Assembly: GCA_036824855.1 (NCBI GenBank)
Contig: DAISZK010000003.1
Location: 5,933-69,932, forward strand
Direction: 5' to 3'
Source of the DNA: Chthoniobacterales bacterium
Lineage (GTDB): Bacteria; Verrucomicrobiota; Verrucomicrobiia; Chthoniobacterales; UBA6821
Length of the DNA stretch: 64,000 nt
Shown here: piece after piece, positions 1 through 64,000 of the stretch
How positions within the stretch are numbered: the first letter of the stretch is position 1
How the letters are laid out: each line of letters starts with the position of its first letter
Translations under genes and position numbers: made by a program
The notes under the pieces: generated by a model
The model's input: the letters and a program-made list of their open reading frames with translations, nothing else
Database searches by the model: none
Told to the model about the DNA's origin: nothing

Positions 1-20
1 AGTCGCGGGGAGGAGGTTGC

Positions 21-752
21 ATGAGTGATGATCCACTCCCTCCTATGTTGGAAATCGCGGCGTTGGAGGTCCGCTATGGAGGAATCCGGGCGCTGAACGG
101 CCTCTCGCTAAAAGTTCCGAAAGGAAGCATTGTCACCCTGATCGGGGCGAATGGTGCTGGCAAATCGACAACCCTTCGGACGATTTCCGGGCTCGTGCCG
201 ACGGCTGCTGGATCGATCATTTTTGATGGTAAGGAGATCGCCGGGTGGCCTGCTCATCGGATTGTTGCGGATGGACTTGCCCATGTCCCGGAGGGGAGGC
301 TTGTCTTTCCTGATTTGACCGTGAAGGAGAATTTGATGATGGGTGCTTATCTCCGGCGGGATCGCAAGGAAATCGCCTCCGATCTGGAGTGGGTTGGCGA
401 ATTCTTCCCCCGTCTCAAGGAGCGTATTACCCAGCGTGCGGGGACGCTCAGCGGGGGAGAGCAGCAGATGCTGGCAATCGGACGTGCCCTCATGGGGAGA
501 CCCCGCTGTCTCATGCTTGATGAGCCATCGTTGGGGATTGCTCCACTGCTTGTTGAGACGATCTTTGAGCGCCTGGTGGCTCTGAACAATGAGCGCAGGA
601 TGACGATGCTGCTGGTTGAGCAGAATGCCTCACTTGCCCTGAAGGTCAGTGATTACGCCTATGTCCTTGAGACCGGGCATATTCATCTGGAAGGCCCCTC
701 CTCCGAGATCAAGAATCGTCCGGAGATTCAGGCGGCTTATCTGGGACACTAA
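21..752 (+). CDS. livF: Branched-chain amino acid ABC transporter ATP-binding protein (LivF type)
   Basis: 243-aa ORF with Walker A GANGAGKST, ABC signature LSGGEQQMLAIGRAL and Walker B LMLDEPS. A GGAGGAGG RBS lies at 9-16. Partner liv genes would lie off the left edge. Confidence 0.85.
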   Translation: MSDDPLPPMLEIAALEVRYGGIRALNGLSLKVPKGSIVTLIGANGAGKSTTLRTISGLVPTAAGSIIFDGKEIAGWPAHRIVADGLAHVPEGRLVFPDLTVKENLMMGAYLRRDRKEIASDLEWVGEFFPRLKERITQRAGTLSGGEQQMLAIGRALMGRPRCLMLDEPSLGIAPLLVETIFERLVALNNERRMTMLLVEQNASLALKVSDYAYVLETGHIHLEGPSSEIKNRPEIQAAYLGH

Positions 753-841
753 GCACTCCACGTTCTCATTGGAGTGATGGACTGCACGTCGGGATCTGAG
801 GCCTTGCTCTTGAAGGTCCTCCTAGGATAGCTAGGAAGGCT

Positions 842-1195
842 ATGGTTTTTTCCGCAACAGTCCTTTTACTCCTCGACGCCGCCTCCTCAGCGCCACAGGC
901 ACCCAGCCCCATCACCCAGTTTGCCCCGCTGATTTTCATCGGTGTCATCTTCTACTTCCTTCTGATCCGTCCCCAGCAGAAGCAGCGCAAGGAGCAGCAG
1001 AAGCTGATCGAATCGATTAAGACGGGTGATAAGGTGGTCACCAGCGCCGGCATTCATGGCATGATCTCCAACGTGAAGGAGCGCACCGTTCTGCTGAAGA
1101 TTGCTGACAATGTGAAGATCGAGATCGACAAGGCAGCCGTCGCCACGGTGCTCGACCGCTCTGCTGAGGAATCCTCGGGGACCTCGGCCTCCTAA
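842..1195 (+). CDS. yajC: Preprotein translocase subunit YajC
   Basis: 117-aa ORF with one TM helix followed by LIRPQQKQRKEQQKLIESIKTGDKVVTSAGIHGMI, the YajC core. It sits immediately upstream of secDF. The exact start is uncertain. Confidence 0.8.
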   Translation: MVFSATVLLLLDAASSAPQAPSPITQFAPLIFIGVIFYFLLIRPQQKQRKEQQKLIESIKTGDKVVTSAGIHGMISNVKERTVLLKIADNVKIEIDKAAVATVLDRSAEESSGTSAS

Positions 1196-1274
1196 ACCAC
1201 GCTAGCTCTGCAAACCTCCCCCCGACAGCCATTAGAAGTTCTCACTCATTGAATCCTCGACGCCACCGCTCCAC

Positions 1275-3572
1275 ATGACACCTCTACTCACCTTTTTCTT
1301 CGGACTGCTGATTCTGGGCCTCTTTGCCTGGTACTTTTCCACCGAGAGTGACAGCAAGAAGCGTTGGCTCGGAGCTGTCCTGACGATCCTTCTCCTGCTC
1401 TTCTGCCTCGACTCGGCCACCCCGCCTGCCAAGAAGATTCATCTCGGCCTGGATCTGCGCGGCGGAACTTCCTTCCTTCTTCAATTGGTTCCCCAGAATG
1501 ATCAGCCTATTACGGCCGACATGCTCCAGCAGGCGGTCGAAGTCATCCGCAAGCGTGTCGACAAGTTCGGCGTCAGCGAACCCGTGATCGCGCCGCAAGG
1601 TTCCAGCAGGATCCTTGTTCAGATTCCTGGCCTTGATCCCGCTCAGATCCAGTCAACCAAGGAGCAGCTCCAGCAAGTTGCGAAACTCGAGTTCGCCGAG
1701 GTTCATCCCGATTCTGTCGCGCTCATTGCTCAGATCGACAAGGGGGAGGCGATCCTTCCTCCAGGATTTGTCATCAAAGAGCATACCCAGAACTACCAAG
1801 GTAAGGAGGTCACCGAACGCCTCCTTGTAAAGAAGGAGGCAGACCTGACCGGTGAGCATGTGAATCGCGCTTTTGCCTTTTTTGATCAGCAGGGATATGG
1901 CGTCTCGCTTAACCTCGATGGAGAGGGTGCCAAGACCTTCTTTGAACTGACTCAACAACTTGCACCGCATCAGGGTCGTCTAGCGATCCTTCTCGATGGG
2001 AAGATTCAGAGTGCCCCATCGGTAAAGAACCCAATCGCAGGAGGTCAGGCTCAGATTACTGGAAATTTCAAAGAGAAGGAGGCTCGCGAACTCGCCAGCG
2101 TCCTTGAGAATCCACTCCGCACTCCCGTGACGATCGAGGAGACTCGCAGTGTCTCGCCGACTCTCGGGCAGGATTCGATCCGTAGCGGCATTGTCTCGGG
2201 TATCGGGGGCCTCGCCCTCGTGATGCTCTTTGTCCTTTTCTACTACCGACTCGCAGGCTCCGTGGCCCTGATCGGTCTTTGGATCAACATCGTTCTACTC
2301 TTCGGCATGATGGCCATGTTCCATTTTGTCCTGACTCTGCCCGGCATCGCCGGTATCATCCTCACAATCGGTCTTGCTGTGGACGCCAACGTGCTACTCT
2401 ACGAGCGCCTGCGTGAGGAACTCGGCGCTGGAAAATCACTCGGTGCCGCTATCGATGGAGCCTACAACAAGGCCTTCAGCGCGATCTTTGACGCGAATGC
2501 CACGACTCTCATCACGGCGGGCATCCTTTTCTGGCAGGCAACCGGCCCCGTGCGTGGCTTCTCGGTCACGCTGATGCTCGGCATCGTCGCCTCACTCTTC
2601 TCGGCAATCCTTTTCACCCGCACCGCCTTCCGATGGATGATGAAATTCGCCGGTCTCAAGCGCCTCACGATGGCGAATCTGGCACCAAGCCATCAGTTCA
2701 ACTTCTTGGGCAAGCGGGTGATTGCGGTTTTCATCTCTGTCATCCTGATCGGGGGTTCGATTGTCTTCTTCGCGGTCCGTGGGGCCAATAACTTCGGCAT
2801 TGATTTCCGTGGAGGTGATCTCTTGGTCATTGATTCGCAACCCGCCCTCACGGTGAACGAGGTTCGCAGTGCCCTGACGGCTCTCCACCTTACCGAAGAG
2901 ACCATTCAGCTGGAACAGGCCGGCACTCAGCAGATGATTGCCATCCGAAGCGCCGAGGATACTTCAAGCCGGATCTTGGAGCAGTTGAAGCAGAGCTTCC
3001 CTGAACGCAAACTCGTTGCCGCCCAGCAGGAAAAAGTCGGTGCCCAGATCGGTCTCGAGTTTGCCAAGAAGGCGCTCCTCGCGCTCGGCTTGGGTATGGT
3101 CGGCATTCTGATTTACGTGACGCTTCGCTTTGAGTTCTCCTTCGCAGTGGGAGCACTTGTGGCGCTTCTTCATGACGTGATCATTACGGTCGGGGTCTTC
3201 TCTCTCACAGGCGGCGAGCTTTCGCTCGTGATGGTGGGTGCGATCTTGACGATTGCCGGATACTCGATTAACGATACGATCGTTGTCTACGACCGTATCC
3301 GCGAGGGGCTCCGTAACGGTGCCGGGGGAAGTGTCGAGGCCCTGATGAATCGTAGCATCAACGAAACCCTCGGTCGTACGATCCTGACGGGAGGCATGAC
3401 GCTTCTTTCCGTGGCCACGCTCTTCTTCTTCGGCGGAGCCGTGCTTAAGGATTTCGCCTTCGCGATCCTGATTGGTATTCTCGTCGGTACCTACTCCTCG
3501 GTGTTCGTCGCCTCACCGATTGTTCTTTGGTGCTCTAAACTCGGAGCCAAGAAAGCCGCCGCTGGTAAATAG
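1275..3572 (+). CDS. secDF: Fused protein-export membrane protein SecD/SecF
   Basis: 765-aa ORF. The first half is SecD-like (periplasmic domain, then TMs with GLAVDANVLLYERLREE). The second half is SecF-like (AGYSINDTIVVYDRIRE). Confidence 0.9.
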   Translation: MTPLLTFFFGLLILGLFAWYFSTESDSKKRWLGAVLTILLLLFCLDSATPPAKKIHLGLDLRGGTSFLLQLVPQNDQPITADMLQQAVEVIRKRVDKFGVSEPVIAPQGSSRILVQIPGLDPAQIQSTKEQLQQVAKLEFAEVHPDSVALIAQIDKGEAILPPGFVIKEHTQNYQGKEVTERLLVKKEADLTGEHVNRAFAFFDQQGYGVSLNLDGEGAKTFFELTQQLAPHQGRLAILLDGKIQSAPSVKNPIAGGQAQITGNFKEKEARELASVLENPLRTPVTIEETRSVSPTLGQDSIRSGIVSGIGGLALVMLFVLFYYRLAGSVALIGLWINIVLLFGMMAMFHFVLTLPGIAGIILTIGLAVDANVLLYERLREELGAGKSLGAAIDGAYNKAFSAIFDANATTLITAGILFWQATGPVRGFSVTLMLGIVASLFSAILFTRTAFRWMMKFAGLKRLTMANLAPSHQFNFLGKRVIAVFISVILIGGSIVFFAVRGANNFGIDFRGGDLLVIDSQPALTVNEVRSALTALHLTEETIQLEQAGTQQMIAIRSAEDTSSRILEQLKQSFPERKLVAAQQEKVGAQIGLEFAKKALLALGLGMVGILIYVTLRFEFSFAVGALVALLHDVIITVGVFSLTGGELSLVMVGAILTIAGYSINDTIVVYDRIREGLRNGAGGSVEALMNRSINETLGRTILTGGMTLLSVATLFFFGGAVLKDFAFAILIGILVGTYSSVFVASPIVLWCSKLGAKKAAAGK

Positions 3573-3634
3573 TCGGCAAGAACCTTTTCCCGCTTTCCAC
3601 CTTTCAGCTTTCACTTTTTAACCTCAGTTCATCC

Positions 3635-4573
3635 ATGTCCCTTCTTGTTCTCGGTTCCATCGCCCTCGACACCGTCAAAACTCCACTTGAGGAGCGTGCC
3701 GATATCCTCGGAGGTTCAGCATCCTACGCGGCCGTTGCGGCTAGTTTCTTTTCCCCTGTGAATCTGGTGGGGATTGTCGGTGATGATTTTCCGAAGGAGA
3801 ACATCGAGTTTTTCAGGGGTCGAAACATCGATCTTAAGGGTCTGCAAGTGGTTCCTGGAAAGACCTTCCGCTGGTCCGGGGAATACATGTGGGACATGAA
3901 TCAGCGGGAGACCCGTTCGGTGGAGTTGAATGTCTTCGAGAACTTCTCCCCTGATCTTCCCGAGGCTTATCGTTCCGCCCGGATGGTCCTGCTGGGCAAT
4001 ATCGCGCCGGCACTCCAGCATCATGTACTGGATCAGTTAACGCGTCCTCATTTCGTTATCGCTGACACAATGGATCTCTGGATCAACATTGCGAAGGAAG
4101 AATTGGTGCGCCTGATCGCTCGGGTCGACATGCTCATTCTGAATGACAGTGAGGCCCGTGAACTGACTGGAGAGACCAGTCTGATCAAGGCTGGTCGCCG
4201 CATCCGCGAGATGGGACCCTCCGTGGTTGCGATCAAGAAGGGTGAGCACGGATGCCTGCTCTTCGGTAACGGACAATTCTTCAGCTGCCCTGCTTATCCG
4301 CTGGAGGATATTCATGATCCAACCGGAGCCGGCGACTGCTTTGCCGGTGGACTTGCCGGATATCTGGCCAGCCGTCACCTCAGTGATGAAGAGCTGAGTG
4401 AAAAAAAAGAGATTCCCTTTGAATACCTTCGCCAGGCCGTGGTGGAAGGAAGCGTTCTTGCGAGTTTCAATGTCCAGTCTTTTAGCATGGATCGACTAAG
4501 GAATGTGACCAAGGATGAGATCGCGGAGCGGTACGAGATCTTCCGCACGCTCAGTCGCTTTGAGGCGATCTAA
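3635..4573 (+). CDS. PfkB-family carbohydrate/nucleoside kinase
   Basis: 312-aa ORF with the N-terminal GSIALD motif and the C-terminal PfkB signature DPTGAGDCFAGG. The substrate cannot be assigned. Confidence 0.75.
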   Translation: MSLLVLGSIALDTVKTPLEERADILGGSASYAAVAASFFSPVNLVGIVGDDFPKENIEFFRGRNIDLKGLQVVPGKTFRWSGEYMWDMNQRETRSVELNVFENFSPDLPEAYRSARMVLLGNIAPALQHHVLDQLTRPHFVIADTMDLWINIAKEELVRLIARVDMLILNDSEARELTGETSLIKAGRRIREMGPSVVAIKKGEHGCLLFGNGQFFSCPAYPLEDIHDPTGAGDCFAGGLAGYLASRHLSDEELSEKKEIPFEYLRQAVVEGSVLASFNVQSFSMDRLRNVTKDEIAERYEIFRTLSRFEAI

Positions 4574-4656
4574 CAGCTCTTTCCCGAGGGGTCACGGCGC
4601 CGATGAATGGTGCGGATGACCTTGTCCTCAGCTGAGTTGGGGATCATGGTGAATCA

Positions 4657-6900
4657 ATGAACAAGAGTCCCAAGCCTATCCCCACTGGGAGCCTCTCGGC
4701 CTCAGTGCTTCTCCCTCCCGCGGATCTCTATCCCTTGTTGGAATGCCGTCACTGTGATCCGCATCGGATTCTCGGCGTTCGCTCATACCAAGAGGGAGGG
4801 ACAATAGCCCGGGTCTTTTATCCAGGGGCATCAAGTGTAAACCTGAGTTTCTCGAGTGGTGAGAAGCTCCATCTTACAAAAGTTCATGCCGACGGATTGT
4901 TCGAGGCTGAGAGTGCCAAAGAGATTCCTTCCGCCCCAATCGCCTACATGATCGAGGTGACACATGCAGATGGCTCATCGGTTCATTTCAGGGATGCGTA
5001 TGCTTTTGCTCCCATGCTCGGTGAGTTGGATCTCTATCTGCTGGGTCAGGGTGAACACTTGGAGGCTTACAAGATTCTTGGTGCCCACCCTCGAAGTATC
5101 GATGGCATCCCAGGAACTTCTTTTGCGGTCTGGGCACCGAATGCCCAGCGGATAAGTGTCGTTGGCGACTTCAATGTCTGGGATGGCCGTCGCCATATGA
5201 TGAGGCGTCTCGGGGGATCCGGTATCTGGGAGATTTTCATTCCCGGAGTTGCCGAAGGAGAGCATTACAAATTCGAGATTCGTGGTCCTCACGGAGATAT
5301 CTTTCTTAAGACCGACCCCTTCGGATTCTTCGCCCAGCATGATCTGAGGACAGCTTGCATGGTGACGGACCTCGGGCGCTATTCCTGGAGCGACCAGAAC
5401 TGGATGGAGCGGCGAGCCCAGCGGAATGCTTACGCCGAGCCGATGTCTGTTTATGAAGCCCATCTCGGCTCGTGGCGCAGGCGCCCCGAGGAGAAGGATA
5501 GACCCCTCAGCTATCTCGAACTCTCGGTGGAACTCGTCGCCTATGTGAAGGAGATGGGCTTCACCCATGTGGAGTTACTGCCTGTCATGGAGCATCCCTT
5601 CGACGGATCATGGGGCTACCAAGTGGTTAACTTCTTTGCCCCGAGCAGTCGCTTCGGCTCGCCGGATGAATTTCGTCATCTCATTGACGCTCTCCATCAA
5701 GCTGGCATCGGAGTTATTCTCGATTGGGTGCCTGGTCACTTCCCAAAGGATGCACATGGGCTTGCGCGGTTTGATGGTACAGCGCTTTACGAGCACGAGG
5801 ACCCTCGTCTTGGCGAACATCGTGATTGGGGAACGCTGATCTTCAACTACGGACGCAACGAAGTTCGGAATTTCCTCATCGCCAATGCGCTTTTCTGGCT
5901 CGACCAGTATCACATTGACGGCCTCCGTGTGGACGCCGTGGCCTCGATGCTCTATCTCGACTACTCACGCAAGGCGGGAGAGTGGATCCCGAACAGATTT
6001 GGTGGACGCGAGAATCTGGAGGCTATCGAGTTCCTCAAGGGCTTCAATACCGCCTGCTACGCCCGCCATCCGGGAGTCGTGACGATTGCCGAGGAGTCGA
6101 CGGCATGGCCTGGAGTCTCCAAGCCTGTCTACGATGGAGGGCTCGGTTTCGGATTTAAGTGGAACATGGGATGGATGAACGACTCACTTCGCTACATCGC
6201 GCGTCCTCCAATTCACCGAAAGCATCATCAAGGCGACATTACCTTCTCCATGCTTTACGCCTACCACGAGCACTTCGTGCTGGTGTTGAGCCATGACGAG
6301 GTGGTGCATGGTAAGGGATCCCTTCTAAATAAAATGCCCGGGGATGATTGGCAGAAGGCCGCAAACCTGCGGATGTTCTTGAGTTGGATGTGGACTCACC
6401 CCGGAAAAAAGCTTCTTTTTCAGGGGTGTGAAATCGGGCAGTGGCGCGAGTGGGATCACTCCCATAGCATCGATTGGCATTTGCTGGAGAATCAGCCTCA
6501 TGAGGGCATTCAGAAATTGGTGCGTAGACTCAATGAGATCTATCGGAAGGAGACTGCTCTCAGCCTTCTTGATGATAGCCCGGAGGGATTCGAGTGGGTC
6601 GACTTCCATGATGCTGAGAACACGGTCTGGTCGTTTCTTCGCAAGACTCCTGCGGGGGCAGGAAACGACTTGCTGGTCGTGGTCAACGCCACCCCGGTTG
6701 TGCGCCATGAGTACCGCGTCGGCGTGCCATACGCGGGAACCTATGAGCAGATTCTGAATTCAGACGCTGAAGATTTCGGAGGTAGCGGATGTGTGCACAT
6801 TGCTAACATTGAATCCGCTGGGATTACCGCTCATGGCCGAGATCACTCCATCACCATCGACCTTCCTCCCTTGGCTGTTTTGATTCTGAGAGTTCCCTGA
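4657..6900 (+). CDS. glgB: 1,4-alpha-glucan branching enzyme
   Basis: 747-aa ORF with GH13 catalytic blocks DWVPGHF, GLRVDAVASMLY, IAEESTAWPG and LSHDEVVHGK. Confidence 0.92.
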   Translation: MNKSPKPIPTGSLSASVLLPPADLYPLLECRHCDPHRILGVRSYQEGGTIARVFYPGASSVNLSFSSGEKLHLTKVHADGLFEAESAKEIPSAPIAYMIEVTHADGSSVHFRDAYAFAPMLGELDLYLLGQGEHLEAYKILGAHPRSIDGIPGTSFAVWAPNAQRISVVGDFNVWDGRRHMMRRLGGSGIWEIFIPGVAEGEHYKFEIRGPHGDIFLKTDPFGFFAQHDLRTACMVTDLGRYSWSDQNWMERRAQRNAYAEPMSVYEAHLGSWRRRPEEKDRPLSYLELSVELVAYVKEMGFTHVELLPVMEHPFDGSWGYQVVNFFAPSSRFGSPDEFRHLIDALHQAGIGVILDWVPGHFPKDAHGLARFDGTALYEHEDPRLGEHRDWGTLIFNYGRNEVRNFLIANALFWLDQYHIDGLRVDAVASMLYLDYSRKAGEWIPNRFGGRENLEAIEFLKGFNTACYARHPGVVTIAEESTAWPGVSKPVYDGGLGFGFKWNMGWMNDSLRYIARPPIHRKHHQGDITFSMLYAYHEHFVLVLSHDEVVHGKGSLLNKMPGDDWQKAANLRMFLSWMWTHPGKKLLFQGCEIGQWREWDHSHSIDWHLLENQPHEGIQKLVRRLNEIYRKETALSLLDDSPEGFEWVDFHDAENTVWSFLRKTPAGAGNDLLVVVNATPVVRHEYRVGVPYAGTYEQILNSDAEDFGGSGCVHIANIESAGITAHGRDHSITIDLPPLAVLILRVP

Positions 6901-7035
6901 TCTTTTTCGATGCGGTTGATTTAATGCTGTTGAATGGGTGAAAAGTTAAAAACAGCACTTGACCCAATGACAGGGTAAATCCATGTTGCCTCAACTGCAA
7001 AACCTCCTAAAACAACAATCACCAACACAAACCAC

Positions 7036-7602
7036 ATGAAAACCCTCAAGACCCTCCGCGGTAAGTTTGCCGCCTTCACGCTTATCGAACTCTTGGTCGT
7101 CATCTCAATCATCGCAGTTCTTGCATCGCTTGCATTGCCTGCGATCACCGGGGCACTTGTCAAAGGACAAATCACCCAGACCACCAGCAATATGCGCCAG
7201 CTGTATTTGGCCTCGCACTCCTGTTATCTGGACGGTCAGGTCGCTGGCACGAACAGCGGATTTCCAGAGTATTATGCAAGTGTGTCTACTTGGTCGAATG
7301 CCTTGGCGCCTGCTTATCTAAGCTCCAATGCTTTTGCCAACTCCCTTGCCACCAAGGGTTCAAATGCTCTCGTTTATGCAGTCTCTGAAACCGATAGCAA
7401 TAACAACGTGATGCTTTCCCAGGGGCTCACAATCACTGCAGGCACGCCAGCAACAGCCGTTTACTCTGCAGGTGCACCCTTCAATGGTAAGGGTGGAGCT
7501 GTAGTGACCAGTCAAGGATCGGCAATCAGCATTTCAGGAGCTACAAACATGGTTAACAGTGCGCTTAGCCAAGTTTCGTGCGTGAGCTCGAACATTCAGT
7601 AA
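7036..7602 (+). CDS. Prepilin-type N-terminal cleavage/methylation domain protein (pilin/pseudopilin-like), copy 1
   Basis: 188-aa ORF. The N-terminus MKTLKTLRGKFAAFTLIELLVVISIIAVLASLALPA combines a short basic leader, an F-T-L-I-E motif and a hydrophobic helix. The remainder is an unrecognised Ser/Ala/Asn/Thr-rich domain. Confidence 0.8.
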   Translation: MKTLKTLRGKFAAFTLIELLVVISIIAVLASLALPAITGALVKGQITQTTSNMRQLYLASHSCYLDGQVAGTNSGFPEYYASVSTWSNALAPAYLSSNAFANSLATKGSNALVYAVSETDSNNNVMLSQGLTITAGTPATAVYSAGAPFNGKGGAVVTSQGSAISISGATNMVNSALSQVSCVSSNIQ

Positions 7603-7624
7603 ATTTATCCTAATCTCGCAAAGG

Positions 7625-7651
7625 AGAGCCCTAGAAATAGGGCTCTTTTTT
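7625..7651 (+). terminator. Rho-independent terminator after pilin-like copy 1
   Basis: Stem AGAGCCCTA (7625-7633), GAAA loop, stem TAGGGCTCT (7638-7646), then a T-run to 7651. Confidence 0.75.
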
Positions 7652-7700
7652 CTTTACAACCCAGTTAGACTAAGGTGCAATCACTACAAGATATCAACCC

Positions 7701-8267
7701 ATGAAAACACTCAAGACACTCCGCGGTAAGTTTGCCGCCTTCACGCTTATCGAACTCTTGGTCGTTATCTCGATCATCGCCGTTCTTGCATCGTTGGCAC
7801 TGCCTGCGATCACTGGAGCTCTTGTCAAAGGACAAATCACCCAGACTACCAGTAACATGCGCCAGCTGTATTTGGCATCGCACTCCTGCTATCTGGATGG
7901 TCAGGTCGCTGGCACGAATAGCGGATTTCCAGAGTATTATGCCAGTGTGTCTACTTGGTCGAATGCCTTGGCTCCTGCTTACCTTAGCTCCAATGCTTTT
8001 GCCAACTCCCTTGCAACCAAGGGTTCAAATGCACTCGTTTACGCAGTGGCTGAAACCGATAGCAATAACAACGTGATGCTTTCCCAGGGGCTCACAATCA
8101 CTGCAGGCACCCCTGCCACGGCCGTCTATGCAGATGGCGCTCCTTTCAATGGTAAGGGCGGAGCTGTGGTGACCAGTCAAGGATCGGCAATCAGCATTTC
8201 AGGAGCTACAAACATGGTAAACAGTGCGCTAAGCCAAGTTTCGTGCGTGAGCTCGAATATTCAGTAA
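7701..8267 (+). CDS. Prepilin-type N-terminal cleavage/methylation domain protein (pilin/pseudopilin-like), copy 2
   Basis: 188-aa ORF that differs from copy 1 at 3 residues (S117A, S144A, A145D) and has the same N-terminal motif. Confidence 0.8.
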   Translation: MKTLKTLRGKFAAFTLIELLVVISIIAVLASLALPAITGALVKGQITQTTSNMRQLYLASHSCYLDGQVAGTNSGFPEYYASVSTWSNALAPAYLSSNAFANSLATKGSNALVYAVAETDSNNNVMLSQGLTITAGTPATAVYADGAPFNGKGGAVVTSQGSAISISGATNMVNSALSQVSCVSSNIQ

Positions 8268-8285
8268 ATTTAGTTTTCTTAAAAA

Positions 8286-8316
8286 GGGGGCCCTAGAACT
8301 AGGGCTCCCTTTTTTG
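8286..8316 (+). terminator. Rho-independent terminator after pilin-like copy 2
   Basis: GGGGGCCCTA..TAGGGCTCCC hairpin with one G-U pair, followed by TTTTTT (8310-8315). It shares the core GCCCTAGAA(A/C)TAGGGCTC with the 7625 hairpin. Confidence 0.7.
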
Positions 8317-8361
8317 TCTCTCGACACAGACCTTCCGTTTCGTTGACATAGTCTTCTAGTT

Positions 8362-10149
8362 ATGGCTTCAAAATCAGCACCCAAAAAAAACAAAGCAGTT
8401 AAGACCTCATTTAGTAATGAGCGTGGAGTCGTTATGAATGGCGCCGAGATCTTGGTCGCCTCATTGGAGCGTGAGGGAGTGGATTTTGTTTTTGCCTATC
8501 CCGGTGGCTGCTCGATGCCGATCCATCAGGCGCTGACGAAATCGAAGAAGATCCGGACGATCCTTCCCCGACATGAGCAGGGTGGAGGATTTGCCGCCGA
8601 GGGATACGCCCGAGTGACGGGTAAGGCCGGCGTTTGCATGGCGACTTCGGGGCCCGGAGCCACGAATCTCGTGACCTGTATTGCCGATGCCTACATGGAC
8701 TCTGTGCCGCTTGTTGCGATCACGGGTCAGGTTCCTCAGGAGATGATCGGACGTGGGGCCTTCCAAGAGACCGATTTCTTCGGAATGACGCTTCCCGTAG
8801 TCAAGCACAGCTATCTAGTTTGGGATATCAATGATATTCCCCGGATCATCAAGGAGGCATTCCATATCGCCCAGAGCGGACGCCCCGGTCCTGTGTTGGT
8901 CGATATCCCCAAAAATATCCAGAACCAGACAGCTCAACCGATATTCCCCAAGAGTATCAGTCTTCGCGGCTATAATCCGGTTCGCCGTGCGGATGATGTT
9001 GCGCTTCAGGAAATGCTTGGGCTGATTGCCTCCGCCAAGAAGCCGATGATCTATTGCGGTGGCGGCGTGATCACTGCGGAAGCCTCCAAGGAATTGACCG
9101 AGTTTGCCGAGCGCACCCAGATTCCTGTGGCCACCACCCTCATGGGAATCGGTTGCTTCCCCGAAACACACCCCCTCTCCCTTAAATGGCTCGGCATGCA
9201 TGGAACCGTCTATGCCAACAACGCCGTGAACGAGGCAGATCTCTTGCTGGCCATCGGTGTTCGTTTTGATGACCGCGTCACCGGAAAGGTCGAGAAGTTC
9301 TGCGAGCACGGAACGATCGTTCATATCGACATCGACAACTCGGAGATCAACAAGAACCGCGCTGTGAAACTCCCCATCCTCGGTGATGTGAAGGATGCCC
9401 TGACGCGCCTCAACAAGGAACTCGACCGCTCAGGCAATAAGCCGGTGAAGAAAGATCACACACGCTTCCCGGCTTGGTACAAGCAGATCGCAAAGTGGAA
9501 GAAAGATCATCCTCTCCGCTATAAAGATACTCCTGATGCCATCCAGCCGCAGCATGTGATCGAACTCTTGATGGAGCTCACCAAAGGGCAGGCGATCATC
9601 ACCACGGGTGTTGGTCAGCATCAGATGTGGGCTGCCCAGTACTACAACTTCACCGAGCCGCGCACGCTGGTGACCTCGGCTGGTCTCGGATCCATGGGAT
9701 TCGGCTATCCCGCAGCTCTGGGTGCCAAACTTGGACGTCCCGACAAGCAGGTCATCGATATCGATGGTGATGGTTCTTTCCTGATGAATGTCCAGGAACT
9801 AGCTACGGCTCACATCGATGGAATCGCTTCCAAGGTGATCATTCTCAACAACCAACATCTTGGTATGGTGGTTCAGTGGGAAGACCGCTTCTACGACAGC
9901 AACCGTGGACACACATTCCTCGGAGATCCTAAGGATTTGAAGCGTATCTATCCCGACTACTTAGGGATTTGCGAGGGCTTTGGCGTTCCAGCAGAGCGCG
10001 TGCTCCACAAGAAGGATCTGCGCGCTGCTCTCCAACGCATGCTGGACTCCAAGGAGACCTATGTTCTGGATGTCATGACACCGTACACGGAGCATGTGCT
10101 TCCGATGATTCCTGCGGGCAAAACCTACAAGGATATCATTACGGAGTAG
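8362..10149 (+). CDS. ilvB: Acetolactate synthase (acetohydroxyacid synthase) large subunit
   Basis: 595-aa ORF of the ThDP enzyme family, with [24 protein letters not shown] and the ThDP-binding [10 protein letters not shown]...N. The true start could be the internal Met at 8434 (MNGAEILV). No small-subunit gene follows. Confidence 0.88.
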
Positions 10150-10334
10150 CGGTGCAGCCTTGCTGCTCCGCTACAGAACGAAGTTGGGTAGACCGAAGGT
10201 TGAAAGCTAGGGGAGTAGATCCAAAGCTTTGAGGGTGGGCGAGCGATCAGATTTTGGGTTTAGAGGCAATGGACTCCCTGTATGATTTGGGCCTCATGCT
10301 CTTCTGTTTTCAGCTGTTAGCCTAAAAGCCTTTC

Positions 10335-12590
10335 TTGCCCCCTATGCCCTCGTTTGTTCGCATTCTAATCGATCGCTCTGAGGGGAGAAAATTGGATTAC
10401 TCGGTTCCGGAGGAATTGAAGGGGCAGATCACGATCGGTTCTCGCGTGATCGTGATGGTGCGAAACCGCCGCGCTGTGGGAACCGTTTTGGAGTTGTTGG
10501 AGCACTCTGATGTTCCAGGGATTCGTCCTCTGATGTCCTTGGTTGGGGAAGAGACAAGCCTGCCCCAAACCATGCTGAAGCTGGCCCACTGGATGGCTGA
10601 TTATTACTGCGCCCCGATCGCCTCCGTCATGCGTTCCATGCTCCCTCCGATGATGAGAGGCGAGACCATTGCGGGAAGGAAAGTTCGAATGGTTTCACTC
10701 GCTCGACGGATTGAGCCGGAAGAATTGCAACGAATAGAAAAGAGTGCTCCCAAGCAAGGTGCGATCCTTAAGCATCTCGAGATGTTTCCTGAACCGATTG
10801 CCTCGCAAGAATTGTTGAATCGATGTGCAGCTTCTGAGTCCTCGCTCAAAGCTCTGATGGGGGCTGGATTGGTTCGAATCCTTCTTGAACGCAGGACGGG
10901 TGCGCAATCTGAAGCTGAGGAAATCCTTCCCGGAAAAATCCCAAAGCTGAATGCGGATCAACAACTGGTTGTCGGGAGACTTGAGCAGGCATTGGATAAT
11001 CTGGCTGCAGGCTCAACGGCACCGTCGCCTTACCTGCTGCATGGAGTTACCGGCAGTGGGAAAACGGAAGTTTATCTCCGGGCTCTTGCCCGCGCTCTTG
11101 AATCCGGAAAGAGCGGTCTGGTGCTTGTACCCGAGATTGCTCTAACCCCTCAGACTGTGGAGCGTTTTCGATCCCGCTTTGACCATGCCGGTAAAGCAGG
11201 AGCCGGCGTCGCGGTTCTTCACAGCCACCTGACCGATGCCGAGCGACGTGAGGAGTGGATGCGTCTTCAGCGTGGCGATGCTCGTATTGCCATCGGGGCT
11301 CGTAGTGCGGTCTTCGCTCCTCTTCGGAATCTTGGAATTATCATCGTGGATGAGGAGCACGAAAACACCTACAAGCAGGAGGAAACGCCACGGTACCATG
11401 CCCGGGATGTCGCCGTCATGAGGGGACGGGTCGAAGGGGCCCTTGTTATTCTTGGGAGCGCCACGCCATCGGTGGAAAGCTTTCAGAATGTCCAATGCGG
11501 GAAGTACGCCTTGCTTGAGCTTCCGCGCCGTGCCGATGGTCAACTCATGCCCCTGATCCGAGTGGTTGATTTGAGGCTCCAAGGAAAACGAGCAAAGTCC
11601 GAGGGAGGACTCTCCGCCCCTCTGCAAATGGCCATGACCAAGCGTCTCGAGGCTGGTCAGCAGACCATTCTCTTCCTGAATAGGCGCGGTTACTCAACCT
11701 CGCTGCTCTGCGAGCAGTGCGGTCATGTCTGCCGCTGTCCGAACTGCAGTCTCTCCCTGACACTTCACCGCGCGGAAAACCGTCTGGCATGTCATCTCTG
11801 CGGTCATGCTTCAAAGCCACCCGAGCGCTGTCCCGAATGCAGAGATCCTGGAATCCAGCATTCCGGCATCGGCACTCAACGAGTCGAAGAGACGATCAGA
11901 CGGCTTTTTCCCAAGGCCCGCTTGGCACGGATGGATGCCGATACCATGTCTCGCCGGGGATCTTATGACGAAGTACTGGGAAAATTTCGATCCCGCCAGA
12001 TCGACATCCTGCTGGGCACACAGATGATCGCGAAGGGCCTGGATTTCCCGAACGTCACACTCGTGGGAATCATCAATGCCGACATCGGCCTTCACTCTCC
12101 CGATTTTCGTGCAGGGGAACGGACTTTCCAACTCCTCACCCAGGTTGCGGGTCGTGCAGGGCGAGGAGATACCGAGGGGGAGGTGATCGTCCAGACATTC
12201 TCTCCAGCAAGTCCCTCGATTCAGCATGCGAGGCATCACGATTACGCCGGTTTTTTTGAGCAGGAGATCTCTTTTCGGGAGGCCTTCAAGCATCCACCCT
12301 TCACCCGAATGGTTCTGGTTCAGGTTCGCGGGGTCTCGCTTGAACGAACAAACCGCTCCGCAAGCCTCATCGCTGCGGCTTTCCATGCGAAGTCTCCCGC
12401 CTCGGTCGAAGTTTCGGAGGCTGCGGCGGCCCCTTTAGAGAGAGCTCATGGGCAGTATCGTTTTCATGTCACACTGAAGGCAAAATCAGGCGTTCTGTTG
12501 GCTAGGCTTGTCCGTGAGGTCACCTCGGAATTGAAGCTTCCCGAAGGGGTCATTATGACCATCGATGTCGATCCCTACTCCCTAATGTAG
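10335..12590 (+). CDS. priA: Primosomal protein N' (replication restart helicase PriA)
   Basis: 751-aa ORF with Walker A GVTGSGKTEVY, a DEEH box (IIIVDEEHE) and a Cys-rich zinc region CEQCGHVCRCPNCSLSLTLH...CHLCGH...CPEC. The track start is TTG; ATG at 10344 is an alternative. Confidence 0.9.
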   Translation: MPPMPSFVRILIDRSEGRKLDYSVPEELKGQITIGSRVIVMVRNRRAVGTVLELLEHSDVPGIRPLMSLVGEETSLPQTMLKLAHWMADYYCAPIASVMRSMLPPMMRGETIAGRKVRMVSLARRIEPEELQRIEKSAPKQGAILKHLEMFPEPIASQELLNRCAASESSLKALMGAGLVRILLERRTGAQSEAEEILPGKIPKLNADQQLVVGRLEQALDNLAAGSTAPSPYLLHGVTGSGKTEVYLRALARALESGKSGLVLVPEIALTPQTVERFRSRFDHAGKAGAGVAVLHSHLTDAERREEWMRLQRGDARIAIGARSAVFAPLRNLGIIIVDEEHENTYKQEETPRYHARDVAVMRGRVEGALVILGSATPSVESFQNVQCGKYALLELPRRADGQLMPLIRVVDLRLQGKRAKSEGGLSAPLQMAMTKRLEAGQQTILFLNRRGYSTSLLCEQCGHVCRCPNCSLSLTLHRAENRLACHLCGHASKPPERCPECRDPGIQHSGIGTQRVEETIRRLFPKARLARMDADTMSRRGSYDEVLGKFRSRQIDILLGTQMIAKGLDFPNVTLVGIINADIGLHSPDFRAGERTFQLLTQVAGRAGRGDTEGEVIVQTFSPASPSIQHARHHDYAGFFEQEISFREAFKHPPFTRMVLVQVRGVSLERTNRSASLIAAAFHAKSPASVEVSEAAAAPLERAHGQYRFHVTLKAKSGVLLARLVREVTSELKLPEGVIMTIDVDPYSLM

Positions 12591-12635
12591 GCGCGCTCTT
12601 CCCCTGCTTTACAAGAGGCGCCGCAATCCAGAAGG

Positions 12636-15119
12636 TTGAGTGTGATGAGCAATCCTGAACCAACGATTATCTCTCGCTTGAGGAGGAGGGAAGTTTTGGA
12701 TCGTCATACTTTCCAAGGGAAGCTGGATCATTTGCTCCGATATGTTGCCGCATCGTTGTTTGGATTCCTCTTCTGTTGCCTACTTATTGGAATTCCGATC
12801 CTGCTGATTATCACCTCCACCTATGGACTTGGTGACTCTATTCGCACGAAGGCTGAAGTGCTTCTTGGAGGCAAATTCTACAAGGTCAGTGTCGGGCGTG
12901 TTCTTTTCAGCCCTACCCGGGGCTTTATTCTGGATCGCCTTGAGATTCACGATCTAACGCCGTCTCAACGATTGATCGTTTCCGCAAATAGGATCGCCGT
13001 TTCTGTGAATATGGATTCACTCTTGCGACGCACCCCCCGTCTAGAGCGGATCTTTCTTCGTGATGCGACCCTTGATATTCCTCTTGGCCCCTCCGAGGAG
13101 CCTCGCCTGAGACTTGATCATGTCCGAGGTCTCATTATCTGCCCGCCCTCACAGTTTAGATTGAGTTCAGCCACCTTTGAGATCGCCGGGGTGAAGGTCA
13201 GTGTCTCGGGATCCTTCCTGAATCCGCAAAAGTTCTCTCCCAAGCCGGTCTCTTCGGAAGGGCCGGGTAAGACAGCTCAGACCATCGAGTCCATTCAACG
13301 GGAGTTGCTGTCAATTCACTGGAGCGAAGGGAAGCCGATTCTCTCCATTCAGGCAGGAGGTGATCTGAGTGATTCCGAGAGCCTGCGGGTGGATCGTGCG
13401 GAGTTGCAAGCGGGACCTGGAGAGTGGCATGGCGTCACCTTCAGGCATATCGCTCTGGCGCTTCATTATCAGCAGAGGAAATTGACCTTGGACCGGCTGG
13501 TGACGGATGACGGATCAGGAATATTTCAGGCTGCTGGGAAAGCAGATTTCCTTCAAAAAAATTCCTTCTTAGAATTTTCGGGAGCACTGAGAGGGGGGGT
13601 GATCCCATCTCTGCTCTTATCTCCCGCAAAAGCGAGTGATTGGACCTGTCGGGACTCGCTGCACCTCGAAGGGAATATGTCTGCTGATTGGCTTTCAGGG
13701 AAACCGGTTCTCGGCGGGATTGCGCGATTCGATACCGGGCATCTTGGCTATCGCGGCGTGATGTTCGAGACGCTCTCGGCGGGGGTAGCGATACACGAGG
13801 GAAAGTTTCTTGTTCGGGATTTTCACGCCTCAGGCGAAGCTGGGACGATCGACGCCGATCTCATGGTTGCACCTGGTGATAACCGCTTGCGCCTTAGAGC
13901 TGCACTCTTCCCCTCAAAGTTTGCGCCAATGACCGGAGGCAAAACCCAGGAGGCACTCGAGGTGATGGATTTCAAGGACCCCTTGCAGATCAGCTTTGAG
14001 GGAGGAGCTCCTGTTCTTGATCCCCTACAACTCCATGGAGATGGGACTCTTAACCTTGGAAAAGCAGCTATGAGAGGTGCTTGGATCGATGGGCTGAGTG
14101 CAAAAATTAGAGCATCCGGCGGCGCTGTTACCTTCCGAGATATCGTGGTAAAAATAGGAGATGGTTTCGGCCGGGGTGAGTTCGTCTATGATTACAAGAA
14201 CTGGGAGGGGCTCTTTCCGAAAGTGCAGTCAACGCTTGATCCCGTCAAAATGATGACCTGGATCGATCCACGTATTGCCGAGACGCTTACGGCTTATCGC
14301 TTTGTCAAAGCTCCGAATGTCCGACTCACGGGAAAAGTGGGATTGCGTGATCCCGAAAAAAACGACCTGCAAATCGAACTTAATGCCCCCGCTGGACTCG
14401 GATACACCTTGATCGGTAAAGATCTCCCCTTCGGTGCAACTTCCGGCACAGTCCATCTGAAGGGACAGAAGCTCCAGATCGACCTTCCTCAGTCACACCT
14501 CTTCGGTGGGGATGTCGCCTTGAAGGCCGATGTTTCTGTCCTGCCGCGGGATCCCCGTTACGGGGCATCAGTGCACCTTGAGAATGTTGACTTCAAGACG
14601 CTCACCAAACTCTATTTCGACTACAACGAGTCGAGCGGGAAACTTACCGGAGATTATGCGTTCCGAGCGGTTGGTGGGAATGACCGGGCGATGTCCGGGA
14701 AGGGGAACCTCCTGATCCGCGATGGCAATGTGCTCGCGATGCCGATTCTTGGCCCCCTCTCTCTCCTGCTCAATGATGTGATTCCCGGTTTGGGCTACCA
14801 ATCTGCAAAAAAAGCCACGGCTGATTTCACCGTCGACGATGGAGTCATCACGACTCGTGATATGCTAATCCAAGGTACGGGTTTCAATATGATAGGGCAT
14901 GGCAACATCCATTACCTTGATGACAGCATGGACATGAGTATCAGGCTCAATGCCCAGGGGATCCCGGGACTTGCGACTTTCCTGATCAGCAAAATCTTCG
15001 AGTACGAGTCGACGGGATCAGCCAAGCATCCGAAGTGGCGACCAAAGCTCCTTCCGAAGGGAAATAGTGCGCCAAAGGCAACTCCCCAGCCTACGCCCGC
15101 TGCCACGCCTGCAAAGTAA
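12636..15119 (+). CDS. AsmA/TamB-like large envelope protein
   Basis: 827-aa ORF with an N-terminal TM anchor (FGFLFCCLLIGIPILLIITS) and a long beta-rich body. The C-terminal region resembles AsmA-like C-termini (..IQGTGFNMIGHGNIHYLDDSMDMSIRLN..STGSAKHPKWRP). The call rests on overall architecture only. Confidence 0.55.
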   Translation: MSVMSNPEPTIISRLRRREVLDRHTFQGKLDHLLRYVAASLFGFLFCCLLIGIPILLIITSTYGLGDSIRTKAEVLLGGKFYKVSVGRVLFSPTRGFILDRLEIHDLTPSQRLIVSANRIAVSVNMDSLLRRTPRLERIFLRDATLDIPLGPSEEPRLRLDHVRGLIICPPSQFRLSSATFEIAGVKVSVSGSFLNPQKFSPKPVSSEGPGKTAQTIESIQRELLSIHWSEGKPILSIQAGGDLSDSESLRVDRAELQAGPGEWHGVTFRHIALALHYQQRKLTLDRLVTDDGSGIFQAAGKADFLQKNSFLEFSGALRGGVIPSLLLSPAKASDWTCRDSLHLEGNMSADWLSGKPVLGGIARFDTGHLGYRGVMFETLSAGVAIHEGKFLVRDFHASGEAGTIDADLMVAPGDNRLRLRAALFPSKFAPMTGGKTQEALEVMDFKDPLQISFEGGAPVLDPLQLHGDGTLNLGKAAMRGAWIDGLSAKIRASGGAVTFRDIVVKIGDGFGRGEFVYDYKNWEGLFPKVQSTLDPVKMMTWIDPRIAETLTAYRFVKAPNVRLTGKVGLRDPEKNDLQIELNAPAGLGYTLIGKDLPFGATSGTVHLKGQKLQIDLPQSHLFGGDVALKADVSVLPRDPRYGASVHLENVDFKTLTKLYFDYNESSGKLTGDYAFRAVGGNDRAMSGKGNLLIRDGNVLAMPILGPLSLLLNDVIPGLGYQSAKKATADFTVDDGVITTRDMLIQGTGFNMIGHGNIHYLDDSMDMSIRLNAQGIPGLATFLISKIFEYESTGSAKHPKWRPKLLPKGNSAPKATPQPTPAATPAK

Positions 15120-15126
15120 TTGGCTT

Positions 15127-15849
15127 TCAAGGCACAATCAGATCGATCCAGAGTGCTTGACGTGTGACGGGAAAGCGGGCGTGCCTGAATTGCTTCCACC
15201 CGGCTTGAGTGGCTAACGAGTGAAATTCGTGGAAGGAGAAAGCCCGGCGTATCGACATGCGCGCATCGTGTTTCGTCATTGGTTCCCTCAGCAAGAGTGC
15301 CGTCAAGAGCCAGATGCCAAAAGCACCAAGGAGATTACGCTCCAGATCGGCTATCAGCAGATGATGGGAGGAGAGTCGTCGGGCATTGATCATCACAAGA
15401 ATCGCATCCTTGTCGCTAAAGTGATGGAGCGCCAAGGAACAGAGCACCAGTTCCCACGAACCTGAGCCCCAATTCCGAATGTCTCCCTGATGAAAGGTGA
15501 TCTCGGGAAAGTCTCTGCTCCTTTTACGGGCCACAGAGAGAGTTGCCTCATTGCTATCAATAGCATCAATGGTCACAGGAATACCCCGCTTGCGACACCA
15601 GAGGACTAATTGCCTGGGAAGGTCTCCTTCCCCGGTTGCGAGATCCAAAACCCGGAGCGGTGTTTCCTTGCGAGGGCGATTCAAAAACCAGCGTTTCAAA
15701 AACCGATAAAGGATCGAGTAGGCGCCAAAGTGACGATTGAGCCATCGCAGATTGGCGAGGTCACGTTCTAACTCCGCCGAGGGTTTCCCGTTTTCGAGGA
15801 CGGCCAGATCCATCAGTTCGGAAATTTCTGGATCGAATTCCCTCTTCAT
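15127..15849 (-). CDS. Class I SAM-dependent methyltransferase
   Basis: 240-aa ORF with motif I VLDLATGEGDL and post-I/II blocks. Its start overlaps the pgeF stop by 1 nt (TGATG), implying an operon. Confidence 0.7.
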   Translation of the reverse strand: MKREFDPEISELMDLAVLENGKPSAELERDLANLRWLNRHFGAYSILYRFLKRWFLNRPRKETPLRVLDLATGEGDLPRQLVLWCRKRGIPVTIDAIDSNEATLSVARKRSRDFPEITFHQGDIRNWGSGSWELVLCSLALHHFSDKDAILVMINARRLSSHHLLIADLERNLLGAFGIWLLTALLLREPMTKHDARMSIRRAFSFHEFHSLATQAGWKQFRHARFPVTRQALWIDLIVP

Positions 15850-16505
15850 CAGGGAATAAGGGTAAGGGTTGCAAGCATACGTCCGGTCAGTCCTTTTTCC
15901 CTTCGATAGGAGTAGTAGAGTTCGGGATGACAGGCGGTGCAGAGCTCACTGTTGTGAATCTCTAGGACGCCGCATTCACGTGCCTGCTCCTGAATCCTCG
16001 CCCCAAAATCAATCTCATAGCACGGGGGACGGATGCAGGGGCCAATGACCACGCTGAGATCCTGACAATCAAGATCGGTGACTTTCAGGAGTTTCTCAAT
16101 TGCGAGAGGGACAATTCCAAGTTCGGTTCCCTTTTTTCCGGAGTGGACGAGTGCCCCCGCAGATCCATCGCGGGCCACGATCCAGACTGGTGCGCAGTCC
16201 GCTATATAAATTCCGAGAGTGAGACCCCGTGTGCAAGTGATGAGGGCGTCCATCCCCCGAATCGCAGAAGTTGTAGCCACGGTGACTATGGCGATCTCCT
16301 TTCCATGGATCTGTTCGGCGGTGACCAGAGGGAAGTTCTCAAGACCTTCTTGTTCAAGGATGCGTTGATGTTGGGGAGCCAACAGTGTCATGGCCTCGGC
16401 ACGCTCCAGGGCCAAAGGTAGACCCGGAATGCGGCCTATAAAATACGCCGCGATCCGGGGAATTCCCTCAAGAGCCTGAACAGACTCGATGGGAGTTCTG
16501 TTCAA
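15849..16505 (-). CDS. pgeF: Laccase-domain protein / peptidoglycan editing factor (YfiH/PgeF, DUF152)
   Basis: 218-aa ORF with family blocks QIHG, DALIT, ADCAPV, HSGKKGT and a C-terminal CTACHPELYYSYRR. Confidence 0.8.
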   Translation of the reverse strand: MNRTPIESVQALEGIPRIAAYFIGRIPGLPLALERAEAMTLLAPQHQRILEQEGLENFPLVTAEQIHGKEIAIVTVATTSAIRGMDALITCTRGLTLGIYIADCAPVWIVARDGSAGALVHSGKKGTELGIVPLAIEKLLKVTDLDCQDLSVVIGPCIRPPCYEIDFGARIQEQARECGVLEIHNSELCTACHPELYYSYRREKGLTGRMLATLTLIP

Positions 16506-16516
16506 AGTCGGAAGAA

Positions 16517-18577
16517 TTAGTCGGTTGCCTTCGAGGGACTCTTCTCTTGCTTTCTGACCGTGGAACTCTTGATCAAATCGTTAAAATTATCAGAAGGAGG
16601 AAGTGGGTCATCCTTGCGGAGTGCACGAGGAAGTTCGGGGCGCTTTTTATGTTCGTCGTTGATATCCTGGTAGCGCTTCTTCTCCCATTTGTTCATCGGA
16701 TCATTGAAGAACTCCTCGTACTGAGTATTGAGCGAGAGGGCCTGATCATACTGTGCCAGTCCCTGGATGTAGCTATAGTAGGCGTTGAGTACGGAAGTCT
16801 GGGCCTGAAGAAGCTGAACCTGTGCATTGATCACGTCGAGTTGGACGCCGGCGCCAGCATCAAGTCGCTCACGCGAGAGACGCAGTGCCTCAACCGCCTG
16901 CTCGACGGTCGCCTTCTGGCTGTCGATGGTTTCGCTGGCTTGTTTGAGATTCGAGATTGCCTGCTGGACTTGCAGGATGACTTGGCGGACGCCGTTATCA
17001 TACGCGACCTTGTAGTTCATCATCGTCGCTTTTGCAGACTTCACATTTCCGTAGGTGGCAAGGCCGTCGAAGATGGCCCAGTTTCCACTTGCCCCCACAA
17101 ACCATCCCTGAAGAGTGTCCTCGATGTTTCTTCCTTGGTAACCCTCGTATTGACGCCCTCCATTGGCATTGATCGTTGGAAGCCAACCAGCGATGGCTGC
17201 GGTGATCTGGCGCGCTGCAACAAGGATGTTCATGCGCTGGGCCTTGAGTTGTGGATTGCGAACCAGCGCTGTGTGGATCGAGGCGTTGCTGTCGATCTTG
17301 CGGGGTGTGTAATCGAGGTTTCCGACGACATCGAAGGGGATCTCGATGTTCTGAATGTTCGGATAGTTGAGGCCGATCGTGGTCACCAGGGTGAAGAGGG
17401 CGATCCGCAGGTTGTTCTTTGCCTGAATGAGCGGAGGTTCGGCATTCGCCAACTGGACCTGTGCCTGAAGCACGTTGAACCGGGGGACTGTTCCTGCGTC
17501 GTAGCGGCTCTGCTGGTCCGTGACCTGGGTCTGATAGAGCGCTACCTGCTGTTCGTTGGCGATCACGAGAGCGCGGTCAAGGACGACTTGGTAGAACTGC
17601 TGGATGACCGTTGCGATCGTGGCATCAATCGTCTGACGCAGTTGGAAGTAGGCAATCTGTTCGGAGAGCTTGGCGGCCGCAGTGAGCGAAGGGGTCTTCC
17701 AGCCATCGAAAAGAAGCTGGGTGCCCTGAAGCTGAATATTCCATTGCGAGAAGGCTTGCTCCGTCCGCTTTCCATTTGAGATTTGGTTTACTCCTTGGTT
17801 CACGGTTCCGTAGCTGTACTGGTAAGCATTGGGGGCTGAGATGCCGAACTGGGGAAGAAGGCCCGCGCGAACCGTGATGTAGTTTCCGGAAGCCTGACGA
17901 ATCGAAGCAATGTTTGTGAGGATCTGGGGATTTTTCTCCAGAGTGAGTTGCACACAGTCATCAATGGTCAGCTTGCGTGCATTCTTGGCGATTACTCCCG
18001 GGATCACGGCGTTCCCTGCCTTGGCAAGGGCCTCGGCGGTGAGGGGGATGTCCTTCACGCTGTTCTTAAGGCCGAAGGCATTTGTTCCTGCAGTCGGCAT
18101 TGTGATGGGGCCACCCGTGCTTGTTGGGAGAGGAGCCATCAAAGAGCTCGGGGTGATGGGATTGGTGATCAATGGAGCCTGGGGAAGATTGGGCGCCGTG
18201 ATTGTCGGGAGATTCGGGAGGGTATTGGTGCCTGCATTAAGGGTTTCTGGCGTTGTCGGAGGGTTTGAGGCCAAGGAGGGCATCACGGAGGCCCCAATGA
18301 CCGACTGGTCATTTGTCGAGGGGGCATTGCTGGCAAGCACGGGGGCATTGGTCGGAGCCTGTGCGTTCACCTGGGCGCCAACCGAAAGGCCAAGAAGTGA
18401 CTGGTCCGCCGCCAAGGGCTTGTTTGTTGCAACGATAGGATTGGTGCTCAGTGCCTGCAGGGCATCAATCGCTCCGGTTGCAATGCCCGATTCGGTGTCA
18501 TTGTTTGAAGAGGCCTTGGATGGATGCGCAACCGCAAGCAGGAAACTCGCGGCAAGAAGTGTGGTGAGTGTTTTCAT
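16517..18577 (-). CDS. TolC-family outer membrane efflux protein with a long low-complexity N-terminal extension
   Basis: The start is taken at MKTLTTLLAASFLLAVAHPSKA (signal peptide), giving 686 aa. The C-terminal ~450 aa shows the two-repeat OEP pattern (…LTLEKNPQIL…, …ALVRNPQLKAQ…, coiled alpha-barrel segments). About 190 aa of Ala/Pro/Thr/Asn-rich sequence precede it. Confidence 0.75.
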   Translation of the reverse strand: MKTLTTLLAASFLLAVAHPSKASSNNDTESGIATGAIDALQALSTNPIVATNKPLAADQSLLGLSVGAQVNAQAPTNAPVLASNAPSTNDQSVIGASVMPSLASNPPTTPETLNAGTNTLPNLPTITAPNLPQAPLITNPITPSSLMAPLPTSTGGPITMPTAGTNAFGLKNSVKDIPLTAEALAKAGNAVIPGVIAKNARKLTIDDCVQLTLEKNPQILTNIASIRQASGNYITVRAGLLPQFGISAPNAYQYSYGTVNQGVNQISNGKRTEQAFSQWNIQLQGTQLLFDGWKTPSLTAAAKLSEQIAYFQLRQTIDATIATVIQQFYQVVLDRALVIANEQQVALYQTQVTDQQSRYDAGTVPRFNVLQAQVQLANAEPPLIQAKNNLRIALFTLVTTIGLNYPNIQNIEIPFDVVGNLDYTPRKIDSNASIHTALVRNPQLKAQRMNILVAARQITAAIAGWLPTINANGGRQYEGYQGRNIEDTLQGWFVGASGNWAIFDGLATYGNVKSAKATMMNYKVAYDNGVRQVILQVQQAISNLKQASETIDSQKATVEQAVEALRLSRERLDAGAGVQLDVINAQVQLLQAQTSVLNAYYSYIQGLAQYDQALSLNTQYEEFFNDPMNKWEKKRYQDINDEHKKRPELPRALRKDDPLPPSDNFNDLIKSSTVRKQEKSPSKATD

Positions 18578-19074
18578 CGGTGGCAGGTGGTGCAGTAGTC
18601 GTTTATTTTTCTGTAAATGTCCAACCAAGCCCTTTGTTCCGTAGGCTCAAGACGTTCCATGACTTTTTCGAGGTTGGCTGCCATTTCTTGGCGGATTCCT
18701 TCCACAAGCCGGCTTCCTTTGGTGGTTGCTTGAACCAATACTTTCCTCCGGTCTTCCTTGTCCGCGGAGCGTTTAACGTAGCCCAGTTTTTCAAGACGCT
18801 GCACAAGCCCAGTCGCCGCAGGCATGCTGTGATCCATGAGTGTGGCAATACAGCTCATTCCGGAAGGGCCCTGGGTACAGAGATGTCCAAGCAGGAAAAA
18901 CTGGGGGAAGGAGACCTTTCCCCGGGATAGTTCTCCCATGAGGCTCGCCAAGAAACGGCGCTGCATCACCATGATGATCGAGGCAAGCGAATCCACCTCC
19001 TTTAAATTCAGAGGAGTGAGAGAGTGGTCTGTTGCGGGAGTCATGACGAGATGGGCATCACCTAGGAATTCCAA
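18574..19074 (-). CDS. MarR-family transcriptional regulator
   Basis: 166-aa ORF with a winged-HTH core (FPQFFLLGHL…MSCIATLMDHSMPAATGLVQRLEKLGYVKRSADKEDRRKVLVQATTKG). Its stop overlaps the tolC-like start in ATGA. Confidence 0.8.
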   Translation of the reverse strand: MEFLGDAHLVMTPATDHSLTPLNLKEVDSLASIIMVMQRRFLASLMGELSRGKVSFPQFFLLGHLCTQGPSGMSCIATLMDHSMPAATGLVQRLEKLGYVKRSADKEDRRKVLVQATTKGSRLVEGIRQEMAANLEKVMERLEPTEQRAWLDIYRKINDYCTTCHR

Positions 19075-19170
19075 AGAGTTCCTTAATGTGATTAAGGATT
19101 CCGATAGTGCTTGGAATTAGGGCTTAAAGTCAACTTCTTGCGCTCCCCTTTAACAGATGCTTTAAGGAAG

Positions 19171-19584
19171 CTATTGCCGCAAAAGGTCGCCGGGTTCTGG
19201 ATGGCCAGTTACTATTTCTGCGACAAAGTAAGGAGGGGTGATTTCGGCGACTTTCAGATGAGCGGTTTCCACGCCGGTGGCTGTGACCAGAAGAGATGCT
19301 CCTGTTGTGACCATGATTCCGGGCTCAAGCTCCGCGATGACATAACTTCCATCGTTTGAGATAGTCCTGATTGTGCCAACCGTGAGCAGTGCGATGGCTT
19401 TTGGTGGAAGAGGCTTGCGGGCGAACGGATGAAGAAGGGTAAGCGGGCCGCTCAACCATGCAAGTGACACCAGGCTCTTTGGTTGCGATGGTGAGCTCAC
19501 CGGAGGGCGTTTTGGATGCATGCATCCGCCAAAGAAAAAGAGGCAGCAGAGCGTAAGTAAAAGGCTAGTCGTTTTGAGGCGCAT
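19171..19584 (-). CDS. Hypothetical lipoprotein
   Basis: The start is taken at MRLKTTSLLLTLCCLFFFGGC, a signal peptide with a lipobox-like FGGC. No domain is recognised. Confidence 0.45.
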   Translation of the reverse strand: MRLKTTSLLLTLCCLFFFGGCMHPKRPPVSSPSQPKSLVSLAWLSGPLTLLHPFARKPLPPKAIALLTVGTIRTISNDGSYVIAELEPGIMVTTGASLLVTATGVETAHLKVAEITPPYFVAEIVTGHPEPGDLLRQ

Positions 19585-19690
19585 CTCCCTCTCATGCATG
19601 GAGGCTATCGGGAAATCAATCATCCATTGGGAGACCCGCTCCTGCTCAGACTTGCATGGAGCTCAATCCATCCCCATAAATCTTGTCGAC

Positions 19691-20566
19691 ATGCCTTCTT
19701 CCCCAATCGCCAAGTCTGCCACGTCCGGCAAAGTTGCCTACCTTGGACCCGAAGGTACTTTTTCCCACCTTGTGGCGCTCAGACGTTTTCCAAAACGTGC
19801 GGGACTTCCTGTGGCCACAATCACCGAGGTGTTTCATGCTGTCAGTTCCGGAAAGGCGCTGCTGGGGGTGGTGCCGATCGAGAACTCCTCGGGAGGAACC
19901 ATCACGGAGACGGTCGATCTGATTATCGAGCAGGTGGGCAGGATTTTTATTGCCGAGGAACTGGCCCTTGATGTGCGTCTCGCATTGCTGGGGCGCGCCG
20001 GAACAGCGTTTGGGAAGTTGAAGGCCGTTTATTCCCATGTGATGCCTCTCAGACATCACCGTGACTGGATTTTGGAAAACCTGCCGGGCGTTACCATGGT
20101 TGAGAGCCCGAGCACAGCGGAGGCAGCTAAGAGGGCGGCGCTTTCCGGTACCTCGGCCGCCTTGGCTGCCCCGGGGGCCGCGGAGGTGTATGGGCTTTCA
20201 ATCCTAAAGTTTCCTGTTCGCCCTGAGGCGGTGAATGTCACTCACTTCTTCGTGATCTCGGCCATGCCATCCGAAGCGCCGGAAGAGAAGCGGAGCAAGA
20301 CAGCAATCGTGGCCGCTCTTCCCCAGACGTCCGGCAGCCTGCATAGGTTTCTCGGCCCCTTTGCACGAGCAGGCGTGAATCTTTGCAGGATTGTCTCTCG
20401 TCCGGTCCCCGGACAGCCAGAGACGTATGTCTTTTATCTGGAGGTCGAGGGTTCAGCCGGGGATGCCAAAGTGAAAAAAGCCATTGCAGGGGCCCGTCGT
20501 CTTTCCGTGCGCCTCGAGTTGCCGGGATCGTATGTTACCAGACCTCGCTATCGGAGCGCGCGCTGA
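19691..20566 (+). CDS. pheA: Prephenate dehydratase
   Basis: The start is trimmed to ATG 19691 (MPSSPIAK..). The PDT domain begins VAYLGPEGTFSH. The C-terminal ACT domain reads TAIVAALPQTSGSLHRFLGPFARAGVNLCRIVSRP. Confidence 0.85.
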   Translation: MPSSPIAKSATSGKVAYLGPEGTFSHLVALRRFPKRAGLPVATITEVFHAVSSGKALLGVVPIENSSGGTITETVDLIIEQVGRIFIAEELALDVRLALLGRAGTAFGKLKAVYSHVMPLRHHRDWILENLPGVTMVESPSTAEAAKRAALSGTSAALAAPGAAEVYGLSILKFPVRPEAVNVTHFFVISAMPSEAPEEKRSKTAIVAALPQTSGSLHRFLGPFARAGVNLCRIVSRPVPGQPETYVFYLEVEGSAGDAKVKKAIAGARRLSVRLELPGSYVTRPRYRSAR

Positions 20567-20602
20567 CTTGCCTTTCGTTTTTAGATACACCAAACAGATA
20601 CT

Positions 20603-21751
20603 ATGATTCGACCTAGCTGCCTCCTCTCTCTTCTAGCGATTACCCTTCTTGGAGTATCCCTTCAGGCGACTGATGCGCCAACCATCACCGTGCGAAAGAG
20701 TGATGCTCTGAATGTCGCCTTCACCGGGATCGGTGGTGGCGAGGGGGCTCTGGCTTCCAAGGTGGTTCAGAATGACTTGACGCTTGCAGGGTGGTTCGCT
20801 CTGGTCCAGCCCGGGATGGCTTCCTTCACGGTGAGTGGTGCTTACGCTGGAGGTGTGCTTCAGGGGAAGGTGGCCAAGGGAGGGGAAGTGGTCCTCTCAA
20901 AGAACTACAGCGGGAACCCGCGTCTCGCCGCTCACCAGTTCGTCGATGATATCGTGCAGACCTTAACCGGTCACAAAGGGATCGCCACCAGCACGATGGC
21001 CTTTGTCAGTAATTGGAGTGGAAGGAAGGAGATCTACCTTGCCGACTATGACGGTTCCAACGGGCGCCAGCTTACCCACGACAATGCATTGAGCGTTTCT
21101 CCCGCGCTCACACCCAATGGGCGTCGGATCGCCTACACCGGCTATCAGGCTGGCTATGCAGATATCTATGTCGTCGATCTTGGAACGGGTGCCCGTGTCC
21201 GGTTGGTCAAGTTTCCCGGAACCAATTCCGGGGCTCGCTTCTCACCCGATGGGAACCTTCTCGCTTGTACCATGAGCAAGGATGGCAATCCCGAGCTTTA
21301 TGTGGTCGGTATGGGAGGCGGAGCGCGCCGTCTCACGCACACCCGTGGTGCCGAGTCATCCCCTGCATGGTCTCCGGATGCTGCAGAGATTATTTACTCC
21401 TGTGATGAGACCGGTGCGCCACAACTCTACCGCATCTCTTCCAGCGGCGGTAGCGGGCGCCTTGTACCAACGGGTTTCGGATACTGCACCGAGCCGAGTT
21501 GGTCGCCCGACGGCCAGAGACTCGCCTTCAATGTCCGTTCCGGTGGAGGCTTCTCCATTGCCGTGATGGATCTGAATGGAGGAAGTGCGCGGATTGTCGC
21601 CCAAGGAGAGAATCCTGTCTGGGGGGCGGACTCACGCCACCTCATCTACAGCACCGGCGGTACTATCTCCTTGCTTGATGTGCCGACGGGAAAATCCGTT
21701 CCTGTGATCAGCGGGCTAGGAAAGGTCACAGAACCAACCTGGAGCAGATAG
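20603..21751 (+). CDS. tolB: TolB-like periplasmic beta-propeller protein
   Basis: 382-aa ORF with a signal peptide and repeated PD40/WD40-like blades (SPDGRRIAYT, FSPDGNLLAC, AWSPDAAEIIY, SWSPDGQRLAF). It is followed by a pal-like gene. Confidence 0.75.
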   Translation: MIRPSCLLSLLAITLLGVSLQATDAPTITVRKSDALNVAFTGIGGGEGALASKVVQNDLTLAGWFALVQPGMASFTVSGAYAGGVLQGKVAKGGEVVLSKNYSGNPRLAAHQFVDDIVQTLTGHKGIATSTMAFVSNWSGRKEIYLADYDGSNGRQLTHDNALSVSPALTPNGRRIAYTGYQAGYADIYVVDLGTGARVRLVKFPGTNSGARFSPDGNLLACTMSKDGNPELYVVGMGGGARRLTHTRGAESSPAWSPDAAEIIYSCDETGAPQLYRISSSGGSGRLVPTGFGYCTEPSWSPDGQRLAFNVRSGGGFSIAVMDLNGGSARIVAQGENPVWGADSRHLIYSTGGTISLLDVPTGKSVPVISGLGKVTEPTWSR

Positions 21752-21823
21752 GGCGACCGTGGGTGGTTCACTTTTACGCTTCCGGATCTTGATCTTTTGG
21801 CGCGTTTGACCCTCTATAGAGGA

Positions 21824-22324
21824 ATGCGAATTCACTCTTTTGCGATTCTTTCCGTCACCGCCCTCCTTGCGCTCTCCGGGTGCGCCAATAAAAAAAATAA
21901 ACAGTATGCCGGTGTCGATGGCGACTATGTGAGTGGCACTCCTCTGGGAGAGCGGGCCGATGGCGCGAATTTCATGGGTGCAAACGTGCAGCGCGGTCTC
22001 TATGCACCAGTCCAGTTCGCATACGACAGTTCCGCTGTTGCTCCCGATCAGGAGTCCAAGGTCTCTGCTGTCGCCGACGCTCTCAAGGGGAGCGGTAAGA
22101 CCGTGATTGTTGCCGGATTCACCGACGAGCGGGGCACTCAGGAATACAACCGGAGCCTGGGTGAAAAACGTGCCCTTGCCGTGCGCGAGGCGTTGATTGC
22201 TAAGGGACTCAAGGCCAACAATGTCCAGACCGTGAGCTTTGGCTCCGAAATGCCCGTCGATCCTGCAAGCAATGAAGCCGCCTGGGCGAAGAATCGTCGC
22301 GCCGAGTTTGGCATCGTGAAGTAA
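21824..22324 (+). CDS. pal: OmpA-family peptidoglycan-associated lipoprotein (Pal-like)
   Basis: The start is taken at MRIHSFAILSVTALLALSGC (lipobox LSGC). The C-terminal OmpA-like domain shows GFTDERGTQEYNRSLGEKRALAVREAL…NRRAEF. Confidence 0.8.
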   Translation: MRIHSFAILSVTALLALSGCANKKNKQYAGVDGDYVSGTPLGERADGANFMGANVQRGLYAPVQFAYDSSAVAPDQESKVSAVADALKGSGKTVIVAGFTDERGTQEYNRSLGEKRALAVREALIAKGLKANNVQTVSFGSEMPVDPASNEAAWAKNRRAEFGIVK

Positions 22325-22354
22325 CCCACTTGATCCACGCTTTTTTCGCCCAAG

Positions 22355-23539
22355 GTGCCTGTCCCACTTTTTGACCTGAGTCGTCTCGGAGCGCAGGTCG
22401 ATGATGCTGTCCGTGAGGCTGCCCTACGGGTGCTCGCTCATCGGGGTTATGTCCTTGGTGCGGAGGTTGAGGCATTCGAGAGCGAACTGACCACCTATCT
22501 TGGGGGTGGGCACGCTATCGGTATGTCCTCGGGAACGGATGCCCAACTGGCACTGCTGATGGCCATGGGAATTGGCTCTGGCGACGCCGTCATCTCGACT
22601 CCCTACACATTCTTTGCAACTGCAGGCTGTATCCATCGGACCGGGGCCGAGATCCTCTTTTGTGATATCGATCCGGCGACCTTCATGATGGATCCCGCGT
22701 GCCTGCGGACCTTGCTTTCCTCGTTCAAGAAGGATGCTGATGGTGTTCTTCGCTCCCCTAAGGGCAACAAAATCCGACTGATTGTTCCCATTCATCTTTT
22801 CGGGACTTGCTGCGATATGGATGGGATCGATGAAGTCGCAAAAGAATACGGAATCGAAATTCTCGAGGATGCCGCCCAGATTCTTGGAGCTAAATATCCC
22901 TCCAAAGATGGGGTGAAGACCGCCGGCCTGATGGCCCCGACTTCCTATGTCAGCTTCTATCCGAGCAAGAACCTGGGTGCTGCCGGGGATGCCGGTGTGG
23001 CTCTCTGTCTTGACGCCGACATGGCTGATAAACTCCGTCGCATCCGTAATCACGGTATGGAGCAGCGCTACTACCATAAGGTCGTTGGCGGGAACTTCCG
23101 TATTGATGCGATCCAGGCGGCTGTTCTCAGGGCAAAGCTTCCCTTTCTTGATGGATGGAATGCCACGCGCCGTTCCAATGCAGCGATCTACCGTGAGGCC
23201 TTCAGCGTGGCGGGCCTACTCGACCGGGTCACCCTTCCCTCCGAACCTTTTCACGGATCAGGCCTGCGTGATCATCATATCTATCACCAGTATGTGATCC
23301 GGTTGCCAAAGCGTGATGCCGTGATGGAACATCTCGCGGAACAGAAGATCGGCTGTGCCATCTACTATCCTGTGCCGCTGCATCTTCAGGAGTGCTTTGC
23401 TTATCTCGGTCATAAGCCCGGCGACTTCCCGGCTAGTGAGCAGGCGGCAATCGAGAGTCTAGCCCTTCCCATCTTCCCTGGCCTGCAACCTGAGGAGCAG
23501 CAGCAGGTTGTGGCTGCGATCAAGCAGGCGCTGAATTAA
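22355..23539 (+). CDS. DegT/DnrJ/EryC1/StrS-family PLP-dependent sugar aminotransferase
   Basis: 394-aa ORF with family blocks (GDAVISTPYTFFATA, the PLP-Lys region SFYPSKNLGAAGDAG, and NHG…YYH..VGGNFRIDAIQAAVL). Confidence 0.82.
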   Translation: MPVPLFDLSRLGAQVDDAVREAALRVLAHRGYVLGAEVEAFESELTTYLGGGHAIGMSSGTDAQLALLMAMGIGSGDAVISTPYTFFATAGCIHRTGAEILFCDIDPATFMMDPACLRTLLSSFKKDADGVLRSPKGNKIRLIVPIHLFGTCCDMDGIDEVAKEYGIEILEDAAQILGAKYPSKDGVKTAGLMAPTSYVSFYPSKNLGAAGDAGVALCLDADMADKLRRIRNHGMEQRYYHKVVGGNFRIDAIQAAVLRAKLPFLDGWNATRRSNAAIYREAFSVAGLLDRVTLPSEPFHGSGLRDHHIYHQYVIRLPKRDAVMEHLAEQKIGCAIYYPVPLHLQECFAYLGHKPGDFPASEQAAIESLALPIFPGLQPEEQQQVVAAIKQALN

Positions 23540-24252
23540 GAGGCTTGGGGATTCTCTCCGGAGATCTTGAGTGCTCCAATTAGGAGCGCCACTCCAGGAA
23601 TAACCAGTGAGAAAAGGTCACAGAGGGCATGGACCATCTCACCACGAATCAGAATATCCTCAGCTGATTTTCCCAACGGGAGGAGACGAAGGTATCCGAG
23701 CTCTGTCACAATCATGCCGAGGGCTATGCTTGTCACAGCAACAATCGAAACAGTCTTCACTCCTCTTTGTTTTTTAGAGGAGCCTATCAGAATTCCACCA
23801 AAGGGAAGTACGCAGAGCACGAATCCAATCAGCGTCATGATTTGAAAAAAAGGCCCAAGAACGGCCCATCCCAGAGCCGCCCAGCACAGGTTGCGAAAAC
23901 CTTTTTCTCTAATGTTGAGATGAAGTATTCCAAAACAGATAAAAATCAAAGGGAGACTTAGCGACCATGCGATGATCCGGTCTTCTCCGGCAAGCAGGTG
24001 GCCGGTGACGCAGTAAGAGGTCCCGGCGAGCTCAAAGGCCTCCTTCCATGCAAGCCAAACACCTGACTCGAAGCATGCGGCTCCCAGCAATGCCACACCG
24101 GAGAGAGCGAGGGGCAGGCGACAATCTCTTATAACCACGCTGAGGCAGAGAATCTGGAGAAGCGCCGTCATCCCTATCAGTGTCACCGCGATGCATAGAG
24201 TCATGTCGACCAGACGATAATCACCGATGGAGAGAGTTAGGAGTGATTCCAT
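23536..24252 (-). CDS. Hypothetical ~7-TM membrane protein (rhodopsin-like motifs, no Schiff-base Lys)
   Basis: 238-aa ORF with about seven hydrophobic segments. Helix 3 reads DRIIAWSLSLPLIF and the last helix reads ALCDLFSLVIPG. See the findings section. Confidence 0.5.
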   Translation of the reverse strand: MESLLTLSIGDYRLVDMTLCIAVTLIGMTALLQILCLSVVIRDCRLPLALSGVALLGAACFESGVWLAWKEAFELAGTSYCVTGHLLAGEDRIIAWSLSLPLIFICFGILHLNIREKGFRNLCWAALGWAVLGPFFQIMTLIGFVLCVLPFGGILIGSSKKQRGVKTVSIVAVTSIALGMIVTELGYLRLLPLGKSAEDILIRGEMVHALCDLFSLVIPGVALLIGALKISGENPQAS

Positions 24253-24306
24253 CGTGGCGTAAGGTACAGATTCTTAAAAATCAGGAGAACCAGAGGGGAG
24301 GGGCGA

Positions 24307-25305
24307 TCAAAGTTCGACAGTATCGCCGAACTCGACATTCAGATTCCTTGCGAGGCGGATGAGCTCGGGGGCGGGATGCTTTTTCTTTCCGATCACCTGA
24401 TCAAGGTCGATCAGTGTGGTGCGGCCTTTGGAAAGCGCCGTCATGCATCCTGTTTCCTGTTGGAGTAGTCCCATGACGGCAAGTTCTCCGAATCTGGCAC
24501 CAAGCATGCGGTCAAAGTGAGTCGGGATACCGCCCCGTTGGACATGGCCCAGAACACTTATCCGGACCTCCTGCTCGAATTCCCCTCCCGGAACGGCTTC
24601 CTGCATCCGCTCCATAAAGGTTGCGGCACCACAGACCCCTTCTGCAAGCATGACAATGGAATTGTCCCGGGCCTCCTGAAAGCGCTGGTGGAGAATGGAG
24701 ACGATTTTCTCCATATTGTAACGGAACTCGGGAATAACAGCTACGGTGGCGCCCGAACTGATGGCCGTGGTGAGGGCGAGGTAGCCGGAATTACGACCCA
24801 TCACCTCGATAAGAAAGCATCGGCGATGGGATCGTGCCGTGTCACGAATCCGGTCGACCAACTGCATGATCGTGTTGGTTGCGGTATCGACGCCGATGGC
24901 CATTTCCGTGCCGGAGAGGTCGTTGTCGATGCTGGCAGGTATACCGACCACTGGCATGCCTCGCCGTGCGAGTTCACGGGCTCCCGTCAGCGAACCATCT
25001 CCCCCGATGACCACCAGGCCATGGATGCCTAGTTCAGTGAGTCGAGACCTTGCGGCATCCACTCCCTCGGAGCTGTACATTCTCTTGCAGCGGCTCGACT
25101 GGAGAATGGTTCCTCCGCGGTCAATGATCGCAGCCAGGCTCCGGTTGCCAAGCTCCTCGACATCTCCGTCAAAAATCCCGTCATAGCCGTTGGAAATGCC
25201 GATGACGCGACAGTTTTGCTGGGACGCCGTTCGCGCAACCGCGCGAATGGCCGGATTCATTCCTGGAGCATCTCCACCCGAGGTTAATACGCCGATGGTT
25301 TTCAT
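24307..25305 (-). CDS. pfkA: 6-phosphofructokinase
   Basis: 332-aa ORF with MKTIGVLTSGGDAPGMNPAIRAV, the GGDGS block (VVIGGDGSLTGA), PASIDND and MGR. Confidence 0.9.
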   Translation of the reverse strand: MKTIGVLTSGGDAPGMNPAIRAVARTASQQNCRVIGISNGYDGIFDGDVEELGNRSLAAIIDRGGTILQSSRCKRMYSSEGVDAARSRLTELGIHGLVVIGGDGSLTGARELARRGMPVVGIPASIDNDLSGTEMAIGVDTATNTIMQLVDRIRDTARSHRRCFLIEVMGRNSGYLALTTAISSGATVAVIPEFRYNMEKIVSILHQRFQEARDNSIVMLAEGVCGAATFMERMQEAVPGGEFEQEVRISVLGHVQRGGIPTHFDRMLGARFGELAVMGLLQQETGCMTALSKGRTTLIDLDQVIGKKKHPAPELIRLARNLNVEFGDTVEL

Positions 25306-25437
25306 GGTTTTTAATGGGAAGCCACCGGGGGTCGTGACACTTCACGGATACCAGAACGGCGAAAAAATCAAAGGAGTGATAAAAATTTTGAACGGATATC
25401 ACAGGCGATTGTCAGATTCTACAGGTTAACAATGGGG

Positions 25438-25498
25438 GCGGGCCGCCTCGTTCCGGTTTCATGGTTTTTCCGGGACGAACTAGGCGGCCCGCTTTTTT
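25438..25498 (+). terminator. Orphan intrinsic-terminator-like hairpin (candidate sRNA 3' end or leader attenuator)
   Basis: An 11-bp GC stem (GCGGGCCGCCT at 25438-25448 pairing with AGGCGGCCCGC at 25482-25492) has inner pairing CCGG..CCGG and is followed by TTTTTT at 25493-25498. No plus-strand CDS ends upstream of it. Confidence 0.55.
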
Positions 25499-25611
25499 GT
25501 GCACGCTCTCAACCCTGCCAACACAACATTCCAAAGAGGCACTTGCCACCATGCCGTCACTCGGATAGCTCCTACGGGGTATTTCGGATTCCACTATCCA
25601 CCACCCACTCC

Positions 25612-26304
25612 ATGTCTGAGACAATTCTGGTAATTGAAGATGAAGAGGACGTTTCTGACCTAATCCGATATCATCTGAAAAAATCCAAGTTGCGGGTCAT
25701 CGTGGCCGCTGATGGTCTGGAGGGACTGACCATGGCGACGGAGGAGCGCCCGGATGCGATCATTCTCGATATCATGCTTCCTCGACTCAATGGATTCGAA
25801 GTTGCCAAGAAATTAAAAGCGAATGACAGGACAGCAACAATTCCGCTTCTGATCCTTAGCGCCAAGGGCGAGGCGGATAGCCGGATCAAGGGGCTCGAAT
25901 TGGGAGCCGATGATTATCTTCCCAAGCCATTTAGTCCGAGGGAACTCCTTCTCAGAATCCAATCCCTCTTGAAAAGGGCGCGTCCCACCGTGGTATCAGA
26001 ATCGACTTCTTCGGGACCATTTGTTTTGGATCGTACTTCCTTAAAGGTGACCCTTGATGGCCAGCGAATCGAGCTGACTTCGACGGAATTCAAACTGCTC
26101 TCCTTGCTCATAGGAAAGGGAGGCGCAATCCAATCGCGTGAGGAGTTGCTTCATGAGGTCTGGGGATATCGCAGCACGGTCGATACCCGCACGGTCGATA
26201 CCCACATGCGCCGCCTCCGTGAAAAACTGGGCACTCATGCCGCCTATTTGGAGACGGTCCGGGGTGAGGGGTATCGTTTCATGGCACCGACATCACTGAA
26301 CTGA
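25612..26304 (+). CDS. OmpR/PhoB-family response regulator
   Basis: The start is trimmed to MSETILVIEDEEDV. The REC domain carries a phospho-acceptor in IILDIMLP. The winged-helix output reads TVDTHMRRLREKLG…ETVRGEGYRF. Its stop overlaps the kinase start (TGATG). Confidence 0.88.
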   Translation: MSETILVIEDEEDVSDLIRYHLKKSKLRVIVAADGLEGLTMATEERPDAIILDIMLPRLNGFEVAKKLKANDRTATIPLLILSAKGEADSRIKGLELGADDYLPKPFSPRELLLRIQSLLKRARPTVVSESTSSGPFVLDRTSLKVTLDGQRIELTSTEFKLLSLLIGKGGAIQSREELLHEVWGYRSTVDTRTVDTHMRRLREKLGTHAAYLETVRGEGYRFMAPTSLN

Positions 26305-27584
26305 TGAAGGAAGCCCTTCTTTGGGGTGCCGGTTTTGTGCTCGCCGGTTGTTTCCTCTGGTGGATCGTTTTTTCCATTGTTCTCCCGGCGGGGGAGCTCT
26401 TGGAGGTTCTCAAGAGGATAGCCGGTGGTGATTTTCGTCCGGTGATTCTGAGTGGATTACCTAGAATTTTCAGGCAGCATGCGGGTGAGTTACGAGTCAT
26501 TGCGGAGACGCTTGCTCGTCAAAAAAGCCTTCTTGCCGAGGAAGAAATCAGCATTTCCGTCATTCTGGAAAGCATGACGGAAGGAGTGGTTATCACCGGG
26601 GGAGATCTGCGTATTCGCCTGGTGAACAAAGCCGCAGTCGCAATGTTCAATCTTCGTGGCGATGTGAAGGGGCTCCTACTGCCCGAGGTCTTCATGGGTC
26701 ATGAACTCCAGGGGGTGGCTCAGCGTGCAGCTAGCACCGGTGAAGTGCAACGAGGGGAACTAACCCTCGGCATTCCTGGAAGAAGCGAACGCTGTCATTT
26801 GGTGGTGACTGCCGCAACGTTCAATGTGCCAGATACGGAGTCCTCCAGCGGATGCCTCATGGTGATGCACGACGTGACAAGGCTTCGTGAACTGGAGTCG
26901 GTGAGAAGGGAATTTGTGGCCAATGTTTCTCACGAGTTCCGCACTCCCTTATCGATCATTAACGGCTACTTGGAGACCCTTCAGGAGGGAGGAGTAGGTC
27001 GCGAGATGATGCGCAAATCGATCACGGTGATGCGCCGACATGCCGACAGGCTGAACCATTTGATTGAGGATCTTCTCACCATCAGCCGCATGGAGGAGAA
27101 GCGGGGGAGCCTCGAAACCATTCCAACGAATGTGGGGGTGCTCCTGACGAATGTGATCGAGCATTTGGAGAGCGAAGTAAAGGAGCGCGGCGCCCGTGTC
27201 AGACTGGAGGTTCCTTCGGGACTCCCTGCTGTCGAGGTTGACGGATACAGGATCGAACAAGCCTTCTCAAATCTTCTGGTCAACGCGCTTCGCCATGGCG
27301 TTCCTCAGGAAGGTGGCGGGGGAGATGTCGTGATCAGCGCCTCGCTTCAGGGTCCTGAGATGGCGATCAGTTTCCGGGATTATGGTCCCGGTATTCCGAT
27401 CCACGATCAGGAGCATATTTTCGAGCGTTTTTACCGCGTCGGAGGAGATCGTGCCCGTCACACGGGAGGCACCGGCTTGGGTTTGTCGATCGTGAAAAAT
27501 GTGGTCCAGGCTCATGGAGGGCGTGTGGCACTGGAAAGTCGCCCCGGTGAGGGCTCCATCTTCACGATATTTCTGCCGGTGTAG
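26304..27584 (+). CDS. Sensor histidine kinase (HAMP-PAS-HisKA-HATPase; PhoR-like)
   Basis: 426-aa ORF with an N-terminal TM, H-box FVANVSHEFRTPL, N box LLVNALRHG, and G boxes DYGPGIP and GGTGLGLSIV. Confidence 0.88.
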   Translation: MKEALLWGAGFVLAGCFLWWIVFSIVLPAGELLEVLKRIAGGDFRPVILSGLPRIFRQHAGELRVIAETLARQKSLLAEEEISISVILESMTEGVVITGGDLRIRLVNKAAVAMFNLRGDVKGLLLPEVFMGHELQGVAQRAASTGEVQRGELTLGIPGRSERCHLVVTAATFNVPDTESSSGCLMVMHDVTRLRELESVRREFVANVSHEFRTPLSIINGYLETLQEGGVGREMMRKSITVMRRHADRLNHLIEDLLTISRMEEKRGSLETIPTNVGVLLTNVIEHLESEVKERGARVRLEVPSGLPAVEVDGYRIEQAFSNLLVNALRHGVPQEGGGGDVVISASLQGPEMAISFRDYGPGIPIHDQEHIFERFYRVGGDRARHTGGTGLGLSIVKNVVQAHGGRVALESRPGEGSIFTIFLPV

Positions 27585-27602
27585 GAATTTTAGGTTGCTG
27601 AA

Positions 27603-28592
27603 TTAAAGCATGGGAAGAGGCGTCTCCTCCGGAATCTCCCGCAGGTGCCCTTCGATAATCCTGTCGAGTTCCATCAGGGAGCCAACCATCGAAAGGCTGG
27701 CACGAAGCGGACGGGCCGCTGGCATTCCCCGCGTGTAGGCCATCAGACGAGAGCGCATCCCCTGCATCGCAAATCGTTCACTTTCTTTGGCGGCAATTTC
27801 TTGGGCACAATGCATGCGCACGAGTTCCCACTTCATCTCCAGCGACGGAGGTGTGTAGGGAATTCCTTTGAGGGCCGCTTTCACTTCGGTAAAAATCCAA
27901 GGATTGGTCATCGCTGCTCGTCCGATCATGAGCCCCGAGACACCTGTTCTCAGACGATTTAGTGCCGTTGTACCATCTCCGATGTCTCCATTGCCGATGA
28001 CTGGAACCGTGACTGCAGAGGCGACGGAGGCGATCACTTCCCAATCCGCTTCGCCCGAGTACCCCTGAGCCTTTGTGCGGCCATGGACAGCGATGCGCTG
28101 AATCCCGGCTCCCTCAAGGAGTCGAGCGGTCTGCACGGCATTAATCGAGTTGGCATCCCAACCGATACGGATCTTCGCGGTGACAGGAAGTGGAGCACAG
28201 GCTCGCACGACGGCTTCAGCAACCCTTTCCAGCAAGGGGCAGTCGCGAAGAAGCGAGGAGCCTCCGTTTCGGCAGACCACCTTGGTTGCGGGGCAGCCGA
28301 AGTTGATATCGATAAAGTCCGGATTCACCCAGTCGATGACTTGCCGGGCCGCCTCTGCTAGTCGATCAGGGTCGGCTCCAAAGAGTTGCACCCCCATGGG
28401 TCGCTCCATCGGTGTGAACTCCACATATCCTCGCGTGCGGGCATTCCGATGCATGATGCCATCCGCGGAGACAAATTCCGTGGTCAGAATATCGGCTCCC
28501 TTCTCCTTGCAGATGGTACGGAAAATCGAATTCGTCACTCCGGCCATGGGGGCCAGGAAGAGCGGAAGGGAGCCCTTCTCCATAAAAACCAA
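27603..28592 (-). CDS. dusB: tRNA-dihydrouridine synthase
   Basis: 329-aa ORF with LFLAPMAGVTNSIFR, DINFGCP and the TIM-barrel FMN blocks (VTAKIRIGWD, IAVHGRT…Y.G.ADW). The start could be the internal MEKGS. Confidence 0.88.
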   Translation of the reverse strand: MVFMEKGSLPLFLAPMAGVTNSIFRTICKEKGADILTTEFVSADGIMHRNARTRGYVEFTPMERPMGVQLFGADPDRLAEAARQVIDWVNPDFIDINFGCPATKVVCRNGGSSLLRDCPLLERVAEAVVRACAPLPVTAKIRIGWDANSINAVQTARLLEGAGIQRIAVHGRTKAQGYSGEADWEVIASVASAVTVPVIGNGDIGDGTTALNRLRTGVSGLMIGRAAMTNPWIFTEVKAALKGIPYTPPSLEMKWELVRMHCAQEIAAKESERFAMQGMRSRLMAYTRGMPAARPLRASLSMVGSLMELDRIIEGHLREIPEETPLPML

Positions 28593-28601
28593 GAATGATA
28601 T

Positions 28602-29171
28602 CTAAGCCGCTTCCGTCGGAGACGAGAGAGACGCAGGCTCTGCAGACGCTTCCTGATGCGGAGTTGTTGCTGGTGCGGAGAGACCCGAAAGGAGCGCCGA
28701 GACCTCTTCTTGGACGGCAACCAAATCCGAGAGGGAAAGATTAGGGTCGGTGATGATGAATGTTTCACCTGTCCCTGCCCGCTCATAGATCAACGTGCTT
28801 TTGTCTGGGGAGGGTTGAGGCCTCAGGACCCGTTTGCGTTCCAGCATCACGGCAAGGAGATATCGGGTATTCGTGTGGGCGGGATCGTTGCTTTCGATCA
28901 ACCTGCGCAGCATCCCTTCGGCATCGTCCCGGGGCAGCGGTTCCGGTGGGGGAGGTGCGGGTGGTTCATATTTTGAGCGCCATGCCGAGAACGGAAGCTC
29001 GGCGCCCGGATCAAGCGATCGGGCCTTCCATGCCTCCTCGCAGAGATCACTGCGGCGGAATCCATCACCATCCACAAAAAGGGCCGTGTGGAAAACTTCC
29101 CCCTCAGTGAAGGGGTGTCCCGTGGCACCACATGCCTCGGCGCGCGCCTTGATGTTCCAGTCCTGCTGCAT
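28602..29171 (-). CDS. Hypothetical protein
   Basis: 189-aa ORF ending 9 nt upstream of dusB on the same strand. It has a Pro-rich linker (YEPPAPPPPEPLP) and no recognised domain. Confidence 0.45.
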   Translation of the reverse strand: MQQDWNIKARAEACGATGHPFTEGEVFHTALFVDGDGFRRSDLCEEAWKARSLDPGAELPFSAWRSKYEPPAPPPPEPLPRDDAEGMLRRLIESNDPAHTNTRYLLAVMLERKRVLRPQPSPDKSTLIYERAGTGETFIITDPNLSLSDLVAVQEEVSALLSGLSAPATTPHQEASAEPASLSSPTEAA

Positions 29172-29195
29172 GAATCGTATGATTTTAGGCCAAGA

Positions 29196-30323
29196 TCAGA
29201 AGCCGGGCAACCGCAACTTTGGAAGTTCGCGGCCTGTTGCTTTAATCCAGAAAAGGAGGAGTCCGATGACAAGGAAGATGAGGATGGGTCCCCATCCCGC
29301 AACCCATCCAGGAATACGATCGCCTTTACCGAGTGCAATGAAGAGGCTGCTTGAGAAGATCAGTGCGGCAAAAAGTCCGATGGCCGTGGCGACTCCACCC
29401 ATGATTCCGCGACGACCAATGACCACACCCATTGGCCCCGCGATGAAGATCAGCACAAGGCAGATCCACGGTAGGGCCCATCGGTAGTTCCAATGAGTCA
29501 CAAACGGAGCGAGACGTGTTTCTGGAAATTCAGCATTGCAGCGCAGGTAATCGGTCAGTTCCGGAAGCCCCATGAATTCCGAGTTCATTGTGGAACTGGC
29601 GATTTTCCAGGGGGTTTCATGCCACCCCTTGATCTCCAGGCGGGGTGAGGACTCCGAGGAGACCTGGTTTCCAGATTCATCGACGATGACATGGCGCGCA
29701 TCGAAGAGCAGCCAGGTTGCCGTTTCAGGCACAAAAGCGGCATGGGGCGTGTACCATTTCTCTGTGACGATACCCGACTCGTTCTGTTGAATGATCTCAA
29801 CGTTCACGGCCTGGTTGGCCTTGGTGAATAATGCATTCAGATACCAGAGACGTCGGTCCTCACGATTGCGAAAGAGATGGTTGCCGATCCCGTTGAATGG
29901 TTTCTGGCCTGATTTGATTTCGCTCTTGATCTCATCGCTCGAGGATCCGGCCTGCGGGGCAAGGCGGTAATTAAGGGCTCCCAGGAGAGCTGTCATGAGG
30001 AGCCCCACGATCACGAGTGGCACAAAAATCCTATAGAGACTCACTCCGGCGCATAGCATGGAGATAATCTCATTGCGGCGGGACATCTGTGTCAGTGTGT
30101 AAAGGAGCGCCAGAAGAAGGCCCACGGGAACACTCAACACGATCACGCTGGGGATCTGAAGAAGGTAGTAGCGTGTGACGAGGGCGACTGTGGCATGCCC
30201 GGAAAGAAAATCGGGCAGGTTGACGCTGAGATCCCACACAAGCCAGACCGAGATGAATCCGGAAACACAGTAAAAAAACGGAATCAGAAACTTATTGAGA
30301 AGGTATCGGTCGAGGATCGTCAT
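29196..30323 (-). CDS. LptF/LptG-family LPS export permease (YjgP/YjgQ)
   Basis: The start is trimmed to ATG 30323 (MTILDRYLLNKFLIPFFYCVSGFISVWLVWD), giving 375 aa with six TMs and a periplasmic beta-jellyroll insert. The longer track ORF upstream of this start is antisense to dinG. Confidence 0.82.
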   Translation of the reverse strand: MTILDRYLLNKFLIPFFYCVSGFISVWLVWDLSVNLPDFLSGHATVALVTRYYLLQIPSVIVLSVPVGLLLALLYTLTQMSRRNEIISMLCAGVSLYRIFVPLVIVGLLMTALLGALNYRLAPQAGSSSDEIKSEIKSGQKPFNGIGNHLFRNREDRRLWYLNALFTKANQAVNVEIIQQNESGIVTEKWYTPHAAFVPETATWLLFDARHVIVDESGNQVSSESSPRLEIKGWHETPWKIASSTMNSEFMGLPELTDYLRCNAEFPETRLAPFVTHWNYRWALPWICLVLIFIAGPMGVVIGRRGIMGGVATAIGLFAALIFSSSLFIALGKGDRIPGWVAGWGPILIFLVIGLLLFWIKATGRELPKLRLPGF

Positions 30324-30431
30324 GGCGGTCGCCGGCAGAAACCCATTGCAGGAGGCCGGAAAGAACACGATTCTGAATCCCTTGCAGCGGATTCTGCAAC
30401 CGTAATCACCCCGCTGTGCCCGCCTATTCCC

Positions 30432-32447
30432 ATGATTTCCCTTAATGAAGAGATTGCCCCCGGAGCTCCGACAGCTTCCGGCGGCTTTGCGCGCGAAATT
30501 GCGGAGCTCTTCGGACCAAAGGGGACCCTTGCTTCCATCCGTGGATTTGAATGGCGCCCCGAGCAGCAGCGTATGGCGGAAGGGGTTGCCGGGGCACTGG
30601 AAGGGCGATCTCATCTCGTGGTCGAGGCAGGGACTGGAGTCGGGAAATCGCTTGCCTACCTGATCCCCGCCGTTCTGCACTCCATCAGGACGGGGCGCAA
30701 GGCCCTGATCAGCACCCATACGATCAACCTCCAGGAACAACTGCTCTATAAGGATGTCCCGCTGGTGCGCGGCCTGATCGGAGAGGAGTTTGAGGCTGTC
30801 CTGCTCAAGGGACGTCAGAACTATGTCTGTCCCACCCGGTTGACCCGCGCCCTGCGCCACGGCAGCGATCTCTTCACGACTGAGGAGAAGCCGGAGATCG
30901 AACGCATCCGGGAATGGGCGGCGACGACCGCCGACGGGTCGCTTAGTGACCTTCCCTTCGAGCCTGCGCAGCAACTCTGGGCCCAGGTTTGTAGCGAGCA
31001 GCATCTCTGCACTCCCAAGACCTGCGGGCGTGATTCCGGATGTTTCTATCAGGCGGCGCGGCGCCGTGCGCAGTCGGCACAAGTCCTCGTGCTCAATCAC
31101 ACACTCTTCTTCACGCTTCTTGGAGATCCTGAGGATGAGGGGATCGGGTATCTCTTTCCTGATGATTTTGTGATCTTTGACGAAGCTCACACTGTTGAAC
31201 AGGTGGCCTCTCGGCATCTCGGATTTTCCCTTTCGCAGTATGGACTTCGGCAGTCGATTCAGCGGCTCTACAATCCTAGAACGCGGAAAGGACTGCTCCA
31301 GCAAGCCAGGCATCACGAGGCAATCAGTACGGCATCCGATCTGATCCCTGAAATCGACCGATTCTTTGACTCGATCGCCGGTGCCTGCACGTTCCGGCAG
31401 GGAAGGGAGTGTCGCGTGCGCGGCGATCAATCGGCCGATTTGATCGAGGCGGTGTCGGGTAGTCCTTTATCCGAAAGTCTGGCCCGTTTGGCGGATTCGG
31501 CCGGCACGGCTGCGGCGAAAGCCGAGGAGGAGGGATTGAAGGGTGAGCTTTCTGAAGTTGCCACAAGGCTGAGGACATCCAGGGCCGGCCTTGTCGATTT
31601 TCTCTCCCAGAGCGAACCGGGGCATGTCTACTGGGTGGAGCGTAATGGAAAGACCTCTTCCTGGTGCAGTCTGCACGCGGCGCCTGTGGCTGTGGCTCCG
31701 CTCCTGGGGCGGCTCCTTTTTCGCGAGGGTAGTACCGCCGTCATGACGAGTGCCACCCTTTCGGTCGGCTCTTCCGAGCTGGATTATTTCAGAGGTCGTG
31801 TCGGTGCCCTCGAGGTGCCATCCCTGCAGCTTGGCTCGCCGTTTGATTACTCCAACCAGATGAAACTTCATCTCGTGCGCAAGATGCCCGAGCCCAAGGA
31901 TCCGTCGTATGAGGAGTCACTCGCCACATGGATCCGCCATTTTACCGAGGAGAGTCGCGCTCGGGCCTTTGTCCTTTTTACCAGTCACCGGACGATGCAG
32001 TCCGTCGCCGCACGGATGGGTGATTTTTTTGAGCAAAAAGGGTGGAATCTCATCGTGCAGGGAGGGGGGCTCTCCCGGTCACGGATGCTGGAAAGCTTTC
32101 GCGAGGATGGAGAGAGTGTCTTGTTCGGGACGGATAGCTTCTGGACGGGTGTCGATCTGCCCGGGGAGGCGCTCTCCTGCGTGATCATTACAAGGCTGCC
32201 ATTCGTGACCCCTGATCACCCGCTCACCGAGGCGAAATTGGAGGAGATCGAGTCTGCAGGGGGTGATCCCTTTCAGACGTATTCGCTTCCCGAGGCGATT
32301 CTGAAACTTCGTCAGGGGGTTGGAAGACTGATTCGTAGCGCTAAGGATCGAGGCTCCATCGTGATCCTTGATAGCCGCATCCTTTCACGTCCTTACGGAA
32401 AGGCTTTTCTCAAGGCGCTCCCCGAATGTCCGGTGGAGATCGAGTAA
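30432..32447 (+). CDS. dinG: DinG/Rad3-family ATP-dependent DNA helicase
   Basis: The start is trimmed to ATG 30432 (MISLNEE), giving 671 aa. Motifs are Walker A VVEAGTGVGKSLAYLIPA, DEAH box IFDEAHTVE, four Cys residues (CPTR…CSEQHLCTPKTCGRDSGC) in the position of an Fe-S cluster, and C-terminal helicase motifs (FGTDSFWTGVDLPG, QGVGRLIR). Confidence 0.85.
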   Translation: MISLNEEIAPGAPTASGGFAREIAELFGPKGTLASIRGFEWRPEQQRMAEGVAGALEGRSHLVVEAGTGVGKSLAYLIPAVLHSIRTGRKALISTHTINLQEQLLYKDVPLVRGLIGEEFEAVLLKGRQNYVCPTRLTRALRHGSDLFTTEEKPEIERIREWAATTADGSLSDLPFEPAQQLWAQVCSEQHLCTPKTCGRDSGCFYQAARRRAQSAQVLVLNHTLFFTLLGDPEDEGIGYLFPDDFVIFDEAHTVEQVASRHLGFSLSQYGLRQSIQRLYNPRTRKGLLQQARHHEAISTASDLIPEIDRFFDSIAGACTFRQGRECRVRGDQSADLIEAVSGSPLSESLARLADSAGTAAAKAEEEGLKGELSEVATRLRTSRAGLVDFLSQSEPGHVYWVERNGKTSSWCSLHAAPVAVAPLLGRLLFREGSTAVMTSATLSVGSSELDYFRGRVGALEVPSLQLGSPFDYSNQMKLHLVRKMPEPKDPSYEESLATWIRHFTEESRARAFVLFTSHRTMQSVAARMGDFFEQKGWNLIVQGGGLSRSRMLESFREDGESVLFGTDSFWTGVDLPGEALSCVIITRLPFVTPDHPLTEAKLEEIESAGGDPFQTYSLPEAILKLRQGVGRLIRSAKDRGSIVILDSRILSRPYGKAFLKALPECPVEIE

Positions 32448-32500
32448 TTGGTGATGGGGAATAGGGGATTGGGCCATGGATGCTTCCCTATCCTCTCAAT

Positions 32501-33067
32501 TTAAGGCGTTTTGTAGTGCAGGGAAACCAGACGCAGGGATTTCTCTTTCTCCTCGACGCTGTAATAGTTCAGTTCGAGGTTCACAGTCGGTTGGCTCCAT
32601 TGATAGATGATCAGCGTGTAGGTCATTTCCTGGGGAATATTGTCTCCTGCGGGGTGCTCCTTCACCTTATTTACCAGCAGCGTACCGAGGCCATAGCGTT
32701 CGTCGATGCGGCGTCTGGTGCGATCGAAGAAGTCGACGGTCTTCTCGGCATCCCATGAGGGATCGTCATATTGCAACTCCACCTCGATCATGGAGCCATC
32801 CTTGAAGGTGAAGAGCGATTTCTTAAGCAAGGTGTCGCCGATGCTCAGTCCTTCGGCTTCCAGGATGACTTTGCCGATCGATTTCTCGGTGCAGGATGTT
32901 TCCCGTGCCTTCACGGCATTGATCATCCCGCGAACCTTCTCGATGCTGTCGCCCCACGTCAGTCCGTAGGGAATTTTGATTTCCTTCAGCGTCGGTTGCT
33001 GTCCCCGAGCGCCTGCTCCTGACATTAGGAGGGCTACCATCATAAAGATGATCCGAAGGGCATTCAT
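32501..33067 (-). CDS. Hypothetical secreted protein
   Basis: 188-aa ORF with signal peptide MNALRIIFMMVALLMSGAGARG. Its start overlaps the upstream gene's stop (TGATG). Confidence 0.5.
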   Translation of the reverse strand: MNALRIIFMMVALLMSGAGARGQQPTLKEIKIPYGLTWGDSIEKVRGMINAVKARETSCTEKSIGKVILEAEGLSIGDTLLKKSLFTFKDGSMIEVELQYDDPSWDAEKTVDFFDRTRRRIDERYGLGTLLVNKVKEHPAGDNIPQEMTYTLIIYQWSQPTVNLELNYYSVEEKEKSLRLVSLHYKTP

Positions 33068-33828
33068 CAGGGCGTGGATTCTCCAGCAGAAGGAGATAAA
33101 TGGAAAGCATCGGGAGAGACCTCCAGTTTTCCTGCGGAGAGAGGAACTATTCGGTCGAGTCCTGTGATTTCATAAGTGGCTGTCCCCTTTGGGTTCTCTA
33201 TTATCAATCGAGCGTCTCCCTTCTTCATCCCTTGGAGGATGCGGGCACTTTGTGGAGTGCCATCGTTGTCAACTGGAACGGAAAGTATGGGAAGTCCCTC
33301 AGCGGTGAGTGCGCAGGTGTTCTCCTTGAACGATGCGGCCACGATGATCACAGGCCTGCTTTCCAGCAACGCATCCTTGGGGGCACGTAACACAATCGAT
33401 TTTTCCTGTAATGGCTTGTAGGTAAGTGGCATGGGCCAATCTAGAGGGAGTGGGCCCGTAATCGTTTCCAAAAAGGGAAGTGATGAGATTGAGATTGGGC
33501 CGTGAACCAAGCCTTTCGCCATATAGGTTCCGGCTGGCACGGGGTGACCCTGATCATCCTTTTCATCCCAGGTCATGATGAGGCCATTGAGGCCCGCAGG
33601 AATCGACTCCACAGGTGCATCCCTGTGGAGTAATCGGACAAGGCCCCCCTCTTCCGAGAAGACCCCAAGCGTCACCGGTCCCTCTAATTCTGGAAGCGCC
33701 ACAGCAAAAGATTGATCGCTGCGTGCCGTAACAGCAGAGATGCCAATCTGGAAAAAGCAGAAGACCAGAACCTTTGGCAGAACGGATTGGGCTAAAACAG
33801 TCCGCCGGGTTGGCAACTTTTTTTGCAT
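33067..33828 (-). CDS. Hypothetical exported protein with FlgD-Ig-like motif
   Basis: The start is taken at MQKKLPTRRTVLAQSVLPKVLVFCFFQIGISAVTA; the track start at 33906 would leave only 11 nt to the divergent hldD. It contains WDEKDDQGHPVPAGTYMAKG, which matches the W-D-G-x-D-x-x-G-x-x-V-x-x-G-x-Y pattern of FlgD-Ig-like domains. Confidence 0.5.
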   Translation of the reverse strand: MQKKLPTRRTVLAQSVLPKVLVFCFFQIGISAVTARSDQSFAVALPELEGPVTLGVFSEEGGLVRLLHRDAPVESIPAGLNGLIMTWDEKDDQGHPVPAGTYMAKGLVHGPISISSLPFLETITGPLPLDWPMPLTYKPLQEKSIVLRAPKDALLESRPVIIVAASFKENTCALTAEGLPILSVPVDNDGTPQSARILQGMKKGDARLIIENPKGTATYEITGLDRIVPLSAGKLEVSPDAFHLSPSAGESTP

Positions 33829-33917
33829 ACGGTACCGATCCTTGACCATGATTCGAACTCTTCCCAAGAACTTTCGGATTGCGACTCTTTGTTCCTGCGA
33901 TTCCAATCTAAGGGATC

Positions 33918-34907
33918 ATGTCCCCATCCATCCTTGTCACCGGGGGCGCCGGCCTCATCGGCAGTGCCCTGATCCATGCCCTGAACCAGCGGGGTCAGGA
34001 TGATATCCTCGTCACCGATGTCCTCGGTAAGGATGAAAAATGGAAAAATCTCTCCCCGCTTCGCTTTAACGACTACCAACAGGCCGATGCCTTCCTCGAT
34101 CGCCTCGAGTGCGAACCGGAAAGTTTGGATTCGATCCACACGATCTTCCATCTCGGAGCCTGCTCAGCGACCACCGAAACAGATGCCGGATACCTGATGG
34201 AGAACAATTTTGGCTACACCAAGCGTCTTGCGCAGTGGGCGATCCAACGTGGCATCCGTTTTGTCTATGCCAGCTCGGCTGCCACTTATGGAGACGGGAC
34301 GCGAGGCATGGACGACGGTATCGACCACCTTGATTCACTCCGTCCGCTCAATGCCTACGGCTACTCCAAGCACCTCTTCGATCTTCATGCCAAGCGCAAC
34401 GGATGGCTCGGCCGGATGGCCGGCATCAAATATTTCAACGTTTTTGGTCCGAACGAGTGGCACAAGGGGGAGATGCGCAGCCTTGTCGCGAAGGCCTATG
34501 AACAGATTCTCGAAACAGGCAAGGTCTGCCTCTTCAAGAGCCACAGATCAGATTACAAGGACGGGGAGCAGGTCCGCGATTTCGTTTATGTGAAGGATGC
34601 CGTCGCGATGACCCTGCACATCGCCGACACCCCCTCAGCCAACGGACTGTTCAATATCGGCACGGGCACTCCCCGTACCTGGGTGGATCTTGCCACGGCT
34701 CTCTTCACCGCGCTAGGGCGCAAGCCTGAGATCGAATTCATCGACATGCCGGCTCATATTCGGAATCAGTACCAGTATCACACTTGCGCCGATGTCAGCC
34801 GCCTCAAGGCCGCGGGATGGAACGCTGCTACGACTTCCCTTGAGGATTCCGTCAGTGACTACGTGCGTAACTATCTGGTTCCCGGTAAACACCTCGGGGA
34901 TGAATAG
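33918..34907 (+). CDS. hldD: ADP-L-glycero-D-manno-heptose 6-epimerase
   Basis: 329-aa ORF with ILVTGGAGLIGSALIHALNQRG..DILVTDVL, YASSAATYG, and the YGYSK catalytic Tyr/Lys. Confidence 0.85.
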   Translation: MSPSILVTGGAGLIGSALIHALNQRGQDDILVTDVLGKDEKWKNLSPLRFNDYQQADAFLDRLECEPESLDSIHTIFHLGACSATTETDAGYLMENNFGYTKRLAQWAIQRGIRFVYASSAATYGDGTRGMDDGIDHLDSLRPLNAYGYSKHLFDLHAKRNGWLGRMAGIKYFNVFGPNEWHKGEMRSLVAKAYEQILETGKVCLFKSHRSDYKDGEQVRDFVYVKDAVAMTLHIADTPSANGLFNIGTGTPRTWVDLATALFTALGRKPEIEFIDMPAHIRNQYQYHTCADVSRLKAAGWNAATTSLEDSVSDYVRNYLVPGKHLGDE

Positions 34908-35007
34908 GGTCTAGGAGCTCGGAGATAGGTGTTGGGGATATATTCCCAGCCGCGGAAGCAGATGTTAAGAAACGACAAGCAGACAAACGCAAAAGAACGA
35001 ATCCGCC

Positions 35008-35496
35008 CTAATCCCTGAAGTTCTTAAAACTCAAGGAGACACCAAAATCCTTGCCTCGTAGGAAGGCAATGACTTCCTGAAGTTCATCCCGTTTGGTGCC
35101 GGTGACGCGCACCTGCCGATCCTGCAGTGAAGCCTGCACTTTGAATTTCTCGGCCTTGATGGCGGTCGTGATTTCCTTGGCCTTGTTTCCTTCCAGCCCC
35201 TGCATGATGACGAATTCCTGCCGTGCATGCCCGATTGATGAGATTGCGGCATCCTTCTGTTCGACATTGCGAAGGTCGACGCCTCGTTTTGCAAGCTTAC
35301 CTACCATGATTTCCCGGACACCCTTAAGCTTGTTGTTGTCCTCCGCAGTCAGGGTGATGAGTTCAGGTTTTGTGAGCTCGATTTTAACGTTGCTCCCCTT
35401 GAAGTCGAACCGCGTCGCCAATTCTTTCACGGCTTGATTCACCGCGTTCTCGATCTCCATCCGCTCGATTTCTGATACAATGTCAAAAGAAGGCAT
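35008..35496 (-). CDS. yajQ: YajQ-family nucleotide/cyclic-di-GMP-binding protein (UPF0234)
   Basis: 162-aa ORF that begins MPSFDIVSEIERMEIENAVNQAVKELATRFDFKGS, which is characteristic of YajQ. Confidence 0.88.
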   Translation of the reverse strand: MPSFDIVSEIERMEIENAVNQAVKELATRFDFKGSNVKIELTKPELITLTAEDNNKLKGVREIMVGKLAKRGVDLRNVEQKDAAISSIGHARQEFVIMQGLEGNKAKEITTAIKAEKFKVQASLQDRQVRVTGTKRDELQEVIAFLRGKDFGVSLSFKNFRD

Positions 35497-35685
35497 TTTT
35501 AAAAGGCTGAAGGAAAAAGGCAGAAGGCAGAAGGCTAAAAATCAATACGTCATCATTAGGGAGATGGCCGATGGCGTTTTGGCTCCCCCTTCATCCACAC
35601 TTGTGAGTTGCAATCCACCCCTTCTGCATGGATCTTATTCAGCCCGACTGAGCCAGCCTCAAGCGCTGAAGCAGGGGTTCCAACC

Positions 35686-36744
35686 ATGAGCGCCACCACA
35701 ACAGAAACCATTGAAGAGCCTCGCACAGAGAATACCCGTGTGTGCGGAGTGACGCGCCTCATCTCCCCTCGTGAGGTCAAGGAGAGGCTCCCTGCTTCTC
35801 CGGAAATCCTTGCCAAGGTTGCTGAATATCGCGAGACCTGCCGCCGCATTCTTCGCGGTGAGGATCCCCGCCTTCTGGTCATCGTTGGCCCCTGCTCGAT
35901 CCATGATCCCGTCTCCGCTCTCGACTATGCGCGACGGCTTGCGGACTTAGCCAAGGAAGTAGAGGACAAGCTCTTCCTTGTGATGCGTGTCTATTTTGAG
36001 AAACCCCGCACGACAGTTGGGTGGAAGGGGCTGATCAATGATCCTTACCTGAATGATTCCGGTGACATGCAGCACGGCATTAAGGTTGCCCGCCAACTCC
36101 TGCTCGATGTTGCGGCTCTTGGTCTTCCTGCCGCCACAGAGGTTCTCGACCCGATCATGCCGCAGTATATCGCGGACCTGATTAGCTGGTCGGCGATCGG
36201 GGCGCGGACCACCGAGTCACAGACACACCGGGAGATGGCCAGCGGACTCTCGATGCCTGTCGGCTTTAAGAATGGCACCGATGGAAGCATCCAGACGGCC
36301 ATCGATGCCATGCGTTCCTCACGAAGCCCTCACAGTTTTCTTGGCATCGACCAGGAGGGCATGACCAGCATCATCAAGACGGCCGGCAATCCCGATGGTC
36401 ATCTTGTCCTTCGTGGCGGACGTGACGGAGTGAATTATCACGCGAACCAAACGGCGGATGCCGCCGCCAAGCTCAAGGCCGCAGGTGTCCCGACGGCTAT
36501 CATGATCGATTGCAGCCATGCCAACAGTGGCAAGGATCCCGCCCGTCAGCCCGAGGTCTGGAACAGTATCCTGGAGCAGCGCGCATCAGGTCGCACCGAT
36601 GTCGTCGGGGCAATGATCGAGAGCCATTTGGAATTTGGTGCCCAGAACCTAGGTGATGATCCTTCAGTGCTTCGTTACGGAGTCTCGATTACTGATGCCT
36701 GCCTCGACTGGGAGGCCACCGCGGAACTCCTCCGCAGGGCCTAA
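35686..36744 (+). CDS. aroG: 3-deoxy-7-phosphoheptulonate (DAHP) synthase, class I
   Basis: The start is trimmed to ATG 35686. Motifs are [24 protein letters not shown] and DCSHANS. The feedback specificity (Phe, Tyr or Trp) cannot be told. Confidence 0.88.
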
Positions 36745-36779
36745 TTAGGCGGAGAGCGGAGGCGTAACGGTTTTCTCCC

Positions 36780-37355
36780 GTGGCACGGACCATCCGGGAG
36801 ATCTCGTTTGCCGCACTCGATTTCGAGTCTGCAGGTGAAAGGCCCAATGAGGCCGGTATTCCCATTCAGATAGGCATTGCCTCGATGCAAGATCTCAGTC
36901 CGCTGCCGGATACGTTCTACCGGAGTTATCTCCGAACGGCGCGCTCCGTCACTTGGTCCGCTCAACAGATCCATGGAATCACCGACGTCGATCTTAAAGA
37001 TGCTCCCGAACTGCTCTCCCTTTGGCCCGAGATTAAGAGGCGGCTTGAAGGCCGCTGCATCGTTGCCCATGGAGCGGGAACCGAGAGGCGCTACCTCCGG
37101 GCCTTCCCGATGCACGGGTTCGGCCCATGGATTGATACACTCACGCTGAGTCGCAAGATTCTTCCGGGGCGCCCATCCTACGCCCTCTCTGACTTGGCGA
37201 GGGAACTTTCCCTGGAGGTGGAGGCGCGCACGCTGCTAGCTGATTTTCGGTGGCATGAGGCGCTTTCGGACGCACTGGCCGCGCTACTTCTACTCAGGAA
37301 ACTGATTGAACTGAGCGGCATTCCGGATCATCCGGAGGAGGTACTTCTGCAGTGA
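36780..37355 (+). CDS. DEDDh 3'-5' exonuclease (DnaQ/epsilon-like domain protein)
   Basis: 191-aa ORF with a GTG start. Exo I is FAALDFESAG, Exo II is CIVAHGAGTERRYL and Exo III is WHEALSDALA. Confidence 0.65.
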   Translation: MARTIREISFAALDFESAGERPNEAGIPIQIGIASMQDLSPLPDTFYRSYLRTARSVTWSAQQIHGITDVDLKDAPELLSLWPEIKRRLEGRCIVAHGAGTERRYLRAFPMHGFGPWIDTLTLSRKILPGRPSYALSDLARELSLEVEARTLLADFRWHEALSDALAALLLLRKLIELSGIPDHPEEVLLQ

Positions 37356-37480
37356 GGTGGATAGACTGAAGACGGTAAGACTATTAGCTCAGAATCTGAT
37401 GAGTAAGATCTCCAAGCCTTAAAAAACCTATCAGCCTTCAGGCTTAACTGCTGTAAATCCCCTCCAGCCACCTGCTGGAG

Positions 37481-37564
37481 ATGGTGCTCGGGGAGGGACT
37501 CGAACCCTCATGCCTTTCGGCATGCGCCCCTTAAACGCACGTGTCTGCCATTTCACCACCCGAG
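37481..37564 (-). tRNA. tRNA-Leu (type II, long variable arm); anticodon reads AAG in the hand fold
   Basis: The reverse complement is GCTCGGG TG GTG AAATGGCAGA CAC G TGCGT TTAAGGG GCGCA TGCCGAAAGGCAT GAGGG TTCGAGT CCCTC CCCGAGC A CCA. It has a 7-bp acceptor stem, a GG-containing D loop, a TTCGAGT T-loop, a 13-nt variable arm and an encoded CCA. Confidence 0.9.
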
Positions 37565-37687
37565 CAACTGATGGGTCTGGAATCATACGAGTAGATGGCT
37601 TTCGGGCAAGATAGAAAAAAAGAAAAATGTTGTTGTCTCCCGAACTCTTCCGTGGCATCCTCTCACTCCTTTTCCAAAGATTTTCCC

Positions 37688-38002
37688 ATGTCCTACGCAA
37701 TCATCCAAACCGGCGGCAAACAGTACCGCGTCTCCGAGGGGGACGTCCTGAGTGTCGAGAAACTCGCTGTCGAAACCGGCAAAGAGACCACCTTCAGCGA
37801 CGTTCTCCTCGTTGTGAACGGCGACAAGGTCACCCTTGGCGCCCCCCTCGTTTCCGGAGCCAGTGTCCAGGCCGAGGTTGTCGATCAGTACAAGGATGAC
37901 AAGGTTGTCGCTTTCAAGTTCAAGCGTCGCAAGGGGTATCACCGCACCGTCGGTCATCGCCGTCAGCTTACCGAACTGAAGATCACCAAGATCTCTGCTT
38001 AA
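37688..38002 (+). CDS. rplU: 50S ribosomal protein L21
   Basis: The start is trimmed to MSYAIIQTGGKQYRVSEGDVL (104 aa). It is followed by rpmA. Confidence 0.93.
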   Translation: MSYAIIQTGGKQYRVSEGDVLSVEKLAVETGKETTFSDVLLVVNGDKVTLGAPLVSGASVQAEVVDQYKDDKVVAFKFKRRKGYHRTVGHRRQLTELKITKISA

Positions 38003-38040
38003 ATCTCCAACACAACTTTTAACCCAACCCACCTACTGCC

Positions 38041-38310
38041 ATGGCACATAAAAAAGGACAGGGAAGCGTCAAGAATGGACGCGACAGCGAAAGCAAACGC
38101 CTCGGCGTAAAGAAGTTCGGCGACCAGAGTGTTGTCGCCGGCAACATCATCATCCGCCAGCGTGGCACCAAATTCATTCCCGGTCGCAACGTTGGTCTCG
38201 GACGTGATTACACGATCTGGTCGCTTGTCGATGGCAAGGTTCGTTTCGACCGTGCTGGTCGTCGTGTAAATGTCGATCCCGTTGTTTCGGTAGAGGCTTC
38301 CGCCAACTAA
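38041..38310 (+). CDS. rpmA: 50S ribosomal protein L27
   Basis: 89-aa ORF that reads [45 protein letters not shown]. Confidence 0.95.
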
Positions 38311-38342
38311 AAATTTCTTTTCTTTCATCTAGAAGAGATGAC

Positions 38343-38377
38343 ACCCCCGGCCTTCAACAGCCGGGGGTTTCTTTTTT
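38343..38377 (+). terminator. Rho-independent terminator after rplU-rpmA
   Basis: ACCCCCGGC (38343-38351) pairs with GCCGGGGGT (38360-38368) around an 8-nt loop, followed by TTTCTTTTTT. Confidence 0.85.
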
Positions 38378-38399
38378 ACAAAATTCCCCTGATCCTCCG

Positions 38400-38987
38400 A
38401 TGATACAATTCGGCGTTCTTGGTTCTGGAAAGGGATCCAATTTCAGGGCCCTTGCGGAGGTGTTTCAGGCCGGGACCCTCGGCGCTCAACCGGTGATTGT
38501 CCTCTCCGATGTGGAGCACGCCGGCATCTTGGATCTCGGGCGGAAATTTGAAATTCCCTGTCACTTTATTGCCCCGGGTCCTTTCCGAACCAAGATGTCT
38601 CCGGAAGCCGAGGGAGAAATCGTCCAATTGCTCCGAGAGGCTCAGGTCGATTTCGTTGTGCTTGCTGGATTCATGCGTGTCATCAAGGAACCGCTTCTCA
38701 ATGCCTTCCCGGGGCGCATCTTGAATATCCATCCTTCGCTCCTGCCGGCTTTTCCTGGACTGGAAGCATGGCGTCAAGCCGTCGAGGCAGGTGTTCCTGA
38801 GGCAGGGTGCACTGTTCACCTGGTCGACTCAGGAGTCGATACCGGCAAGATTCTTGGCCAAAGCCGCGTTCCCGTACTTTCTGGTGACACTGCTGAGTCG
38901 CTCCACGCAAGGATCCAAGTCGCAGAGCACGAACTCTATCCCAGGATCATCCGAGAATTTGCCGGCCATCTGCTGCCCCGGGACTGA
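38400..38987 (+). CDS. purN: Phosphoribosylglycinamide formyltransferase
   Basis: 195-aa ORF with GVLGSGKGSNFRAL, NIHPSLLPAFPG and the catalytic Asp region HLVDSGVDTGKIL. Confidence 0.9.
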   Translation: MIQFGVLGSGKGSNFRALAEVFQAGTLGAQPVIVLSDVEHAGILDLGRKFEIPCHFIAPGPFRTKMSPEAEGEIVQLLREAQVDFVVLAGFMRVIKEPLLNAFPGRILNIHPSLLPAFPGLEAWRQAVEAGVPEAGCTVHLVDSGVDTGKILGQSRVPVLSGDTAESLHARIQVAEHELYPRIIREFAGHLLPRD

Positions 38988-39068
38988 GACGGCCTCACCT
39001 TTGCCCTGCCTGCTTCCCAGAATGAATTTAATCTTCAGACTTGAGCCTTCAACCTTTAGTGTCTCCTG

Positions 39069-39833
39069 ATGCTTGGTAAACGCATCATTCCCTGTCTCGA
39101 TGTCGATGGCGGCAGGGTCGTGAAAGGAACGAAGTTCGAGAATATTCGTGACGCCGGGGATCCGGTCGAGTGTGCCCGAGCCTACGATGCCCAGGGTGCC
39201 GACGAGCTAGTCTTCCTCGACATCACCGCCTCCCATGAGGGCCGCGCCACCATGCGCGAAGTGGTTGAGAAGACTGCCGATGCCTGCTTCATGCCGCTGA
39301 CCGTGGGTGGAGGTATTCGTAAGGTCGAGGATGTGCGGGCGATGCTGCTGGCAGGAGCCGACAAGGTCAGCATGAATACTGCGGCCCTCGATGATCCGAA
39401 TCTCGTGAACGCCTCCGCCGAGGGATTCGGCTCCCAGTGTGTTGTCGTTGCGATCGATGCACGTCGTGATGGAGAGGGTGGATGGATCGTTCACACCCAC
39501 GGAGGGCGTAGGCCCACGTCTTGGCAGGCCGTTGATTGGGCCAAGGAAGTTGCCAAGCGCGGAGCTGGGGAGATTCTTCTCACCAGTATGGATTCTGATG
39601 GTACCAAGAAGGGCTATGATCTTGAACTGACTGCCGCCGTTAGCGATGCCATCGGCATTCCCGTGATCGCCAGCGGTGGGGCGGGCGATATCGGTCACAT
39701 GGCTGAGGTTCTCACCATCGGCAAGGCCGACGCCGTGCTCGCCGCCAGCATCTTCCACTTTGGGCAGTATACGGTCGCTGATGTGAAGAGAGAACTAGCT
39801 ACGCACGGTATTCCTGTCAGGAAACCTGTTTAG
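39069..39833 (+). CDS. hisF: Imidazole glycerol phosphate synthase cyclase subunit
   Basis: 254-aa ORF with [49 protein letters not shown] and ASGGAG. Confidence 0.93.
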
Positions 39834-39837
39834 ATTT

Positions 39838-39870
39838 TTCGCACGGAGACGCGGAGACGCAGAGGAGGGA
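39838..39870 (+). repeat. Short GC-rich dispersed repeat, copy A (GGAGACGC-type)
   Basis: TTCGCACGGAGACGCGGAGACGCAGAGGAGGGA lies 5 nt after the hisF stop. It matches the reverse complement of copy B at about 23 of 26 core positions. Confidence 0.6.
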
Positions 39871-39925
39871 GAAAGGGCTTGAGTCGAGCGAGTAAAGGAA
39901 TAGCTATCAGACAAGTCTCCCCCTC

Positions 39926-41458
39926 ATGAAACGTTTTCTCAAATGGACGGCCATCGTTGTCGGCTCGCTCATCCTGTTCCTAATCCTCCTTGTCGGATCA
40001 TTCCTCGGATGGCTGAAGTGGTCGGGTGAGCGCGACTGGAAGAGGGCTGAGGCAGAACTCCGTGCCAAAGGTGAGAAGCTGACTTTTGCGGAACTTGTTC
40101 CGCCGATGCCGCCGGACAGCGAGAACTTCTTCGCTGATCCGCTCTGGGCTGGTTACTCCGATCTTGTTCGGACCAAGAGTCGCGGATGTGACGGTGCAGA
40201 GAGACAGACCATGGCGCTCAAGGTTCCTGCCGCTCAACTGCCGATCAGGCTTTGGCAGAAGGTTCCCTTAACCGCCCAGGAATCTAATCAACTGGCACAG
40301 CTCACGATCTCCAAAGCAAGTGACAGAAGCTCTGCATACAGTGCTCTTAGATCTACGATTCCTTACGAAAAGAACGCTGATCGGAAACGCGAGGAAGCGA
40401 CAGCGATGCTTCAGATTCTTACTCCGGCCAACGAGACCCTTTCCCGGATTGCGGGGTTAGCACGCCGTCCTCAGGCCCAGTTTCCTCTCCACTACAACCT
40501 CATTGCGACAGAAGGATCGATCCCCGAACTGCTTGCAGAAACGGCCGAAAATTTGGTGCTCTCACAACTCTTCCTGAATAGGGCGAGCAGTGAGTTGCTC
40601 CTCGGCAACAACACTGCGGCAGCAACTGACGCCGAGACCCTGCTCCGACTCTCGTTCACCCAGCAGAACGAGCCCCTGCTGATCTCGCTGCTGGTTCGGG
40701 TTTCAACAACGGGCCTGGCTCTCAGAGTCTTGGATCAGGGACTGGCCGACCATGTCTGGACGGCGGATCAGATCGCGCTCTATCAGGGGTTGCTGGAAAA
40801 TATCGATCTCCCCAAAGGTCTGCTCTTTGTTCTGCGAGGAGAGCGGATCTATGGGCGGGAATCGTGGAAAGCACTTCAGCAACGCCAACAAGGGTTTTTC
40901 GCCGCACTAGAAATCCAAGGTACACGCATGCTGCTCGAAAAGAATGCTGCATACCATGCCCTCCTGATGCAGAGGGCTCTTGAGTCCATGGAACACTCGC
41001 TCCATGAGTCCGGTTGGAATCGGTCCAACGCCCAAGTCTTCAAAGAGGAACAAGCCGCGTTGGCACAAAGTCCCCTCCATCGCATCATGTACATCATGAT
41101 GTCGCTGGCCGTTCCCGCTCTGGACGGTGCGATTGAAAAAACCGTCGAGTGCCAGACTCAAGTCGATCAGAGCTTGATCGCCTGCGCTTTGGAGCGCTAT
41201 CGCCTCGCCCACGGTTCCTATCCTGCTTCGCTTGATGCTCTGACGCCAGAGTATCTGGTACAGCTCCCAAACTCGCCAATCAACGGAAAGCAGATGAACT
41301 ATTCCCTCCAACCGGGCGGCGCCTTCCTACTCTGGACCCCGGGTTGGAACCTCAATTCACTCGACGGAAAACCAGGTGAGTTTCAGGGAGATGGAGACAT
41401 CGTCTGGGCGCAACCTCTTCCGAAAAGACCCACGGAAAGTTCTCAAATCTTAAAATAA
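39926..41458 (+). CDS. Hypothetical membrane-anchored protein with GspG/pseudopilin-like C-terminal motif
   Basis: 510-aa ORF with an N-terminal TM (WTAIVVGSLILFLILLVGSFLGWL) and a helical middle. The C-terminus ALERYRLAHGSYPASLDALTPEYLVQLPNSPINGKQMNYSL…GDGDIVW resembles the globular-domain pattern of type II secretion major pseudopilins. Confidence 0.45.
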   Translation: MKRFLKWTAIVVGSLILFLILLVGSFLGWLKWSGERDWKRAEAELRAKGEKLTFAELVPPMPPDSENFFADPLWAGYSDLVRTKSRGCDGAERQTMALKVPAAQLPIRLWQKVPLTAQESNQLAQLTISKASDRSSAYSALRSTIPYEKNADRKREEATAMLQILTPANETLSRIAGLARRPQAQFPLHYNLIATEGSIPELLAETAENLVLSQLFLNRASSELLLGNNTAAATDAETLLRLSFTQQNEPLLISLLVRVSTTGLALRVLDQGLADHVWTADQIALYQGLLENIDLPKGLLFVLRGERIYGRESWKALQQRQQGFFAALEIQGTRMLLEKNAAYHALLMQRALESMEHSLHESGWNRSNAQVFKEEQAALAQSPLHRIMYIMMSLAVPALDGAIEKTVECQTQVDQSLIACALERYRLAHGSYPASLDALTPEYLVQLPNSPINGKQMNYSLQPGGAFLLWTPGWNLNSLDGKPGEFQGDGDIVWAQPLPKRPTESSQILK

Positions 41459-41573
41459 GAGCCCTCTTCACAAAGGCTTGGAAGTTGGGATGCAGCGCTA
41501 GGCTGCCAAGCGAAGCTGTATATTTTATACTGCGAGCGAAGGAGAACAAAGCGATGCGCTCAAATCCCAAGCC

Positions 41574-42389
41574 CTACTCCTTAAAGCAATAGGGGCAACT
41601 GACTTCATAGACATAGCGGGGGTCCTTGACCTCTTCCTCAGTCAAGGGCTCGGTGCAGGCGAAGCAGAGTTGGCTGCCTGTTTCCTGCAACGCCGGATTG
41701 ACGCCGACGCGTTTGTCGAAGACGAAGCACTCCCCATCCCAGTGCGCTCCACCGCATTCTTCAAAATATTTCAGGATGCCTCCCTCGAGTTGGTATACTT
41801 CGCGGAAGCCTGCCATCTCGAGGAATGGGGCGGCTTTCTCGCAGCGGATGCCTCCCGTGCAGAAGCTGACCACGGGAGCCTCTTTCATTGAATCGGGGAG
41901 TTGCTTGATAGCTTCGGGAAATTTGCGGAAGTGGCGGATTGGAAGCGTGACAGCACCGGTAAAGGTGCCGAGCTTCACTTCATAGGTATTTCGAGTATCG
42001 AGAAGGGTGACGGGACGCCCCTCATCCAACCAGCGCTTGAGTTCTTTGGCGGGAAGCCGTGGAGAGGTGTGACGAGCCGGATTGATCTCCTCGACGCCGA
42101 AGGCGATGATCTCCTGCTTAATCTTCACGAGCATCCGGTTAAAGGGTTGCTCCTCACTCTCGCTACGCTTTTCCTGAAGAGTCTCAAGGCCGGAAATCGA
42201 GCGTAAGGTCACGAGTAGTTTCTCCACCGAGGATCTCTCTCCGGCGATGAAGAGGTTAATCCCTTCGGGACTCAGTAGGATGCTCCCCTTGAGTTCCAAG
42301 GAACGGCACTCAGTCTTAAGCTGCTCTCTCAGTTCGGTAAGCTCGCTTAGCTCTGCGAACTTGTAGGCAGCAATGTTGATGACTGACAT
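41574..42389 (-). CDS. trhO: Rhodanese-domain tRNA uridine(34) hydroxylase (UPF0176/YceA/TrhO)
   Basis: 271-aa ORF with the N-terminal IAAYKFAEL pattern, a rhodanese active-site loop [10 protein letters not shown] and a C-terminal Cys cluster. Confidence 0.82.
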
Positions 42390-42456
42390 AGGTAAAGTCT
42401 GTTAGCGGACTAGACTATAGGCCGTTAGGTCAAAAAAATCCCTTTTTTAGTTCCCC

Positions 42457-42488
42457 ATCTCTGCGCCCCCGCGTCTCCGCGCGAGATC
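42457..42488 (-). repeat. Short GC-rich dispersed repeat, copy B
   Basis: The minus strand reads GATCTCGCGCGGAGACGCGGGGGCGCAGAGATGG. It starts 18 nt after the stop of the 78-aa ORF on that strand. Confidence 0.6.
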
Positions 42489-42505
42489 TTTTAGTCCTAA
42501 TTCGC

Positions 42506-42742
42506 TTAATAGTTAAACAAATCTCCCAGAGCAAAAGTCTTTCCGGTAGCAGTATTAAGCGCGCGAAGGAGTTTGCCCTGGACGTTTTTCGTCAGGCGTC
42601 TGCCCTTGCAACCGCGCTGGACCATCTTGTGAGTGATCTGCTCGGCGGAGGCCGCCACGAGATCATGCGATTTCAGTCCTAGTTCCGTGAGAAGACGGGC
42701 CAGGGGCTGTTCGCCGAGATCGCGTTCGAAGTCCTGCTCCAA
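42506..42742 (-). CDS. Hypothetical small protein
   Basis: 78-aa ORF starting 3 nt after the nitroreductase stop on the same strand. It has a basic helix-rich segment (ITHKMVQRGCKGRRLTKNVQGKLLRALN). No family is recognised. Confidence 0.4.
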   Translation of the reverse strand: MEQDFERDLGEQPLARLLTELGLKSHDLVAASAEQITHKMVQRGCKGRRLTKNVQGKLLRALNTATGKTFALGDLFNY

Positions 42743-42745
42743 GGA

Positions 42746-43399
42746 TTAGACTGTCTTGATGAGATCTGTTGCGGGGAAGCGTACTTTGGCGGCCGATGCA
42801 TACTTGTCATCTGCACTGCGATAACCGAGAGCGCAGCAGACGACAGAAGCATAACCCTGCTCCTTGAGTCCAAGGATGGCATCATATTCCGCCGGTGCGA
42901 AGCCTTCGATCGCGCAGGTGTCGACGCCAAGCAGAGCGGCCGTCGTCATGAGGTTACCCAGAGCGATGTAGGCTTGAAGAGCTGCCCAATGAGGGATGCG
43001 AGTCTCGGCACCGGGAGAGAGCAGGCTTCCGTACATCATGCCTCGGTATCCCTCAAGGGATTCACGGGGTATGCCGCGCACCTCAACGACACGGTCAAGG
43101 AAACGATCAACCTCGGCTTCCGTCATAGCTGTGCGGCCCGCCATCACAACGTAGTGAGAGGCATCAACCACCTGAGTCTGATTCCATGAATGAGGCTGAA
43201 GCTGTGCGCGTACGGCCGGATCCTTCACAATCAGGAAGCGATAAGGCTGAAGTCCGAAGGAAGAAGGGGAGAGGACAAGACTCTCTTCAAGGGTTTTCCA
43301 CGTGGCGTCGGAGATCTTCTTTGAGGCATCGAAGGTCTTGGTGGCATAGCGCCAGTTCAGAGCGTCAAGAAGCTGGGATTCAGGAATGGTATGACTCAT
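42746..43399 (-). CDS. Nitroreductase-family NAD(P)H oxidoreductase
   Basis: The start is trimmed to MSHTIPESQLLDALNWRYATKTFD. Blocks typical of the nitroreductase fold are present (SPSSFGLQPYRFLIV, …DTCAIEGF). Confidence 0.72.
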   Translation of the reverse strand: MSHTIPESQLLDALNWRYATKTFDASKKISDATWKTLEESLVLSPSSFGLQPYRFLIVKDPAVRAQLQPHSWNQTQVVDASHYVVMAGRTAMTEAEVDRFLDRVVEVRGIPRESLEGYRGMMYGSLLSPGAETRIPHWAALQAYIALGNLMTTAALLGVDTCAIEGFAPAEYDAILGLKEQGYASVVCCALGYRSADDKYASAAKVRFPATDLIKTV

Positions 43400-43519
43400 G
43401 GTGTGTTTGCCGGGTTGGTTTGATGGGAAAATATCGTATTGCCTTTTGAAGAGTTGCAGGCAAATCATTAACGGCGTTAAGTAAAAACTCAATCACCAAA
43501 ATCCCTAACTTTTACTCTT

Positions 43520-43759
43520 ATGTCCGAACCTGTCATTGCTCAAAAGTCTCCCATCCCCGTCGAGGTCAAAGCTGGCCAGACCTATTACTGGTGCTCCTGC
43601 GGCAAAAGCGCCACGCAGCCTTTCTGCGATGGTTCACACAAGGGAACCGACTTCGCGCCGACACCCTACACCGCCGAGAAGGATGGTCCCGTTTACTTCT
43701 GCGGCTGCAAGCACAGCGGTAATGGTCCCCTCTGCGACGGAGCCCACAAAGGACTCTGA
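43520..43759 (+). CDS. CDGSH iron-sulfur domain protein (two CDGSH motifs)
   Basis: 79-aa ORF with two CDGSH-type motifs, CSCGKSATQPFCDGSH and CGCKHSGNGPLCDGAH. Confidence 0.85.
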   Translation: MSEPVIAQKSPIPVEVKAGQTYYWCSCGKSATQPFCDGSHKGTDFAPTPYTAEKDGPVYFCGCKHSGNGPLCDGAHKGL

Positions 43760-43831
43760 GAGACTCTGAGCAGCAAAGTCACTTAGACTGAAGTCCGAAG
43801 GCTGTTAGGTCACAACCAATCCGATTCAGAC

Positions 43832-43862
43832 CCCGCCTCTCGTAAGGGAGGCGGGTTTTTTT
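43832..43862 (+). terminator. Rho-independent terminator after the CDGSH gene
   Basis: CCCGCCTC (43832-43839) pairs with GAGGCGGG (43848-43855), followed by TTTTTTT (43856-43862). Confidence 0.85.
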
Positions 43863-43869
43863 GTAACAA

Positions 43870-45786
43870 TCAGCTGCTTAAGTGGGCTGCTGAAGCTTTG
43901 ATACCTTTCATTTGAAGCGCCTGAAAGATCCGTTCAGCGGCCGCCTGCGCCGTCATGCCGTATTTTTCACGGAGGATGGATACAGAGCCATGCTCGATGA
44001 ACTGATCGGGCCAACCCACGCGCACGAGCGGTGTGGTGATCCCGGCATCGGAGAGATGCTCTGCCACAGCGGCACCGAAGCCTCCACTGACAGTGTGGTC
44101 CTCCAGAGTGCAAAGAACCCTCGAGCCGCGTGCGAAGAACTCAAGCGTCCCCGCATCCAATGGCTTGATCCAACGCGGGTTGATGACGGCTGCCTTGATT
44201 CCTCGCTTCTCGAGCAGGTCGGCTGTCTCCATGGCCACCTCACAGAAGTTTCCGAGACCGAAGAGAGCCACATCCGTTCCATGGCGTAGCACCTCGGCTT
44301 TGCCTATCTCGAGGAGCTTCGGAGTCGGTCTGGGGGCGGCCCCTGTACCCGCACCACGCGGATAACGGATCGCGATCGGCCCCTCATGGTGATTGGCCAT
44401 CGTCCAGAGCATGTCGGCAAATTCTTCCTCATCCTTCGGTTGCATGGCGATGACGCCGGGTATGCTCCTTAGGTAGGCAATATCGAAGAGCCCGTGGTGT
44501 GTTGGTCCGTCGTCACCGGAAAGCCCCGCTCGATCCATGCAGAGTGCGACATTGAGATTCTGCAGGGCGATATCGTGAACGATCATGTCGAAGGCCCTCT
44601 GCATGAAGGTCGAGTAGATCGCAAGGAAGGGTTTCATTCCCTTGGTTGCCATGCCTGCGGCAAAGAGTGCTGCATGCTCCTCCGCGATCCCGACATCATA
44701 AAATCGGTCGGGATGTCGTGCGGCGAACTGAACGAGGCCCGTGCCGTTGGGCATCGCCGCTGTAATGGCAACGATCTTGCGGTTATGATCCGCAAATCCT
44801 GAAAGCGTCTTGCCGAAAATCTCCGAGTAGGTCGGAGTGGGAGCGGTTTGGGTTTCGCCGGTATCAGGTTGGTACTTTCCGAGTCCGTGGAACTTGTCCG
44901 GTTTTTCGATCGCGGGGCCGAATCCCTTCCCCTTCTTCGTCATGATGTGAAGGAGCACCGGCTCGTTCAGTGTCTTGAGGAACTCGAAGGTACGTATTAA
45001 CAGGGGGATGTCATGACCGTCGATCGGGCCGAAATAACGCAGGCCGAGATTCTCGAAGATCACGCTTGGTCCGATGATCTGCTTCACTCCCGACTTGATC
45101 TTGTGGGCAAGTTGACGCGCGCTCTTGCCGCCGATCCATTCGACAAACTTTGCAGCCTGATCGTGGAGATGAGCATAGGCCGGGCTGGTGGCGATCCTGT
45201 TGAGATGCTCCGCAATGGCACCCGTATTTCTGGCGATCGACCACTGGTTGTCATTGAGCACCACGATAAAGCGTTTTGTGGTCTCCGAGACATTGTTGAG
45301 GGCCTCGTAACTGACTCCGCAGGTGAAGGCAGCGTCGCCTGCGACGGCCACAACATGCTCGGCACCACCATTCATGTCCCGCGCCGCCGCCATGCCAAGG
45401 GCTGCGGAGAGAGCTGTCCCTGCATGTCCCGCTCCATAGCAGTCGTGCTCGCTCTCAGTGCGGAGAAGGAATCCGTTGAGGCCTCCGTGCTGGCGCATCG
45501 ATCCGAGCTGCTTCCGGCGTCCGGTGAGGATTTTATGAATGTATCCCTGATGGCTGACGTCGAAGAGGATCTTGTCGTCAGGCGTCTCAAAGACGCGGTG
45601 TAGGGCGATCGAGAGTTCAACGACGCCGAGATTCGGGCCGAGGTGACCTCCTGTTTCGGCGAGCGTGCCGATCAATTCCTCTCGGATTTCCTGGGCGAGT
45701 GCAGGTAGGTCACTCTCCGGAAGTTTTTTCAAATCAGCCGGGGAGTCGATGGCATCCAACAGGTACCGTGGATGATCCGAACTCAC
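43870..45786 (-). CDS. dxs: 1-deoxy-D-xylulose-5-phosphate synthase
   Basis: 638-aa ORF with GGHLGPNLGVVEL, the ThDP motif GDAAFTCGVSYEALNN and DRAGLSGDDGPTHHG. Confidence 0.95.
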   Translation of the reverse strand: MSSDHPRYLLDAIDSPADLKKLPESDLPALAQEIREELIGTLAETGGHLGPNLGVVELSIALHRVFETPDDKILFDVSHQGYIHKILTGRRKQLGSMRQHGGLNGFLLRTESEHDCYGAGHAGTALSAALGMAAARDMNGGAEHVVAVAGDAAFTCGVSYEALNNVSETTKRFIVVLNDNQWSIARNTGAIAEHLNRIATSPAYAHLHDQAAKFVEWIGGKSARQLAHKIKSGVKQIIGPSVIFENLGLRYFGPIDGHDIPLLIRTFEFLKTLNEPVLLHIMTKKGKGFGPAIEKPDKFHGLGKYQPDTGETQTAPTPTYSEIFGKTLSGFADHNRKIVAITAAMPNGTGLVQFAARHPDRFYDVGIAEEHAALFAAGMATKGMKPFLAIYSTFMQRAFDMIVHDIALQNLNVALCMDRAGLSGDDGPTHHGLFDIAYLRSIPGVIAMQPKDEEEFADMLWTMANHHEGPIAIRYPRGAGTGAAPRPTPKLLEIGKAEVLRHGTDVALFGLGNFCEVAMETADLLEKRGIKAAVINPRWIKPLDAGTLEFFARGSRVLCTLEDHTVSGGFGAAVAEHLSDAGITTPLVRVGWPDQFIEHGSVSILREKYGMTAQAAAERIFQALQMKGIKASAAHLSS

Positions 45787-46037
45787 GACTCCTCGAACGG
45801 CTTGAGCGCTGTTTCACCGCGGCTATTTCGCGTGATGATCTCGATTCGTTTCTCGGCCGCATCGAGCTTCTCGCGGCAGATCTGAAGCAGCTTCATTCCC
45901 TCCTCATAGCGCTCGATGAGAGTCTCCAGAGGTGGAGGGGTCTGTTCGATCTCCTCAACGATGTTTTCCAAGCGACCGAGCGATTTCTCGATGGAAGTCT
46001 CGGTATCAGAATCGGTTTTTGTTGTCTTGGAAACCAT
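45783..46037 (-). CDS. xseB: Exodeoxyribonuclease VII small subunit
   Basis: The start is trimmed to ATG 46037 (84 aa). SIEKSLGRLENIVEEIEQ…LETLIERYEEGMKLLQICREKLDAAEKRIE is the XseB pattern. A 4-nt overlap links it to the dxs start. Confidence 0.8.
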   Translation of the reverse strand: MVSKTTKTDSDTETSIEKSLGRLENIVEEIEQTPPPLETLIERYEEGMKLLQICREKLDAAEKRIEIITRNSRGETALKPFEES

Positions 46038-46051
46038 GGCTTGAGCGAATG

Positions 46052-47449
46052 TCAGATGCTCGGCGGTTTGGATTTCCTCATGCCAATCTGAGCAAGATGA
46101 CGATGCAGGGTGCGGCGGCTGATGCCGAGCTTTTTTGCCGCCATCGTGCGATTGCCTGCGCAATCCTCCAGGGCCTTGTGGATCACGGTGGCCTCGATTC
46201 GGGCTAGATTCATCTCACCCTCTCCAAGCGGTGTGGAAGAGGCTCGCAGGGAAGCAGGAAGATCACCCGGCGCGAGTTCCTTTCCGTTTCCCAGCACGAC
46301 GGCATGCTCCACGGCGGCTCGGAGCTCACGGATGTTGCCGGGCCATGCATGGGTCTCGAGGGCTTCCATGGCTTCCGGGGTGAAGTGGCGCTCGGGTTTG
46401 TCATGCTCCTTGGCCATTTCCTTGAGGAAGGCACCGACTAACAGTGGGATATCCTCGGGGTGAGTGCGAAGAGGCGGCATGGTGAGGGGAACCACGTTAA
46501 GGCGGAAGAACAGATCCTCGCGGAATGTCCCCGCGCGTACCATGGCGGCCAGATCCTTATTGGTGGCTGCGATCAGTCGGACATCTGAGTTGAGGGTCTG
46601 GTTGCCACCGACACGTTCAAAGCTCTTTTCGCCCAGTACGCGCAGGATTTTGACCTGGACTGTTGGGTCGATCTCGCCGATTTCGTCGAGGAACAGCGTG
46701 CCGCCGGAGGCCTGTTCGAAGCGCCCGATTCTCCGCTCGCCTGCCCCGGTGAAGGCTCCCTTTTCATGGCCGAAGAGTTCACTCTCCAGCAACTGGGGGG
46801 AGAGGGAAGCGCAATGAACCGCGACAAACGGCTTCTCCGCGCGGGTGCTCAGATCATGGATTGCCTTGGCAGCGACTTCCTTTCCCGATCCGCTCTCTCC
46901 TTGGATGAGAACCGTTGCTTTGCTGGGAGCCACCTGTCGGATGGTCTCGAAGACCCGCTCCATCACCGGAGATCGGCCGATCATTCTGTCGGGAGTTCGC
47001 GTTTTTCGTACTTCCTGGCGGAGTTCGAGATTTTCTGCCTGCACCGTTCTTTCTCGGAGGGCGCGCCGGATGAGCATCTCCAGGCGATCGATATTCACCG
47101 GCTTGGTCACGAAATCATAAGCTCCCTGACGCATCGCCTCGACCGCTGTATCCACAGATCCGTAAGCCGTCATCATGATACAGATCGGCGGATCGGAACG
47201 CTTTAGGATCTTCCTCATCAAATCCATGCCATCGTCGGCGCCGAGTTTCAGGTCGGTGAGGACGAGGTCAGGAGGATCTGCATCGATCAAGGCAAGAGCT
47301 CCCGCCTCATCCGATGCCAGCGATACGTCGAAATATTCTTCCAGAACAGCCCTCAATCCATCACGAGTATTCTTTTCGTCATCAACGATTAAGATGGTCT
47401 GTTTCACGGGAATTGAGACATCTTGGCACAACAACCCTTGAATCCGCAA
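46052..47449 (-). CDS. Sigma-54-dependent response regulator (NtrC family enhancer-binding protein)
   Basis: 465-aa ORF. The REC domain shows ILIVDDEKNTRDGL and LVLTDLKL. The AAA+ domain carries Walker A GESGSGKE and the sigma-54 contact loop GAFTGA. A C-terminal Fis-type HTH reads AGNRTMAAKKLGISRRTLHRHL. Confidence 0.9.
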   Translation of the reverse strand: MRIQGLLCQDVSIPVKQTILIVDDEKNTRDGLRAVLEEYFDVSLASDEAGALALIDADPPDLVLTDLKLGADDGMDLMRKILKRSDPPICIMMTAYGSVDTAVEAMRQGAYDFVTKPVNIDRLEMLIRRALRERTVQAENLELRQEVRKTRTPDRMIGRSPVMERVFETIRQVAPSKATVLIQGESGSGKEVAAKAIHDLSTRAEKPFVAVHCASLSPQLLESELFGHEKGAFTGAGERRIGRFEQASGGTLFLDEIGEIDPTVQVKILRVLGEKSFERVGGNQTLNSDVRLIAATNKDLAAMVRAGTFREDLFFRLNVVPLTMPPLRTHPEDIPLLVGAFLKEMAKEHDKPERHFTPEAMEALETHAWPGNIRELRAAVEHAVVLGNGKELAPGDLPASLRASSTPLGEGEMNLARIEATVIHKALEDCAGNRTMAAKKLGISRRTLHRHLAQIGMRKSKPPSI

Positions 47450-47452
47450 TCC

Positions 47453-48322
47453 TTACTCTAGAGACGACATGGTCGAATTATCCAGCAATTGGGGCAAAGC
47501 GTCTCGATAGCTGGGAAATTGCGGAACCCAACCTGCACATCGCAGCTTGGCATTGCTAATCCGCTTGGAGGTCCAGCCGCGCTTTCGATTCATGTCGGCA
47601 GGTCCTTCCGCAGGAAGCGGGCGATTGAGGAAGTCAGCCACCCAGCTGTACACCTCGCGTTGGGTAGCTGGGGCATTATCGGTCACATTGTAGAGACCAA
47701 TAGGAACGACAGGGTCGCCTAGGCGCGCCAGGGCGGCGGCAGCGTCATCACGATGAATCTGGTTAATCCAGCGATGGCCTCCATCTTCAAGTGTCGCCTC
47801 GTGGGCCAAGAATTTTTTCAAAAGTACGGAGCGTCCAGGTCCATAGATTCCGGAAAGGCGAGCAACACTCCCTCCAGCGGCAAGGGCGAGCTGTTCGGCC
47901 TCCAAGAGGATGCGGCCTGTCTCGCGATCTGGAATGGCTGGAGATTCCTCGGTGACCCAGGATCCATCGGTCTGACCGTAGACGGAGGTGCTGCTGACAA
48001 AAATGATTCTACCCGGATTCCAGAGCTCAAGAATCCTGCGGAGTCCGTCGCGGTAGACGGCTGCGTAGGTATCGGCCCCTCCGCGGCCCGAGCTGACGCA
48101 GTAGATGGCTAGCGGAACATTGCGAACCACGGGAGTCAGGGCTTCAACCGAGGCATCATCGGTGACATCACAGGCGGCGGAGGCGAAAGACCTTCCGGCT
48201 AGGGAGGCCAGGGATTCGGCACCCCGAACAAGGCCCAAGACAGTGTTGCCTCGGGCCGAAAAAAGTTCGGCTGCAGCCTCCCCTAGGAAGCCGCAGCCGA
48301 TGATAAGTACTTCAGGATTCAC
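47453..48322 (-). CDS. NAD(P)-binding Rossmann-fold protein (SDR/epimerase-dehydratase family)
   Basis: 289-aa ORF with VLIIGCGFLGEAAAELF (GxGxxG) and a YGxxR-like segment. The substrate is unknown. Confidence 0.6.
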   Translation of the reverse strand: MNPEVLIIGCGFLGEAAAELFSARGNTVLGLVRGAESLASLAGRSFASAACDVTDDASVEALTPVVRNVPLAIYCVSSGRGGADTYAAVYRDGLRRILELWNPGRIIFVSSTSVYGQTDGSWVTEESPAIPDRETGRILLEAEQLALAAGGSVARLSGIYGPGRSVLLKKFLAHEATLEDGGHRWINQIHRDDAAAALARLGDPVVPIGLYNVTDNAPATQREVYSWVADFLNRPLPAEGPADMNRKRGWTSKRISNAKLRCAGWVPQFPSYRDALPQLLDNSTMSSLE

Positions 48323-48344
48323 TCCAATGAGTGAAGCAGGAGGA

Positions 48345-48542
48345 TCAGCTCAGGACAAAGCGCACTTTGGCCTTGGCGCGTTTCGCGTTGGCCTTGGCCT
48401 TGCGCTTGGAGCGCTGGGTCGGAGTCTCGAAGGCGCGAAGACGGCGCACTTCCTCGAGGACACCCTCGGTGTCGAGTTTGGTCTTGAGGCGCTTGAGCGC
48501 GCGATCGATGGGTTCGCCCTTACGGACAATAACTTCCGGCAT
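48345..48542 (-). CDS. rpsU: 30S ribosomal protein S21
   Basis: The start is trimmed to MPEVIVRKGEPIDRALKRLKTKLDTEGVLEEVRRLRAFETPTQRSKRK (65 aa). Confidence 0.88.
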   Translation of the reverse strand: MPEVIVRKGEPIDRALKRLKTKLDTEGVLEEVRRLRAFETPTQRSKRKAKANAKRAKAKVRFVLS

Positions 48543-48721
48543 AATTAATTCACCTGCTTTCTTTTGTGGGTTTGAGAGAGTCGTCAGGAAAACCCGGCGG
48601 GTCAAGAACGGAATCAATCATTCCACGCAGAGCAGCAAAGGGAGTATCAGGAACTCAGGCCCCCCCTCATGCTATACCCCTTCATCCCCATGAGGTTTTA
48701 GTTCGAGAGACAAAGCGAGGG

Positions 48722-51193
48722 TCACTGCACGGTCACACTCTTGGACACCTCAGTAGCTGTATTGTAATTTGCATCGCCTGCCTGCGACGCCTTGAGCGAG
48801 GTAACTCCCTTCGTCTTTACCGTAGCTGTCGATCCAGAGATCGAGATGACGTTGGTAGCACTGCTTGTATAAGTCAGCGGTAGCCCCGAGGTGGAGCTAC
48901 CGGAAAGGGTGAAGCTTTTGGTAATTGCGATGGCAACCGGCGAAGTCGGGTTGAAGGTGATGGTCTGACCAGCCTTGTTTACCGTCACCGTTTTGGCAAC
49001 GGGTGTTGAGGCAAGGTAATTGCTGTTGCCGGCTTGGGTTGCCGTGATAACCGATGAGCCAGCTCTCTTGATCGTTGCAGTGCTTCCGGAGATCGTGATC
49101 ACATTCGTATTGCCGCTGGTGAAGGTGACGGTGCCTCCAGGTGCCGTGGCAGCAAGGGCGAATGTTGCTCCATTTGAATAAGTGCGGTTTGATGGCTGAA
49201 CGAAGGTAATCGGATTGGAAACTTGGCCGTAGAGTGGTGTTAGCTTGCGGATTGCACTATTGAGATAATCTGCTACGTAGACATCCCCGACTCCATCTAC
49301 TGCGATACCTAGAGGCACACTGAATTTAGCATTCGTGCCTATTCCATCAGCAAAACCCTGCGTCCCATTTCCAGCAATGGTGCCAACCATTCCATTGCTA
49401 CTTATTTTTCGTATCGCGCTATTCGAATTATCCGAAACATAAATATTATATTCTCCATCTATTGCAACTCCACTCGGCCAATCGAACGTCGCGTTCGTAC
49501 CTTTTCCATTAAGAAAACCTTGAGATCCATTACCAGCCAACGTCGTAACCATACCATCACTGCCTATCTTACGAATCGCGTTGTTCCCCTTATCTGCCAC
49601 ATACACACAACCTGATGAATCCACCGCTACACTAAATGGATAATTGAACGTCGCGTTAGTACCCCTTCCATTAAGAAAACCTTGCGATCCATTACCAGCC
49701 AACGTTGTCATTACACCATTAGAACTAATTTTACGAATTGCATTGTTTCCAGAGTCTGCAACATAAACATTATGGAAACCATCTATAGCTACACTTTTAG
49801 GCATACTTAAAAATGCATTAGTTCCTATGCTATTCACAAAACCTGATGTTCCGTTTCCTGCAAAGGTCGTTACCACGCCATTGCTTGTGATTTTTCGAAT
49901 TGCGTTATTTTCTGTGTCAGCAACAAAGACGTTTCCAAATCCATCTATTGCAACATCATTTGGATGATTGAATGTAGCGTGCGTGCCCGTTCCGTCGGCA
50001 AGGCCAATATTTCCATTCCCAGCAAGAGTACTCACTACCCCATTGCTGCCAATCTTTCTGACCGCATTATTCCAAGTGTCAGCCACATAAGTATTTCCCA
50101 ATTGATCCACCTGAATGCCTGAGGGACTGTCAAAGCCAGGGAGTAGTATCGCCCCTGCCAAAGTAGTCACCACGCTATTTGTGCTTACCTTACGAATAGC
50201 ATTATTATTACAATCAGCTACATAGACATTTCCAACTTTATCCAAAGTTAACCCTACAGGATTATTAAAAGTTGAATTCGTGCCAATTCCATTGAAAAAC
50301 CCCTGCATGCCATTACCTGCGATCGTAGTAACGATGCCACTTGCACTAATCTTACGGATCGTATTGTTCCCGGAATCGGCAACATAAATATAGCCACTTC
50401 CGTCGACGGCGACTGATTCGGGACTAGCGAACAAATCACTGGCTAATGTTGTAACTACTCCATTGCTGCCAATTTTCCGGATCGCATTGTTTGCCATTTC
50501 CGACACATAAACATTACCTGATCCATCTACTGCAACTCCAGTAGGCCAACCAAATGAGGCGTGTATTGCAATCCCATTGATTAAACCTTGGGTTCCGTTG
50601 CCAGCTAATGTTGTCACTACTCCAGTACTACTGATTTTTCGGATCACATTGTTACCTGAATCGGCCACGTAGAGATTTCCTAATCCATCTACGGCAACCC
50701 CTTGAGGCCCTGCAAAAGAAGCATTTGTACCTGTTCCATTTGAAAACCCCCAGGTTCCTCCTGCCAAGGTGGTTACAGCACCATTGCTAGTGATCTTGCG
50801 AATCGCATTGTTTCCAGAGTCAGCGACATAAACATTTCCTAATCCATCTACAGCAACCCCTTGAGGGCCTGCAAAAGAAGCATTTGTACCTGTTCTATTT
50901 AAAAACCCCCAGGTTCCTCCTGCCAAGGTGGTTACAGCACCATTGCTAGTGATCTTGCGAATCGCATTGTTTCCAGAGTCCGCGACATAAACATTTCCTA
51001 ATCCATCTACGGCGACATTAACTGGAGAAAAAAATCGAGCATTCGTTCCTGTTCCATCCACCCGATTTGATGGGGCGACCAATGTGGTCACAGCGTAGTT
51101 GGTGGGAATAGCAGCATCAAGCGAGCAAGAGGCCCAAAAAGCTGAGCTCAGGAGGATCAGCAATACTGAAAAGTTAGATTGTTTGGTTTTCAT
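48722..51193 (-). CDS. Secreted NHL-repeat protein with C-terminal Ig-like domains
   Basis: 823-aa ORF with signal peptide MKTKQSNFSVLLILLSSAFWASC. It has roughly 13-14 repeats of the form P.GVAVDG.GNVYVADSGNNAIRKI..NG.VTTLAG.G. The C-terminus holds two Ig-like modules (TVTFTSGNTNVITISGSTATIKRAGSSVITATQAGNSNY and LTYTSSATNVISISGSTATVKTKGVTSLKASQAGDANY). Confidence 0.8.
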   Translation of the reverse strand: MKTKQSNFSVLLILLSSAFWASCSLDAAIPTNYAVTTLVAPSNRVDGTGTNARFFSPVNVAVDGLGNVYVADSGNNAIRKITSNGAVTTLAGGTWGFLNRTGTNASFAGPQGVAVDGLGNVYVADSGNNAIRKITSNGAVTTLAGGTWGFSNGTGTNASFAGPQGVAVDGLGNLYVADSGNNVIRKISSTGVVTTLAGNGTQGLINGIAIHASFGWPTGVAVDGSGNVYVSEMANNAIRKIGSNGVVTTLASDLFASPESVAVDGSGYIYVADSGNNTIRKISASGIVTTIAGNGMQGFFNGIGTNSTFNNPVGLTLDKVGNVYVADCNNNAIRKVSTNSVVTTLAGAILLPGFDSPSGIQVDQLGNTYVADTWNNAVRKIGSNGVVSTLAGNGNIGLADGTGTHATFNHPNDVAIDGFGNVFVADTENNAIRKITSNGVVTTFAGNGTSGFVNSIGTNAFLSMPKSVAIDGFHNVYVADSGNNAIRKISSNGVMTTLAGNGSQGFLNGRGTNATFNYPFSVAVDSSGCVYVADKGNNAIRKIGSDGMVTTLAGNGSQGFLNGKGTNATFDWPSGVAIDGEYNIYVSDNSNSAIRKISSNGMVGTIAGNGTQGFADGIGTNAKFSVPLGIAVDGVGDVYVADYLNSAIRKLTPLYGQVSNPITFVQPSNRTYSNGATFALAATAPGGTVTFTSGNTNVITISGSTATIKRAGSSVITATQAGNSNYLASTPVAKTVTVNKAGQTITFNPTSPVAIAITKSFTLSGSSTSGLPLTYTSSATNVISISGSTATVKTKGVTSLKASQAGDANYNTATEVSKSVTVQ
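50699..51016 (-). repeat. Near-perfect in-frame tandem duplication (2 x 159 bp = 2 x 53 aa) inside the NHL gene
   Basis: Residues 60-112 and 113-165 differ only at LNR versus SNG. The DNA copies are almost identical by eye. Confidence 0.85.
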
Positions 51194-51322
51194 GCGGCGT
51201 GGGGATAGTTGGAGAGCAAACTAACCATGCGGGGAACCATGTAAATTACAACCCTTAAAAACCCCTAAGGGTTGGATTGTTAGCCTCCGATCTGCTCTAT
51301 CCACTTTCATCTCTTTGAGCTT

Positions 51323-52159
51323 TTAGTGCTTCGGGAAAAAGGGGTTGTGCTCTCGCTCCAGAGCCACGGTCGTCAGGGGGCCGTGGCCGGGACAGAGAAT
51401 CGTCTCGGGCGGCAGGGAGAAGATCTCCTCCCTATTGGTTCGCAGGCAGTCGGCGTAGGAGACCATGGGTCCTCCCATGGATCCGGCGAAGAGGGCATCT
51501 CCCACCACGGCGACAGGGCCTTTAAGTCCACGGAGGACGTAGGTGATCCCGCCGGCAGCATGTCCCTTCGTCAGCCGTGTCGAGATGAGGAGGTTACCAA
51601 CGTGGAACTCCTTCCCCGGGGTGAAGGTCGCGATGCCAGAGACTCCCTCCCCCTCACCGATCCATGCCTCCGCTCCGGTCTTTTCAAGGATCCGATCCAG
51701 ATCGAAGAGATGATCGCCATGGCCGTGTGTCAGCAGGAGAAGCCTCAGTTTCAGCTGTTGGGTTTGCAGAAAATCGAGCATCCCAGAGGCATCGGCCCCT
51801 GTGTCAAAGGCAACAGCCTCCCGTGTCGCGTTATCCCAAGCCAGGTAGGAATGGACCTGCATGTCACTCCAATCAGAAGTGAACATGACCATTCCCTCCG
51901 GAAGATCCAGAGGTCCGGGATGGTATTTCCCCTCGGCCATCTCGAGAAGGCGTTTCGCGTCGAGACCGAGGGCTCCGGCTGCTCTCTGTAAATGAGCAGG
52001 AATCAGCACCCCCCCGAGGAGTGATAGGACTTCTTCGCGGGTGAGGCCGGAGCGCTCCGCTAGATCACCTTCCGAGAGTTCCTGACCACGTCTGGCTTTA
52101 TGCAGGACATCAACCCAAGTATCCTCAAGGGGAATCGCGGCATTGGCTGTAGAGGACAT
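51323..52159 (-). CDS. Metallo-beta-lactamase-fold hydrolase (glyoxalase II-like) with N-terminal HTH-like segment
   Basis: 278-aa ORF with the motif LLLTHGHGDHLFD (HxHxDH) and later His/Asp ligands (GHAAGG, CPGHGP). The N-terminus ELSEGDLAERSGLTREEVLSLLGG looks like an XRE-type HTH. It starts 3 nt after the upstream ABC gene's stop. Confidence 0.72.
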   Translation of the reverse strand: MSSTANAAIPLEDTWVDVLHKARRGQELSEGDLAERSGLTREEVLSLLGGVLIPAHLQRAAGALGLDAKRLLEMAEGKYHPGPLDLPEGMVMFTSDWSDMQVHSYLAWDNATREAVAFDTGADASGMLDFLQTQQLKLRLLLLTHGHGDHLFDLDRILEKTGAEAWIGEGEGVSGIATFTPGKEFHVGNLLISTRLTKGHAAGGITYVLRGLKGPVAVVGDALFAGSMGGPMVSYADCLRTNREEIFSLPPETILCPGHGPLTTVALEREHNPFFPKH

Positions 52160-52162
52160 TTT

Positions 52163-55100
52163 TTAGGTGCGGGTATCGCGGATTTGTCGTCTGAGAATGA
52201 AGAAAAGGATCACAAAGATCGCCCAGCTTGTAAGGATCATGACGGCGGAGTTAAACCAGAGCAGGGGTATGGAGAGGCCGAAGTATTGCTTCACCGGCCC
52301 GAAGAAGACATTCGGATGGTGGTTGTCGCGGTAGTCTGCCTGCTCCATCTCAGCCTTAGAGACCAGATCAAGAACCTTCTGGTTGGTGTAAAGCTGCTCG
52401 GCGGTGACGCCACTCTGATTACCAACGATTTCATCGCGCTTCAATGGAGCCCCGGCAATCACCCTGTCGATGTGGGTCATTCTCTTGTCGAGATCGGAGG
52501 GATCTTTCGCCTCCAGTCCACTCAGGATGGCCAGGAGATCCTTGAGATCATCGAGCCGATCTTCCTGGGCGTCGGTCGGTTTCTTGATTGCCGCGAGTTG
52601 ATAGATCTGACGCTGGATCCGTGCCTGCCGGAGAGCCAACGGATTCAGTTTTGCCTGGGCAAAGACAATCCCCTCGTACGACCAGCGCATCGGCATGAAT
52701 TCACAGATCAGCGGCACCTGCAGGTCGCTTCTCGGTTCCATGGCTGTTTCAGGATGGCGATTGAACCACTCATGGATCGCATGGATGAAATCGAGATTGC
52801 GGTTCATCTCCTCGTACTTGATCAGGGCGCCCCCAAGGATGATCTGGGGGATCAGGACGACGGGGATGATGTTCACGGCGGTCTTTCCCTCTCGGGCTAA
52901 CGAGGAGATCATTAGACCGATGGCGATACCGCTGAATGCAGTCAGGAACATCGCCGTGAATTCCACCCAGTAGAGTCCCCGGATAGAGACCATCCAGTCT
53001 CCGATCAGTGTGAAAAGGGCACACTGACCTACGGCGAAGAGACCAAGCGTGATCGCTTTTGCCAGCAGGTAGTAGCCGATACGGACATTCAGATTCCGTT
53101 CGCGAAGAAGGACAGGACGATCGCGGATGATATCGTCGACACTGTTTGTGAGGCCCAGAAACATCGCCACCACGAGCGAGAGAAAGAGGTAGGTGGGAAT
53201 GTGGAAGGCCGAGGCGAAGTCATAGTGCTTGCTCTCCGAGTACCGGAGGACGGCTCCGATTAAGAAAGCGAGCATCGGTGCCTCCACCAGCGTGGTGAGG
53301 AGATTCGCGCGGTTGCGCATCTTGCTGATGAATGAGCGCTGGAGCAGCACCAGGAACTGCCCCAGTTCATCCCGCCACCTTAATCCCTCCCATCCTGTGA
53401 GGCGCTGGGTGAGGCTGCTCTTTGACTCGGGGCCAGCCGGGACGGGTGTTCGCGAGGATGCAGGTTGCTGGACCTCCTTCATCAGGCGGTAGGCCTCGAA
53501 CTTGTCCCGCCAATACTCTGGGGAGAAACGCCGCGCCGGGACGAGTTGTCCCCGATTATTCTCCTCGTAGATGAGATCTCCACCCAGATCGCGCAGTGGC
53601 GTCTCCAGCACATCGAAAACGAACTCTGGTCGGGTCGTGCCGCAGGCCTGGCATCCGCCGAGTTCCGTTCCGAAGAGTTGCTCATGCTCCGCCTCTGCGA
53701 AGTAGGAGAGCATCTCCGTGGGGGTGCCGAAGAAGACGAGCTTGCCCCCTTTGTCCAGAAGGAGTGCCTTCTGGAACATCTGGAAGATCTTCGAAGTCGG
53801 CTGGTGGATCGTGACCAGAACGATCTTGTTGTGGGCCATGCCGCGGATGATTTCGATGACATGCTCGGAATCCTTCGATGAGAGACCGCTGGTCGGCTCG
53901 TCGAAAAGATAGACATCGGCCGTGCTGACCATATCGAGACCGATATTGAGTCGTTTGCGTTCGCCTCCGCTAAGGACCTTCTTGCTGGTTCCTCCCACGA
54001 CCTCCTTGCGACGTTCGTTCAGGCCAAGTTCTGCCAGTTTGCTATCGATGCGGCGCTGACGTTCGCGTCGTGAGAGATGAGGAGCACGGATGGCCGCGGC
54101 GAAGCGGAGGTTCTCCTCGATTGTCAGCTGCTCGTCGAAAGCGTCGTACTGCGGGATATAGGTGATGTACTGCAGGAGCGCATCGAGATTCCGGTAGAGG
54201 GAGCGCTGGTTGAGCTGCACTTCCCCGGCCACGGGCGGGAACTGGCCAGCCAGGGCTCGGAGGAGTGTGCTCTTGCCGCAACCACTCGCTCCCATGACAC
54301 AGACCATCTCGCCGCGATCAATCGAGAAATTGAGGTTGTCGAGGGCCGTATCGGCGCTGCGGAAACGGCAGACAAGATCGCGCACATCCAAGGTGCGGAT
54401 GATGTTCCGCTCCTCTTCGATGATGCGATCGGTGAAGTTGCAGCGGAGCACCTGTCCCGCATCGATCCGGATCGTATCACCATCGACGAGATCCATCGCT
54501 CCACGCACCGGAAGACCACGCACCACGATCGGCCTGTCTGCCTGAAGCACCTCCACGCGTCCTGTTTTCTCCTGATAATCACAGGTGATCCGCAGAGTCA
54601 CCTCACCGCCGATTCCGGGTGAGATCAGGATGTCGTCATCATCCAGGCGGCTCGGATTATTCGAGGCGATATACTCGGTCTTGGAACCCTTCAGCTCGAA
54701 GCGTCCTCCAAAAGCCCCGACTCGACGCTTGAGATCCTCCAGATCGAGTTCTCCACCGTCGCGGAAGAAGATCTTGTCCGAGAGTTGGGCCACGATGGAG
54801 GCTCCCTTGCGGAGCGGCGTGCCGCGTAGGGTTGCCCGGAGATCCTGAAGGGCCGTCACGGTCACCTTCAGTCCGAAAGCGATCTCCAGATCGCTGTCGC
54901 GGCTACGGGATTTCTCAAGGCGGACCTCCTCGTTGTTGATTGCCACGAAAATATGGGGAAGCGTCACGTTGCGCTTCGCATTGAAGTAAAAGATCAGATC
55001 CTGACTGGTGATCACCTGCTCACCCACCAGAACCCGCTGTCCCGGATAGATGCGGCAGAACTCACTCGGTTTCAAGAGGCGCCCCTGAACGATCAGGCTC

Positions 55101-55834
55101 TTGCCGGAGAGGTTCTTGAGGATGATCAGGTCGTTATGGCAGTAAGCCAGGAGTCGTTCCTCACCTGTGAAGCCCCTCAGTTCCACATCGCAGGTTGTCG
55201 GGTCCCCGAAAGAGAGCGCCTCGAGCGGCGAGGTGCCGTCATGGAAAAACTCCGCCTGGGCCTGCTCGTTGGCGTTGAGTTGGTAGACGATATCGATGGC
55301 CTGCGCGGCCATACCGAGGCATCCCATGAAGTCGTGGTAGGCGGCCACCTGCTCGGCCTTCATTCCCGAACGGGTGATCAGATCGTAGAGTTGAACTCCG
55401 AGGAGGATTTTCCGGTCATCGCTCAGTTCCGTAGAGAGCTTTGTCGCCATGGCTCCCAGATCCTGCTGCTGCTCCAGTGCCTGGCGGAAGAGCTTGCGCA
55501 GTTCGGAATAGACAGCCTCCGGATAGTCATAGCGGAGGAAGCCGAGGCTTGAGTCGATTTCCTCCTCCAGCATCTCCCCGTCGACGCGGGTGAATGCCGC
55601 AAGAACCTGAATCAGCGTGGGGAGCAGGTTGGCGCTCTCCGCGATGGTTTGGGGGCGTCGTCTCAGGCGACGCCATCGCTTCGCCACCGAGCGCTGAAGA
55701 CGCGAAGCTCCTCTCAGGATGCTATCAATCACTAGCACTCCACGGCGCGGCGCCGTGGCAGCATCATGGCTATCAGGGTACGGATCCGATCCGGCCTTCT
55801 CTGCTTCACCCGATGTCTGTGGATTGAGATCCAT
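52163..55834 (-). CDS. Multidomain ABC transporter: TerB-like + FHA-like modules + ABCG-type ATPase + ABC-2 membrane domain
   Basis: 1223-aa ORF. Walker A GASGCGKST is encoded near 54270-54294. Other ATPase motifs are signature LSGGERKRLNIG, Walker B VYLFDEPTSGLS and H-loop VTIHQP. Multiple TMs lie after about aa 830. The N-terminal modules are described in the findings section. Confidence 0.8.
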   Translation of the reverse strand: MDLNPQTSGEAEKAGSDPYPDSHDAATAPRRGVLVIDSILRGASRLQRSVAKRWRRLRRRPQTIAESANLLPTLIQVLAAFTRVDGEMLEEEIDSSLGFLRYDYPEAVYSELRKLFRQALEQQQDLGAMATKLSTELSDDRKILLGVQLYDLITRSGMKAEQVAAYHDFMGCLGMAAQAIDIVYQLNANEQAQAEFFHDGTSPLEALSFGDPTTCDVELRGFTGEERLLAYCHNDLIILKNLSGKSLIVQGRLLKPSEFCRIYPGQRVLVGEQVITSQDLIFYFNAKRNVTLPHIFVAINNEEVRLEKSRSRDSDLEIAFGLKVTVTALQDLRATLRGTPLRKGASIVAQLSDKIFFRDGGELDLEDLKRRVGAFGGRFELKGSKTEYIASNNPSRLDDDDILISPGIGGEVTLRITCDYQEKTGRVEVLQADRPIVVRGLPVRGAMDLVDGDTIRIDAGQVLRCNFTDRIIEEERNIIRTLDVRDLVCRFRSADTALDNLNFSIDRGEMVCVMGASGCGKSTLLRALAGQFPPVAGEVQLNQRSLYRNLDALLQYITYIPQYDAFDEQLTIEENLRFAAAIRAPHLSRRERQRRIDSKLAELGLNERRKEVVGGTSKKVLSGGERKRLNIGLDMVSTADVYLFDEPTSGLSSKDSEHVIEIIRGMAHNKIVLVTIHQPTSKIFQMFQKALLLDKGGKLVFFGTPTEMLSYFAEAEHEQLFGTELGGCQACGTTRPEFVFDVLETPLRDLGGDLIYEENNRGQLVPARRFSPEYWRDKFEAYRLMKEVQQPASSRTPVPAGPESKSSLTQRLTGWEGLRWRDELGQFLVLLQRSFISKMRNRANLLTTLVEAPMLAFLIGAVLRYSESKHYDFASAFHIPTYLFLSLVVAMFLGLTNSVDDIIRDRPVLLRERNLNVRIGYYLLAKAITLGLFAVGQCALFTLIGDWMVSIRGLYWVEFTAMFLTAFSGIAIGLMISSLAREGKTAVNIIPVVLIPQIILGGALIKYEEMNRNLDFIHAIHEWFNRHPETAMEPRSDLQVPLICEFMPMRWSYEGIVFAQAKLNPLALRQARIQRQIYQLAAIKKPTDAQEDRLDDLKDLLAILSGLEAKDPSDLDKRMTHIDRVIAGAPLKRDEIVGNQSGVTAEQLYTNQKVLDLVSKAEMEQADYRDNHHPNVFFGPVKQYFGLSIPLLWFNSAVMILTSWAIFVILFFILRRQIRDTRT

Positions 55835-55897
55835 CAGGCCGAAGCCTAATCAGCCCCGGCACAAAGATGGAGTCAATTGTTGAGAACTAAACGGGCG

Positions 55898-56575
55898 CTA
55901 CGCCGCTTGGGAGCCTGTTCTCACCCTGCGAAGCAATCCAAAGAGAGGTACGGCAACCAAAGCCCCCAGTACCGGAGCGGTGAAATAGATCCAGAGATGC
56001 TCCAGCTGCCCGGAGACGAGGGCGGGGGCGAGTGAACGGAAAGGATTCATCGAGGCACCGCAGATCGGACCGGCAAAGAGGGCCTCAAGTCCGATGGTGG
56101 CTCCTATGGCAATGCCAGCCGTGATTCCCTTTTCCTTGGCCCCGTGGGAGACATTCAGGATCACGATCATCAGGATCAGGGTCAGCAAAAATTCCAGAAT
56201 GAAGGATTGAAGGCCGCTGCCAGTTGGCAAGGTCGCGCCCAGTTGGAGATTTCGTGGAAAGAGCAGATGAAGGGTCTCGCTGGCAGCCAGTGCGCCTGTC
56301 AATTGGGCAACGAGGTAACCGGGCAATTCGCGAAGCGGAAACCTTCCGGCGACAGTAAATCCGATGCTGACCGCCGGATTCATATGGGCTCCCGAGAGAT
56401 CCCCGAATGTGTAGATCAGAACCATGACGATGAGTCCCCAGGTGAGAGCCACACCCAGATGGGTGACCGATCCGCCGGAGACCTGATCGACCACGACCGC
56501 ACCTGTCCCGGCAAAGATCATCGTGTAGGTTCCGAGGAACTCGGCCAGCATTTTACGTGGGAGCGTGGCGTTCAT
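55898..56575 (-). CDS. MIP-family channel (aquaporin / aquaglyceroporin-like; candidate arsenite channel)
   Basis: 225-aa ORF with six TMs. The first NPA box is HMNPAVSIGF. The second box reads SMNPFRSLAP, i.e. NPF instead of NPA. It is the last gene of an ars-type operon. Confidence 0.82.
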   Translation of the reverse strand: MNATLPRKMLAEFLGTYTMIFAGTGAVVVDQVSGGSVTHLGVALTWGLIVMVLIYTFGDLSGAHMNPAVSIGFTVAGRFPLRELPGYLVAQLTGALAASETLHLLFPRNLQLGATLPTGSGLQSFILEFLLTLILMIVILNVSHGAKEKGITAGIAIGATIGLEALFAGPICGASMNPFRSLAPALVSGQLEHLWIYFTAPVLGALVAVPLFGLLRRVRTGSQAA

Positions 56576-56589
56576 CGTGTAAAAAATTC

Positions 56590-57024
56590 TTAGAGAGACT
56601 TCCCGCGCTTGAGTCCGGCGGCGTAGGCCTCGAACACGAGCTTGATCTGATCACGGACACGACGAAACTCGTTATGAACCTCCTCCTCGGTTCCCGTGGC
56701 GTGTGCAGGATCGTCAAAGCCCCAGTGAAAGCGGTTCACCTGACCGGGGAACATCGGGCAAGCCTGGTCGGCATTCCCGCAGACCGTGATGACTGTGTCG
56801 ACATTCCAGTTCAGAAACTCCTTGAGGTGCTTGGAGGTGTGTCCGGAGATATCGATACCGATCTCCTTCATCACTTCGATCGACTTCGGGTGGACATAGC
56901 CAGCAGGCTTGGAACCGGCACTGGCGACATCAATGAGATCACCTGCAGCAGATCGAAGGATGCCTTCGGCAAGGTGACTGCGGCAGGAATTGCCAGTGCA
57001 GAGGATGAGAACGAGAGGTTTCAT
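56590..57024 (-). CDS. arsC: Arsenate reductase, LMW-PTPase family (thioredoxin-coupled type)
   Basis: 144-aa ORF with P-loop [14 protein letters not shown] (CX5R). A downstream Cys pair in [13 protein letters not shown] matches the Cys82/Cys89 relay of the Staphylococcus/Bacillus type. Confidence 0.88.
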
Positions 57025-57100
57025 GGAAAGAAGAGATGAAGTGACATGTTAGAACGTGAAAAAGTTGAAAAATGGAAAAGGCTTCATGGTTGGGAAGGCT

Positions 57101-57565
57101 TCAGCAGCATCCAGTGCCACTGCAGCATGACGAATCGTTGTCATCCTTGGCGGGGGGGAGGCAGATCTCCTTGGCGAGGCAGTCGGTGTGTTTCACCCCC
57201 AGCCCAATGATCAGTTTATTGAGATCGCTCACGATGCTCACGACAGGGAACTGGGAGATGACTCCCTCCTCGTACTCCAACTCCACATCGAGATCGTCAT
57301 CTCCGAGAATGGGAGCGGCACGATCGATGATATCAACAAGCTTTCCGGCTGGCAGTCGGTGATCAGTATCCTCAGCCACCCAGGACTGAAGGCACAGGTA
57401 TGAGACTTTCCTAATCGTCGCGCCGCAATCGAGGAAGGTCTTGTCGACCCGGCCCACCTCGGTGATGTGGGCGTGCAGCGGAATCATGCCCCCATCAGGC
57501 AGGATGAACTGGAGATAGTGTTCGGAATGTTCCGTCAGGAAACGTTTGAATTCGGATGTTTTCAT
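57101..57565 (-). CDS. Uncharacterised ars-operon protein with C-terminal vicinal-cysteine tail (recalls the DUF6428 family)
   Basis: 154-aa ORF between arsR and arsC that ends …DDNDSSCCSGTGCC. The family name is from memory only and has not been verified. Confidence 0.55.
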   Translation of the reverse strand: MKTSEFKRFLTEHSEHYLQFILPDGGMIPLHAHITEVGRVDKTFLDCGATIRKVSYLCLQSWVAEDTDHRLPAGKLVDIIDRAAPILGDDDLDVELEYEEGVISQFPVVSIVSDLNKLIIGLGVKHTDCLAKEICLPPAKDDNDSSCCSGTGCC

Positions 57566-57630
57566 GGATGTTTCGGGTTCTTGGAAGGTCTTTAGAAAGT
57601 TTTGGGAATGGCTGGGAAACGGCTCGGGAA

Positions 57631-57957
57631 TCAGCAGGCACAGCGCAGTTTGGTCTCCTGCGTCTTGGAAATGAGATCGATGCAGCGGAAGAACTCGGCG
57701 AAGCAGGGGCAGGCGATCTGGTAATAGACATTCAGACCTCGCTTCTCACAGACAAGCAGGCCGGCCCGCTTCATCACTGCTAGGTGCTTGGAAAGTGTGG
57801 TGACATCGCATCCTGCCATTTCCGTGAGCTCACTCACGCAGTGTTCCCCGTGCATCAGACTCTCCATGATCAGGAGGCGCGAAGGATGAGCCATCGCCTT
57901 CACGATGGAAGCACGGGCCGCCGCATTGGATTTAAGTTTCTGAAGTTTGGGAGGCAT
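57631..57957 (-). CDS. arsR: ArsR/SmtB-family metalloregulator
   Basis: 108-aa ORF with the HTH core LIMESLMHGEHCVSELTEMAGCDVTTLSKHLAVMKRAGLLVCEKRGLNVYY. Extra Cys residues lie near the C-terminus (ACPCFAEFFRC…LRCAC). Confidence 0.85.
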   Translation of the reverse strand: MPPKLQKLKSNAAARASIVKAMAHPSRLLIMESLMHGEHCVSELTEMAGCDVTTLSKHLAVMKRAGLLVCEKRGLNVYYQIACPCFAEFFRCIDLISKTQETKLRCAC

Positions 57958-58036
57958 CTATTTGGCAAATATGCCAAATAGAAATACCAAGTCAAATTAA
58001 GTCAACGTTCTAGAATTGAAGTTGGCCATGGTGGGC

Positions 58037-59830
58037 CTAGCTTTCCTCCGCGTTCTCAGCGTCTCTGCGCGAGATATCGTTTCTGCTCTCACCAAAGACC
58101 CCGTGATGGGCTTCCGCTTCCTTGCAGAGGGAAGCGTAGAGACCATTTTCGGCCAGGAGTGACGCGTGGTTCCCTCGCTCCACGATGCGTCCTCGCTCCA
58201 TGACAAGGATCTGATTGGCATGGCGTACGGTGGAGAGTCGGTGGGCGATCACGAAGCTGGTGCGACCCTCTAGCAGATGGGCGAGCGCCTCCTGGATCAG
58301 ACGCTCGGTCGTGTTGTCGACGCTGGCGGTGGCCTCGTCGAGGACAAGGATCGGAGGATTCTTCAGCAGGGCCCGTGCGATGGAGAGGCGCTGCTTCTCG
58401 CCGACACTGAGCTTCACCCCGCGTTCCCCGAGTTGAGTATGCAGCCCTTTCGGAAGACGACGGATGAAGGCTTCGGCATTTGCGGCGGCCAAGGCTCTCC
58501 ACATTTCCTCCTCGGTGGCATCCGGCTTGGCGATGAGGAGATTGTCGGCTGTGGTTCCGTTAAAGAGGAAGCTCTCCTGCGTCACCATGGCGACCGAGCG
58601 GCGGAGTTCGCTCAGAGGAATCGAACGAATCGGACGGCCATCGAGCAGGATCTCGCCGGAGGTCAGCTCGTAGAAGCGGCTCAGGAGATGGATGAGCGAG
58701 GTCTTGCCAGCGCCAGTAGGTCCGACCAAGGCGATCATCTCGCCTGGTTTGGCATGAAGGGAGATATCATGGAGCACGGCGGTTCCGGCCTGATACTCGA
58801 ATCCCACATGCTCGTAGCGGACATCGCCCTTCAGGGCTATTTCCCCGGAGCTGGGGGCCGGATTCTGCCAGCCATCTTCGAGCGAGGCATCGAGAATGGA
58901 GAAGACGCGCTCGCTGGCGGCTCTTCCTGACTGCAGGAGTTGGTTGAGGGAGTGGAGTCGTCCTACGGGTTCGTAGAGATAGCGGGCAAGCAGGAGGAAG
59001 GCGACCAGGACACTGAGCTCCATCGTTCCATGGAGGACCTGCATTCCGCCCACAGCCAGGATCACGACCATCCCGAGATTCCCAAGGAAGTTCATCGTCG
59101 GGCTGTAGATCGCCCAGTAGCGCATCACGATCAGGGAAGCTTTGCGGAGGGCATCGCTCGAGGCGTTGAAGCGGGCGTGTTCCCGCTCCTCCGTGGCATA
59201 GGTCTTGATCTGGCGGATGCCATCCAGGTTGTCGTGCAGCAGGGAGTTGAGCGCCGAGGTCGCCTTGCGGGTGGCCCGGTAGCGCTTGCCGGCGGTCAGC
59301 GTGTAGAAGAGAGCGCCGATAGCCAGAAAGGGGACCGGGGTCAACGCGGCCAGCATCAGGCGCCCGCTGTAATGGGCCATCAGGGCCAGAACGATTCCGA
59401 TTTGCAGGAGCGCCACCGTTCCCTGCTCGATGCCGTCGATCAGGACGCGCTCCACATTGGTCACATCCTCGACAAGACGCGTCATGATGTCCCCTGTCGC
59501 GCGATTATCGAACCACGGGAGCGGCAACATCTGGATCCGTGCGTAGAGATCGCTCCGGAGGTCAAAGATCACTCGCTGCTCGAAATGATTGTTGAGAAGG
59601 ATACGGAGACAGTTCAGCAGATCCTGGGCGAAGAAGGCGGCGAGGCCCGTCACGATCAGGGGAATCAGCTTTTCGGGATGATGCTGCTTGAGGACAACCT
59701 CAATGACCTGCTGGGTGACCGCGGGGAAGACCGCCACCATCAGCGTCCCGACGATCGCACAGAACATCGTGGCCACAGCCATCCAAGGATAGCGGGCGGT
59801 GTAACCAAAGACCCGGAACAAAATTCGCAT
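58037..59830 (-). CDS. ABC exporter, fused permease/ATPase (MsbA/ABCB-like)
   Basis: 597-aa ORF with six N-terminal TMs, Walker A GPTGAGKTS, signature LSVGEKQRLSIARAL and Walker B ILVLDEATASVD. The last ~15 codons run into repeat copy C. Confidence 0.88.
   Translation of the reverse strand: MRILFRVFGYTARYPWMAVATMFCAIVGTLMVAVFPAVTQQVIEVVLKQHHPEKLIPLIVTGLAAFFAQDLLNCLRILLNNHFEQRVIFDLRSDLYARIQMLPLPWFDNRATGDIMTRLVEDVTNVERVLIDGIEQGTVALLQIGIVLALMAHYSGRLMLAALTPVPFLAIGALFYTLTAGKRYRATRKATSALNSLLHDNLDGIRQIKTYATEEREHARFNASSDALRKASLIVMRYWAIYSPTMNFLGNLGMVVILAVGGMQVLHGTMELSVLVAFLLLARYLYEPVGRLHSLNQLLQSGRAASERVFSILDASLEDGWQNPAPSSGEIALKGDVRYEHVGFEYQAGTAVLHDISLHAKPGEMIALVGPTGAGKTSLIHLLSRFYELTSGEILLDGRPIRSIPLSELRRSVAMVTQESFLFNGTTADNLLIAKPDATEEEMWRALAAANAEAFIRRLPKGLHTQLGERGVKLSVGEKQRLSIARALLKNPPILVLDEATASVDNTTERLIQEALAHLLEGRTSFVIAHRLSTVRHANQILVMERGRIVERGNHASLLAENGLYASLCKEAEAHHGVFGESRNDISRRDAENAEES
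58044..58074 (-). repeat. Short GC-rich dispersed repeat, copy C (inside the 3' end of the ABC exporter ORF)
   Basis: The minus strand reads ATCTCGCGCAGAGACGCTGAGAACGCGGAGG. It shares the TCTCGCGC-RGAGACGC…CGC-RGAG blocks with copies A and B. Confidence 0.55.
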
Positions 59831-59877
59831 GCGGATTTATACCAGAGAGGGCAACATCTGGGTGCGGGTATTCAGAA

Positions 59878-59940
59878 CCTGGTCAAAAAGAGCCAAAAAT
59901 CCAATTTGGCTAAAAAGAGGTCAAAAATCGCCAATTGTTC
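59878..59940. promoter_or_regulatory. Candidate upstream activator site (repeat cluster) for the amt sigma-54 promoter
   Basis: The inverted repeat GCCAAA (59892-59897) / TTTGGC (59905-59910) is flanked by direct GGTCAAAAA at 59881 and 59919. The cluster lies about 175 bp upstream of the -24 element. Confidence 0.3.
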
Positions 59941-60076
59941 ACCTGAGGCTCTTTTATCTCTCTGATGGCGAAGGGATTTTTAGTTTGGGCAAGGCGTGCG
60001 AGGGAAGCCGTATCTCTATCATACGGCGACTGAGTGGCAACGCCGTCCAAACTGAAAAGAACAAGTCAGCAAAAGT

Positions 60077-60092
60077 TGGCACGGGGGTTGCT
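60077..60092 (+). promoter_or_regulatory. Sigma-54 (-24/-12) promoter upstream of amt
   Basis: TGGCAC (60077-60082) GGGGG TTGC (60088-60091) T matches the consensus TGGCAC-N5-TTGCW exactly. It lies about 50 nt upstream of the amt ATG at 60143. Confidence 0.8.
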
Positions 60093-60142
60093 TTCCCTCC
60101 TTTACCGCTCCTTAACGGGCGCCACAAAACAACACCAACCCA

Positions 60143-62100
<1,958 letters not shown>

Positions 62101-62140
62101 TTTGGCTGCTTAAACAAGCGATCCAAACTCAATACGAAAA

Positions 62141-62169
62141 GGCGGGGTCTTTGGACCCCGCCTTTTTTT
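62141..62169 (+). terminator. Rho-independent terminator after the first P-II gene
   Basis: GGCGGGGTC (62141-62149) pairs with GACCCCGCC (62154-62162) around a TTTG loop, followed by TTTTTTT (62163-62169). Confidence 0.88.
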
Positions 62170-62213
62170 GTGTCCAAGGAGGCACCAATAAGCGCAGGTA
62201 TTGACGATGGTGA

Positions 62214-62615
<402 letters not shown>

Positions 62616-62655
62616 ATAACGAGAGGCTTTTTAGAGGCCTCTTCTCACGCTGACT

Positions 62656-64000
62656 TCAGGCGCTTGCCAGAAGATCGAGAGTCAATCCCTCGTGGGAGAG
62701 AGTTGTCGTCTTGCCAGCATCGTAGCAGACACCTGCATCATGGGTTTTGTTCACTACTGTTAGCCTCTGAAGCTTCTGCCCATGTTTCACTGGCAAGGTC
62801 TGGTAGTGCCAGGTGCCGTGGGAGTCCCTCTCCTGATCCTGGAAATGAATCTCCAAGGGGAAATGCGGTGCAATTTGCGGATGGAGGCATGTGGGAAGGG
62901 CCAAAGTCCGGAAGCGGACCGCCCCCACAACGCCTCCATCTGGGTGTGGCACTAGCGGCAAGGACAATCCATTGATGAAGACGCAAAATCTTTTGATTTC
63001 TCCCGAGAGATGGATTTCAAGTCGTTCCGTGGAGGAGTCGACACAGCGGACGAGACCTCCTGAGGGAGCTGGCTGTTCTCCAAGAAGCGGCCACGGTTCT
63101 GCGGCTCTCCTGACACTCCAGCTCGTTTCGTGGAAGTTCTCCTCGGCAAGGATCGGGAAGCGGAAATCTAAATGAGGGCGGAACATGGCCATCTCGAAGC
63201 CGAATCCATGGCGCTTCAGGTGCTGGAGTACCTCTTTGAGGTTCTCCTCCAGCATCGAGGGGAGAAGGAAGTGATCATGCAATTTTCCCCGCCAGTCGAT
63301 CAATGGCTCGGTGTAGGGAACTGCTGCAAACGTGGCCGCGAGAGCACGCCAGAGAGCATGAATGGCGAGGAAGGAAGGAGCATCAGGACTCATCTCGATG
63401 GATCGAAACTCGACGAGGCCCAGCTGACCGTTCGGCATGAAGGGATTGAAAAACTTGTCGATGCTGACCTCTGCCTTGTGGGTATTGCCATGAAGATCGA
63501 GCAGAAGATTTCGGAGGGTGGCATCGATCAGCGCCGGGTTGGCGGGAGCATCCATCTGCTCGATCGATCGGAGAGCTCGTTCCAGCTCCCGGGGAATTTC
63601 AAAGAAACTCTCATCGATCCGCGGAGCCTGGGAGGATGGGCCCATGAAGCGGCCACTGAAGAGATAGGAGAGCGAGGGGTGACGCTGGATGAATCGCAGA
63701 AAGCTGGAAAGCATTGCCGGCTTCAGGAGGAATGGGTTGCTCTCCAAAGATTCACCGCCAAGAACCAAATGGCCTCCCCCTCCTGTGGGAACGACTTCTC
63801 CCGAGGGAAGGAGACGCGTCCCCTTGAGGCCTACTTTTTCAGCGGCGGCAGAAAGGGCCGTGATCGTGGACTCTAGGGATTCCCAATCCGCAGCGGGTGG
63901 CAGATTGACCTCGATGACACCCGGATCGGGAATAACGGAGAGACTTTCCCATCCCTCCTCATGGGGGGGAGGGTATCCCTCCAGCGTCAGGGCGGGTGAT
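62656..64000 (-). CDS. Transglutaminase-associated large protein, C-terminal part (DUF2126/COG4196-like); 5' end off the window
   Basis: The reading frame stays open from the track start (TTG at 63768) to the window edge; I translated 63769-64000 and found no stop (…SVIPDPGVIEVNLPPAADWESLESTITALSAAAEKVGLKGTRLLPSGEVVPTGGGGHLVLGG…). The family assignment is from memory of this conserved block. Confidence 0.6.
   Translation of the reverse strand, partial: SPALTLEGYPPPHEEGWESLSVIPDPGVIEVNLPPAADWESLESTITALSAAAEKVGLKGTRLLPSGEVVPTGGGGHLVLGGESLESNPFLLKPAMLSSFLRFIQRHPSLSYLFSGRFMGPSSQAPRIDESFFEIPRELERALRSIEQMDAPANPALIDATLRNLLLDLHGNTHKAEVSIDKFFNPFMPNGQLGLVEFRSIEMSPDAPSFLAIHALWRALAATFAAVPYTEPLIDWRGKLHDHFLLPSMLEENLKEVLQHLKRHGFGFEMAMFRPHLDFRFPILAEENFHETSWSVRRAAEPWPLLGEQPAPSGGLVRCVDSSTERLEIHLSGEIKRFCVFINGLSLPLVPHPDGGVVGAVRFRTLALPTCLHPQIAPHFPLEIHFQDQERDSHGTWHYQTLPVKHGQKLQRLTVVNKTHDAGVCYDAGKTTTLSHEGLTLDLLASA

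Follow-up and report, generated by a model that had tools for sequence, protein, structure and literature searches.

Which kind of transporter is encoded by a 1223-residue open reading frame of a Chthoniobacterales bacterium, how its activity might be controlled and whether the genes on either side belong to the same system are the questions raised by this locus. The frame extends over 52163..55834 on the minus strand of the window, the stretch of 64,000 nucleotides that was analysed. Three nucleotides beyond its stop codon (TAA-AAA-ATG), a 278-residue frame for a protein of the metallo-beta-lactamase (MBL) fold starts on the common strand (51323..52159, minus). Upstream, an arsR - DUF6428 - arsC (LMW-PTP type) - MIP channel cluster (55898..57957, minus) has its MIP gene end at 55898, 63 nt from the ABC frame and equally on the common strand. 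Both frames had been described in an earlier note made from the sequence and were recovered at these positions, as were all motifs quoted therein, namely GASGCGKST, LSGGERKRLNIG, VYLFDEPTSGLS, VTIHQP and THGHGDH together with the N-terminal strings. The 1223-residue frame is a real gene; an identical ABC protein is found on 18 contigs from several samples, and hundreds of homologues show conservation over the full length. In our preferred reading, which we hold to be reasonably probable, the protein would be a half-size exporter of the ABCG/ABC-2 type controlled by N-terminal TerB-like and FHA-fold domains without a kinase switch, with the MBL protein as a partner in one sub-clade and the ars genes as a separate entity.

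The transporter core is readily recognisable, and the assignment of an ABCG-type ATPase followed by an ABC-2 membrane domain, a long insert and a final transmembrane segment in the earlier note has withstood closer inspection. The ATPase domain (aa 481-715; 53690..54394, minus) matches Pfam ABC_tran above the cut-off (E=2.9e-30) with Walker A, Q-loop, signature, Walker B and H-loop intact, and GASGCGKST, LSGGERKRL, LFDEPTSG and IHQP are not only present in the target but conserved across the family. The D-loop reads SGLS, not SGLD, an Asp-to-Ser change that could alter ATPase behaviour. Subsequently, a membrane domain with TM1-TM5 (aa 826-1019; 52778..53359, minus) was identified by hydropathy and by Pfam ABC2_membrane (E=3.6e-26, 92.5 bits versus a cut-off of 26.9). 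Overall, six hydrophobic segments correspond to six transmembrane helices in agreement with the positive-inside rule, the sixth (aa 1189-1218; 52181..52270, minus; assigned by hydropathy) being followed by a basic C-terminal tail. Between TM5 and TM6, an insert of about 180 residues (aa 1020-1188; 52271..52777, minus) is conserved family-wide, even longer in Bacteroidota relatives and absent from the Rv1747-type protein L022 of Streptomyces; no Pfam model matched it. Judged by the topology of ABCG proteins and by the positive-inside rule, the insert would be extracytoplasmic, projecting beyond the cytoplasmic membrane.

The best PDB matches of this core are ABCG, PDR and ABCA exporters, with ABCG16 aligning to residues 477-1007. 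Eukaryotic ABCG half-transporters (ABCG2, ABCG5/8, ABCG16, ABCG25; TIGR00955) match the NBD-TMD core best in sequence and have the reverse NBD-TMD order and the ABC-2 membrane fold in common with it, but possess neither the N-terminal regulatory region nor the long TM5-TM6 insert. With 243.7 bits versus a curated cut-off of 736.35 for the pigment precursor permease model TIGR00955 (EPP/White), the target falls outside this subfamily. We picture the protein as a half-size ABC transporter of ABCG/ABC-2 (type V) fold that presumably acts as a homodimer and would most likely use ATP to export a molecule that is hydrophobic or related to the envelope.

What distinguishes the protein is the cytoplasmic region of about 480 residues that precedes the ATPase, predicted to consist of a basic tail, a helical head resembling TerB and three beta-sandwich modules of FHA fold. 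Throughout the family, which comprises 246 clusters at 50% identity, mostly from Verrucomicrobiota including the abundant soil and freshwater Chthoniobacterales, this N-terminal block stays together as one unit in members with as little as 22% identity; Bacteroidota harbour a shorter sister form with the head and one beta-module. A second homologue search led to the 60% clade again, and in a genome scan with the full-length alignment most matches reflected the Walker A pattern, with five true family loci among the matches listed. Database annotation of the family is generic throughout ('multidrug ABC ATPase'), and NCBIfam holds no specific model for it or its relatives. That the complete architecture is not a described one had been suspected from the sequence, and in databases and literature no characterised family or paper with a TerB-like/FHA/ABC layout was found.

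To our knowledge, Rv1747 is the only FHA-regulated ABC exporter that has been studied. The kinship with Rv1747-type proteins proposed in the earlier note is substantiated by a continuous BLASTP alignment with L022, an FHA-FHA-NBD-TMD protein, in which residues 420-1004 of the target pair with 229-775 at 26% identity (E=7e-47), and the family is distantly related to these FHA-ABC exporters. In common with Rv1747 and its PknF-regulated actinobacterial orthologues of FHA-FHA-NBD-TMD layout, FHA-fold modules are placed N-terminal to an ABCG/ABC-2-type half-transporter, the sequence is collinear from the last FHA module up to and including TM5, and the third module of the target abuts the NBD as FHA-2 does. 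On the other hand, the target has three modules versus two, apparently devoid of phosphothreonine-binding residues, adds the TerB-like helical head and the TM5-TM6 insert, lacks a Q/P-rich phospho-acceptor linker as well as a cognate kinase gene and carries SGLS versus SGLD in the D-loop.

The number of beta-modules, initially left at two or three, is three in an AF2 model of aa 66-478 (pLDDT 85.5, pTM 0.81), in which they follow the helical head. Module 1 with its C-terminal helix (aa 205-287; 54974..55222, minus) is FHA-like by AF2, Foldseek and hhalign, contains an invariant N241 and aligns in hhalign with the one beta-module that the Bacteroidota relatives possess; module 2, likewise with a C-terminal helix (aa 294-375; 54710..54955, minus) and assessed by the same three approaches, is the most divergent and its FHA-likeness the least certain; module 3 (aa 378-476; 54407..54703, minus), adjoining the NBD directly, is the most FHA-like. 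Modules 1 and 2 are each related to module 3 in hhalign comparisons (E=1.9e-4 and E=4.6e-4, respectively). Taken as a whole, the N-terminal model retrieved almost exclusively FHA domains in Foldseek, among them those of EssC, Ki67, CT664, FhaA and YscD with a probability of about 1.0, and the tandem FHA of EssC (5fwh) ranked first (E=4.4e-4 over 209 columns); these matches apply to the region of the three modules as a whole.

At the sequence level the relationship is faint. The modules matched a small canonical FHA profile weakly (best E=0.0087, module 3, hhalign), and Pfam FHA (PF00498) gave no match to the target at E<=10, also with the modules isolated; one of 14 family members was matched (E=1.6e-5). 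Searches of PDB sequences with the N-terminal region, whether as a single sequence or as a profile, yielded no significant match; in a first profile the ABC domain dominated, and the profile search returned only the FHA domain of FhaA, opposite module 3, at E=0.36. The FHA-like modules proposed in the earlier note are borne out by AF2 and Foldseek, and the degenerate state of their phosphopeptide pockets, equally suspected there, is indicated by sequence alignments. Across 15 diverse members, the GR / SxxH / NG triad is conserved in none of the three modules; where these canonical residues would stand, the target has SN(N)P, SPG and ADRPI, and in BLASTP the QADRPI of module 3, in place of canonical GSxNGT, lies opposite GSHNGT of L022. 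These alignments suggest that the phosphothreonine-binding pocket has been lost in all three modules.

This loss bears directly on the mode of control. In Rv1747, phosphorylation by a kinase and binding of the phosphothreonines by the FHA domains switch on or cluster the transporter (PMC3138270), and a target homologous to and collinear with such proteins from the last module onward might be regulated alike, with a Ser/Thr kinase encoded elsewhere modifying the N-terminal tail or linkers and the FHA-like modules binding the resulting phosphothreonines. One relative, L170, does have a Pkinase gene about 4 kb away. We nevertheless consider such regulation improbable, with GR, SxxH and NG replaced in all three modules and not conserved family-wide, and with L170 as the sole exception to the lack of a recurrent kinase gene in about 90 family neighbourhoods. 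By a crude motif test, HRDxKxxN is absent from all frames of the window, in line with the earlier note, which had seen no Ser/Thr kinase there. Moreover, the best structural match of the N-terminal model is a phospho-independent one, the N-terminal tandem FHA of the type VIIb secretion ATPase EssC/YukB (PDB 5fwh, 9qks). The FHA domains of EssC are without phosphothreonine-binding residues (PMC4925161); as in the target, where the recognition motifs are likewise missing from the sequence, tandem FHA folds are fused to a membrane ATPase. EssC differs in that its ATPase is of the FtsK/SpoIIIE type versus ABC in the target, belongs to another system and has no detectable sequence similarity. We favour a model in which the N-terminal region would govern activity or assembly of the transporter by contacting proteins or ligands independently of phosphorylation, in the manner of the EssC and YscD FHA domains, and not by a kinase switch as in Rv1747.

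The head itself is less easily classified. A poorly conserved N-terminus (aa 1-65; 55640..55834, minus) with 13 R+K, outside the structural model, ends in the conserved basic stretch WRRLRRRP and leads into seven helices (aa 66-199; 55238..55639, minus; AF2 pLDDT 81.8), which are TerB-like at the level of the sequence profile only. Pfam TerB (PF05099) scored 15.9-20.9 bits on the target head (best E=4.4e-4), below the gathering cut-off of 24.4, and sub-threshold matches occurred in 6/14 family members (best E=9.4e-5). Two Bacteroidota relatives exceed this cut-off, L011 with 35.3 and L008 with 32.7 bits, and the target head aligns with the Bacteroidota head in hhalign at E=3.9e-5, improving to 5.4e-8 with the first beta-module included. 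A Foldseek search of the PDB with the head gave no significant match and no TerB (best E=0.54). Accordingly the TerB-like head of the earlier note stands as a profile resemblance, weakly supported, and found no counterpart in the fold search; compared with TerB proteins, the DG...E motif is kept only in part, and a ter operon is missing.

If head, modules and insert are considered together, a bolder reading can be formulated, to which we would assign a small probability. The family and the shorter Bacteroidota form might constitute a previously unrecognised envelope transport system of diderm phyla, in which the long, putatively helical insert would serve as a periplasmic stalk handing a lipid or glycolipid outward and the TerB-like head would sense a ligand or metal and gate the pump from the cytoplasm by way of FHA modules that work independently of phosphorylation. 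If true, this kind of ABC regulation would differ from the Rv1747 kinase switch and would operate in a family which appears to retain the FHA scaffold without the phosphopeptide pocket and has acquired a TerB-like head and a large insert. The family is conserved across Verrucomicrobiota, with the shorter form in Bacteroidota. Its substrate and gating signal, once established, would reveal how the FHA fold is reused without phosphorylation and could bring to light a route of envelope export in both of these diderm phyla, which have been little studied.

Does the gene directly downstream belong to the transporter? Its product combines a putative N-terminal XRE-like HTH (aa ~1-95) with a glyoxalase II-like (YcbL/GloC-type) MBL domain. 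Lactamase_B of Pfam is matched with E=1.6e-14 (54.8 bits versus a cut-off of 22.7), the best PDB matches are 7ev5 (E=2.5e-20), 2xf4 and 2zwr, and THGHGDH aligns with THAHFDH of 7ev5, which leaves the HxHxDH site intact. The sole HTH profile match in the target is a weak one to Xre-like-HTH (E=0.04); several full-length homologues with 57-64% identity have precomputed HTH_3, HTH_19 or HTH_25 domains (PF01381/PF12844/PF13413). Hence, the HTH-MBL reading of the earlier note holds at the level of the protein family. With YcbL/GloC-type glyoxalase II and ETHE1-like hydrolases the protein has in common the Lactamase_B fold and a metal site of the form THxHxDH; it differs from YcbL/GloC-type enzymes by the additional N-terminal domain of about 95 residues, putatively of XRE-HTH type, and its 52.4 bits remain below the cut-off of 200.8 of the equivalog GloB (TIGR03413, hydroxyacylglutathione hydrolase).

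The pairing of both genes was counted by tblastn and not by gene calls, because the crude ORF caller had picked antisense frames in some loci (cluster 7). An MBL gene follows the ABC gene directly on the common strand in 13 of 80 metagenomic loci, with a gap of 0-46 nt in 12 of these 13 and of about 100 nt in L104 as measured between tblastn alignment ends, and 14 family loci overall retain the pair. Reciprocally, a family ABC gene precedes the MBL gene in all seven MBL homologues examined, including L168 and L171, where both flanks are different. Sorted by identity of the ABC protein to the target, eight of the 12 loci at >=80% contain the pair but none of the 20 informative loci below 63%, so a family-wide linkage was rejected. 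The coupling asserted in the earlier note is thus real, a tight and conserved pair in the sub-clade of the window, and limited to it, as most of the family is without the MBL gene. Equally, its absence beside the very close orthologues L087 and L088 (93-94% identity) shows that the pairing is dispensable.

For the lineage of the window, we regard the ABC gene and the gene of the XRE-HTH/glyoxalase II-like hydrolase as a tight two-gene unit, in which the hydrolase would probably be an accessory enzyme or regulator of this sub-clade only. A stronger version, to be held tentatively and with less than even confidence, is that both proteins form a dedicated two-component module, the MBL protein making or destroying the transported compound, for example a thioester or lactone, or repressing the operon as an XRE-type regulator that responds to a ligand. 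The 3-nt spacer on a common strand, the intact metal site, the XRE HTH domain in homologues and the recurrence of the pair in 14 loci and in every reciprocal look-up, even with exchanged flanks, are consistent with such a module, but the pair is missing below 63% identity and also in some close relatives, the surroundings of the Bacteroidota relatives revealed no MBL homologue, and vertical inheritance within one lineage accounts for part of the conservation. As a practical matter, the sub-clade pairing offers a route to the substrate of the transporter.

On the upstream side, the arsenic genes invite a different interpretation, in which the ABC gene would be co-transcribed with them as part of an arsenic/metalloid or thiol-stress response. 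Its product would export a conjugate of metalloid and thiol; the TerB-like head would sense the metalloid, and the MBL protein would handle the thioester. The common strand and the 63-nt gap, the tie of the TerB family name to tellurite resistance and the relatedness of the MBL protein to glyoxalase II and ETHE1 would fit. A promoter/terminator scan, in which nothing exceeded shuffle expectation, found no terminator-like site between the MIP gene and the ABC start. The TerB similarity, however, is weak and the ABC family far broader than any association with ars genes, which makes this interpretation highly improbable. A functional link to the ars operon, as contemplated in the earlier note, was rejected, since ars genes flank the ABC gene only in L086-L088 with at least 93% identity to the target and the link therefore looks incidental. 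The preferred reading treats the cluster as a neighbouring island outside the ABC system. More distant family members have no ars genes nearby, and in the relatives with 82-92% identity YmdB takes the upstream position instead.

The ABC protein of 1223 aa is encoded on the minus strand of the window at 52163..55834, and since an identical protein recurs on 18 contigs across several metagenomes, the ORF represents a real, intact gene. The protein comprises a TerB-like head, three FHA-like beta-modules, NBD, ABC-2 TMD, insert and final TM; an exhaustive search for its family yielded 246 clusters at 50% identity, with full-length members spanning 1140-1275 aa. No description of this family was found in curated models, source annotations or the literature, in agreement with the earlier note, which knew of no description of such an architecture and whose quoted motifs were all found in the ORFs. 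In several assemblies (L085, L105, L110 and L111) gene calling splits the ABC gene of the family into two ORFs, perhaps through a frameshift or assembly error; such splitting may also explain why many family entries in the databases are only 450-830 aa long.

The block of aa ~70-480 is kept as one unit among family members down to 22% identity. An AlphaFold model of the N-terminus built from 14 diverse members (pLDDT 85.5, pTM 0.81) displays a helical head (aa ~71-199) followed by three beta-rich modules (aa ~205-287, ~294-375 and ~378-476). Although Pfam detected no FHA domain in either the full protein or its N-terminal fragment, the matches of this model in a Foldseek search against the PDB are nearly all FHA domains, led by the tandem FHA pair of EssC (5fwh, E=4.4e-4, 209 columns) and followed by Ki67, CT664, FhaA, YscD and others with a probability of ~1.0. 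The sole match of the family profile to PDB sequences is the FHA domain of FhaA (E=0.36), exactly at the last module. By hhalign, the modules are weakly alike one another (E=2e-4 to 1e-3) and module 3 aligns in register with canonical FHA (E=0.009). L022, a Streptomyces protein of the Rv1747 type (FHA-FHA-NBD-TMD), carries GR...SRHH...GSxNGT twice and aligns continuously with residues 420-1004 of the target (E=7e-47), whereby QADRPI of the target faces GSHNGT. By sequence comparison, the GR/SxxH/NG triad is conserved in none of the modules across the family. Fold matches, the L022 alignment, the module 3 register and the unconserved triad support FHA-like modules with degenerate pockets, as proposed beforehand, most firmly for module 3 and least so for module 2. 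The FHA domains of EssC are also devoid of the phosphothreonine (pThr)-binding residues (PMC4925161).

The expected ABCG-like core is evident from Pfam matches to ABC_tran (aa 498-649, E=2.9e-30) and ABC2_membrane (aa 826-1019, E=3.6e-26) and from the top PDB sequence matches, which are ABCG/PDR and ABCA exporters, with the plant ABCG16 alignment covering aa 477-1007. Membership in the EPP/White subfamily, the best NCBIfam model, was rejected at 243.7 bits, far under the cut-off of 736. Hydropathy indicates six TMs (843-864, ~877-900, 922-946, 956-981, 983-1007 and 1189-1218), confirming a long insert before a final TM. As the flanking charges agree with the positive-inside rule, the ~180-residue insert between TM5 and TM6 should, by analogy to ABCG topology, be extracytoplasmic. 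The insert has no Pfam match, is kept throughout the family, is longer still in Bacteroidota relatives and is missing from Rv1747-type proteins. The D-loop (aa 643-655; window 53870-53908, minus strand) reads SGLS(S)xD in 15/15 diverse members and also in the relatives from Bacteroidota, in place of the canonical SGLD, which is retained in the Streptomyces protein of the Rv1747 type.

The head of the target matches TerB below threshold (E=0.016 for the full protein; 4.4e-4 for the fragment, 20.9 versus 24.4 bits), as do 6/14 diverse members. The layout spans two phyla, since a Bacteroidota sister family of ~1015-1037 aa (genome loci L006, L007, L008, L009, L011, L012, L014-L017, L019 and L020) combines a TerB-like head with one beta-module, NBD, ABC-2 TMD, insert and final TM. 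Two of its heads, those of L011 (E=1.6e-8) and L008 (E=1e-7), match the TerB profile along its full length and above its cut-off, and the N-termini of both families align by hhalign over 211 collinear columns (94.8% probability, E=5.4e-8; heads only, E=3.9e-5). On the other hand, a head-only model (pLDDT 81.8) had no significant PDB neighbour, so the suggested head is termed TerB-like on the strength of its sequence profile. A Cloacimonadota relative of the ABC core (L010, 5332-8085) has a different N-terminal region of ~415 aa matching neither TerB nor FHA profiles.

Among characterised systems, Rv1747, controlled by PknF phosphorylation and pThr-binding FHA domains (PMC3138270), comes closest. 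The target and Rv1747 share the FHA-then-ABC layout with homology from the last module onward, and the kinship previously proposed is borne out by the L022 alignment. However, as judged from sequence, the target departs from the defining regulatory features of Rv1747 in lacking a pThr pocket, a kinase and a phospho-acceptor linker, and it possesses in addition the TerB-like head, a third module, the long insert and the D-loop variant. The only kinase gene seen near any family member encodes a 1108-aa Ser/Thr protein kinase at L170 (11251-12858, minus strand), on the opposite strand ~4.4 kb downstream of the ABC-MBL pair.

Directly 3' of the ABC ORF, across a TAA-AAA-ATG junction, lies the 278-aa MBL ORF (51323..52159, minus strand), a glyoxalase II-like protein of YcbL/GloC type in which the THGHGDH site is intact. 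Its assumed HTH is less clear, as the N-terminal 95 aa have only a weak Xre-like match (E=0.04), while several full-length homologues have precomputed XRE-type HTH domains. Of 80 metagenomic loci with an ABC 60-100% identical to the target, 13 carry by tblastn a same-strand MBL homologue (51-75% identity) immediately after the ABC gene, spaced by 0-46 nt in 12 and by ~100 nt in L104 as judged from alignment ends. The pairing declines with ABC identity, from 8/12 loci at >=80% to 3/9 at 67-79%, 1/14 at 63-66% and 0/20 below 63%; reciprocally, a family ABC of 1201-1222 aa precedes each of the seven MBL homologues examined (57-72% identity). The coupling suggested in the earlier note thus holds within one sub-clade, where the two genes form a conserved and probably co-transcribed unit. 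The flanks of the pair differ at L168 and L171. The pairing is dispensable, as the MBL is missing beside the 93-94% identical L087/L088, and it is not a family-wide trait; no MBL or ars homologue occurs within 8 kb at the five genome loci with full architecture, all Verrucomicrobiota.

A link to the ars operon could not be sustained, as ars genes adjoin the family ABC only at L086-L088 and YmdB is the usual upstream neighbour within the sub-clade. In the window, a same-strand MIP channel gene ends 63 nt before the ABC start, preceded by genes for LMW-PTP-type ArsC, DUF6428, ArsR and an ABCB-type exporter (55898-59830, minus strand). As ParA-like, Amidase_3 and YmdB genes occupy this side at L166-L172, the arrangement suggests that the ars island was inserted or rearranged upstream of the ABC gene. 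Other sub-clades have MazG, a DUF6576 membrane protein, an MFS/HlyD pair, STAS, FtsH and a GT9 transferase as unrelated neighbours, most of them encoded on the opposite strand, and none among the neighbourhoods examined hints at a common substrate. Downstream of the MBL, an 823-aa secreted NHL-repeat/Ig-like protein (48722-51193, minus strand) is strain-variable; at L084 this gene is missing and a ribosomal S21 gene directly follows the MBL. At L081 (16428-17783), two ORFs stand in place of the downstream sigma-54 response regulator, which is intact in the window (46052-47449) and in the other assemblies.
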